DNA of 64,000 nucleotides from Carcharhinus amblyrhynchos (lineage: Eukaryota). Both the position numbers and the translations under genes were made by a program. This document shows, one piece after another, positions 1-64,000 of this stretch. Location of the stretch: assembly GCA_965287045.1 (NCBI GenBank), contig OZ336880.1:32178001-32242000 (forward strand), in the 5' to 3' direction. The number at the start of each line of letters is the position of its first letter. The stretch's first letter is position 1. The notes below the pieces were generated by a model. It was not told where the DNA came from. It did not search any database and saw only the letters and a program-made list of their open reading frames with translations.

Positions 1-830
1 AGTCTCCAGCTTATTTACATCCTGCAGTATCCTCTGGCAATCAACCTCACTATCCACAGCTCCCCCAATCTTTGTGTCGTCTGCAAACTTACTAATCAGA
101 TCACCTACATTGTCCTCCAAATCATTTATAAATATTACAAACAATGGGGGTCCCAGCACTGATCCTGCAGAACATCACAGGCTACAGACCTCCAGTCAGA
201 GAAATACCCTTCCACCATTATGACCAAGTGAGTCCTGTATCCATCTTACTAGCTCACCGTGGATCCCATGTGACTTCATCTTCTGTATCAGCTTGCCATG
301 GGGGACCTTGTCAAAGGCTTTGCAGAAGTCCACGTAGATAGTATTCACCACCCTGCCCTCATCAATTATCTTTGTCATTCCCTCAGAAACTCTATCAAGT
401 TTGTGAGACATGATCTTCCCCACACAAAGCCATGCTACTTGTCACTAATAAGTCCGTATTTTTCCAAATGTGAGTAAACCCTGTCCCTAAGAATGCTCTC
501 CAATAATTTCCCTATCACCGATGTAAAGCTCACCAGACTGTAATTTTCTAGATTATCCCCGTTGCTCTTTTTAAACAAAGGAACAGCATTTCCTATTCTC
601 CAGTCCTCTGGGACCTCTCCTGTGATTAAAAAAGATATAAAGATTTCGTATAAGGCCCCAGCAATTTCCTCCCTCGTCTCCCTCAGTATTCTGGAATAGA
701 TCCCATTAGGTCTCGGCGATTTGTCTGCATAAAAAGCCCAACACCTCTTTTTTGATATTGACGTGTCCTCGAATATCAATATACCCCTCTCTAGATTCAC
801 TGTACATCATATTCCTTCTCCCCTGTGAAT
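1..830 (-). mobile_element. CR1 LINE ORF2 fragment (degraded RT)
   Basis: Minus ORFs VPEDWRIGNAVPLFKK...Y.LVSFTSVIGKLLE and IYVDFCKAFDKVPHGKL, broken by stops and frameshifts. Confidence 0.9.
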
Positions 831-959
831 CCAAATGAAATATTGCACAATCAACCATATTCTGAAAAGCCATTTTAGGTTTACCATATTAGATATATGG
901 CTATCAATGTTTTAGGTTCTGTTTAGTAAAAGTGACATTTTGGAATCAATCACAACTAA

Positions 960-1635
960 AAGGGATATTCCACTATATACAGAATAGATACATTCCAACA
1001 AGAAAGAAAATATCCAATGGGAGGTTTCACAATCTATGGTTAACTAAGAAAGTTAATGATAATGTCAGACTGAAAGAAAAAACATATTAGCGTAAAGATG
1101 GATGAGAGGTTAGAAGATTGGGCAGAATATAAAAAACAGCAAAGAATAATTAAAATGTTAATTGGGAGGGAAAAATGAGACCATGAGGAAAAGCTAGCCA
1201 GAAATATAAGGATAAATATTAAGAAATTTCCACAGATACTTAAAAAAGAGTTAACAAAGTGACTCTACGGAAAATGAGTCTGGGAAAATAAGGTGATGGC
1301 AGATGAATTGAACAGGAATTTTGCATCTGTCTTCATCACAGAAGATACAAGTAAGTAATATTCCAGAAATAGCTGAAAATCAGGAAGTGGAAGAGAGGGA
1401 GGAACTCAAAAAAATTACAGCCACTAGGGATGTGGTATTGAGTAAATTGTTAGAGTTGTGGGCTGACAAATCCCTGGGGCCTGATGGACTTCATCCTAGA
1501 GTCTTAAAAGAAGTGGCTAGTGTAATGGTTGATGCATTGGTTTTAATTTTCCACAATTCACTGTAAAGTTCCACTAGATTGGAAAATAACGATGGCAATT
1601 CCTTTATTTAAAAAGGGAGGGAGCCAGACAGCAGG
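960..1635 (+). mobile_element. CR1 LINE ORF2 fragment (pre-RT tether)
   Basis: ADKSLGPDGLHPRVLKEVA..VDALVLIF, followed by DWKI..A.PLFKKG-like codons. Confidence 0.85.
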
Positions 1636-1639
1636 CTGT

Positions 1640-2850
1640 AGTCAGACAGGCCACAACCAAATTAAGTACCAAGTCAAAAGATCTGGACTCCAGTGCACAA
1701 TTTAGAAAATGATTCAGAGCATACATTTAAGTAACTTTAAGGTGAAGTTTAACCTCTAAAATTAAGTAATTGAGCAGCTGAATTGGCCATTTTATGAGGG
1801 AAACCCTAAAAATTTTGGGTTTCCCCCATAGACATCCACACCAGTGGCTCATCAGCACCAATCCACTCAACTACCATTGTCGCAAAAGGCTAGGGGCCTA
1901 ATCTCATGGAATGAGATTGGTTACATCAAATTAAGCTAAATTGGCTAGAAATCTTAAATATATCTGATAGTAGTTTACAAGAAGTTTCTTTAAAATGCCA
2001 CAAAGTTTTTCAAAATGAATAGGCAAGCGTCAGGGCTAAAATTTACATTCATTTGGATGCTACTGCAACATTTTTTAGAGCTTGCCCAGTGCCTTATGCC
2101 TTGCATCAAAAACCGAGACAGAACTTAAATGTTTGGAAGAATTAAGAACCATTAGGCCAATTCAGTTTTCTGAATAGACTGTCCCCTTTGTACTCACACT
2201 AAAATTGGACTGGACTGCATTTGTGGGGACTACAAATTAAATATCAATCAACTAGCCAATCTGGACAAATGTCCAATTCCAAAAATTGAGGATCTTTATG
2301 CAAAACTAGTGGGAGGCCTGACATATACAAAAACTAGACATGAACTATGCCTATTAATAATTAGAATTGGATGAGAATTCAAGAAAATTTGTAACAATTA
2401 ACACCCATAATGCTTTATTTCGGTGTAACTAGTTACCTTTTTGTGTGTCTCAGCTATTTTTCAGTGCACCATGCAAAGTTTATTGCAAGACATAGCCAAA
2501 GGAGTGGTGTACCTAAATGATGTTTTAATAACAGGAGTTTCCCTAGAATAGCATTTGACAAGCCTCAAAGAATTGTTCAAAATATTCAAAGAAAGACTCA
2601 AGAGGTTCAAAAAAGCCGGGGGATTGAAAATTGAATAAAGTGTTGTGATCAATGCCAATCGCAACACTGTCTCCTTCAAATCACTTGCACCCGTGGGGGT
2701 GGCCTGGCTGAGCTTGGGCATGGTCACATGTGAATTTTGCTCGTCCTTTTATGGGCACTATCTTCCTAATTTCATTGATGCCAATTCCAAATGACTTGAA
2801 ATTCATGAAACCAAAACAACAACATCATCTACAACGATCGAAAAATGACA
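1640..2850 (+). mobile_element. Ty3/Gypsy LTR retrotransposon pol relic (post-protease, RT, integrase start)
   Basis: Across frameshifts: GPNL..RDWL..IKLNW, FFRACPVPYAL, ICGDYKL.IN, PIPKIEDLYAKL, VTINTH, IFQ.TMQSLLQDI..VVYLNDVLITG, then C.QCQ...WP...W..H..FA.PFMG and IDA.SK. Confidence 0.85.
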
Positions 2851-5129
2851 TGGGCTGTTCAACAAAATAGCTAAAGAAAAGTCAGATTTCTAGAGGGTAC
2901 ATATTAAGCTGCTGATAATTCAAATTTCATTCAACTTTGATAATATATTGTAAGCATTGAATTCTAATGTTTTATTCTGATTTACTGTGGGCAAGAATAA
3001 ATTAACAGAATTAAATATAAGAGCAGCTATTCATTAATTAAATATTTGATAATCTGGGTTTTTTTTCGTATTTAAATTTCACTCTTAGGGTTTTTGGGAA
3101 GATCACCAACACTATGTTGTGAAGGAGTGGGGTAAGTTAGATTGTGGGTGAGCTTGTGGGCAGTTTCCTAATTTTGGAGACAGTGGGTGGCTGAAATGGA
3201 GAAAGTTGATGAGACTAGCTTTGCAAGCTGACTTATTGAGACGGAATTCTCTCAGCAGGCTCACTAACAGATGGACCTGCCTCAAATATTTAGGTGATTA
3301 ACGACTGGTAGAAGTTAAATTTCTGGATGGTAAGGATGATACTGCTACCATTATCTTCTTCAATTCAGTTACAGCAAGCATCTGACTCACATATATTACA
3401 GCAAAGTGGCACTTGTTCACTACTAAATTTGCTGGTTCTAAAAGTGATCATTTTGCTCTGAATATGAAATTTGAAGAAACATAAAATTGTAAAATAAAAC
3501 AGGAACAATGTTTTGTTAACAATTATGCCAATATTCATCTTATTTCATCTGTTAACAACCACATCTGATAAAGGAAAGGCACTTGATCAAGGCAAGTGAA
3601 AATGTTTTCAAATGATGGCCAAGTGATCTTTTTATTTTGCTTGGATTTCAGTTCACAAGTGAGGGGCAGAGTAGGCAAATGTATTTTGTAGTAGAGTGGT
3701 CCCTTGAGGGTCATGTGATCAGGCTGGACTCTTTGGAGAGGCAGTGTGGGAAGCCAAACCAACCAAGAACAAGGCTTGGGGAACTTGTTCAGGCTTGTTC
3801 TGGGTCGGAAAGGAACCTCAGTTGGACCCTGGGAGAAGAAAATAGTCATGTATTGCAGCTCTGTCAGACCCTTGTTTGCACATATGCAAATATTGTTGTT
3901 AATAAACCCTTTTCTAACTTGAAGCCACAATAAGTCACCTTCAAAGTTACTATAGTTTTATTTATTTGGGCAAGTGGAACTCCAATACTACTTAACCTCA
4001 CCCATTGTCCATTTCCTTTAAACACTTGCATAGATGCCAGTCGTTGCAGGATGCCTCCGTTTTAAGCTTCACATAAGGAATGTCTGATGTAGCTCACTCA
4101 GACAGTGCCCAGCTTGAAAATGTTATGTTGAGAGAAGGGAGGAACAGAGAAAGTATTTCCCAGAAATTAAAACTGGTATAAGTCAGCAAGAGACAAGAAC
4201 AGCAGCTGTTAGCCTGAGGGGAGAAGAGCATGAATCGTTTTGGGAAAATAATGACATTTGCAAGACTTCATTCTATCTTGAGTATGTTAACCTATTTTTG
4301 ATGTCTCTGTAGGCACTATGGAGATTTTCCTGAGTGTGCAGTGCAATGGATGCATTGGATGCAGTGAATGCCAAAAAAAGGAGGGATGAAATACAAGTCC
4401 ATAAGATAAGTTGCCTAAATTTCTTCTCTTTAAATTAATTATGGAAAATTAATAAAGTCCCTTTGTAATTGTATGCACTGATTTCCTAATAACCGCTCCA
4501 CTGCAATCCACTGCCTAGGGTACTAACCTAGGAAACATTTCCCTCTTAATTGAAAGAATGTGAAATCTCATAATCAGAGTCATCCAAATATGTTTTTAAT
4601 GTATTGGAACATAGAGAAACATTGACAGTGTATTTTACTTGTCCATATGTATCCTGAGTCATGAAAGTTGTTTCTTTTAAAACTAGAAAAATTTAAAGTA
4701 TTTTCAAAAATATTTGGCAGTCTCTCCTATCATTCAACCACGCCAAGTTTGTAAAGTATAATTTTAGAACCTAACTAATAAAATGAAGAACAATCAGAAA
4801 GAGCCATCAGCTTTACGGAAAATTAGTTAACTATTTGAAAAGCTGTGCATCATTCTTGTCATCATGAAGTCATTCAATAGAGACAGAATTATATTCATCA
4901 ACATTATTTATGTTGAGGTGTCATGTATCTTTAAGCGTAGGAAGATAGAAGATTTGCCCAAACCTTTTGACTACAATTCAAACCATTAGATCCAAGTACC
5001 AACATTCAACAGACTTAAATCAAAAAATCACAAAAATGTGCTATTCAAACTCTGGGAAATGGCAGTGTATAAATTCACATCCTGTCTGCTGTAGTTGTAA
5101 CAGTTGGAATGTTGAACACAGTTGAGGTG

Positions 5130-5690
5130 TTGGACTACCTGGGCCTGCATCCATTGGAGATCAGAAAAATAAGAGGTGATCTTACTAAAATAAATAAGAT
5201 CCTGGAGCGATAAAACGTTTGTCACAGCTGGCGAAGGGTCGTCCAGACTCAAAACAGTGGCTCTATTCTCTCTCCACAGATCCTATCAGACCTGCTGAGA
5301 TTTTCCAACATTTCCTGTTTTTGTTTCAGATTTCAGCATCTGCAGTATTTTGCTTAAGATCCTGAGCGGACTTGGCAGGGTGAATCCTGGAAAGATGTTT
5401 CCTCTTGAGGAACAGACTAGAACTAATGACCACAGTTTAAAAATAAGGATTCTCCTCCTATTTAGGACAGAGATGAGAAAACATTTTTTCCCTCAGAGGG
5501 TCATGAGTTTCTAGGAACTGTCTTCCCCAGAGAGCAATTGAGGCAGGATCATTAGATATTTTTAAGGTAGATAGATTCTATTGGAATTAGTTGGAATGTG
5601 GAGTTGAGGCCATAATCAGATCAGCCATCTTCTTACAGAATGGGAGACAGGCATGATGAGCCAAATAGCCCACTTCTGTTCCAAACTTAG
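5130..5690 (+). mobile_element. CR1 3' end fragment interrupted by a short repeat at about 5222-5355
   Basis: RGDL..I.KIL / FPL...TR.H.LKI / FF..RV motifs and the atcagccat 3' tail. aagatcctg(g)agcg occurs on both sides of the insert. Confidence 0.7.
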
Positions 5691-5904
5691 TTCCACTTCT
5701 GTTCCATTTCTTAGAAACACCTGCCACATAACCATGTGGTTACAAGAGCAGATCAGAGGCTAGGAATTCTATGGCAAATAGCTCACCTCCTGACTTCCCC
5801 ACCATCTACAAAGTACAACTAAGGAGTGCAAGGAGGCACAAACTCAGGCTAGGAGGCCAATCATATAGACCTGAGATGAGAGGAAACTACTTCATCAAAG
5901 AAGA

Positions 5905-7278
5905 AACTCCATCATCAAAGAAGAAAAAGCAAGATACCTAGAAGAGAACAGGGGTTGTACAAGCAGACGCAGCATGGATTTGTGGAGGGGAAGTTGTGTT
6001 TAACGAATTTATTGGATTTCTATGAGGATGTGACTAGTGCGGCAGACAGAGGGGAACCAGTGGATGTGGTGTTTTTAGATTTCCAGAAGGCATTCGATAA
6101 GGTGCCTCACAAAAGGTTGCTGCAGAAGGTTAGGAGACACGGAGTTGGGGGTAAAGTGTTAGCGTGGATTGAGGATGGGTTATCTAACAGGAAGCAGAGA
6201 GTTGGAATCAATGGGTGCTTTTCTGGTTGGCAGTTGGTGACTAGTGGAGTGCCGCAGGGATCGGTGCTGTGGCCTCAACTGTTTACCATTTACATAGACG
6301 ATCTGGAGGAGGGGGCTGAGTGTAGGGTAACGAAATTTGCTGATGACACACAGATGAGTGGAAAAGCGAATTGCGTGGAGGGCACGGAAAGTCTGCAAAG
6401 AGATCTGGATAGGCTGAGTGAGTGGGCAAGGACCTGGCAGATGGAGTATAACGTTAGCAAATGTGAGGTTATCCACTTTGGTAGAAATAATAATAGGAAG
6501 GAATATTATTTAAAGGGTGAAGAGCTGCAGCATGCTACTGTGTAGCGGGACCTGGTGGTACTTGTGCACGAATCGCAAAAACCCAGTCTGCAGGTGCAGC
6601 AGCTGATCAAGAAGGCAAATGGAATGTTGGCCTTTATCAAGAGGGGGATAGAATATAAAAGCAGGGAGGTCTTGCTGCACTGTACAGGGCACTGGTGAGG
6701 CCGTAACTGGAGTACTGTGTGCAGTTTTGGTCCCCATATTTGCGATAGGATATACTGACCTTGGAGGGAGTACAGAGAAGGTTCACCAGGCTGATACCGG
6801 AGATTAGAGGGTTAGTTTATGAGGAGAGATTGAATAGACTGGGTCTGTCCTCATTAGAGTTTAGAAGGCTGAGGATGGATCTTATAGAGACTTACAAGAT
6901 AATGAAAGGGCTAGATAGGGTAGAGGTAGAGAGATTCTTCCCGCTCAGAAAGGAAAACAGAACTAGAGGGCACAGCCTCAAGATAAGGGTGGGGGGGGGG
7001 CTGCAGTTTAGAACGGAGTTGAGGAGGAACTTCTTCACTCAATGGGTGGTGAATCTCTGGAATTCTCTGCCCATTGAAGTGGTGGAGGCTACCTCGTTGA
7101 ATATATTTAAGTCACGGGTAGATAGATTTCTGATAGACAAGGGAATTAAGGGTTATGGGGAGAAAACGGGAAAGTGGAACTGATTCACCAGATCAGCCAT
7201 GATCTTATTGAATGACGGGGCAGGCTCGAAGGGCGAGATGGCCTACTCCTGCTCCTATTTCTTATGTCTTATGTTCTT
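5905..7278 (+). mobile_element. 5'-truncated CR1 LINE (RT through 3' tail), relatively young
   Basis: ORFs 5955-6545 ([38 protein letters not shown]) and 6761-7183, ending in the ttatgtcttatgttc tail. Confidence 0.95.
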
Positions 7279-7289
7279 TCTTCACTCAA

Positions 7290-9840
7290 AATGGCCCAAC
7301 TAGAGAAGGGGCAAAACTTGACCTTCTTTGGGAAATAAGGAAGGGCAGGTGACAAAAGTGTTAGTGAGGGATCACTTTTGGACCAGTGACCAAAATTCTA
7401 TTAGTTTTAAGATAGCTATAGAGAATGATAGGCCTGGCCCAAAAGTTAAAATTCTAAATTAGGGCAAGGCCAATTTTGATGGTATCAGGCAGGAGCTTTC
7501 AAAAGTTAATTGGGAGAGTCCGTAGGAAGGCAAAGGGACATCTGGTAAGTGGGAGGCGTTCAAAAGTGTGTTAACCAGTGTTCAGGGTAAGCACATTCCT
7601 CTTAGAGTGAAGGGCAATGCGGGTAGAAGTAGGGAATCCTGGTTGACTCAGGATATTGAGGCCCTGGTCAAGAAGAAGAAGGAGGCCATGACATGCATAG
7701 ACAACTGGGATCAAGTGGATCCCTTGAAAAGTACAGGGGATATAGGAGTAGAGTTAAGAGAGAAATCAAGAGGGCAAAAAGGGGACACGAGATTGTTTCG
7801 GCAGATAAGGAAAAGGAGAATCCAAAGAGCTTCTACAAACACATACAGGCCAAAAAAGTAACTATGGAGAGAGTAGGGCCTCTTAAGGACCAACAAAGTC
7901 ATTTATGTGCAGATCTACAAGACACGAGTGAGATCCTAAATGAATACTTTTCATCAGTATTCACTGTTGAGAAAAGCATGGATGTTACGGAACGTGGGAA
8001 ATAAATAGCGATGTTTTGAGGAGTGTACATATAACCAAGAAGGAGATGCTGGAAGTCTTAAAGTGCATCAAGGTAGATAAATCCCTGGGATCTGATGAAG
8101 TGTATCCCAGGATATTGTGGGAGGCTAGGGAGGAAATTGTGTGTCTCCCAGCAGAGATATTTGTATCATCGATAGTCACAGGTGAGATGCCTGAAAATTG
8201 GAGGGTGGCAAATGTTATACCTTTGTTTAAAAAGGGCTGCAGGGAAAAGCCTGGGAACTACAAGCTGGTGAGCCTCACATATGTGGTGGGTAAATCGTTG
8301 TAAGTATGTGAAGGACAGGATCTATAGGCATTTAGAGACACAAGGACTGATTAGGAACAGTCAGCAAGTCTTTGTGAGTGGAAAATCGTGTCTCACAAAT
8401 TTGATTAAATTTTTTGAAGGAGTAACCAAGAAGGTAGATGAGGGCAGTGCAATTGATGTTGTCTACATGGACTTTAGCAAGACCTTTGACAAGGTACTGC
8501 ATGGTATGTTGTTGCGTAACACTAAATCTCATGGGATCCAGGGTGAGATAGCTAAATGGATATAAAATTGGCTTTTTGACAGAAGCCAGAGGGTGGTTGT
8601 AGGAGTTGTTTTACAAACTGGAGGCCTGCGACCAGCTTCAGGGATTGGTGCTGGGTCCACTGTTATTTGTCATTTATATTAATGATTTGGATGAGAATAT
8701 AGGAGGCATGGTTAATAAGTTTGCAGATGACACCAAGATTGGTGGCATAGTGGACAGTGAAGAAAGTTATCTTGGATTGCAATGGGATCTTGATCAATTG
8801 GGCCAATGAGCTGAGGAAAGGCAAATAGAGTTTAAGTTAGATCAATGTGAGGTAATGCATTTTGATAAATTCAACCAGGGCAGGACTTACATAGTTAATG
8901 GTAGAGCATTGCGGAGAGTTACAGAACAAAGAGATGTAGGGATACATGTTCATAGCTCCTTGAAAGTGGAGTCACAGGTGGACAGAATGGTGAAAAAGGC
9001 ATTCAACATGCTTGGTTTCATTGGTCAGAACATTGAATACAGGAGTTGGGATGTCTTGTTGGAGTTGTACAAGACATTGGTAAGGCCACACTTGGAATAC
9101 TGTGTATAGTTCTGGTTATCCTATTGTAGAAAGGATATTATTAAACTAGAAAGAGCGCAGAAGAGATTTATTGGGATGCTACTGGGACTTGATGGTTTGA
9201 GTTATAAGGAGAGGCTGGATAAACTGTGACTTGTTTCTCTGGAGCGTAGGAGGCTGAGGTGTGATCTTATAGAGGTCTATAAAATAATGAAGGGCGTAGA
9301 TCAGCTAGATACTCAACATCTTTTCCCAAACATAGGGAAGTCTAAAACTAGAGGGCATAGGCTTAAGGTGAAAGGGGAGAGATACAAAAGGATCCAGAGG
9401 GGCAATTTCTTCACACAGAGAGTGATGACTGAGCCCAAAGATATGTGGGTTAGGTTGATTGGCCATGCTAAGAAATTGCCCCTTAGTATCCAGGGATGCG
9501 TAGGTTAGTGGGATTAGTGGGTATAATATGTAGGGATACGGGGCTAGGGCCTGGGTGGGATTGTGTTCGGTGCAAACTCGATGGGCCGAAGGGCCTCTTT
9601 CTGCACTCTAGAGTTCTATGATTCTATGACTCTATGAGTGTCTGGAACAAGCTGCCAGAAGTATTAGTAGATTTGGGTACAATTTTGTCTTTTAAAAAAC
9701 ATTTAGACAGTTACATGGGTAAAATGGGCATAGAGGGATATGGGCAATTGGGACTAGCTTTGGGATTTAAGAAAAAAGGGTGGCATGGACAAGTTGGGCC
9801 AAAGGCCCTGTTTCCATGCTGTAAACCTCTATGATTCTAA
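7290..9840 (+). mobile_element. CR1 LINE (end of endonuclease to 3' tail), degraded, with a nested SINE
   Basis: Collinear ORF2 pieces: KENPKSFY, ENWRVANVIPLFKKG, YMDFSKTFDKV, KFADDTKIGG, LVRPHLEYCV, TRGHRLKV, NFFTQRV. Confidence 0.93.
9430..9634 (+). mobile_element. 5'-truncated HE1-like V-SINE nested in CR1
   Basis: cccaaagatatgtgggttaggttgattggccatgcta core and (ttctatga)n tail. The CR1 resumes at gagtgtctggaac. Confidence 0.85.
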
Positions 9841-10034
9841 AATTCATGCTCTAGAATATTATGGAGGTGCCGTCATTGAATACATTTAAAGGTAGGATAG
9901 ACTGATCTTTGGTCTCTCAAGAAATATGAGGAATGGGCAGGTAAGTGGAGTTGAAGCCCAAAATCAGCTATGTATTGAATGGCAGAGCAGGCTCGACAAG
10001 ACATGGTCTACTTCTACTCATATTTCTTGTGTTT

Positions 10035-10660
10035 TGTGTATTGGAACACTCTCCTCTTGCCTGGATAAGTGTAACAAAAACTATAATCAAGAAGCTCAAT
10101 AGCATCCAGGACAAGCAGACCACTTGACTGCACTCAATCCATCACCTTCAACATTTACTCCTTCCAATCCTATACACAATGGCAGCAGAGTGTATGATCA
10201 AAATCTTTCATCTTTGTTTGTAGTTGGGGTTTTCCTGTGCCACTGGAAGTTAATGGAGTTTTGGTTAGAAAGCCAAATTTTTCATTCTCGCTCACAACAG
10301 GCCTCACTACGGATGAGACTGGAGAACCCCACCCTACACCTACAAGGTGGAGTATAGTGACTTACGAAGGCATTTTCCAGCCCATGACTTCTACCATCAA
10401 GAAGAAACAAGGGCAGCAAACACAACCAGTGTAAGTTCACCTCCAAGTCACTCACCATCCTGACTTGGAACTATATCATAATTTCTGGGTCAACTTCCTG
10501 GAACTCTCGCTCTAGTAGCATTATAGCTGTACTTACGTAGACCGCAGAGGCTTAAGAAGGCAACTCACCACAATTGCCCTTCCTAAGGGCAATTAGGGAT
10601 GAGCAAGAAATGGCCTAGCCTGTTAGGCTCAATGTCATCATTTGAAAGAATTTCACAAAA
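10035..10660 (+). mobile_element. L2/CR1-group LINE 3' fragment
   Basis: EHSPLAWIS...KKLNSIQDK motif and the caattagggatg..caa tail shared with Deu-SINEs. Confidence 0.7.
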
Positions 10661-10693
10661 ATATTGACTTTGTCAGCAACATCCACATCTCAT

Positions 10694-11005
10694 GAGCTGG
10701 CATTGTTGTATAGTGGTTAGCATTGCTGCCTCAAAGTGCCAGGGACCCAGGTTCAATTCCCAGCTTGGGTCAGTATCTATGCGGAATCTGCACATTCACC
10801 CTGTGTCTGCATGGGTTTCCTCCGGGTAGTGGTTTCCTCCCACAGTCCGAAAGATGTGTTGGTTAGGTGCATTGGCCATGCTAAATTCTCCCTGAATTAG
10901 TGTACCTGAACAGGTGCCAGGGTGTGACGACTAGGGGATTTTCACAGTAACTTTATTGTAGTGTTAATGTAAGCCTACTTGTGACACTAATAAAATAAAC
11001 TTAAA
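10694..11005 (+). mobile_element. V-SINE (HE1/MER6-like) with alternative tail
   Basis: tRNA-like A box (tagtggttagc) and B box (ggttcaattcc), V-domain gggtttcctccggg, tail ...ggattttcacagtaac...gtgacactaataaaataaac. Confidence 0.85.
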
Positions 11006-13511
11006 CAAGTAAAAACAAAGGCTTTGTGGCAAGATTCCTGTTACAAGATTGAAGTTAAAAATACTTCAAAATGCTATTACTCTGTTGAAAGGGCTTCTTT
11101 TTGAATTGTTTTTCTGCGAAAGCAGTTTGTGGACCTGCTTCAATAGCAGTTAAAAGAAACAAAAATAATGTTATTGATCTAAAATTGGAACTATCTTTTG
11201 AGGAAACAGGGTGATCCAATCTGAGACTTCAAGTCACTGCACTTAAAGTCTCACAGGAGAAATCTAAAGACAATTTAAATTAATGGTGCATGGAACATAG
11301 TAATCCAAAAGAGGTGACTTGCTCCCTTCCAGGAGCTGTCATCAGTGGTAGAGAGAAATATACAGATGGTTCTCTTTGCTGGTATTTCTTGCTAGTCCAG
11401 CAAAAAGGAGCAAACAGACTTTACCAAGTTAGTTGATTTCATGTTGAGCATTGAAATTTATCTCGGCGTTCTGTAGATAAGGAGCTGATTGCTATTCAGT
11501 AATGCTTGCTAGAAATACAGATAAGGATACGCCATGATGCCCTGTACTGTGAAATAGCTCACTAACATTCAGTGTCAAAGAATGAGCAATAAGTACTGAC
11601 ATAGAAACATAGATATGGAAAATAGGTGCAGGAATAGGTTACTGGGCCCTTCGAGCTTGCATCACCATTCAATATGATCTAAATCTGCCTGAAGAGGCAC
11701 ATGAGCATTGGTTTAACACTTCACCCAACAAGTTCTTCAAAATACAGCAGTCGCTCAGAACTATATTGGAATATCAATCTAAATTTATAAGGTTACTACA
11801 ATTAACCTCAGTGCTTCTGGGTAAGGAAGCTGAAAGAGTTCATATATAAAGTCAGGATTGTGAATAAAATACAGTAATCTGCAATCAAGATTCATTTATA
11901 CAAATGTTTCAAATGATTCTAAAATAACATATGTCCAAACCTTCTGACTCAGGTGAGAATTGTATCAACATACCAAACTGACATTTCTACTGAGCTACAA
12001 GACTAAATGCTAAAATGTTGGCAAAAGAACAAAAAAGAACCAAAGCAGAGACCAGAGATCTTGATGCACCACCTTGCCAGTGACTCAGCATTAATACAAA
12101 ATCATTGTTTACAGTTCTGGGCATAGCACCTAGAGAGGCCTCGGAAGGAATGCAGTGCAGATTCATTGGAATATTAACAGAGGGTTAGATTATGAGGAGA
12201 TTACATAAACCAGGTCTGAATTCTCTAGATGTAGAAAGACATGGAGTAATTTGAGGGTTTTAGCATTTTGCAAAGAGTTGATCAGAGTAAATTGAGAGAT
12301 ACTTCTTCCACTGGTGGGCTTTTTAGAACAATTAGGAGTAATAACCTTAAATTGCGGGCTAGGTCATTCAGGAGCGATATTGGGAGACACTCCTTCATGC
12401 AAAGAATTATAGATGTGTGGAATTCTCTCTGGTAAAAAGCAGTAGTTGTTCACTCAATTAAGTTTAAAGTTTATTTATTAGTGTCACAAGTAGACTTACA
12501 TTAATAATTCTAAATTTGAATTGAATAGATTTTTGCTACTCTGGGTGGTGAGGGGTATTGGAATCAGGCGCAGGCTAATGCTCTGGGCTCATGGAGTCAA
12601 ATCCCACCACAATAGCCTACAAAGTAATGTGGCTAACTCTTAACTACCCTCTGAAATGGCCTAGCATGCCATTCAGTTCAATGGTGATTAGGAATGGGCA
12701 CAAATACTAGCCTTGCTGGCGATGCCCATCATTCCATGAAAGAAAAATTCTTCAAAAAAGATAAATGGTTAACTTTAATAATTGCTGCTGAGATTAAACA
12801 TAAGGAGCTATATTATAATGATGTCATTCACTGAGAGATGAGTATGAAGTATCTCAGGGAATAGCTCCAACTATATCTTGATCTTATTGAACCACTGTAA
12901 ATAATTAGTATGTAAACAAATGTTTGTGAACATAGACCATTGCCTCCTGCAAGATCCCTTCTAGAGTAAGAAGGCAACAAATTCTGAGATAAGTCCACAA
13001 TAATAAATGTTGGCAGCAGTGACCAAACCCACAAAGAATCAGTAGAAAACAACCAGAGAAGCCTCAAGTGAAACCTAGCATCAATGCAGAGCAGAGCCTA
13101 AAGGATTTCAAGGTCAATCCATCAACCACACTGGAGACAACCAAATGAAAAGGCCAGCCCAGCAACTGGCAGGACAAGCAGTAGGGAAGAGAGAACCTCA
13201 AACCAGGATGTGAAATGGTGACTTCTACCAGAATCATTTCAAAATATAGAGTATCCCAGATAGGCTGAGCAATGTCAACATTGGCAAACATGTATTATTC
13301 TGTACTGCAATGCTTCAGGTCTTGCAAGAGAATAAAGACCAAGTTAGCATTTTGTTATGCGCTGAGCTTGGCAGACAAGGTGCTGCCCAGACAGGGGTGA
13401 ATGAAGACACAGTCTCCTAAGAGAATGTAATTGAAACCTTTGACTCATATTTCAATCTTTGTAAAAATATTTTCACAAAGAGAGCAAAATTTAATTGACA
13501 CAGACAAAAAC

Positions 13512-13863
13512 TGTCTAAGAGGGGTGTGGACATGGTGAGTGGGGAGAAGTTGTTTCCTTTGGTTGAGGGGTCAGTCATGAGGAGGCATAGTTTTATAGTG
13601 AGATGGCAGGAGATTCCATGGGGATTTGAGAAAAAGCTTTTTCATTCAGAGGGTGGTGGGAATGCACTGTCTGGGGAGGTAGTGGAGGCCAGGATCCTTA
13701 CAACCTTTAAAACATATTTGGATGAGCACATGAAATATCATAACATTCAAGGATATGGGACGAATGCAGGAAAATGGGATTAGCTCTTCTTTAGTGGTAC
13801 TTATTGTCAGTGCAGACTCGATGGGCCAAAGGCCTTTTCTGTGCTGTATGACTGTATGACTCT
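13512..13863 (+). mobile_element. CR1 3' fragment inserted in Gypsy gag
   Basis: EKLFPLVEGS..R.H.F, TFKTYLDEH, (tgtatgac)n tail. Flanked by aaaaac at 13506-13511 and 13864-13869 (candidate TSD). Confidence 0.85.
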
Positions 13864-14539
13864 AAAAACAGGGTGAATTAATGAATAATTCATTAATGAA
13901 TTATAAGTATGGACTACTAATAGAGAATCTGATCAGAGGTTTTGACATTTTGGATAAGAATCTCTCTGACTTTTTGCAGTGTCAGGAAGTTTTAAGTTTA
14001 AGCAAAGCTGTGTAACTGGTCAGATACACTGAAGAGTGAGGCTGAATAATGTTCTTGTCAGAGATGTATTGGAGATTTCCCAAAAACTGCCCAAAGAAAT
14101 CATTCAGTTCGTGGGTTGGAAAACCAAAAGTAGATCAAGGTAGCAACCAGCCAAATGCCCTGTTAAATGCAAGATCTACAGATAAGAGGAATGCCCTACC
14201 TGAATTGTGCAGTGCCTTGGGTGTGGCATGCTCGGGTATTTTAAAGTGGTCTGCTATTCCAGGAAATTTGTATTTATCAAACAGAAGGAAAAATCTGTTG
14301 ACATAACAAGAAATCCAAGATCTGGACAACCAGGAAAACACCTTCCTGGAGAAATGCAGGAAAATAAAAATCAGTATTGGAGTGCTGACATTGACGTAAG
14401 TAGGCATCTGACTGAATTCAAGTCAGATGTAGGAGCTGGTAACTCAGCACTGTCTAACAGAATTTCATGGCTGAATAATGTGACATGACATTTGTCCTCT
14501 ATTCAACGCCAAGGTCCGGGGTGGGAGGGACAGGTAATT

Positions 14540-15752
14540 TTTTAAAAATTCATTCATGGGACATCGCTGGCCGGCCAGCTTTTATTGCCCATCCCTGGTT
14601 GCTGTTGAGAAGGTGAGCTGCCTTCTTGAAACGCTGCAGTCCATGTGCTGTTGATTGACCCACAATGCTATTGGGGAGGCAATTCCAGGATTTTGACCCA
14701 GCAATTGCAAAGGAATAGTGACATATCTCTAGGTTAGGATGATGAGTGGCTTGGAGGGGAAACTGCAGGTGGTAGTGTTTACATGTATCTGTTGCCTTTG
14801 CCATTCTAGATGACAGTGGTTGTGGGGTTGGAAAGTGCTGTCTAAGGATCTTTGGTGGATTGGTGCAGTGCATCTTGTAGATAGTACACACTGCTGCCAC
14901 TGAGTGTTAATGGTGGAGGGAGTGGATGTTGTGCTAATCAAGCAGGCTGCTTTTTTCTGGCTAGCATCAAACTTCTTGAATGTTGTTGGAGCTACACTCA
15001 TCCTGGCAAGTGGGAGTATTCCATCACACTTCTGACTTGTGCCCTGTAGATGGTGGACAGGCTTCGGGAAGTCAGGAATTGAGGTACTCGCCACAGTATT
15101 TTTAGCCTGTGACCTGCTCTTGTAGCTACTTTGTTTATGTGGTGAGTCCTGTTGAGTTTCTGGTCAATGGTAACTCCAAGGATGTTGACAATGGGGGATT
15201 CAGTAATAGTAAAAGCGTTGAATGTCAAGGGATGGTGGTTATGTGCCTCTTATTGGTGAAGGTAATTGCCTGGCATTTGTGTGGCATGAATGTTACTTGG
15301 CACCTGCCAGCCAAAGCCTGGATATTATCCAGATCTTGTTGCATTTGAACATTGACTATTTCAGTATCTGAGAATCATGAACTGTGCTGAACATTGCACA
15401 ATCATTGACAAACATTCCCACTTCTGACCTTATGATGGACGGAAGGTCATTGGTGAAGCAGCTGAAGATGGTTGGTCTTTGGACACTATCTGAGGGTCTC
15501 CTGCAGGGATATCCTGAGCTAAGATGACTGATCCTCCACAACCATCTTCCTACGTGCCAGATATGACTCCAATCAGCAGAGAGTTTGCCCCTGATACCCA
15601 TTGATTCCAATTTTGCTAGGGCTCCTTGATGCCACACTCTGTTGAATACGGTCTTGATGTCAAGGGCTATCATTCGCACCTCACCTTTGGATTCAGCTCT
15701 TTCATCTGTGTTTGAACCAAGGCTGTAATGAGGTCAGGAGCTGAGTGATCCT
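14540..15752 (-). mobile_element. L2/CR1-group LINE fragment (RT to 3' tail) inserted in Gypsy
   Basis: Minus ORFs SAPDLITALVQ, ALDIK..FNRVWHQG, ILGVTIDQKL, LSTIYRAQVRSVMEYS; tail ...cccatgaatgaattttt. Confidence 0.88.
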
Positions 15753-16645
15753 GTTCAAGGCCAGATAGATACAACACTAAAATACAAAGATAAATTTCTG
15801 AAACATCATACATTATCAAGAATAAAGAATGTTCTTTATTGAGCAAAAAAACTTGCATAGCTCTGAAACTGCTTATTGAAGTTGGCAAAGTCAAAACACA
15901 GGAGAGAAAGTAGTCATTGAGGACATTGAAGCCAGCCTGCTCACAAAAGTTCACCAACATTTTACCAAATAAGTCATTGACTTATTCACAGACAGGAGCA
16001 TAAAGAATCAGTTCTACCCGCCTCCTTCCTATCAAGACCCACAGAACGCCTTGGCATGAATTTTTTTTGCCCATTAGAGAAAATATTTCTTACAGCAGAA
16101 GATTATTAATCCAGCTGAATAAATGTGAGAAAGTAACATGGCCTCATGTCTGAATCTGTTATTACCTCTTTGAAGAAAATGTTCTCTATGGATGGCATTC
16201 CAGACATTATCTTCTCCATGTCACACACCACCTTCATTTGGTTATTTCTTGCCACTCCTTTGTTGTCAACAATTTGTAATTCTCTACCTAATAGCATTCT
16301 GAGAGCATCATCACCAGAGCTACAAGAGGTGACTCACCACCAACCTCTCAAGCTTACCGAGTTGGCAATAAATATAGCCTTGCCTGTGTCACCCACATAC
16401 AGAGAAGAAATTTTAGAAAATGTGATCCCATGGCAGATGTTAAAATCACTTTCACAGATATGGAATAGCATACAAAGCTGGAAATAGCAAGCAAAAATGT
16501 CTGGGAAAGTACAAAATATATTTGTCAATTAACAGGTTCAGGGTTATACACTCAAATTTGTGGATTAGCTGTGCATTAAAATCTCCATTTGTTCCTACAA
16601 ATGCCTTTGACATCTTCTCCATTGCAAAGCTTCAATATCTCTGTG

Positions 16646-16866
16646 GGAGTCAATGGCCTAATGGTATTATTGCTGGACTATTAATCCAGAAATTCAGCTA
16701 ATATTCTGGGGACCGTGGTTAGAATCCTACCATGGCAGATGATGGAATTTGAATTCAATGACAAATATCTGGAATTAAGAATCTACTTATGACCATGAAA
16801 CATTGTCGATCATCAGAAAAACCCATCTGGTTTACTAATGTCCTCTGGGGGGAAGGAAATCTGCCA
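16646..16866 (+). mobile_element. Deu-domain SINE (SacSINE1-like), 5' part
   Basis: tRNA-like head tggcctaatggta...ggttagaatcc and Deu core cccatctggtttactaatgtcc...gggaaggaaatctgcc. Confidence 0.8.
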
Positions 16867-17425
16867 TTTTTTAAATTCATTCTTAATTTACTGGCATCGC
16901 TGGCTGACCAGCATTTATGGCCCATCCTTAGTTGCCCTTGAGAAGGTGGTGATGAGCTGCCTTCATGAATCACTGCAGTCCATATGCTGTGGTTGACCCA
17001 CAATATCGCTAGGGAGGGAATTCCAGGATTTTGACCCAGCAACTGCAAAGGAATGGTGATACATTTCCAAGTCAGGATGGTGAGTGGCTTGGGGAACTTG
17101 CAGGTGGTGGTATTCCCATTTATCTGCAGGTGGAAGTGGTAGTGGTCATGGCTTTGGAAGATGCTGTCTAAGGATCTTTGAAGTGGTGCAGTGCATTATG
17201 TGGATAGTACACTGATGCTACTGAGCATCAGTGATGGAGGGAGTGGATGTGGTACCAATCAAGCAGACTGCTTTGTCCAGAATGGTGTCAAACTTCTTGA
17301 GCGATGTTGGAGCTGCATCCATCCATCCAGGCAAATGGGGAGTATTCCATCACATTCCTGACTTGTGTGTCTTGTAGATGGTGAATAGGCTTTGGGGAGT
17401 CAGGAGGTGAGTTACTCACCATAGG
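16867..17425 (-). mobile_element. L2/CR1-group LINE 3' fragment
   Basis: Closely resembles 14540-15100 (gctgccttc..gaa..ctgcagtcc, ccaggattttgacccagc). Confidence 0.85.
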
Positions 17426-19219
17426 TGAGTAACCTTAGCCTGTTTTCTGCATAGGTGTTCAGGATTCACATTGCAAACAGATCAGAGGTCATTTGTTCAA
17501 GCAAATATGGGTTGCACACCTGGTTGAGACTCCTCTCTCCCCCTGAAAAACTAGATTATGTATGACTGCAGCAAGCTGCTGGCAGTCTTTTCAGATGCTT
17601 CACAGCCAAACCAAAAATTCACAAAGGGAAAGGTTCCATTTTAATTCATCATTCACCTTATGGTGGAGTTGAGACAGCATTGCTCCTAGGACTCTTCTAA
17701 TTCATTTTAACCAGATCTTGAGCCAACCAATCTTGGCATCTCTCAGAACAGGTCACCTATCTCAGAGGTTACAATTAGTGTTTGCCACTCATTGGTAATA
17801 ACAATTAAGGCCAATCTCAAGGGCCTGTGGCTAGCTCCTTCAGACATATGTACCATGTGCTGTACATGGATTTTGCTCTTGCTGGGATCATACCAAAATC
17901 AACCAGTAGCCTTTCATAATCCACATTAGCCTTTGTTTTAAGTGATCGGGGAGAAATAATGTTGTATTTTAATTATCATTTTGTTCACCTTTGCAGTTCT
18001 CAGGTCATTCTTATTTGCCTGTTTTACCCCTCCTCTTTAATCTTGTTGTTTAAGTGCAGTTCAGTGACCTAGACACCATGGCACACAAACAGGCAGAATT
18101 CTTCACTATTACAATTTTTTTTCAACCTTCAGGATGAGGTTTCTTATATTCTTCATTGTTAAGCCAGACTAAGAATGCAACAAATAATTAGCATTCTGCA
18201 TGTAAGTAGTGTTGTCACAATCTTGTGTCCAATCATACATTTTACAGCAACACTGGAGCAACAACTAACTGTGCAGTCAGACAAGTCCATGTTCAGTACT
18301 GGCAGAAATCAAGAATGTTATGAATCATTGTTGACACCACTTATATCAAGCCACACCATTGATTGCAAAGTGCATTAAATCTGGATAATGCAAATGTTTA
18401 TGTTGAAACTGTTCCTGTTAATATGTGCATGCCCACACTTCTGTAGGACATAAATCTCATACTTTCAGTGCTTATATTCACTGTCAAAATGGCACTTCTG
18501 AATGATGGAAGATTGGGAGTATACCTTCAGCTTCAGTTATAAGTTTATTGCAGTGCAACTAGTTGATTTCATAAGTCACAGAAAAGGCTTTCTTATTCTA
18601 GATTTTTAAACCAGAAAAAGGTATTGATTACAGGATAGGATCACTAAAATATTTGTAAAATGTTGAGTTATATGTCAATGTAACTTATTCAGCCGTCCTG
18701 ATCATAGACCCAAGTTTAGTTGTTGAATGGTCTGACCTTTTTACTCTCCCTTAAAAAGTGGTCAGCTTTTGTTAGATTTTTTGAGTTTGCTGTGTATCTG
18801 AGTATATACAAGTCTATGGCAAAAAAAAATCTTAAATGTGGTATTTAAGTGACAATCTTATACAGAGACGCCAGACTGACAATAAACATAATGATGTAAC
18901 TATGCTTCATATCAGAGGCTCAGATTAAGGTGTATTGCTGGTAACTAAGTGGAAAGAGTTTTATACCAAATTCCATTCAATCATTATTGTAATTCAGTTG
19001 GGAATTGATAAAGAATCTCAACTGTAAATTTTCATCTTCACAAAGGAAACTAATCTGAATTATTACAAACATAATGCATTGCCAAGAGTGATGCAAGCTA
19101 TTTCAAAATTACTGTATTTCATTCCTGTAGTTCAGGCATGTCCTTGGGGTTTCTGAAGAACAATAAGCCATGGAACACCAAATCAGAACTCCAAAAATAT
19201 ATTTTAATGTTTATATAAC

Positions 19220-21190
19220 AAATTAAATACATTAGTGTTTATTCAAAACATCAAATATTGTATTTTCAGACCATTCAGAATAATTAACACTGGTCCATTT
19301 GCCACTGAAGTAGCAATTTCAAATGGTGCAGACCACTTGGATACAATCAACTACTCTCCCAGATATCCTCTGACCCTTGTAATGTTCTTTAAATTGAATT
19401 CCAAAAGGAAACGTTAATATTAACATTAGAGTATATGTACTGTCAATCACCACTTTACAGTTTAATATTTTAAAGATCAATAAGGTTATGAGGGAGGCAC
19501 AGTTTAAACTATGTTCTAACATACTTTTGGTTAACGATCAAGACATATTAAAGACATTATTATAGCAACATCAGTACATTACAGGTCGAAGTTCAAGAGG
19601 ACATTTCATGGCAACAATAAACACAGATTTCAAATTTGTTGAATTGTACCGTAGGGAATTGCTCTCAATTCCCTTTATGAGCTAATCTGCCACTACAACA
19701 GAGCAATACTCTACAGCTATTCTCCAGTTAACTACAGGTAATATAAAATGATACTCGACTTGACTAAAACGTAATATGCAGCTACCAAAGTAATTTATTA
19801 CACACTTTGGACAGGAGTGCACAACCAGTTGTTGGAATCTTCTGTAATAACTAGCATTGTTGGTATAATTATTGCATTTTTATTTGTAGCCTTTTTAATG
19901 CTGCATTTATAATGATTCTTGGTCGGTCTGTAGCAGAAGTACTACAGGGCTTTGGCTGCCTGCGTGATCAGATTAAAATATCTGGGCTTTGATCAGTTAA
20001 ATTCTCCAGAACCTAAATGCAATATGACTTCAGACAGAAGACAAACTAAACAGGAGAAAAAAAACAGAAATCAAGGCAAAAAGATACAGTTACAAATCTC
20101 CTTTAATGCAGACTCATATCTCAGCATATTTCTTCTGTTTCTAACAGAAAAGTTGCAAATGCAACTCTTTTAGTCTTTGTTCACTACTTCAGTCATCCCC
20201 CATGAGATCCAAAGAAAATTGAGATGCACTGCTTTTAAAAAAAATGTAGTATAAACTGTACAGCAAAAGTAAAATTAAGTAAACATAAATGAACAGTGTA
20301 TATAAACAGAAATAGCTAATTAACAAGTATATTTTAATTAGAAAGGAATTAAGCTTTGATTCCCCTCCCCACAATTTTAATTAGGGATCTGGGAATTTTC
20401 TGATATCTAGTCTGTCAACAAACTAAGTCGAAATGAAGCTTTTTGACACTTATTGTATTTGAGAAAGTAGATGGACAGTGCTCAAAAACCTAGTCAAACA
20501 TGCACAACTTCTGATACACGTGGATAACTTTGGCAATTGTGTTCGAAATACACATTTGGAGTGACCTTTTGTGCATTTCATACCTTGCCTCTCATTACAC
20601 TGAGATCACCTTGTGGCCGACATTGGATTAGCTCAACTAGACCAATTCAAAACTCAATTCATTGATCCAATTCCATCCCACATCCCTTACTAATGATAAA
20701 TGAGCATATTAAACATATATAATCTTAGATATCACATGTGTACTGCACCCCACTTTAAATAAAAAAGTATACAACCAAGAAGGGTTTATTAAGCATATGC
20801 TAGACAAGTTTCTAGAGAAAGGCAATACATTATCCATCTTAAGCTACTAAAAAATCCATGTAATGTATTGTTACTAATTATTTTCAATACTGGGTACCAT
20901 TAGTAATAGAGTTTTCTTTTCTTCATGACCAATTCTTAAATAAAGTTAAATAGTTTCCTCAGTAAGACCAGCTGCACTTGTAGCCTTTACTCAATATAGC
21001 CAACAAGGAAACCATTAGGTTAGAAATTATTCATTCAGTTTTCTACTGAACCAACAAACCCATTGTCCACAGTAACTTTGATAAAACAGAAACCACAATA
21101 ATGGAACAGATATGAGGCAACATTGGTCATAAGGCTCTTGTCACGATGCTTGCTGATGCCATTTTGAGAAATAGGCAGATTTGGAAGAGG
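19220..21190 (-). other. NAB1: NAB1 3' UTR (candidate end near AATAAA at 19238-19243; may extend to about 18.2-18.5 kb)
   Basis: AT-rich stretch after the stop with no recognisable TE. Minus-strand AATAAA at 19794-19799, 19238-19243 and 18544-18549. Confidence 0.6.
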
Positions 21191-21297
21191 CTATCTAATA
21201 TCCTCAGGCTCTATTTTGATAGGTTTCAATACTTCATTCTTCTTTTCTGTGTGATTTAGGACGGTCTGACAAAACTCCTTCAAGGTTCCTATGTTTT
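21191..21297 (-). CDS. NAB1: NAB1 last coding exon, 107 nt including TAG
   Basis: ttttttttcaatgtaacag|AA AAC..., encodes (E)NIGTLKEFCQTVLNHTEKKNEVLKPIKIEPEDIR*, matching the NAB1 C-terminus IKxEPED.R. Confidence 0.94.
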
Positions 21298-21937
21298 CTG
21301 TTACATTGAAAAAAAATTAAGCAGTCTGGAAATAGATAACATTTCATACAAGAGATGGAATCTGCTACCACTGCCTTGATCTCTGTAGATATCCTGATCG
21401 CCGCTTTTACCTATAAGCTGACATTTAAATGTTTGCGGTTTAACCACATTTAAAAACTCCCTGTTCTCCCCCCTTACACCACAAGATATAGAAGGTGCAT
21501 AAATGTTACATTAACATAAATTGTTTATGCCATTATTTTTAGAAATTCAAATGAAATGAGCGGGATCTCAATTATATAAACTGTACTCAATTTAAATTTG
21601 CATTGGGTAGCTTTGGTCTTGATAATATTTATGATTATTCAGTTTTGGCAAAATTAAAGATACTGGTTATTGCTACAGGTTTTTTATATGCATTAAAATT
21701 CTCTTTTTTATACCCCAATAATCCAGTGTGTTAGTGGAAAGATCTATCATTTGTCCCATTTCTTCAATATATTGAACATATAGAAGAAATATTGTTGTAC
21801 TTTTTACATTAAAATATTGCTTGCATTGATTTCCTGGCCTTTTAATACTAGGCAACTACAGCAACCGGAGTTAATTCAAAGCTTCATTCACAAATTTACT
21901 GGTGTGGCTGGGAGTATAGTGCTAAGAGCTCCTCAAA

Positions 21938-22190
21938 GGCAGCATGATGGTAGAGTGGTTAGCATGGTTGACTCAGCTCCAGCGACTCGGGTTAGGTGGA
22001 GGTTAGATGGATTGCCATGTTAAATTGTCCCTTAGTGTCCCAAAATGTGTAGATTAGATGGATTAGCCATGGGAAATGTGTGTGGTTACAGGGATAGGAC
22101 AGAAGAAAGGAGGCCTAGGTAACATGTCATAGTGTTGGTGCAGACCTGATGGGCCGAATAGCCTCTTCTGCAATGTAGGGTTTCTGTACT
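21938..22190 (+). mobile_element. HE1-like V-SINE with internal deletion
   Basis: ggcagcatgatggtagagtggttagc head and gatgggccgaatagcctcttctgca tail. Confidence 0.8.
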
Positions 22191-22644
22191 AATCAATACA
22201 GGCAGCCTAGGAGTTAACCAATCCATAGGTAGACCCAAGATACCATAAAATGAGGAATTAGTGCAAACCCTCACTCAAAAAAAAAGTTTAGCAATAATAA
22301 GACTATTTTCAGTAGCACTTTTGACTATGAGACATAATGTATTGGGTGCAGAATCTACTGCCTCAGAAAAAGTTTTGATCTCAATCAGCTTACAATGCAG
22401 GGGGTGGGTGAGGTGCATATGTCTGCAGGTCCACAAACTCAAGTTGTTTTGCATTTGCTACACTTTCAAACAGTAGCAATCAATGAGAGTGTAAGTGGAA
22501 TTGAAAGTCTGGGAGTAGGCTGCATGCTTGTGCAAAAAGTCAAAGAATTATATATATATTATTAAAATGCACAAGGCATTTTGATAGCTGTCCGTGACAA
22601 ATAGTAGTACCTCTATTAATTAAGATAATGTACAACCAGCAAAA

Positions 22645-22980
22645 TCCTACACTCTCATTTTGAAGGGGCTGGACAGGGGAGACAAGAGAGGTTGTTTCCC
22701 CTGGCTGAGGAATCAGGGACATAGTCTCAGCATTAGAGGCCAATCATTTGGAATAGTGAAGAGGAGAAATTTCTTCACTGAGAGGGCTGTGAATCTTTGG
22801 GATTCTCTATCCCAGTGGATGCTACATCGTTGAATGTATTTAAGGTTGTGATAGACTTTTGATTTCTCAAGGAATCAAGGGAAAATGGAGTGGATGCTAA
22901 AGATCAGCCAGGATTGTACTGAATGGTGGTGCAGGCTCAACAGGCTTGTGCTCTAGTTCTGTTCCCACTTTTTATGTTCA
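22645..22980 (+). mobile_element. CR1 3' fragment
   Basis: KGLDR..LFPL..H.L.I, FFTERAVNLW, gatcagcca tail. Confidence 0.8.
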
Positions 22981-23044
22981 TTCAGTCCCATTTCTTAACT
23001 TCATATGTTCATGTTAACAGGCCCTATCAACTTATTCACATTAC

Positions 23045-23197
23045 CTGAAGAGTGAGGCTCTCTTGGGTTGCTTGAATAAAGTCTGCTTAATTCATTCGAC
23101 ACTTGCTGAGCAAGCTGTAGATCTTCTCTTGATACCATTTGCTGCATTATTTGCCTACTCTGATGGTCAGAGATCCTGAGATTCAGTGGTTTTTCAG
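23045..23197 (-). CDS. NAB1: NAB1 coding exon 6, 153 nt, symmetric phase 1-1
   Basis: ttttgctttcag|CT GAA..., encodes (A)EKPLNLRISDHQSRQIMQQMVSREDLQLAQQVSNELSRLYSSNPREPHSS, donor TCAG|gtaatg. PLNLR and ELSRLY are NAB1 motifs. Confidence 0.92.
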
Positions 23198-24825
23198 CTG
23201 AAAGCAAAAGGTTGACAGAGAGAGAAATAAATACTAGTCCTTAATTCAGATACAAACATCATAAACAATGCAACAAAGCTAAAACGCTATAGATGCCAGA
23301 AATCAAAAATAAAATGCTTAGATGATCAGACAGCTCGTGCAAAGATAAACATAAACAAGGGCAGAGTTCTCCAACGTCACCCACAGCGGGGATTCTCCGG
23401 TCTCAATGCAGTGAACGGAGATTTGGTTGAGTGCCAACATCTGTTTTTACTGGCAGCACCTCCATTGCTGGGTGCAAAAAATCTTGCCATTGACTCGACT
23501 CCTCCACAGCTGTTGCTTCACCTCATCCAGCTGTCCAGATTCATTGTTTCATGAACAGAAATCATGGGAGCAGAGGATGGAACACAAAGCTAAAGTAATT
23601 AGGATGTTCACATTTGACACATACAAGGTCCCTCTTTTTTATTTTAAGCTTCTACGTGCACTGATGCAGTCCATCCCACACACGTGCTGAAGCCAAAAAT
23701 AACTCAGGAGCTTGGCACTCTAATTCAGTTAGTTATCCATCAGCATGCATATAGGAGTAGGAGGAAGGAATGTTTAGGTGTGCCTTCCTAAAATGCGTGT
23801 CTAGCTGCAACTCAATTATAACTGTTTGAGGGGTGGAGACATTGAAGAAAAATACTTTATTACAAGTGAAATGGAAAAGGTCCATGCAAAGTATTCTGTA
23901 CTGGGGGGTGGGTGATTGGCAACTAGACAATCTATTACAGCAGCAGATTTCATTTATATAGCATATTTAGAACAAAAATCACAAAACACTGGGAACAGAA
24001 GGGTAAGGGCAAAAATAGAGTCAGAGAAAGTGGCTCATTGTCAAGAGAACAATCACAACACAGAAAAGAAGAGCAATAAGGATGGTGTTAGCTGTGGAGA
24101 GGATGGATGTGGTATGATGTGTGATGGTCACAACAAATCTGGTTTTAGACAGAACAAGCCAGTCATGCACCATGTGTACAAGGATCTGCAGTCCCCTTCC
24201 CCAGTCTTAAGGTATGAAGGGGACAACTATAGTATCCCTACAGTGCAGAAGGCCATTCAGCCATCAGGTCTGCACTGACTCTCTGGAAGAGCATCTTGCC
24301 TAGACCTACTACACCCGCAACCCCATACATTTACAATGGCTAATCCTCATAACTTGCAAATTTTTGGACGATAGTAGGTGAAACATAGAGGTCAGCAATC
24401 AGCAATGACTTAGTGGAGGGACAAGGATATCTAAGAAAACTTTTAGAGATACTAGGATACCAGTGTCATAGGAGGCCAAAGACAGTCAAAGGAAAGCAGT
24501 TGAAGTCAAGTGCGTTAAAAGGGAGCTGGGTAGGAAATGGACAAAAAAAAAGGATGGTGATCATAGATAGACCATTTAGTGCTTAAAGAAGAAATACATC
24601 TTGAAGGAATAGGGCAAAAATCAATATTGAGACTTGGCAGAGTTGCACCAAGGTCACGATAGAATATATAGGGTGCAACTTTGTTGGGGGAGGAGGAAGA
24701 AAGGAGTCACCATTCGGGAGTCAAATTTCAGAACTAGAATATCAAGAGATGTATTTAAAGTGAGGATATAGATTGGAAGGCTTTGCTCATTTGGAGTAAG
24801 TTTTCTCGACATGGAACAAATCAAT

Positions 24826-26756
24826 GACTTAGCGGTATTATCGCTAGACTATTAATCCAGAAACTCAGTTAATATGCTGGGGGTCCAGGTTCGAATCCTG
24901 CCATAGAACATAGAACATTACAGCGCAGAACAGGCCCTTCGGCCCACGATGTTGCGCCGACCAGTTAAAAAAAAACAACAACAATGACCCATTAACCTAA
25001 ACCAATCCCTTTTCGTCCATAAACCTGTCCACAGACCTCTTAAACGCCCCCAAACTAGGCGCATTTACAACTGCAGCAGGCAGGGCATTCCAATCCCTCA
25101 CCACCCTCTGGGTAAAGAACCTACCCCTGACATCTGTCCTATAACTACCCCCCCTTAGTTTAAAGCCATGCCCCCTCGTGCTAGATTTTTCCATCAGAGG
25201 AAAAAGGCTATCACTATCCACCCTATCTAAACCTCTAATCATCTTATATGTTTCAATAAGATCCCCTCTTAGCCGCCTTCTTTCCAGCGAAAACAACCCC
25301 AAATCCCTCAGCCTCTCCTCATAGGATCTCCCCTCCATATCAGGCAACATCCTGGTAAACCTCCTCTGCACCCTCTCCAAAGCCTCCACATCCTTCCTGT
25401 AATGTGGGGACCAGAACTGCACACAATACTCCAAGTGCGGCCGCACCAGAGTTGTGTACAGTTGCAACATAATGCTACGACTCCTAAATTCAATCCCCCT
25501 ACCAATAAACGCCAAGACACTGTATGCCTTCTTAACAACCTTATCTACTTGATTCCCAACTTTCAGGGATCTATGTACACATACACCTAGATCCCTCTGC
25601 TCCTCCACACTATTCAAAGTCTTCCCGTTAGCCCTATACTCAACACATCTGTTATTCCTACCAAAGTGAATTACCTCACATTTCTCTGCATTAAACTCCA
25701 TCCGCCACCTCTCGGCCCAGCTCTGCAACCTGTCTAAGTCTTCCTGCAAACTATGACCCTTCCTCACTATCTACCACACCTCCGACTTTGGTGTCATCAG
25801 CAAATTTACTGATCCACCCAACTATACCCTCATCCAGATCATTAATAAAAATCACAAACAGCAGTGGCCCCAACACAGATCCCTGAGGCACACCACTTGT
25901 AACCGAACTCCATGATGAATATTTACCGTCAACCACTACCCTCTGTCTCCTATCCGCTAGCCAATTCCTAATCCAGTTCCCTAGATCACCCCCAATCCCA
26001 TACATCTGCATTTTGTGCAGAAGCCTACCATGGTGAACCTTATCAAACGCCTTACTAAAATCCATATACACCACGTCCACTGCCTTACCCCCATCCACCT
26101 CTTTGGTCACTTTCTCAAAAAACTCAATAAGGTTAGTAAGGCACGACCTACCCGCCACAAAACCATGCTGACTATCTCCAATCAACTCATTACTCTCCAA
26201 ATAACTATAAATCCTATCCCTAATAATTTTTTCCAAAACCTTGCCCACAACAGAAGTGAGACTCACCGGTCTATAATTCCCGGGGAAGTCTCTGTTCCCC
26301 TTCTTAAACAATGGGACAACATTCGCTAACCTCCAATCATCTGGTACTATACCAGAGGCCAACGACGACCTGAAGATCAGAGCCAGAGGCTCTGCAATCA
26401 CTTCTCTTGCCTCCCAGAGAATCCTGGGGTAAATCCCATCCGGACCAGGGGACTTATCTATTTTCAGACCCTCCAGAATATCCAGATGGAGGAATTTGAA
26501 TTCAATACATTAAAAAAATCTGGAATTAAGAATCTACACATGGCCATGAAATCATTGTCGACTGTTGGAAAAATCCATTTGATTCACTAATGTCCTTTAG
26601 GGAAGGAATTCTGCCAACCTTGCCTGGTTTGACCTGCGTGTGACTCCAGAGCCACAGCAATGTGGTTGACTCTCAACTGCCCTCCAAGGGCAACTAGGGA
26701 TGGGCAACAAATGTTGGCCATCCAGCAACACCAATGTCCCATGAATGAATAAAAAA
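24826..26756 (+). mobile_element. Deu-domain SINE split by a CR1 (halves 24826-24905 and 26483-26756)
   Basis: Head ...ggttcgaatcctgccat continues as cagatggaggaatttgaattcaat, then Deu core and cccatgaatgaataaaaaa tail. Confidence 0.85.
24904..26482 (-). mobile_element. Young 5'-truncated CR1 LINE (near-intact RT)
   Basis: ORFs 25751-26401 and 24997-25767 cover RT motifs ([27 protein letters not shown]) to the C-terminus with one frameshift; (tgttcta)n tail. Confidence 0.96.
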
Positions 26757-27951
26757 GACTCACTGGAGTTAGAAGGACAGAGCTGAAGAGGAAAGTGGGA
26801 CAGGAAGGAGTCTGATCAACCCAAAAAAAAATGTACAAGAAATGGAAATGGCCAGGAAATGGAGGAGCTCATTTCTTTAAAAGGAGATTAATTGATTCTT
26901 TGGAAGAGAAACTAATGGATGTCATAGTGAACATGGCATGTTCAAGATGGAGCAGAAGGACACAAATTGCACACCCAGGAAAGACTCATGTAGCAGCAGG
27001 TGGGTTTTGAAGTGGAATATGCAACTGAGCCAGTTACAAGGACAAGCTGTCAGCCCATTTTCTGAGATGGTGTGGGTACTAAAATATTATGCTTGTCAGA
27101 GGCTTAAAATGGTAGTTTTAGAGTTGAAGCTGTGAAAAGCTATCAGGTTCTGTAAAATACACTGAACCTGTCAATTTATGGGCTGGCAATTTAAAAGAGG
27201 TTTCCAGTTTAACTAATCCTAAATAATATAGCAGTAAACAAATTTTGGTAGTCCAAAAACAATTGGACTAATTCATGCACAAGGCCGGGTGTTCACATGA
27301 TCTGAGCTTTCATTTCATCTTCTCTTCTCATTTTAAAAATGCCAACGAGGAAACACATGCAAAATGGCTGTTATTTTCTTTCCCTTTTGTCTACATAAAA
27401 TAATCCCAATAATCCAACTTGGTTTACAATCAAAATTGTTTCCAGCATTGCACTGAGAAATTATTCTACTTTATTTAAAGTATACCTGACATTGAATTCA
27501 CACTAACCCGAATGATAAAAAGAAAAGCCTGCTATGAGATCACAGATTCCTGTTAGACAGACTGATGGTATAGGATATGTTCTACACATTAGGCATGAAT
27601 GAAGGTAGCTCGCTCTTCCACATCTTATTTTTGCAAACCACTATAATGGAGCTGATGCCACAGTGGATCCATCAATCACAAATATCACCTGATAAATTTG
27701 GATTAGAGATTAGACTTGGGCTAGAATCAGGTTCACTCAAGTCTGATGCTACACAAAATTAATTCCAGCTTCAATATCGTGCCATAGCTTTAAAATTAGT
27801 TATTCTTTCTGAATAAAAATGTTGTGTTACTGAGTAAAATCTAAATACATCTGGTTCTGTGCTAGAAAATGCAATAATTTTTCTACTTGACTTTGTGTGC
27901 AGTTTAATATTAACCAGCATATGCATTATGTACGCCAATTAGGTTTTGTAC

Positions 27952-28117
27952 CTTGTCCATCCATAGTCTCTGCAGGAGGGCTTCTGGAATTCTGCTCTTC
28001 AGAATACAGCCTGCAAACTGTGGCAGACGGATGTCTCTCAGATACTTGTAACATATCCTGACCTGTTTGCTCACGCACAAGCATTATGTATTTAGCCGCT
28101 ATTGTTTCAAGTTGAAT
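27952..28117 (-). CDS. NAB1: NAB1 coding exon 5, 166 nt
   Basis: tttatttcag|ATT CAA..., encodes IQLETIAAKYIMLVREQTGQDMLQVSERHPSATVCRLYSEEQNSRSPPAETMDGQ, donor CAAG|gtacaa, phase 0 to 1. Resembles the human ...SEEHS...SDGQG segment as recalled. Confidence 0.9.
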
Positions 28118-30029
28118 CTGAAATAAACAAAGTGCCAAGATATTTTAATATATCCCCTTTTAATTTCTGAGCAGCACTGCTTTAAAAATTAAAAACATCC
28201 ACATCACTGAAGGACCATCTTAATTGACTCTCACAATTTAATCAAAATGCTATTTGAAACCTATTTCCATCCCTCAAGTGCAGAAATGTCTAGTGCCCAA
28301 AATATGTAATGTTAAACATTTTAAAATGAAATAATCCACAACAACAGATTTATTATCTTTTAGACTGTTAATAGTTGCTCCTTCTAATTTTACATTCAGT
28401 TAAACGTATTTTTTAAAAACTTCCTTGCATTTTCTTCTTACGGCCTATAGATCTGGCAGACCTCAGGTCGACGCAAGACTCCTTATTTGTATTTGTAAAT
28501 CGAAGACCTGATCCAAGCAAGGCCACCAAATGCTGATTTTTTTCAACTCATTAAAATGCAAGAGGCATACTGCAACCTCAATGTTTTCCAGGAGACCAAT
28601 GAATTTTTGGGGTGCAAACTACCCCTCCATACATCTGCTTGCTGAATCATCCACCAAAATCCTGCCCAATTTAGTACTGGCTTTAAGTTTTAATTTAGGA
28701 AATAGCAAAAATATCTCAAATTAAACTGGGTTACTAATAAAAATTTGCGACAGATGCTGGAAATATAAAATAAAGGCAGAATATGTTAAACTACATCAGG
28801 CAGTGTGGAGACAGAAACAGAGTTCATGGCCTGGATTTGATCCCAACACCGTCAGCTTTTAAAAATGGTGAGGAGGACCTGGATCTAGATCTCCTGTCCC
28901 CATTTACAATAAATCACATTTTCAGGTATGGCAAAGGGGGCTGTGTGACACACAGGAGGGAAACCAAAGCTCAGTGTTGAGTTCAAACAGACCCCATCTT
29001 CACTAAGGCAAGGGTCTTAACCTGCAGTATGGGAGCCATGAACTTCTGGAGTAGTCATAAATCCTCTTGGAAGGGTTGATAAGACCTGTGGAACTTCCAA
29101 GATAAAGCTTATTGCAGGGTTAGATGGAGCATGGGAAGTTGGAAGGCTTGATGGTTAGAGGGTCTAAAATTTAATGAAACAACTGGGAAGCAGCTTGGTG
29201 CGGCAAGGCAAGAAATTTCACTCCTACACTACCTACCTAGGGAGCAAACGTTCAAGCCAATATTTCAGATCAGTAATTTTTGGCCTCACGACGATCATTG
29301 ATCTGAAACTTTGGCTCTGTTGTTCTGCTTGACCTGTTAAGTTTCCAGTACTTTGTGGTGTTTACAGACCCATTGAATTATGCAATTAATCAAAATAATT
29401 TTCAAATTATAAATTGTGCAACTAAATTGAAGGTCTTCACAAATCATGTGCAGATAAGGATTTTTTTTAAACCACTTATCTGGCACACAGCTGCTCTTAT
29501 TAGATAGAAAATATTCATAAAATACTTTTTGCTTAATGATGCAATACAGCACAATTTTTAATTGATCTTATTGGACACAATAAATTTGAAAAGAAAATAA
29601 TTATAATATAAAGACAATATCCTTAACAGCTTTCCATTGCAGGTCAATAGATAATGAATGTTAATTCAGAATTGTCCACTGATTTCTTCCATTTACATGT
29701 ACTGCTGATTTAGCAAAACATTGAGTAATTAACACTTAAATGTTGTTGGCTCATAGAGGAGCTGAGCAATAAATATCACCAACTCTCAAATAATACAAGA
29801 AACAAATATTTCATTGGCACATCAGTCTTTTCCCATGATTCTAGATAGCAATTTTGTACATAACTCTGATATAATCCATGTAATGATTATTCAGGTTCAA
29901 CCACTGAAAGATCAAACTCAGGTGTTTGGGGCACCAGATTAAAAAAACCACATCATACAAGATGGGACATTCCTACCTGCTTTTGCATGCCTTTTTACAA
30001 TCAATCAGCACCTACACTGTCAGAATCCT

Positions 30030-31930
30030 AGAATAGCACAGACATTTAACACCATTCGGCACGTTTGTTGAGGTTCTTTTGAAAGAGCTTAGACCTATCG
30101 CTGCCTCTGTTCATATGAAGTGGAAAGGTTTTGACCATTAAGTATTTATCTAAATCCCTTTTGAAAGTTACTACTGAAGCTGCTTCCACCTCTCCAAGCA
30201 GTGGATCACAAAAATTCACCATTTCTTCTCATCACCTCTGGTTCTTTTGCCAATTATCTTAAATCCATCCACTAGTACCAGTCCTCCTGCCACAGGAAAC
30301 TGTCTCTCTACATCCAAGTACTTCCCTTTAAAAACTTTTCCCGACCCTACTCTGCTGTAAAGTAGACAACCAGAATCTCTTTAGTCTTTCTATGTAACTA
30401 AAACCTTTTATCCTTGAACTTTTCAGTAAATCTCCTCTGCACCCTTTTTAAGTCCTTACATCCTTCCCTGTGTGGGACTTAAATTTTGACAACACTGCAA
30501 CTGGGGTCCTGTCCATGCTTTCTAAATGATTAGCATAACTTCCTTGCTCGGGCTAAGGCCAAATTGTCATCTCCTGTGCTATAATGACTATTGTTCTATT
30601 GTTTTCTTATGCTTCCAATTATTCCATGCCTTCATAAAACAAGTCTTCTCCTTTTCAAGATCCTTTTAAGAAAGGGCATAAGGAAGCTTCTAATAACAGC
30701 AGGCTAATCAGTTTGTAAGGTTTTAGAAACAATAATCAGGGAAAATGCACTTGATAAGTTTCAGTTAAATAAGGAGAGCCAGATTTGTGGCAAACACACA
30801 ATGCTTGACTAATAAAAGATTTTTTTTTTGCTGGATAAAGGGAATGCAGTGATTATTATCTACATTGATTTTAAGAAAGCTGAATTTCACAAGTACTACC
30901 TGAAAGGCTGTTTAACAAAATTCAGGCTCATGGAATAGGAGAGTCAGTGTCAGTTTGGATAAAACACTGGCTAAGGACACAAAACAGTGAGTCATGGTAA
31001 ATAGTTGTTTTTCAGACTGAAGGATGATAGACAGTCATGTCCCTCAAGGGTCAGTGCTCAGATCACTGCTTGCTTGTTATAAATAAAAATTAGAACACGA
31101 GTAAAACTTCAAAATTTGCTGATAATTCCAAACTTGGGAGATGTAGCATGATATGAACAGGGCATAAATATGCTAACAGAATGGGTAGAAAGAGGCAGAT
31201 GGAATTTAATAGTGAAGTGAGAGGTGGTGCATTTTGACTGAAAGGATAGAAAATGACAATATACTTGGCACAGTTCTAAAGCATGCACAAGACAGAGGCA
31301 TTTCTGTGGTTCACGTGCATGGACTTTTGAAGATGGTCGGACATATCGAGAGCAGTTTGCAAAGCTTATGGGATTTTGGATTTCATACAAGATATAGAGA
31401 AGAAAAGTAAAGCATTATGCTAAACCTTTATAACGCTCTGGTTAGGCCACAACTAGCAAATTGCACCAAGTTCTGTCATCAAACTTCAAAAAGGATGGGT
31501 CATTGGGAAGGAGATGAGATTTAAGGAAACGATTCCAGGAATAAAGAAATTTAGCAACAAGATTAGGTTGGAGAAGCTGGGAATTTTCTTCTTCAAGCAA
31601 AAGGAGGCGATACTATATAGAGATGTACAAGATCCCAACTTTTGATGAGGTACACAAAGGAAAAAGTTGTCCCCAATGGATGATGATACAAGGGCAGGGA
31701 AGATGTGAAGGAGAATTTATTTAAGCTGTCTGTAGTAATAACCGGGGACTCGCTGCGAACTTAGTTCAAAAAAATGATTTGAAAGAAACTTGAATAGGTA
31801 CTTGACAAAAGCAAGCTTGCATGGTTGTAGGAAGAGTGGGACAATGGGATTGACTGAACAGCTCTACAGAGAGACGGCATGGACTCAATGGGCCGATAGC
31901 CTCCACGTGTGCTCTATTGACTATGACCTT
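30030..31930. mobile_element. Old CR1 fragments (minus about 30030-30550, plus about 30670-31930)
   Basis: Degenerate motifs YIDFKKA, VPQGSVL, KFAD, LVRP.L on plus; aaatctcctctgcacc on minus. Confidence 0.7.
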
Positions 31931-32287
31931 ATCCACCAATTGCCACGCTACTTTCAAGAACTTGTGAACTTATGGTGTGAACTCCCTATTTTTGGGCCAC
32001 CTTTAAAATGGTACCATTTGCTCACTCTTACTCCTAACAAACTGAATCACTTTTTAAAAATTCTTTGATGGGATGTGGACACCGGCGGTTAGGCCACACT
32101 TTAGAATCTGCCTTTAAAGAATATATTGTCCAACTTTAGTCACCTCACATTTCTCTATTAGGATTCTTTCATATGTCTGCCCATTCTGTTAGCTTATCAT
32201 TTCGCCATACATCAATTTTGGTATCACTGGCATCCCTAATCGCCCTTAAGAAGGTAGTGGTGGGCTGTTCTTTGAACTGCTGCAGTC

Positions 32288-32780
32288 TAGAATAGAATAG
32301 AACTTTATTGTCCACATAAAAGTGGAAATTTGTCTTTGGCTTCATCTCCAGTATAACAATCATAGTAATTAGTTTAAAAAGTGAACATTTATAGCTACAT
32401 TCATACATATATAACATACATCCATACCATACAAACACAACACATTGCACTCTACTTAATGCTGTTAAATAAAACCAGTAGGTTGAGTTTACATGCTAGT
32501 TAGCAAGCTTTTAGCATGGGAACAGAAGACCTCTTAAACAGATTATTCCTGGAAATAGCCTTCTAAAGCGCTGATCCAAAGGCAGCCTTTCAAGTTGTAG
32601 ACAAAAAGAGCGAGTAATCACCACTGATGTCCTAAGCTTTCCTCTTTCCTGCTTTGTTAAATAGGTCAACGAACTGTGCCTGCTGTCTACTAATGCTTTT
32701 ACTTGCAGTGTTGACAATTCTAGCCAGCTTACTTTTGCATATCTGGTGTAGGTACACCACAAAGCTGTTATGGTAGCTAC
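32288..32780 (-). mobile_element. LINE 3' fragment, probably Rex1/Babar type, nested in an L2-like copy
   Basis: KLARIVNTASK.I and LP..QRFR motifs; tail gacaataaagttctattctattct. Confidence 0.55.
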
Positions 32781-32784
32781 AAAA

Positions 32785-33430
32785 CTTGTAGATGGTATGC
32801 ACTGCTACTACTGGGAGCTGGTAGTGGAGGAAGTGAGTGTTCATAAAAGGGGTGTCAACCAAATGGGTTCCATTGTCCTGAATGGTGTCAAGTTTTTTGA
32901 GCATTGTAGGAGCTGCACTCCTTCAGGCAAGAAGTATATTCCCTCATACTCTTGATTTGTGCCTTATGGATGGTGGAAGGCTCGAGAGACAGGTGGTCAG
33001 TTACTTGTTTCAGAAATTCCAGCTTCTGACTTGCTTTGTAGCCACATTTGTATGGCTGGTCCAGTTCAGTTTTTGATCAATGATACCCCTTCAGGGCTGT
33101 TGGAAGATTCAATGGTAAACCCACTGAGTATCAAGGCGGGGGGGTGGTTAGATTCTGTATTGTCAGAGATGGTCATTGCCTGGCACATGTGACATTAATG
33201 TTACTTGCCTAAACTTGAGTATTGTCCATGGCTGCATGCAGACATGAACTGCTTAAGTAACTAAGTCATCTCAAAAGACTTCCGACTTTATGATGGAGGG
33301 TAGGTCATTGATGAAACAGCTCTTAAGTTAGTTGGGCCCAGGACACTGCCCTGAGGAATTCCTGCAGCAGTATCCTGGGATTGACTTGATTGTCCAACAA
33401 CGATCTTCAATTGCACTAGGTATGACTTCA
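32785..33430 (-). mobile_element. L2/CR1-group LINE fragment
   Basis: LKKLDTIQD motif, similar to 14540-15752. The tail piece lies at about 32060-32287. Confidence 0.75.
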
Positions 33431-33845
33431 ACTGTCCACCTCAGAGTTTCATGTTGCCTGCAAACACTAGAATTATGCCCACGTTCCAATCATTTACATA
33501 AAAAAAAGCAGTGGTTTCAACAATTCCTGAGGAACACCACTGCATATTTCTCTCCGGTCTGAAAAACCTTCCCCAGTACATTCAGTTTTCTATTTCTTGG
33601 CTTGTTACATATCCACCCAACTATGCTCCCTTTAATGTCATTGTCTATTAATTCATACTTCAGCAAAAGCCTTTTGATAGTCCACAGACATCAACTGCAA
33701 TACCTTAAAATCAATACTGCCCATTAGTTCTAAGAACTCATTAAAGTAAATAGTGTTGGATAAACATGTGCATGTGCACACGTGCGCGTGCGTGCTTTCA
33801 GTTATTAGTCCATATTTTTCCAAGCGGCAATTAAGGAGGGGCTGA

Positions 33846-36000
33846 GGTAAACGTTGGTCCTTTAGAGGATAAAAATGAAGAAATGGTCAAAGCACTGAAT
33901 AGATATTTTCTGTCAGTCTTCACAGTGGAAGACACAAATAACATGTCAAAAATTGATGACAAGGCAGCTATGATAGCGAGGACCTAGAAGGAAGCAGTGT
34001 TAGGCAAGCCAATGGAGCTAAAGGTAGGCAAGTCTCCTGGCCCTGGGTACTAAAAGAGATGGTGGGGGAAAATAGCAAATGCACTAGTGGTAATTTACCA
34101 AAATTTGCTAGACTCTGGGGCATTTCCAGTAGATTGGAAAGCAGCAAATGTGACAACACTGTTTAAAAAAAGGGAGATAGATAAAAGGCGGAAAACGACA
34201 GGCCAGTCAGTTTAGCTTCTGTAGTGGGGAAAATGCTTTAATCCATCATCAAGGAAGATATAGCGAGACCTTGGAGAGTAATTGTCTCACTGAGAAGATG
34301 CAGCGTGGGTTCATGAAAGGCAGGTCATGTTTAACTAATTTATTGGAATTCTTTGAGGACATTACAAGCACAGTGGATAATGGGGAACCAGTGGACATTG
34401 TGTTATCTGGATTTCCAGAAGGCATTTGACATGGTGCCGCACCAAAGACTGCGGCATAAGATAAAGATGCATGGTGTTATGGATAATGTATTAGCATGGA
34501 TAGAGAATCAATTAAGTAACAGAAAGTAAAGAGTGGGGGTAAATGACGTTTTTCTGGTTGGCGATCAGTGACTAATGGTGTGCCTCAGGAATCAGTGTTG
34601 GGACACACTTGTTTACAATTTACATAGGTGATTGTATTGTGTCTAAGTTTGCAGATGACACTAAGATGAGTGGTGGAGCAAAGTCTGCAGAGGACACAAA
34701 GTCTGCAAAGGGATATAGATAGTTCGAGTGAGTAAAGGTCTAGCAGATGGAGTAATGTTAATAAATGTGAGGTCATCCATTTCAGTAGGAACAACAGCAA
34801 AATGAACTATTATTTAAATGGTAAAAAAAATTGCAGCATTCTGCTGTGCAGAGGGACCTGGAGGTCTTTGTGCATGAATTGCAAAAAGTTGTTTGTAGGT
34901 GCAGCAGGTAATTAAAATTAAAGCGGCAAATGGAATTTTGTCCTTCATTGCGAGAGGGATGGGGTTTAAAAACAGGGATGTTATGATGCAGTTATGTAAG
35001 GTGCTTGTGAAGTCACATTTGGAGTAGCGTGATTTGATCTCCTTATTTGAGAAAGGATATACCGGCACTGGAGGGGTTGCAGGAGATTCACGGTTAATTC
35101 CAGAGTTAAGAGGGTTGCTTATAAGGAGACACTGACTAGAATGGACTATACGCATTGGAATTTAGAAGGGGTGGGAATCTTGTAGAAATATAAAATTATG
35201 AAATGAATAGATAAGATAGAAGCAGGGAAGCTCTTTCCACTGGCAGGTGAAACTAGTCATGATGTGGAGATGCCAGCGTTGGACTGGGGTAAACATAGTA
35301 AGAAGTCTGACAACACCAGGTTTAAGTCCAACTGATATATTTGATAGTAAACTCGCAAGCTTCCGGGGTTTGCCCTTCGTCAGGTGAATGGAGAGTTCTG
35401 GCCTCAGACAGAGCATATAACAGCACAAACAGTTTACAGATTACTGATTAGAATGCAAGTCTTTACACCTAACCTGCTATACAAGTCTTAAAGAGGCCAA
35501 CAAAGTGAGTGGAAGGAGCATTAAGCATTAAGAAGGAAGCAGTGTTAGGCAAGCCAATGAAGCTAAAGGTAGGCAAGTCTCCTGGCCCAGGTTAAAGAGA
35601 TGTGTGTTGTCTCCAGACAGTACAGTAAGTGAGGTTGAGCAAACCCAGGCAAGTCATGGGGGTTACAGATAGTGCGACATGAACCCAAGATTGGTTGGAC
35701 TTAAACCTGGTGTTGTCAGGTGAAACTAGAACATAGCCTCAAGATAAGGGGGAGCAGATTTATGACTGTTGTGAATCCGTGGAACTCCCTGCCCAGTGAA
35801 GCAGTTGAAGCTACCCTTTTGAATGTTTTTAAGGCAAAGGTAGATAGCTTTTTGAACAGTAAAGGAATTAACGGTTATGGTGAACAGGTGGGTAAGTGGA
35901 ACTGAGTCCACAAAAAGATCAGCCATGATCTTACTGAATGGTGGAGAAGGGTCGCTGGGGCCAGACTGCCTATTTCTGCTCCTAGTTATGTGCTTATGTA
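33846..36000 (+). mobile_element. CR1 LINE (RT to 3' tail), degraded, with nested insertion
   Basis: [59 protein letters not shown]; ttatgtgcttatgt tail. Confidence 0.9.
35257..35716 (-). mobile_element. Penelope-like non-autonomous fragment with 13-bp TSD
   Basis: caggtgaaactag at 35244-35256 and 35717-35729; perfect 26-bp inverted repeat at 35307-35332 and 35694-35719; minus-strand CTGACGA-stem-GGAA hammerhead-like core. Confidence 0.7.
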
Positions 36001-36855
36001 ATTTTGAGCATTTATAAAATACTTTTGGATTTGCTTTTGGAGTTACCAACAAATCTATTCTCACATACTCACGTTGCCCCTTAATTTCCCTTTTCAGTTC
36101 TCTCTTGTACTCTCTGCATTCAGCTTGGTTCTTTGCTGAATTATGAATCCATCATAAACACCCTTTTCCCATGAGCAGGTTCAGAGAGCCAAAGGTCCAC
36201 TGACTTCCGTGGGACTGGATGATCCATCGATGGATGGGCCCATAAAATCTCAACTCATTATTCTTCAAATCCCTGTCCATCACAACCTGTTATCTTGATT
36301 GTTACTAAGGGCTGTGTAATCCCTGTATACTTGGGAAATTACTTTCTTCTTTGACAAGACATGAAAGTTTCATAAAACATGGGCTGGTGATACAGCCCCA
36401 CTAAAAGGGCCATTTACAGAACAGTTGCATAGTGAAAGAAAGGGCATGTAAATGTAGATCTTATGCAGTCGAATTACAATAGGCTACTGGACAAGGCAGT
36501 TAGCTCAAAAAAGTAATCAGAAAGTCCAGAAAGTTGAAACTGTTCCAGGGATATGTAACTTTTTTTTTAAAAGTTGCAACACTTTTGCGTGACAATGGAA
36601 GTAGCAGTTTGCAATGCATCAAATATTAGGCATGTCATCACCCTCTGCAACCTAAAGATATGACTCATGTGGATCATTAGAAGAGTATGACATTTTAAAT
36701 ATCAGCCCAGCAGATTTTCACTTATTAAATGCAACATGAGCCAATTGCTCTGTTGGTAAACTAAGTGGAGTGGTCAGGTGTCTTCAAGTATAAGTGCCAA
36801 AATGTGAACAGCAGAGCGTTTAGTACAGAAACGTCTTTATAAAGTACAGTTGCAG

Positions 36856-37407
36856 AAGATCCTTGTCAGACCCCACTTGGAGTACTGTGCGCAGTTCTGG
36901 TCGCCTCACTGCAGGAAGGATGTGGAAGCTATTGAGAGGGTGCAGAAGAGATTTACAAGGATGTTGCCTGGATTGGGAGGCATGCCTTATGAAGATAGGT
37001 TGAGGGAGCTAGGTCTCTTCTCCCTGGAGAGACGAAGGTTGAGAGGCGACCTGATAGAGGTTTATAAAATGTTGAGAGGAATAGATAGGGTGGATTCTCG
37101 GAGGCTATTTCCCATGGCTGAAATGGTCGCTACGAGAGGACACAGGTTTAAGGTGCTGGGAAGCAAGTATAGAGGAGATGTTAGGGGTAAGTTTTTCACT
37201 CAGAGGGTGGTGAGTGAGTGGAATCGGCTGCCGTCGGTGGTGGTAGAGGCGAACTCGCTGGGGTCTTTTAAGAGACTTCTGGATGAGTACGTGGGATTTA
37301 ATGGGACTGGGAGTTACATATAGTTCTATGGCCTGGTAGGTATGGATATGATCGGCGCAACTTGTGAGCCAAAGGGCCTGTTTGTGCTGAAGTGTTCTAT
37401 GTTCTAC
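36856..37407 (+). mobile_element. Young CR1 3' fragment
   Basis: Uninterrupted 157-aa ORF LVRPHLEYCAQFWSP...FFTQRVVSEWNRLP; tgttctatgttcta tail. Confidence 0.95.
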
Positions 37408-40400
37408 ATTTAACTTTCAAAACAATTTGATAGGTTCCACAGATAAATCAAGGAATTTGACTGGGGATGGACAAAACCTCGCATCTTCTGCCAGTCCAGA
37501 AACTGTATTCCATGGACAATCTGTAGTTCACATTTGCGTTAACCGATTATCCAGTGACCATTCTAAATACTGTGGCAAGGGCCAAATATTATGCAAACTT
37601 GTACTGTAGTTAGATAACAGCAAGCTATCAAGCTTGAATATGTTACTTGGGAAAATTACAAACAGAAGCCAGTTGTACCTTGAGTGTGAAAAAGACAGAT
37701 GGGACAAGGAACTCAATTGCTCACGCATCCCTATTGATGTAGCAAATATTGATCATTTCAGTCAGGGAAAAATATTAGGATTTTCTCTCTCAAGTTGGGA
37801 AATTGCCACCTCACTATACCCGCCCTCGGTTAACAATACCCCAAATGGCAGGTACAGAATGGAGTTGGGTACACTGCCAGTGGACTGAAGATTGGTGACA
37901 GCCACAGGGGCCCCACATTGTCTAGGCAGACTGTTTACATAGTCCACCTCAGTTCCGTGGACAGCTTTCTTAACCAGTAGGCCTAATTGTCCTTTCTACC
38001 CATGCCAACACTTGCCCTCAACTTCAAAGGCTCCTCATAACCTTCATGTCAACCCATGTCCTATCCATCCTTATAGCCCCTAAAAACTCCTATGCCAACA
38101 ATGCCAACACATGGCCCCATTCCAACCCCCATGGCCTATTCATTGCCCCAATCTAGAGTCAACCCGTGTCAAATCACCAGTATCCATCCAAGGCAATCTC
38201 AGGAGTCTCTCTGAGATGAAATAATATTCTAAATATCTATAAGAGTTGACCATATTTTTAAAGTGCCATTCACGAAGGACTATTTAAAACATTTGAATTC
38301 CCTCAAGTACTCAATTCCATGCTCATACTTGTATTCATAACCTCACATCAAAAACAGCTAATCCTTTTTCCATCTCTTTTAGCTTTCAAACTGTGAACAT
38401 ACAAACTCCCTCTGTGATGATAGGCTGTGGAAAGGGGAAACTCATAAATGCTGTTATCATAGCATTATTAAGGATTATATCAAATTGCTTTGCTGAGTTT
38501 GGGATTCCTATACGTTGGTGTCACATCCTACTTCCACTCTCTACTCCCAGCAACACCTCAATGAAAACAGAACGTCAGAATGGGATAGGGACATCAAGAT
38601 TTAAGTTCCACCTGTTGTTTTGAAAATCCCCAAGTTTCCATGACAAATTCCAGGTCAATGTATTTCACTAAACGGCCTTAAAAAAAGTAATTATGAATGC
38701 GGATTAGGTCATAATTACATCGTAGTACAATGGGGGATGAACAGTTTTTTTAGGATTCATTTTACATAGACAACTTAAAAAATATGTTTCCTAATCAAGT
38801 CTTAGCAGTTAAATCAATCTTAAATTGTTAGGTTTATCCAACAAATGTAAAAGCTACAGAATGCAAAAATGTGGAAGCAGTTAAAGCTTCCCTGGAGGGC
38901 AAGGCTTGCCAATCTTATCCATATTTGGAAGAGGAACCTGGGCAGGGCTTTTTAGCGATACTCATGCATGGAATGTCATACTTGATATAGCCAAGAAATA
39001 GCAATGTTTGCCCCAGGGAATGGTCACAAAAGATCATCAGCTAGGTCACCAATAAGGATTTCTTTCAGTTATCATTAAGAAAAAAATTACATGAAATTCC
39101 AGAAATTTACCAGGGGATCATTTTTCAGAATTCCACATTAAAAAGAAAAATAAATATGGAGAAAAAGAGTGCACTGACAGCATACTCTGTTGGAATTTGC
39201 TACAAATTCATTGTGTGCATAATTCGGGTTTATGCCACTGTTTCAGCATATTACTTTTTCAATCAGACCATGTAGCACCAAATCTCTTTGACTAGGTTTG
39301 TCTGCCTTTTAATAATATGGATGGAGTAGCACTGAAGGGGCTTCAACGCAGATACTTTAAACATTGTGGCAGAGTCATAGAATCATACAGCACAGAGTGG
39401 GTCAACTTCCCACATTTATACTTCTTCACCCAGCAATGACTTGAAGCAGATGCAAGCAGAGCCAGACTCAGCTTTAGAAACACAGGAGCTGACAGTCACT
39501 GCTTTATAATAAATCGGAACTAAACAAGCAGCACCAAAGAGGGGTTGTAAGCGGAAGCTAGTATCCTGGAATGGAACATGGACTGAAACTTGCATAAATT
39601 AAATCTATTTCTCAATAAGTGTGACTCCTTGAATTAGTAAGCTTATAGGGGTTGGTGCGCCACTTAATGCTCTGTCTTTTACTGAAACTGTGAAGCTTCA
39701 ATGCACAAATGCTTGAATGATTGGACACGCCTTGTTCTGGTGGTCAGAAGTGTCATATCATTCGTGTGTCTGTACATGCTTGTCAACTTGAGCCCAATGT
39801 GGAAACATCCCTTTTCTAACGCACGTACCCATTTTGCAGACAGGCTTTATATTGAAACTAAATTTGGAAGCACTATTGCATAAATTGTCCTGGCTGCCTC
39901 AATCTCTCACTTTCTCAATTTAAATAATTCACTTGTGTGTGCGCATGTGCAACAGACCTACACTTTTATTCCTTTGTGCTGGAATAAACCAATTAAGTCT
40001 GATCAAGAATTCATTTTGACTTGATACGTTTTATTCTCTGCATTTAACAAAATTCAGCATTATGCTCAGTTAGAGGGCACTACCCACGTAGATTACAAAA
40101 ATAGTGGTGTGAAGTCACATCTTATGTTATCACAAACATGCAGGCAACACTAGTGGACAGTACCTTAGAAAAATAAATGGACAGCGCAACTTGCTCAGTC
40201 ATCAGGATCATAAATTAGGCTGGATTAGGCATCAAATTTGGTATCAGCACATCAAAAAACATTGGAAAGAATATATCTTAAGATTTAGTTACTTTGTTTC
40301 AAGTCAATGAAGCTAAAGTCAGTCAGAACTCAAATCTTTTCAAAAACGCATTCATTTCTCATGGAAACAGTTTTTCCTTTGCATTTTATCACATCCAAAT

Positions 40401-41726
40401 GCAGCAACCATCCACATAACCTCACTAAGCAACTGCACGGCATATGGAGAGCATTTTCCACTTTTTCCATTATAAATTTTAAACACAGAACATTCCTAGA
40501 TCACAAGTGTGAAAAAAAAGGGCAGCACTTCATTTTTGTATTTTTTCTCTTCTCCTATGCAGGAAGCTGATTAATTAATACTTGATTTCACTACCATCTG
40601 TAGAAATGAAACTCCTATCCAGAGGGAAACATTTAAAAAAGAATCGGCCATCACATACATGGGTTTACTAGAGATCTAGACATTAGCATGTCTTGACTGC
40701 TTCTGCTAAATTATTTTGGAGCATCAGCCTAAATGTTCCAGTCACTAGTTAGTGTCACTAATTGTTCTCTAACTTTTCTTCATTTTTTTCACTCGTTATT
40801 CTTACTCCATGTCACAGTATCTTGGTTTAACTTTCCTTTTGCAAAGGACTTTGATATGTACTTTAGACTCCAGCTTTAAACCTCAATAATTCCACTTTTG
40901 AACAATGTTAATGTACCAGACCATATAGCTGGTTTCGCCTTAAAGAATACAGGTGCAATTTTCTCAAAAATGTTTTAAGTGTAAAACGGGTGAGAAAAGG
41001 GGAGGGGGGTCATGGTAATTTATGGCACTCTGTGCAGTACAGAGACCATAATGTGGATTGCGGTCAGCAAGCAGTATATTGGGAGATCTGTCACTGCCCT
41101 CCCCATCCCATCTCCTTAACTGTCCCCCACTTTTCATCCCTCTATGGAGCTCCCCTCCCCAATGTGGCCGTACTCCCATTAGGCCTCCACTCCCTCAAGC
41201 CCAACCCATGCGCGCTATCTGGTGGGCAATGCCAGGGTGCTCAGCTAGCACTGCCTCATGGGCACTGTCCTGTTCCCAACCACCACAGGGCTTCAACGGC
41301 TTTCAGTCCCCATTGGTGGGGACGATCTGTGCTTCTTGCTGGCAAAGACTTGACTGGTGAGAGGACAAAGGTAAGTAAACCCAGACAGTGTCCAGTGTTC
41401 ATTAATGACACGTTAAACACATCATTAAAATTTAGATCAGTCTTGCTGAAAGAACAGCCAGAAAAAAATCAAGAGGAGGGCAAGTCATCAGGTATGAAAC
41501 CAATTTTTCATTTCTCGCCCTATCTTTCTGGCTCGCCATTGACCAGTGTGACAAGCTGGTAGGGTCCTACCCTATTTCTGTGACTCAGCCAGTATTCATG
41601 GTATTTTGAGGCTGAAAGATTTAATCTTAGCCAAAGTGTGGCAGAAGAGTGAAGAAGAAAGAATTTATCTATTTTTGCCGTATGATTCATTACCGTAGGA
41701 AAATAAATGTTTTAATTTAACTTAAC

Positions 41727-42067
41727 GAGCGGCATGGTAGCACAGTGGTTAACATTGCTGCTTCACAGTTCCAGGGACCTGGGTTCAATTCCCAGCTTGG
41801 GTCACTGTCTGTGTGGAGTTTGCACCTTCTCCTCGTGTCCACGTGGGTTTCCTCCGGGTGCTCCGGTTTCCTCCCACAGTCCAAAGATGTGTGGGTTAGG
41901 TTAATTGGCTATGCTAAATTGCTCCTTAGCGTCTTGGTTGTGTAGGTTAGCAGGATTAGCTGGTAATATACGGGCCTGGGTGGGATTGTGGTCAGTGCAG
42001 ACTCGATGGGCCGAATGGCCTCTTTCTGCACTGTAGGGTTTCTATGATTCTATTTCTATGATCTATA
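41727..42067 (+). mobile_element. Full-length HE1-like V-SINE
   Basis: A/B boxes, V-domain gggtttcctccgggtgctccggtttcctcccacagtccaaagatgtg, CR1-type (ttctatga) tail. Confidence 0.92.
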
Positions 42068-42923
42068 GTTTAAAAAGGAAACCAGGCTAGAGTGAGTTAA
42101 TCTTGTGAAATGATATTCTGTTCATGTCATGTATAACATCAGAAGTTCCAATACATTAGAGCCAAGGACTTGTGCAGAGAAACTACCTTCTTTGTCATGA
42201 ACATTATGTGAAGTATTGGAAAACAACCTGATGTACAATGCAATTCATTGTAAATGATAGTGGAACTGTTCTTAAAAAAAAATATTTTGCATGGTTTGCA
42301 TTCACATCATGTTGCAACTGTCTGCACTTGAGGTTTATGGCACATGTTAATTTTGGGCATTTTTTTTATAGATTCTCAAACATTACTGCCTGTGGCTTTT
42401 CAAACAGGGTGATGTCTGGCACAGCCGTCACAATATCTTGGGAGCAGTTCTACTTACTGATTGCTCAATCCCTTGGTAGGATGTACAGTGTTTGCAGGCA
42501 GACTTGTCACCAAGATGAGGTAAACAAGCTGCGAAAACTTTTAAATAAAAAAGGACAAATAACTGAAACCAAAACTTGTGGTCTATACGATTAAGGTCAC
42601 CCTCACCCACTGCCCTGCAGAGGTAGTGCAGAAGTGTCAAATTGTATCAGTAGAAAATTAAACCTGAAGGCTTTGTAATCACTTTCATGCTCCAAATGAC
42701 GGTGTTCATGACATTTAGGAATATAAGAGAAAGCTCTTAGTCACTGATGTTTTATATGGAACACAGTCTAGAGCCTTCAACACTGATTAATCTATCCACT
42801 GAGGCATTTTATTGTTTAAAGCACCTTCAATTAATACAAAGATTCTGCCAAATATTTACAAATCATATGACTTTAAAACTTTTCACATTAGTACCTGAAT
42901 ATTACGAATCATGGCCTCATCAC

Positions 42924-42992
42924 CTTCTCTTTTAACGTCTCTTGTCTCTGTTGCAAAATCTGTAGCGATTCTTGAACATGTACAGAACCATC
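42924..42992 (-). CDS. NAB1: NAB1 coding exon 4, in-frame 69-nt form (alternative 98-nt form to 42895 is out of frame)
   Basis: cattttgcag|GAT GGT..., encodes DGSVHVQESLQILQQRQETLKEK, resembling the DG..QD/E exon of NAB1 orthologues. Only donor AAG|gtgatg keeps the frame. The 3' boundary is uncertain. Confidence 0.75.
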
Positions 42993-43555
42993 CTGCAAAA
43001 TGCAACATCAGTTAAATGCTTTATCATTATAAAAGGGTTTTCACATGCATCAACTACAGTAATTGGTAACAGCAACAGCTTTAAGTTTGAGAAAGGAATA
43101 GTGAGCCTCAGTGCTCACCTTTTTAAGAGAGTAAATCAGACAGAATTGTCAGCATCTGCACATGCTTAGTTAAACCTGGAAATCAGGAAGTTGCTGTCCA
43201 ACTTGCCCTGTTTCTCCACAAGCTTTGCTACCTGGCAAAGGGTATGAAGAAGCAATATTTAACATTGAACATGCCAAAAAAAAAGTTAAGGTTGGAGCAT
43301 TCAGGGTAAGTGAACTACTGTGAGGAACCTTAATTTACTACCAAACATTTCTTTGGAGTGTAAAATGTAATTTTATAAGTGTAGAGGCATATTCCTTCAG
43401 ATTTTAAAAATTAGAAATTTGGCTTTACTTTTTCCTCTGTCTCTCAGTCAGATCCTTCTTTCATTTTGTAAATGTAATGTTATATTGAATTAAATATAAT
43501 TTATATTGGTTTAGAGTCTGTGTGTCTCAGTGAGGAATCTGAGTGCTTGAAGAGA

Positions 43556-44931
43556 TGGGGGGGGGAAGAGGGGGAAGGGGGGGGGGGGAGAGGGGGAAGT
43601 GGGGGGGGAGAGGGGGAAGTGGGGGGGGAGAGGGGGAAGTGGGGGGGGAGAGGGGGAAGTGGGGGGGGAGAGGGGGAAGTGGGGGGGGAGAGGGGGAAGT
43701 GGGGGGGGAGAGGGGGAAGTGGGGGGGGAGAGAGGGGGAAGTGGGGGGGGAGAGAGGGGGAAGTGGGGGGGGGAGAGGGGGAAGTGGGGGGGGAGAGGGG
43801 GAAGTGGGGGGGGGAGAGGGGGAAGTGGGGGGGGGAGAGGGGGAAGTGGGGGGGGGAGAGGGGGAAGTGGGGGGGGGAGAGGGGGAAGTGGGGGGGGGAG
43901 AGGGGGAAGTGGGGGGGGGAGAGGGGGAAGTGGGGGGGGGAGAGGGGGAAGTGGGGGGGGGAGAGGGGGAAGTGGGGGGGGGAGAGGGGGAAGTGGGGGG
44001 GGGAGAGGGGGAAGTGGGGGGGGGAGAGGGGGAAGTGGGGGGGGGAGAGGGGGAAGTGGGGGGGGGAGAGGGGGAAGTGGGGGGGGGAGAGGGGGAAGTG
44101 GGGGGGGGAGAGGGGGAAGTGGGGGGGGGAGAGGGGGAAGTGGGGGGGGGAGAGGGGGAAGTGGGGGGGGGAGAGGGGGAAGTGGGGGGGGGAGAGGGGG
44201 AAGTGGGGGGGGGAGAGGGGGAAGTGGGGGGGGGAGAGGGGGAAGTGGGGGGGGGAGAGGGGGAAGTGGGGGGGGGAGAGGGGGAAGTGGGGGGGGGAGA
44301 GGGGGAAGTGGGGGGGGGAGAGGGGGAAGTGGGGGGGGGAGAGGGGGAAGTGGGGGGGGGAGAGGGGGAAGTGGGGGGGGGAGAGGGGGAAGTGGGGGGG
44401 GGAGAGGGGGAAGTGGGGGGGGGAGAGGGGGAAGTGGGGGGGGGAGAGGGGGAAGTGGGGGGGGGAGAGGGGGAAGTGGGGGGGGGAGAGGGGGAAGTGG
44501 GGGGGGGAGAGGGGGAAGTGGGGGGGGGAGAGGGGGAAGTGGGGGGGGGAGAGGGGGAAGTGGGGGGGGGAGAGGGGGAAGTGGGGGGGGGAGAGGGGGA
44601 AGTGGGGGGGGGAGAGGGGGAAGTGGGGGGGGGAGAGGGGGAAGTGGGGGGGGGAGAGGGGGAAGTGGGGGGGGGAGAGGGGGAAGTGGGGGGGGGAGAG
44701 GGGGAAGTGGGGGGGGGAGAGGGGGAAGTGGGGGGGGAGAGGGGGAAGTGGGGGGGGAGAGGGGGAAGTGGGGGGGGGAGAGGGGGAAGTGGGGGGGGGA
44801 GAGGGGGAAGTGGGGGGGGAGAGGGGGAAGTGGGGGGGGAGAGGGGGAAGTGGGGGGGGGAGAGGGGGAAGTGGGGGGGGGAGAGGGGGAAGTGGGGGGG
44901 AGAGAGGGGGAAGTGGGGGGGAGAGGGGGGA
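43556..44931. repeat. G-rich tandem repeat, unit about 21 bp (GTGGGGGGGGGAGAGGGGGAA), about 65 copies
   Basis: Directly visible; homogeneous 21-mers in the centre, with 20- and 22-mer variants at the edges. Confidence 0.98.
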
Positions 44932-45399
44932 GCCCAGTCTTGCCCACCATGGGAATTGTAGTAGGCAGATGATGCAAATGCCTGTTGACCTCAGGCGGAA
45001 TTTTCTGTTTTGGGGCGAGCACGGCCAGAAATTCCTGCCTAATAATATGTTAGAGGATAGACTGTATATGAACTGAAGGAGGATTGATTTTAGTGGGCTT
45101 ACTCAGCCCTTTTTCTCTCGTCCTTGGTAGGTGCCTTTTTCATAACATTTTTTAGGTAACTAATGTGCCATATCATTGTATTAGTAGATAATAAATTGTG
45201 TCCAGTGCTTTGTGCCTTCTTCAGATACCATTTTTGAAATGATCATATGGTATACCAGGCAATTCTATTGGAGATGCTCACAGTTGGAATTGACCTACAT
45301 TAAGAGATAGGGATGTGACCTCCTATGGTGCAAGGGAAAGAAATCTAGTTTTTATGTAACATTATTGCACAGTGTTGAATTTATACCTCAAAAGATAAA

Positions 45400-45575
45400 A
45401 ATAAAATTACTACGGATGCTGGAATAAACAAAAACAGAAAATGCTGGAAAATCTCAGCAGATATGACATCATTTAATGAACTCTGACGAAGAGTGATTCA
45501 AACTTGAAATGTTGGCTCTGTTCTCGCTCCACTGATGCTATCAGACCTGCTGATATTTTCCACTCTTTATTGCTC
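45400..45575. repeat. Short inverted-arm repeat with a degenerate hammerhead-like core (probably Penelope-derived)
   Basis: aaatgctggaaaatctcagcag arm opposite ctgctgatattttcc arm; CTGACGA 45483-45489 and GAAA 45506-45509. Related pieces at about 5222-5355, 23278-23350 and 28745-29370. Confidence 0.55.
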
Positions 45576-47720
45576 TTGTACCTTATCAAACCTCGATTCG
45601 TGGAATTGTTCTTTTAAAATGGCATCCTGAAGAGTTTTTAATGCAATTCTCAGTTGCACTGCGAATAGCAGGATAATATATTTACCTCAATTTTACGGTC
45701 AGCAGCAAAGGAATGGCACTTAGTGTTCATTATGTTTGAAGCTCTCCGACCTTTTGTGGGCTTTTGAGCTGCAATTTACGATTTCTAGAGATCCTTTTCT
45801 TTCAGCATGGGGATTTGTGTGGTGTGCGAGCAGAAAATGCAATATGTTATTTTTCAAGTACTCTGATTAAAGAATCCTTACTGAATACTACTACAGATCT
45901 CTGAACCAGTTTATTAATCTCCAAAGCAAGGTTGACGTAGCTTTCCTCAAGAAAGCTAAAACAAAGATCCTAGTATTTAATTAGCAATTGTCCACAAAGT
46001 TACATATTCTGCAAATCAACAGAATAAATATCATGAGCGCCAATGAAGAAAACTGCAGTTACAGGCATTGAAGACTTTTGCATGAACAAATGACTAGATT
46101 ACCAATAGGAATGTGGCAATGGTGAATGATTTGATATTCTACAGCCACAGCCTGGCAAAACAGACTGCATAAGAACAGCAAAGCAAAATGGGCCAGTTCT
46201 GCATATTCCAAACTGTTCCAATTCTAAACAGTATTAACATATGTAAACACAGACATGGATTACCACAGTGCATCAAACAGAACAGGAATTTAAAGCTTGG
46301 CTGCTACGATTTACTATTAGCATGACACTGATATTCATAGTCAAAATGGAATTCTGCCCAGTGTGTGTATGGTTCTGGAAAGCATCCCTTTTAGCAACCC
46401 AGCCATGAACTGCCAGAAACAAAATAAGTTAAAAACGAAGAGTCAGTCCAGATACACAAACCCATGACCTGTGTTATGAAGGAAACTTCTTAACATTCCA
46501 GTACTGGGCCACTGAATCCTGAGAATCTCAAGAGCTTGTGAAATCAGAAGGCTGCCATTCTATTTATTGTACAGTTAACCACCATTGGTTTCTGATCACT
46601 TCCGCGCCTATATTTCATTGCTTTGAAGTCAAAGATTATTCACATTTTATATTCAAAGTACATCTGAAGAAAATATTAAATACGAATAGTTCAAACATGA
46701 AAATTTTCCTGCTATTATATTCATTTTTTGTATAAAAACAAAAAATATTCAAACAATTGGGCATCTCTGTTGTACTAGATGTACGAGATGTAGTTATATA
46801 TCCGGCAGCCATTCCTCCACAGCCATATGTTGATTCCCCATTATTGAATGCATTAAGCTTCAAATTGTTTTCTAGAAATCACTTAAAAGCACTGTTCCAC
46901 CTTATTTCTGCAGCCTGATTGAGCCTCAGCCTCCCAAACTCTCTATTCTTTAGATTCTTACTAGTGTGCATTCGCTAATCATTTTGTCCACTATTGGTGG
47001 CACATCCTTCAGCCAGCTTGACTCTACTACCCGCCACTATCTCTGTAAAATAACACTTAATGTGCATAAACTCTTGGATAGACAAATGCCTTTTCAAACA
47101 CTAACACATCCTCATCCATATTTTCTGAATTAACCACAGCCTATGGGAACTACAGATTTCTTATACATTGTAGACTGTGCCAGTTTAACTGCATGTGTAA
47201 CCTTTGCCCCAGTTATTGTACTCTATAGGGATTTTTGACTTTATCAATTTGTACCCCACCCATATTCATTGCGTGAGCCCCAACAGAATGAATTGTGAAC
47301 ACAGACGACATCTGGCACACTTACACTCAAAAAAAAACTCAGTTAATTGCACTGGTGAAAAGGACCATGATTTTGAAGACTGGAATTTTCTACTCATTCA
47401 AAACACACAAGAGTAAATTCCATCTCATGCTTGGTCCATTTTGGACACTGACAATATATCTGTTGCCTTTTCAAAATGTTTTGTTCCTCTGCAAGCTTTC
47501 TGCTTCACACATTTGCTCCACTGTATCACTGAGAAACTGGTCTGCATATTACATGAATGTTTGAAACTGCCTGACATTATATTAGTGTGCCATCAAGTTA
47601 TTTTCAAGTACATCATCAAGGGTTGGTCAAAATCTGCAAACATCATTCACGTCTTCAATTAACAGAAGGATCATTTTGGAATGGGAAAATCACACACTAA
47701 TATACTAAACCATGCATTAC

Positions 47721-47772
47721 CTCCATTTTTATTCGTTTGGGCGACGATTCGTCTTGTTCTGCACATCTAGAC
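47721..47772 (-). CDS. NAB1: NAB1 coding exon 3, 52 nt (NLS-like PKRIK and SUMO-type IKME)
   Basis: aactgcag|G TCT AGA..., encodes (R)SRCAEQDESSPKRIKME, donor GAG|gtaatg, phase 2 to 0. The preceding intron is only 119 bp. Confidence 0.94.
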
Positions 47773-47891
47773 CTGCAGTTAAATACACACAAGCAGCTTT
47801 ATAAATCTAACAGTGTGAAATGTTAAATGTCAGGTAAAGAAAAAGGGAAATCAAATACAAATATCTAGTGTTTAAAAATGAAAGCTCTCAC

Positions 47892-48025
47892 CTGGAGGTT
47901 TTATAGGTATATTTGTAGGTTACTTCTCGGGAGACCTGTCGAGCTAATGTAAATAGTTCATCTCTCCGAGTGAGCAATGCGTTATCCTTTGTACAGAGTT
48001 GAGCAGCTGCTTCATTAACAGTTAG
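47892..48025 (-). CDS. NAB1: NAB1 coding exon 2 (NCD2 C-terminal part), 134 nt
   Basis: tttgtttacag|CTA..., encodes [44 protein letters not shown](R), donor CAG|gtgaga, phase 0 to 2. Confidence 0.96.
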
Positions 48026-50287
48026 CTGTAAACAAAGGCGAATTATGAGTTCAGGACTACTTTAATGGATGAGCTGTTTGAAGAAAAAGTACTGGACCCA
48101 CACTGAACAGAAAGATTAGATCTCCAGTCCATAATGAGTCAGTTGGCCTCAGCTGGGCTGTGGTGTGGTGAAGAGCTACTGCAGCAACAATGACTACTTT
48201 AAACAACTGTGTGTTAAGCACTTTTGTGATGTTTCTGAGCAACATTAAGCATCATGTAAATGCAAGTTCTCTATTACAATCCATGTAAGCAGGGCTGGGG
48301 GGCAGGCAGTATATTTTGTTTTTACTCAGATGATGCAACTTCAGTTAGATTTTCAAGAAAGGCGGCAACTGTTAACAGCACGGTTATTTCTGGAAACATA
48401 CATATGCAAGTCATAGTGCAGTGGAAAGTAGACTTCCAAGATTGGAACTGAGATATTTAATTGGGGCAAACATGCTAGATGCACCCCTACATGTGCGGAT
48501 AGTTTTACATTATAAGTACGCTCTCAATTAAAAGGTTGTTTTTAATAATGGGAAAAGATCAACACTGAGTTCTTTTAAGTGTATTCTAGATGAAATGAAA
48601 GTTCAAATAAACGAATGGTAAATTTTACCTAAATCAAATGAAATTGTGCAACTGCTGTTTGTTAAAATTTTTAAAATCTCTTATAAATTTTTATAACAAG
48701 CCATTAGATTCGTGCCACCAACAAGGCCAGCATTTATCACCCATCTCCATTTGCCCTTGAGAAGATATTGATGAATTGCCTTCTTGAACCACTGCAGTTC
48801 ATGTGGTTTAGGTAAAGCCACAGTGCTGTCAAGGAGGGAATTCCAGGATTTTAGTTTTCTCCTGTATCTGCTGCCTTCATCCTTCTAGATGGTAGCTATT
48901 GTGGGTGGGGAAGGTGCTTGAACGACAGCCAGTTTAAACAGTGCCTGCCATTGAGTAAAGAAGTGAATTGTTCAACTACTTGTGGCGAGAAAAAGATACC
49001 ATGTGATTTTCAAATCACAAGTTTGCATCACGCCTGCATGAGCTTTGCAAAAACAGCAACTTGCCCTCAACCTCCCAGTGGAGTTTCATGAAATTTTTGC
49101 ATTTGCGTGCTAATTTACAATTAAACTGACCACAAAAGTTAAAGCTGCTACTTAACAGAGCAAGTATCATTTGTTTAAAAGAAAGAAGAAATTTACGTCC
49201 CAAGAACACCAATCAGCCTCTCCATCCTGAAAAAAGGACGTAAACCATGGAGTCTCATTCCTACACAATTAACTACTTTTATTTTTCATACCTTTCTTTA
49301 ATCCAACTTGTAATTTCCTCTTTCTTCACTAAAATTTTCCCCATTGCTTTCTTCATTGTTCCTAACAGGTTGAGATAAACTATTGGCCCTGTTCAATGTT
49401 TCAAAATCGCCATTACATTATTCATGCTGTTAGTTCACATTTCCAGAACAAACATTTTTGTGCTGACTGGAATAAAAACGTATTCATGTGCACAGCCCCC
49501 TCCCCCAACCCCCAGCAAAATTTGGAGCAAATCATGAAAAATGACTTGTTTAAGAAGCTGTGTTCAAAAAAAAGGCTAAGGTTTAACCTAGATAACAAAA
49601 TTACTGAACATTGTGTTTTCTTATAGATTCATTACTACTACATATACATAATTCTGCAAAAGTGGTAAACAATTCTTGACTATTGTTATATCTACAGGTC
49701 TTCATACAAAATATTAAGAAATATGAAGCCAACATCAGCAACAACACAATCCTATCCCCGAAAGTACTTTTGTTTACAATATGCTGATGTCCAATCTAAC
49801 AGGCAAATTAGTGGGACTTATGTGGTTTTGACAGAACTATGGCTGTCTCACACCCAAATTGTTATTAGACCATTATTACTTTTGTTTAAGGCAAGGTTCG
49901 CAGGGAACTCTATGCAATTTACCTTTTAAACCAAGGTCAGATTATTTTTATTGTTAATTGCTCAGACAACTTTTATTGAAAAGATTAGAACACTAATGAC
50001 TAAACTACTTGCTTTGCACATTCTTGTAACAGATCTGACTACCCAAGGCAGACAACACTCCCACCCACTACGAACATATGTATGAAGGTCTGTCATTTCT
50101 AAACTAGGGCGGGAGCTGAAATTCTGCCCACTTTTCAATACAGAAGTACGTGCCTAGTCTGATTGTGGCAAGGCACCAACATTAAAGAAATTGTGGGCTT
50201 TATCTGTTTTATTGAAGGACTGCAAATACAAAATGCTATAAAGAGAACAACACAAGAGTGGAGCATGAGATAGCAAAATTTACGTAC

Positions 50288-51106
50288 CTCATGAAGTGTA
50301 AGATGTTTTCCATCCTTCCTTTTGGAATCAAACCGACCGTATATTGCACTATATTTTCGGATTTCTTCTTCTTTGTGAGGGTCACCATCAGTCATGTCAA
50401 AGATGTGACTAATCATTTTTGCTAACTTCTTATTGGTTTTTAAAAATTCTCTCACTTCATTTCTGTCTACTTTTGGAATGCCTTGAATCAAACGCTCAAC
50501 AGATTCTGTAATTGCAACGACTGCAGCAGCATCAAGAGTTTCACCATTTTCTTTTGGTGAAGATGGAGATGCAGGATCAGCAGGGGAAAGACTCTGTTCA
50601 CTCTCAGTAGTGGAATGTCCTTGCCAGAACCGTAGTTCACTGCATATTTGCAGTGGTGAATTCCCTGCCATGCCAGACTTATTAGGTCCCAGTCCCTGAC
50701 TGCACATGGTAGTTAAGCATTTTGGAAACTTCACAGGAGGATCCCGGATGTTACTGTTTCTTTCATTATTGTTAGCATTTGACCCAGAAAAAGCAGCGGA
50801 GCTCTCAGATATTTTGAATAGTGGGATGCTGCTGACCGGGAGAGAGTTCAGGGGTTGATTGAAGACAGAGGGATTTGTCACCCAGTCTCTCAAAGCTTTT
50901 TGCAACCTCCTGACATGCAGAGGTTTGCTAGCCATGCCAACCAGGGCCATGATTTCCAAGAATTCCTCCTCCCCTGCTTCACAGAGCTGCTGTACATCGT
51001 CTCCCCCTTGCTGAATGAAAGCATCATAATAAGACAAGAGATTGGCTCGCTGTAGAATGCGATAGAGTTGCAGTTCACCAAGGGTCCTTGGTAAAGAAGC
51101 TGCCAT
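50288..51106 (-). CDS. NAB1: NAB1 coding exon 1 (NCD1 domain and start of NCD2), 819 nt / 273 codons
   Basis: Translation [72 protein letters not shown]...[29 protein letters not shown] matches NAB conserved domains. Acceptor ttttaaatacag| puts the exon start at 51121 (15 nt of UTR), ATG at 51106, donor GAG|gtacgt at 50288/50287. Confidence 0.97.
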
Positions 51107-51209
51107 GTCCAAATGCAACACCTGTATTTAAAAAAAAGTTGAAAGCCATTTGTAGAATAAATGTCAAATGTTGGCCATTTAAACAATGAATTCTGAGACA
51201 CATTCATAC

Positions 51210-51354
51210 CATATTCCACCTCTGTCTGCAGGTAGGATGATACAGGCTCTTCTTGTTTGGAACACAGACGTTCTTGAAAGATCACAGCCCAATAACTTAA
51301 CAATATTATGCTATATTATGATATAACTGAACCATGAGATTACCCAAGTGTTAA
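51210..51354 (-). other. Possible additional 5' UTR exon of NAB1
   Basis: Donor-like ATG|gtatga at 51210/51209, 88 bp upstream of the coding-exon acceptor, and a candidate acceptor atatatttag| at 51355/51354. Motif evidence only. Confidence 0.25.
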
Positions 51355-52530
51355 CTAAATATATTTATGGCTTCTAATTTAATATTGCTCTTAAAGATAT
51401 AATAGTGTCATGCCTATTAAATTGAACAGCAAATGATATTTTCAATTTAAAACATTCCACACAAGTATTTCTAAAATGTTCTAATGAAAATTACAAAAGC
51501 AAGATTCCAGAATACTCCCCGAAGAAAAAAAATTTTATTTATTGTTTGTTGTCTTATTTTTAACAAAATTGTGTTGATGACAATATTGGCTGTGATACTG
51601 AATCACCGTGAGGGAATTGCATTTATCATAGTAAAGTCAACAAATCAAGAGTGCTTCTGCACTCAAACCATTTCAATAGCATGTGTCACAAACTAAGCAA
51701 CTCCCAGTGTTGCAAAATGGTCTGTACGCAGGTGTGGCAACAAAAGAAAATAAGCACTGCTGCTAATTCCAGGATCTGCCCGAGTGTCTGAACTGGTTGT
51801 AGCAGTGATACCGCAGGCAGTATTAAATGGAGCAACTGGAGACAAGTAGCCATTGCCAAATTTGAACTTTTAAATCCAAGAGTCCCACTGATAAATTATT
51901 GAGGTCTCAGTCAAATGCAATGATTATATTCCTTTTGTAGTTGATATCAGCAGTTAAACTTTTTTTTTGACACACATAAAAACATGGTTAACTCCCCAAG
52001 CACATTTATTTCAGGGACACGAGTAGGCCATTCAGCTTCAAGTCTGTTCTGATTATTATTCATATTTAAATGCCAACCAGCAATGGAAATGGATAGCAAG
52101 ACATGTGTTAGCTTATCTACAAGCTGTGGGGAATTGGGAGTATTACTTACAGAACTATAGACAAAAAAAAGACAACATCTGCATTGCACCTATGTACTGA
52201 AAGCTCCTTCTCCAAGGCAAAGAAACAACCAAGTCTGTTTTTTTTCCTTCTGCTACTAGGATTACAAACCCATTACCATCCAGCACATTGATCTCACCAA
52301 AAGCTAAAACCTATCAGTCTCATTGAGTGACTATGTTCACCTCAACTGTCTATATAAATCCACATCAGGGATATGCAGACAAAACACATTCTTCGATTTG
52401 CCAGACTACAGGAGTTCATTTAAATAATGTGTCCAATAAAATGTTGCAGGTGAAGTGATAAACTTAAAGCATTTTGTTAACTTACTCAAGTTGGAACTGG
52501 GCTTGAAATCAAAAAAATTCCAACAATTTC

Positions 52531-52845
52531 ATTGAATTCCTAAAGTGCAGGAGGAGGCCATTTGCCCATCAAGCCTGTACCAACAAACAATCCCAGCCAG
52601 GCCCCTACCCCCATATCCCCATGTATTTACCCTGCCAGTCTCCCTGGCACCAAGGGGCAATCGAGCATGGCCAATCCACCTAACTGGCATATCTTTGGAG
52701 TGTGGGAGGAAACCACCCAGAGAAAACCCCACACAGACATGATGAGAACATGCAAACCCTATACAGAGTCTCCTGAGGCTGGAATTGAACCAGGAGCCCC
52801 TGGCCCTGAGGCAGAAGTGCTAACCACTCTGCCACTGTGCTGCCC
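52531..52845 (-). mobile_element. HE1-like V-SINE
   Basis: Reverse complement gggcagcacagtggcagagtggttagc...ggttcaattcc, V-domain, gatgggcaaatggcctcc tail. Confidence 0.9.
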
Positions 52846-55800
52846 ATTTAAGGAGTACCACCCTTAAATAACTCATCAGTAGATTGGAAAAGGGTAGAAG
52901 ACAAAATATAAACTTCTGTTTTAAAGCATGGTGTAAAACAATAAAAGTGCATTGCAAGACTGTAAGACACAAAGTGGTAAGGTTCCTGTTGTCAATAATT
53001 AAAGCAGAACACATCAGGTAATATAGATGCTTTATTGTACAGGGGGAAAAGAACTCCGCTTCTTCAGTTAAAAGCTCTCTGAATTCAAGACCCACTCCAG
53101 CACTTGATGATCAAGGAAGGTGCATTTACAATGCAGCCAAACAAGCTGAGTATCAACCTGAAATTCCTAACATATGCCAATGGAAAGGTGGTAAGAAAAC
53201 AAGAGCTCTTGGTTAGCCCATGTAATGGAAAGAACTTTGGAACCTCTAACTTCACGATCCACTACTCCACACACAGAGTGCATGTTGCCATGGCAACTCA
53301 CACTCACCATTGAACTAACACACCACCACCACAAATCACCGATTGGAATTTCCTACTTTATACAGATACTGACTTTATTCAGCTAAAAAAGATCAACAGG
53401 AGGAGTTTCACCACAAAGACTTTAGCTATCAAGCCAATACAACAAAGTTTCAACAACTTACAAAGTTATTCAAACCCTTGATTATGTTGCAAACTCAAAT
53501 ATACTCATGGCCAATTTATTATGTGCAACATGAGCATTTGTCCCAGCACTACTGACCAGCCATTCAAACTGATCATTGCTTCCAGCTTGTCCTGCATGTA
53601 TAGTTATATAGTACTCTGATTCCATGCTAAATAATAAAACACATTTGATTTCTACCAGTTTTAAGCTCCAATATAAATATCAAGTGCCACATTCCTATCC
53701 TCTACTGAGTCAGCATATTACTTTAAACATTTTCATCCTCCTATCACCTTAACTCTTTCTTACCTCTGCAACCTCCATTATATATTATTTTGAATAATGT
53801 CCCCTTCTTTCTCCCACTTGTGAAAAAGTTTTAACTTACCATGCCCTTGAATTCCATAATGCACCATTATGGACATCAACTCGTCCTACTTCTCTCTCCA
53901 CCTTTGAAAATCTTTTCACCATTTTTGGTCAATGAAACCTCCCAACTTCAGTTCATTATCCATAAGAATATCTCAGTCACATGAAAAAACACTGAATAGG
54001 CAAGTTACTGTTTACTTATCTAAAGAACACTCTTCTCCAGTTTTGATAAACGCTACTTATTTATCTTATTCTTGTTAATTTTGAGCTGAAGCAATGGCGA
54101 TCAGATGCCTTTTCTCAAATTGAGCAGATTTAACTGCAAATTCTTCTATCTATTCTCATTAAAAAGTGGCAAGTAAGGGTTCATTTGTAAAATATATCAA
54201 AAAAATACGAAGAATATGTAAACACTACTAATCAATCTCCTGTGGAGTTGTACTCGGAATTGAGAGAATGCACGGACATCAGGAAACATGGGGTTAAAGG
54301 TTGGGTTAATGAATCCAGAGGTGTAGACATATTTTAGATAGGTTTTTCTGCAGCAGGGATCTCTGTCTACTGTTAGTTAAATGTGCCCCTGCACCCTTCA
54401 GCTTAAAAATATCTTTCCCACCAAAATGAAGAAACCAGGAGTTGATAAACAGGGTATTTGGGATCCAAGGACAATTGACAGGGTATCTCCTCAAACATAC
54501 TGGTAAAAAGGATTGGGAACTAAACATAGGGGACAGCAAATTAAAGGGACATTAGTTAAATTGTCTAAAAATAATTTGCAAAAGGAATTCCATGCCTTTC
54601 ATGCTTTCAGTGGTAGAAAGGTTCAGTGGAAGTCCTCTGCTTACAACAATTAGAGCAAGCTCTTGCAAATTGCTACTTTAAAATATCTGCACTAGATTTG
54701 TATGGTCTTGATTTACTCTGCAAATACAGCAACTTTGCAACAAATCTGAAATACCGGGCTGAACTGCAGGAGAGTGGGGGTAAATTGGACACCAGGACAT
54801 AGGCATCGTTTCCAGCCAAATGGAGGGGAGGATGGGAAAGGCTCATTCTTGACATGACCACTGCGTGAAATTCAGCCCAATGTCTTCACAAAGTTATCAG
54901 CAAAGCAGCACAGTTCGCATCATGTTTTGGATATTGGCATTTAACTTGTGCATTTTCCTTTTGCTTGAAGCTCCAGTACCATTTATGCAAAAGCAATGAT
55001 AAATGTCATTGGCCTCACCATTATTTTGACAACAAAATCTGGTCCAGAAGTTGAAAAAATACTCAGTCCCTCATCTGAAAGTAATATTATGTTATTTATA
55101 GGCTGTCAATTAATTGAAGTTAATTTCTGGTGATTAACAATTGCTAATAGTGGAAGATACCGAAGTAATGCAGTGTTTTGGAAATAGAGACTTCCAAAAG
55201 ACAGAGATCTATGTTTCAAAACTTTTTACCTGCAAACACTACCTGACTTTTCTGTTTTCAAATGTACAATGATTTAGGTTTAGCTAATGATGAATCCTTT
55301 GGTGCATGTTTCACAGCTGCTCAACTCAAATGGGGAGATGTGTAGGATTAGATACTAAGAAAATGAAAATAAAGGAGTCAGTCAGGGAGCATTAGAGTTT
55401 GCTATTTGATTTTTTTTTAAACCATCCCCAACTGCCCTTGGGAAGGTGGTAGTGAGCCACCTCATTTCAGAGGGCAGTTAAGAGTTAACTGCACTTGCTA
55501 TGTTGTGGGTGGTCAAAGATGCTGGTTTCACTGGGTATGTTGGGTAAGAATTTCACTTTAAAAAAGAGACTAATGTGGTATGGAACCATCTTTGGAAAAA
55601 GTAGGACTAACAAATTAATAAGGTAATCATGACTAATATGGAACAATATTTACTAGAAAGCACACAAAATGGAATTAAACTGAAGCATTATGAAATGAAG
55701 CACTAAGTGAAGTATTTTTGAATGGGAAGTTTATCTTCAGAGAGAAAGACAAGTTACTTGTACATGCTACCAGAGTTCCAGTATCTTTCACAATGAATAA

Positions 55801-55941
55801 TTCACTTTTTGAATTGTCTATATAATTCCATATAATAATAGCATCAGTAATAGAAACTTGAATCAGATAGATGCAATAGATGCATCAACCACATGCAATT
55901 GAAACAAAAATGAATAGATTAAGCAAATGAACTTGATCTGG

Positions 55942-56375
55942 GGGCAGCACAATAGTTTGAACTGCTGCCTCACAGCGCCAGGGGCCCAGGTTCGATTCCT
56001 GGCTTGGGTCACAGTGTGGAGTTTGCACATTCTTCCCCGTTTCTGCATAGGTTTGCAACAGGTGTTCCAGTTTCCTACTACAGTCCAAAAGATTGTGGGT
56101 TAGGTGGACTGGCTATGCTAAATTGCCTCTTAATGTCAGGGAGACCAACTAGGGTAAATGCATTGGGTTATAGGGATAGAGCCTGGATGGGATTGTGGTC
56201 AGTGCAGACTTGATGGGCCGAATGGCCTCCTTCTGCTCTGCAGGATTCTATTCACTGGTTAGGTGCACTGGCCATGCTAAATTCTTTGTATCCAAACAGT
56301 GCTGGAATATGACGATTAAGGGGATTTTTCACAGTTGTTAATTTAATCCTACTTGTGACAGTAATAAATAAACTC
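55942..56375 (+). mobile_element. HE1-like V-SINE followed by a second V-SINE tail
   Basis: Head gggcagcac...ggttcgattcc, HE1 tail to about 56251, then ggttaggtgcactggccatgc...gtgacagtaataaataaac (same tail type as the 10694 copy). Confidence 0.88.
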
Positions 56376-57805
56376 AAAACACTTTAATCAAAACATTAAA
56401 TCATAACCATGTTTTTAAATTTTGGGCAGCCCTAATTGTGCAATGGCAATACAAAGCATTTGGGGAGCAATGTTAATTCCAGCACAATAATTTCTTCTGA
56501 GCAGAGGTCAAGGCACTGGAAGACACAAGATTAAGGTGCTATAGCACAGCCATTAGAGAAAGGCATATTTGATGGAAAAAAAGTTGAATCTACACAAGCA
56601 TAACTGTGAAAAAAGTGACAAGTAGGTTTTGTAAACAGAAAGTATATGAAGATGAGTTTTGATTTTTAAAATCTTAGATATTACATGACTTTAGAACATT
56701 TCACATCTTAAAAACTCATTGGCTTTAGGTGTCACCTGCATACGTCGTTAAAAATAAAAGAATATTTATATATGTGAACATGTGACATCTAGTGTCAAAA
56801 AGCAGGACTTATATCAACTTTGTTGTAATTATTCTAAGAAAAGCAACTAGCAAGAGATAGAGTTTAAGTTCTCCACTCACTATTTTGAGGTGTTTATGCA
56901 ACACAGGCACAGTGCTCAATATTAAGCTGCACCTCAAGAAGAGTTAATTTGTTGGTCTACAGGCTGAAAATAGGATAAACTAGGATTAAAAGCAGCAAAA
57001 ACGCAGGCTAAAATTTATGAATATTTTGCACTTTTTGCAAAGTACTGTCTTTGATTAACAAGTCAATAAAACAATGCCGAAGATCTCTGCATTAAGCTCA
57101 TGTTCTTCAAATTACATTATTCACTGGGCATGTAGTAGTGTGCATCAATGACAGCCTCAATGGCTCACTGCTACGTTTGCACCAGACTTTGGATAAATGT
57201 GAAATCAGTAAGCCTGGCCATTTAGCTATTTTTGCATCGTCCCCCTCTCCTGAAGAGATGGTATCTCAGGTTCAAGTCTGCCTTCACCCAAAATTCACTA
57301 GGATACATTTCACCAGGGATAACTGAAAAGTGAAGAGGAATGCAAATCTGCTCATTTCCCCTCCCTAACAGGCTGATTAAAATGCTCCTACGATCTCCAG
57401 ACCCCAGCTGAGATCAGCAATTTCAGCACTAACCATTAAAACAAGATCCTTTTGGACTGTGCAGTGCACTCCCATTCTGTGCCAGCAGGTACAAGGCAAT
57501 TTTTGGTTTGCATCAAAATTATGTCACAGGTGGCCATTCGATCCACTGCTTCTGTACCTGTGTCACCTCTTCAAGAACTATCCACTCTAATCCTATTTTC
57601 CCAAGAGAGATATTCAAACAAGTATTGCTGGCATTCATTGCAAAAAGCAGGCATATTCAGACCCAAATTGTGTAAGCAGTCATTTATCTTGTCACTATTT
57701 GGAACAGCAGCCTCATCATGGTATATGTAATATTTTCAACACAGTTAAGGAGTTTTGGAAATTCACTAGCGATTTAGATACAGGTTAACCAGCATCTAAT
57801 TTCAA

Positions 57806-58113
57806 GGGCAGCACGGTGGCACAGTGGTTAGCATTGCTGCCTCACAGCACCAGGCACTCAGGTTCAATTCTGGCCTCAGGTCTGTGTGCGGAGTTTGCAC
57901 ATTCTCCCTATGTCTGCGTAGGTTTCCTCCGGGTGCTCCAGTTTCCTGTCACAGTTCAAAGATGTGTGGGTTAGGTTGATTGGCCATGACAAATTGCCTC
58001 TTGTCCTTTAGTGTCAGGGGGATTAACAGTGTAAATATGGGGCCTGGGTGAGATAGTCGTCGGTGCAGGTTTGATGGGCCAAATGGTCTCCTTCTGCACT
58101 ATAGATTCTATGA
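57806..58113 (+). mobile_element. HE1-like V-SINE
   Basis: gggcagcacggtggcacagtggttagc head, V-domain, attctatga tail. Confidence 0.92.
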
Positions 58114-58925
58114 TAAGTTAGCACGGCAACTGAAGAGGCCAACGAATTAAGCTTTTTCTGCACAATGACACTAAGCAGCTGCCCACATACAGATAGTGGC
58201 CACTGTGCACCTCTCTGGACCTGTTTGACAGAAACAAACAGGAGGCACAGCTTTCCGTCACCGCTCCGGGCATCAGCCTCTCCCACACTTTATTCTTCTC
58301 ATGTCTAAATATTTTCTCACTAATCTCAAACAAATCGAGACACAATTCTATGTAGATTTATTTAAATAATTTCTTGTTCACATCTTTGACCTAGCTTCGT
58401 TCCACGGAATAAGAAATATGTTAAAAGGTGTAGGCGGGATTTGAGTCCTCCGCCCCCACCACCCCAAGTAACTCCTGTGGCTTTAGGAATAGTTATTTAA
58501 TAAATCTAAGCGAAAAGGGAGAAATATATGGGTTTACGGTAATGTAACTACTTTAAACAAGTAAATTGAACACACATCTACATGACAAATGTTAAATCTA
58601 ACGCGCGCATACTGTATTTGGTTAAAAAAAACGTTTGAATTAAAAATGTAGTCGATTTTGCTATCAAATTCCTTTTTTTTTCCCTCGCGCTACTGAAGCT
58701 TTCACGCCTACTTGAGTCCATAGTATTGGAGCTCTTTGGGAATCACCCACACAAAATACAAAATCCACCCTCTCCTTCCGGCATAAAAAGGACCGCACAA
58801 GCCGGGATTTTAAAAAAAAAGTACATCTTTTTAAAACTTCTCCCCCTCCCTCCAGCAAAAAAAACAAGAAAACATCACTCATGCGGGTGGACGATAAACA
58901 TCATCAAATACAACAAATGACAACG

Positions 58926-58943
58926 AGAGAGAGAGAGAGAGAG
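58926..58943. repeat. (GA)n microsatellite just inside putative intron 1
   Basis: Directly visible. Confidence 0.85.
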
Positions 58944-58989
58944 CCCCTCATGTGCAGCGAGTTGCCTGCAGAATGACGGCTGGACCTAC

Positions 58990-59460
58990 CTGGTGCAGTG
59001 TGTGCGCTGCCGGCCTCCCTCAGCTTGCTTTCCGTCTGTGTTGTGTGTGTTATCTGGAGCAAAGTGTAGAACTTTCTCTTTCAATGTCCCAGTCAGGACA
59101 GCATTGACAGGAGAGGGGCTGCTTCCCTCTGACCGCGCCAATATTCCAGACAGGGAAAGGAGGGGGTGTGGAGAAGAGTTGGTGTGAGGGAGGAGGCGGT
59201 GGAGACAACTCCTCAGTCCCCGGACTCTGCTGTTGTGTTTGAAGAGCAGTGCGGACGCCCAGATGTCTCAAACTTGCGCGCCCGGGTCTTCAGCAGATGG
59301 TGGTGGGGGGGAGGTTGTTTGGATTTTTTTCCCCCCTTCCCCCCCTTCGCTCTCTTTATCTGGCTCTCAACTTTCCCCCTATGTGAGCGTACTTCTCTGT
59401 CAGCCTCCTCCCCCTCCAGCCTGTATGGGATATTCCGGTCTTGCTCATACTCACTCCCAC
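58990..59460 (-). other. NAB1: Putative non-coding first exon of NAB1 (5' end approximate)
   Basis: Strong donor CCAG|gtaggt at 58990/58989 inside the only CpG-rich region, upstream of the ATG exon. Confidence 0.6.
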
Positions 59461-60779
59461 ACGGCCAGCGTGACGCAGATCCTGGCGTGGGAGGACGCGG
59501 GCCGTGGGAGGCTGGTGGAAGGAATACCAAACATAACTAGTGTAGCGACAAAATGTAGTGAAGTCAGCTTGTTACCAGCTGAGCATTAGCTACAGGGACT
59601 GTTTATCACTTCTATTTATAAGTCTCCCATTCTGTGAAGTAACGTACATACATATATTCACACATACACTCCTCCGGCTCGCAGTGTTTCTCTCAGGGTC
59701 CGGGGAGGTCGAGCTTTACAGTGCACATGTGCTAACACCTCATACTGAGGGGAAGGTCTGCTCTCAAAAAGGTTTGGGCTGGGGAGGGCCCCTAGTGTTC
59801 GACTGACATCTAATGTGCGGGGTTGCTGCGCTCATTTAACTATTTCTACACAGCCCCTTTCTACAAGCAGATATCGATGCCACGACGGTATTGGTAAACA
59901 CCACCCCTCCTCCTTCCCCACCCCGCCCCCCTTCCCCGCGCAAGGAAGGACAGTTAGAGCTATACCGATCTTGGGACCCTCATAGCTATGCTGCATTTTG
60001 AGGGTCCCAAGATCAGTAACGTATCCGGAAATAGGTTCGCCTCGCCTTGACAATGCCACAATCCGAAGTTTGGGACAAGTTGCGGGGTTTAACAGATATG
60101 GAAGTTCTACAAAGAGATCCATCTCCAATTTACTCTGCTTCACAACTTGGCTGGCATTTTTTTTTTAAAAAAAGGAGAGAAAATTGGCAATGGCCAGATG
60201 AATGTTGTCTCAGTTGACAGCGCGTTTGTGTCACTCTGGATTCGGTATTAACCAGCATAACATGACTCGAGCTCGTCAGCCTCATGCAAGTGATCTAGAT
60301 CTATGTTTTAGCTCCGTTTTTGTTGGCCAATTATCAGATAATAGGCGAAGAAATACATCACAGAAAACAGTACAACAAAAATTACCAACCTTATTCCGTT
60401 CCATAGCACTGGGGAAATCCACCTCCTCTCAGTACATGACTTCACATACATCAAGTTTTTTTTCATAAAAAAACATAGAAAGTTGAAGCTAACTTGGCAA
60501 GCTCTCTGCAGTTGAAAACAGAGCCATAAATTCGTGCCAGTGTAGCATTTATTGATATTTTGGTAAGAGTAAACAGTAGCAACGTTTTAAATCTGTTCGT
60601 GACACTGCTATGCGGTGGATTTCAGTCGAGTTAGAGATGGTCCTGATTTTAAGAGTTAAATTTATTTTTGATATCCTGACTGTTGACGAGATTAAAATGG
60701 TGGTCCGTCTCAGTGTAAAATGTATGCATTGCGAAGATAGTTTTCTATTGTAATTCGCTGCTTAGCGATTACTGGACCT

Positions 60780-61850
60780 TCTCTGACTCAAGGTTGGACA
60801 TGTACTAGATTTAATGCAAGCTTCAAATTTGAAAATGGAGAAAATACCGAGCTTTAAGATAGACAAACCAGGATCTGATGGCTTTTGCCACAAGGTATTC
60901 AAATAAATAGGTAAGGAAATTTTAAATTTACTAATCACGATTTCCCAAACTCTCCTGAATTTAAATTCGGATTGGAAAATTGAAAGGGTAATTATTTAAG
61001 AGTAGAAAAACAAAGAAGGAAATTGTAGGCCTATTAGTCTATTGCCTGTTCAGAGTCCCTACAAAGCAGAAGAGGCCACTTGGCCCATCAAGTCTGAACT
61101 GACTCTCCAACAGAGCTTCCCATCCCGGTCCTCTCCTTCACCCCATCCCTGCAACTCCATCCATTTCCCATGGCCAAACCACCTCTCCTGCATATCTTTG
61201 TACTACTGGAGGCAACTAGAGCACCTAGAGCAAAGCAACACAGTCACCCAAGGCTACAATTGAACCCAGGTCCCCAGCGTTTTGAAGTAGCTGCACTAAC
61301 CATTGTGCCACCATGCTTTTTTTAAAATCTGATGAGGGCAAGGTCAGCACTTGTTTCCCATTCCTAACTGCCATTAGACTGGGTGGCTTATTTACCACAT
61401 AATTCAGCTACATTGTTTTGAGCCTGGAGTCATGTGTAGACCAAATCAGGTAATCAGATGGACATTCATGACAATAGTTTTATAGTCACCATTACTAGAA
61501 CTACCTTTCAATTCCAAATGTTAACTACTATAATTTAAATTCCACTAGCTGTCATGGTGAGATTTGAACCCACAATCCACTAAAACACCATCCTGTCTTA
61601 ATATTATTAGGGACAATGTGGATGAACGTAAAGTGCTCAGAGTCAACATAGATTTATAAAGGGTTAAGTCAATTTTATAAGGGAATGGCTGTAGACATTT
61701 TTTATGAACCTCTAGAGAGAGTGTTTGACATGTTTCCATACAAAGGATTATCAAAACAGAAGAATTGGAAGCAAGGTAGTACGATAGGAATAACGCATAC
61801 TAACTAACATTGGCAGGATGTGACTAGCGGTGTACCTTTAAATGTAGGAT
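60780..61850. mobile_element. Old CR1 (+) interrupted by a V-SINE (-, about 61050-61316) and a Deu-SINE (-, about 61320-61585)
   Basis: K.PGSDG..DWKI..GNCRPISL motifs; reverse-complement SINE heads gcatggtggcacaatggttagt and gtgggttcaaatctcacc. Confidence 0.7.
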
Positions 61851-61859
61851 CTTCATGTA

Positions 61860-62365
61860 ATCAAAACTTCTCAATCTGGAAAAAAATCTGTATAGTCTGT
61901 CCTTGTAGAAACAGACATAGCAATATAAATGCAAGTTTTGTCAAGAGTCTGCTTTGTGACATGTTTATATTCATATAATATTAAAGTCTAATTTGAAAGA
62001 ACTGTTCTGTCCTGAGTTGAATAGGCAGGGTTACATCTGATGGCTTGGTATTATTCAAAGCGTAAACACTATTTCCTTGAAATCTACCTCTTATAATTTC
62101 AGAATCAGCATCCATCATGGAAGAAAATAGCTACCTAACTAACAATTTTATTATGGGTTGAAGTTTCAAAAAACTGCTCCTGCCTTCAGTTTAAGCAGTA
62201 TCATGCCCCCTGGAGTTAGACTGTGTCGAAACTCTGAAGGGTATAGCTTGTTATCTTCTTCTGTAGAATCAATGCTGATATATTCTTTTAATTCACTGGC
62301 CAGTTTTCCTAATACTTTTTCATTCAAATCCAGCAAATCTTCATAGTTAACACAAAGTATAGTTT
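61860..62365 (-). mobile_element. Helitron PIF1-type helicase C-terminal relic
   Basis: Minus translation TILCVNYEDLLDLNEKVLGKLASELKEYISIDS..YPSEFRHSLTPGGM..LKLKAGAV..NFN..EIIRG..G..V..PSDVTLPIQLRTEQF.IRL.Y.MNINMSQ/QTLDK..GQ...FSR, matching Helitron helicase motifs (YP.EFLNSLTP.G.P...LKVG; RRQFP.RLA..MTINKSQGQT; HGQLYVA.SR), with stops. Confidence 0.8.
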
Positions 62366-62805
62366 TAAATAATAAATTGTACTAACTAATCATACTTGCC
62401 ATTTTGCCACACTTAACCAATTCCATCATCTCAGCCACTCTAAATACCACTCCTCTCATGCCATTCAAAGCTTTCCTTCCAACACACACTTTTCATCCCA
62501 ACAATCCTACCTTTCATCCCAACAATCCTACCTTTCATATGAACAATCTCTCCAACCAGGTCAACTTTGTCGTTTGGGCTCCCTTTACCTTCCACTGTTT
62601 TTATTCTCTACCACCCACCCCAACTTCCCTGCTCCCATCACCAATTGTTGGCAGATGCTTCAGTCCTTTGTGTGCCCCACATGCCTGGGTGCTAGGTATC
62701 CAACCCAGCAAACTGCCCCTTAAACTAACAAATTAAAGCAGTCGAGACATACACAAACTGATTCTTATTATAGATAACATAGCTGAAGGAGTAGAGACCA
62801 CATAT

Positions 62806-63358
62806 TAAGAACATAAGAAATAGGAGCAGGAGTAGGCCATCTAGCCCTTCGAGCCTGCCCCGCCATTCAATAAGATCATGGCTGATCTGTCGTGGCTCAG
62901 TTCCACTTTCCCGCCCTCTCCCCATAACCCTTAATCCCCTCTATTATCAAAAACCCATCAACCCGCTTCTTAAAAATATTTAGCGAGGTAGCCTCCACCA
63001 CTTCAACGGGCAGAGAATTCCAGAGATTCACCACCCTTTCAGTGAAGAAATTCTTCCTCAACTCCGTTCTAAACCGCCCCCCCTTTATCTTGAGGCTGTG
63101 CCCCCTAGTCCTACTGTCCTTTCTGAGTGGGAAGAGTCTCTCCACCTCTATCCTATCCATCCCATTCATCATCTTATACGTCTCAATGAGATCTCCCTTC
63201 ATTCTTCTAAACTCTAACGAGTACAAGCCTAGTTTATTCAGCCTCTCCTCATAGCTCAACCCCCTCAACTCCGGCATCAGCCTAGTAAACCTCCTCTGCA
63301 CTCCCTCCAAGGCCAAAATATCCTTGCGTAAGTACGGCGCCCAAAACTGCACACACTA
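62806..63358 (-). mobile_element. Young CR1 3' fragment
   Basis: Uninterrupted 151-aa ORF QFWAPYLRKD...NFFTERVVNLWNSLP...GKWN, same subfamily as 6761-7183; ttatgttctta tail. Confidence 0.95.
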
Positions 63359-64000
63359 CTGCACACTATTCAAGTTAGTAAGCACAGAGAATGGTTTATT
63401 GAGAGAAAAATTTGCGATGGGACAATGTGCGTGCAAATTTTGGACCCATGAAAGATAGACCAACGTATTTTCTAAATGGAGAAGAGGAGCAGAGAGTTTT
63501 AGGAGTCCATTAGAGATCATAAAATGCTGGCAGACATGTACAAAAACAATGCCAAGGCTAATGGAATAGCTCAAGAAAGCTGGAATACAAAGGTCTGGAA
63601 GTAATGTTACTGTTATAGACTGCTTTGATTAGATTCCATCCAGAGTATTATATTCAAGTCTGGGCACTTCATTATAAGAAGTGTATACTAAAATCTTGAA
63701 GGCAGTGTATCTCACATTCAAAATTATACACAGGATAAAAAAATTAAATTTTGACAATTGGCTGCATTGACTACTTCTGTACTGTCGTGAATGTAGAAGA
63801 TTAAGAGGCGATCAAATGATATGTTTTTTAAAAATTCACAGGATGTGGGTATCATTGGCCAGGCCAGCATTTATTATCCTTTCCCTAATTGCCATTGAGA
63901 AGAACGTGGTGGACCTTCTTGAACCACTGCAGTCCATGATGCTTGAAGACATTGATAAGCCAGATAGAAAGAAACTTGTGGGTTATACAGAACAGAGAGA

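Follow-up and report, generated by a model that had tools for sequence, protein, structure and literature searches.

The window (the whole 64,000-nt stretch of Carcharhinus amblyrhynchos DNA that was analysed) contains on its minus strand a NAB1 (NGFI-A-binding protein 1) gene of seven coding exons, which were placed by alignment to orthologues. Coding exon 1 (50288..51106; 819 nt, 273 aa) encodes NCD1 and the first part of NCD2, and coding exon 2 (47892..48025; 134 nt) encodes the remainder of NCD2. These are followed by coding exon 3 (47721..47772; 52 nt), which ends in phase 0 at 47721; coding exon 4 (42895..42992), which has 98 nt in the assembled form and 120 nt in the contigs of DNA samples and by the length of its orthologues; coding exon 5 (27952..28117; 166 nt), which begins with IQLE in phase 0; coding exon 6 (23045..23197; 153 nt); and the last coding exon, exon 7 (21191..21297; 107 nt with the stop included). 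The six exons other than exon 4 are all in frame.

Exon 1 is 97.8% identical over 273 aa to NAB1 of Mustelus asterias (P0133, XP_078084732.1), the closest of 40 matching proteins, which points to a ground shark as the likely source, and exon 2 is 97.8% identical to the corresponding part of the same protein. A profile scan of exon 1 identified both NCD1 (PF04904, E 5e-45) and NCD2 (PF04905, E 4e-28, profile positions 2-80), domains that occupy residues 6-83 and 191-318 of P0133. The NAB1-type C-terminal region (PF04902) was assigned through alignment, the profile match itself lying on residues 323-514 of P0133, where exons 3-7 of the window align at 84-97%. By these comparisons the gene is an ordinary shark NAB1. 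All of its exons align with those of M. asterias, and its product has 516 aa once 22 nt are added to coding exon 4; the two genes differ in that the window lacks these 22 nt, which encode the same QMALARMK segment.

Exon 4 is entered through the acceptor ...ttttgcag|GAT at 42992. In the incoming frame (frame 1) it reads DGSVHVQESLQILQQRQETLKEKVMRP*, ending at a premature TGA (42911-42909, minus strand); another 333 nt separate this stop from the last exon junction downstream. The shifted frame continues as ...EGDEAMIRNIQ to the normal exon 4 donor, CAG|gtacta at 42895 (42889..42897, minus strand). The break is located between 42926 and 42927 on the minus strand, where the QMALARM codons and the first base of the following lysine codon are absent. 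It lies in unique sequence, outside any tandem repeat or homopolymer. The two ends of the gap share no base, and without microhomology the loss is not accounted for by replication slippage. A one-base slip was considered as the cause and rejected, the missing letters numbering exactly 22.

The first-pass annotation of this DNA had described the 98-nt exon, its acceptor, the TGA, the shifted GDEAMIRNIQ peptide and the donor at 42895, and each of these coordinates checks in the window. Its placement of the neighboring exons is likewise confirmed, the following exon starting with IQLE at 28117 and the upstream exon ending in phase 0 at 47721, with the consequence that skipping of exon 4 is in frame. 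It had also pointed to a GT after 42924 that would give an in-frame exon of 69 nt, and the motif AAG|gtgatg is indeed found there. The predicted lengths of NAB1 are 516 aa with the intact exon, 499 aa with the 69-nt exon, 476 aa with the exon skipped, and 362 aa when the deleted exon is spliced normally.

The ancestral form of exon 4 was assessed in a set of 159 stored proteins, 42 of which are cartilaginous-fish entries; 41 of these were tested for the segment, P0005 being omitted from the count, and the main shark cluster was represented by 15 of its 19 members among the matches listed. The pattern LKE-Q(7)-GD[DE], with eight residues between LKE and GD[DE], occurs in 39 of the 41 entries tested, and the two entries without it, like P0005, end after the first coding exon. 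Among the matches listed, the segment was found in all 21 named cartilaginous species (11 sharks, nine rays and skates, and one chimaera). This rules out the possibility, raised by the first-pass annotation against its own reading, that the shifted GDE...RNIQ peptide is a coincidence. The exon encodes 40 residues in cartilaginous fishes, as it does in paddlefish, lungfish and several amphibians, and the exon of the window is therefore 22 nt short. The suggestion that the 98-nt form derives from an ancestral 120-nt exon by loss of about 22 nt thus holds, and the contigs described below make the number exactly 22. With these letters counted, the product matches the 516-aa length of NAB1 in most named sharks, and the QMALARMK segment is the same as that in Mustelus and Scyliorhinus.

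Exon 4 varies more widely outside the fishes. Its coded length falls to about 37-39 aa in birds, reptiles and marsupials, and in eutherians it is down to about 30 aa (e.g., among P0010, P0025, P0069 and P0110), a tetrapod series that looks like the stepwise loss of a segment of helical appearance. The exon is skipped in 14 of the 159 stored proteins, all of them tetrapod models. Together with the shorter amniote versions, this skipping indicates that the segment tolerates change in other lineages. The exon that the tetrapod models skip (e.g., mouse E9PZ64, P0110), and that is shortened in eutherians, is the same exon as in the window, with phase 0 on both sides and an in-frame skip; in contrast, there is no skipped form in the 42 cartilaginous-fish entries, and the tetrapod forms are known as database models. 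None of the stored fish entries has a match to the skipped junction. Of five candidate short proteins over the exon, one gave a match, P0159, which is uninformative and enters coding exon 5 from unrelated upstream sequence.

The region of exon 4 was compared with assembled contigs of sequencing runs over the stretch 42100-43450 (1,351 nt) in four of the 24 listed runs (X1, X3, X6 and X21; the others are X2, X4, X5, X7-X20 and X22-X24). Four runs, X1-X4, which come from two samples of one study, contain 0.89-0.93 of the sampled words of the window. In X1 (sample S1, depth 5.2) and in X3 (sample S2, depth 15.4), one contig each covers 42100-43200, about 1,100 nt, with no other letter than those of the window and with 22 letters inserted behind 42926; in both, the insertion has the full local depth. 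A manual minus-strand translation of the inserted letters gives Gln-Met-Ala-Leu-Ala-Arg-Met, followed by the first base of a Lys codon. Wherever the contigs cover the remainder of the 1,351-nt stretch, the window matches them without a further substitution or gap, and this holds also for a 10-base homopolymer near 43280. The contig of X6 (from a related organism, organism B) has the 22 letters with one silent change, and elsewhere it carries eight substitutions and two 1-nt gaps, single differences that may be errors at its low depth of 2.0. The intact exon is thus present in the contigs of all three DNA runs examined (X1, X3 and X6), and no contig of these runs over 42100-43450 carries the deleted 98-nt form. 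X21, a run of organism B that is guessed to be RNA, gave no records on this stretch and is uninformative on expression or splicing.

From the absence of differences in X1 and X3, against 10 outside the gap in organism B, we infer that the two samples belong to the species of the window; S1 and S2, which come from a single study, could be the same animal or the source of the assembly. The first-pass annotation had treated the frameshifted exon as the state of the lineage and had named an in-frame exon restored by reads as the result that would overturn it; the exon is restored in the contigs of X1, X3 and organism B, and that part of its reading falls. A frameshift fixed in the species is at odds with the intact exon in two of two otherwise window-identical samples, presumably conspecific with it, and in organism B. 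On present evidence, the proposed lineage-level feature is not real.

The same contigs bear on whether the window might hold a very recent, decaying duplicate of NAB1, with the contigs representing the functional copy. Like alleles, two near-identical copies would be merged in such contigs (bioRxiv 10.1101/2024.07.30.605881). The depth of the NAB1 contig in X3, 15.4, is not above that of unrelated contigs (16.5-19.8), which is a weak hint because depth is not copy number. Moreover, the flanks of the gap show no differences and every other exon of the gene is intact, and a duplicate is very unlikely.

If the deletion were fixed or common in the lineage, the gene would have to work either by use of the latent donor that follows 42924, for a product of 499 aa, or by leaving the exon out, for one of 476 aa. 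Compensation of a frameshift by a cryptic splice donor is a known class of event, and the likeness here is that the latent GT would be in frame on the deleted allele. The candidate donor, AAG|GTGATG (42918..42926, minus strand), was read from the sequence and lies wholly 3' of the break; the intact allele therefore has it as well, and its use there would produce an exon of 91 nt that is out of frame. The site predates the deletion. Its nine bases show no other letter in X1, X3 or X6. The deletion neither created nor strengthened the site; it shifts nothing but the frame, an effect to be expected from half of all deletion lengths that break the frame. The case thus differs from the known class in that the frameshift is not fixed, the site is older than the frameshift, and use of the donor is putative.

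Donor strength was scored by a crude count of matches to the donor consensus (Watson-Crick plus G-U pairs) and not by a trained model. On this count the latent donor scores 5+1, the normal exon 4 donor 6+0 and the real exon 5 donor 5+0. Sites scoring at least as high as the latent donor number 233 in 29.8 kb, or 7.8 per kb, at which density one within a 98-nt exon is ordinary. The latent donor could be used on the deleted allele. As a rescue of the gene, the role that the first-pass annotation had proposed for it, it is not supported: the deletion did not make the site, the 69-nt junction is absent from all 159 stored proteins, and the samples have the intact exon.

Fixation with rescue nevertheless has points in its favor. 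Both routes are in frame, the latent site is no worse by count than a real donor of the same gene, the skipped tetrapod models and the 30-aa eutherian forms show a segment that tolerates change, and X1-X4 carry no organism label, so that a very close sibling lineage is conceivable. Against it, X1 and X3 have the intact exon at full depth with no other letter over about 1,100 nt, and organism B already differs by eight substitutions and two gaps. The donor is older than the deletion and of a common kind, and no stored cartilaginous-fish protein has the 69-nt or the skipped junction. Fixation with rescue is largely refuted by the contigs and is very unlikely. The chance is equally slim that the window derives from a shark population, or from a sibling species of very recent origin, that commonly or always carries the deletion and makes, by way of the dormant donor, a functional NAB1 with 17 residues fewer; this would repeat the exon shortening of birds, reptiles and mammals.

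The gap is likely a variant of one haplotype or an assembly error, with no lineage-wide change of splicing. This was the fallback of the first-pass annotation, and it is where the evidence now points, since samples that match the window in every other letter have the intact exon. A mutation that seems to inactivate a gene in a single reference assembly can prove to be a rare allele or a consensus error. The present case resembles such mutations in being one frame-breaking indel in a conserved gene that is missing from other samples and from a relative; it differs in that its 22 nt exceed the usual homopolymer error in length. Logan contigs collapse variation into one path (bioRxiv 10.1101/2024.07.30.605881). 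A heterozygous carrier could therefore display the intact form alone, and for the same reason a heterozygous allele and a consensus error would look alike in contigs.

Upstream of exon 4, in the intron, lies a tandem array of 21-nt units (43556-44931) with 66 copies, 95% purine on the plus strand and with runs of 8-9 G. It is about 1.4 kb long and lies 560 nt from the exon 4 region; its central copies are uniform, and most copies with shorter runs are found near its edges. An array of this composition is likely able to form G-quadruplex or triplex DNA.

An error of consensus or polishing, in an animal with two intact copies, is a real possibility, although it falls short of an even chance. No contig over the compared stretch has the deleted form, and in all other letters the samples match the window. 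Short-read polishing could mend single bases yet leave a 22-nt gap. Long-read consensus errs mostly by short indels in homopolymers, unlike the clean loss of 22 nt in unique, non-homopolymer sequence seen here. In a human assembly, most loci of low HiFi coverage were GA rich (bioRxiv 10.1101/2021.07.02.450803), and to that extent the purine array near the exon, being the kind of sequence linked to such low coverage, offers a possible route to a local error. An error is disfavored in that the 1,351 nt show no second one and the six other exons keep their frames.

The agreement of the rest of the stretch with the contigs, the intact frames of the other exons, the clean loss of 22 nt and the position of the break in unique sequence argue for an allele over an error. 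The deleted form has no support outside the assembly in the contigs of X1, X3 and X6, which counts against it, as do the lack of microhomology at the break, the purine array nearby and the chance that S1 and S2 are a single animal or the assembled one. On balance we lean towards a rare heterozygous deletion allele that entered the assembled haplotype.

If the allele is real, use of the normal donor on it would yield a protein of 362 residues, its stop codon lying 333 nt upstream of the last junction. Under the 50-55 nt rule, a stop more than that distance upstream of the last junction leads to nonsense-mediated decay, and the mRNA of the deleted allele would be a target of that pathway. Any protein made despite decay would still contain NCD1 and NCD2, whereas most of its C-terminal region would be gone. 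The intact allele, together with NAB2, would make up for the deficit, and rescue through the second donor would be unnecessary. Single Nab1 knockouts are presumably viable. NAB1 and NAB2 are partly redundant, and a severe phenotype is seen in the double knockout (PMC2235890, PMC5827560); one review words the mouse neuropathy as following loss of Nab1 "or" Nab2 (PMC8301837). A heterozygous carrier would plausibly be healthy.

A real allele would amount to one loss-of-function variant in one animal. For users of the assembly, the gap is a warning that a NAB1 model derived from it would be annotated as truncated or mis-spliced, though the matching samples have a normal 516-aa gene. Should the deletion after all prove fixed and rescued, which is unlikely, it would be of specialist interest as a recent exon shortening through a dormant splice site. 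By title, literature on shark NAB1 gave nothing related, and literature on NAB1 isoforms gave nothing on NAB1 splicing.

There were several further observations on the gene and its surroundings. The 22 missing letters hold a perfect palindrome, of 10 bases in X1 and X3 and of 8 in organism B, which would allow only a weak hairpin and may be due to chance. The exon 5 donor, AAG|GTACAA at 27952, is the weakest real NAB1 donor by the crude count, and two stingray isoform models (P0138 and P0139) end in DGPGTKSI, which looks like read-through at this donor. Short segments of dispersed repeats at 43150-43240 and 43340-43430 reach a summed depth of up to 375-524 in X1 and X3, and contigs break there. 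Outside the compared stretch, an interspersed repeat at about 41715-42062 has several copies of 70-90% elsewhere in the window and may account for the small shares of runs X19-X24, which are guessed to be RNA. The open frames at 24997-26509, 5880-7183, 36808-37323 and 62897-63355 are presumably fragments of LINE reverse transcriptase.
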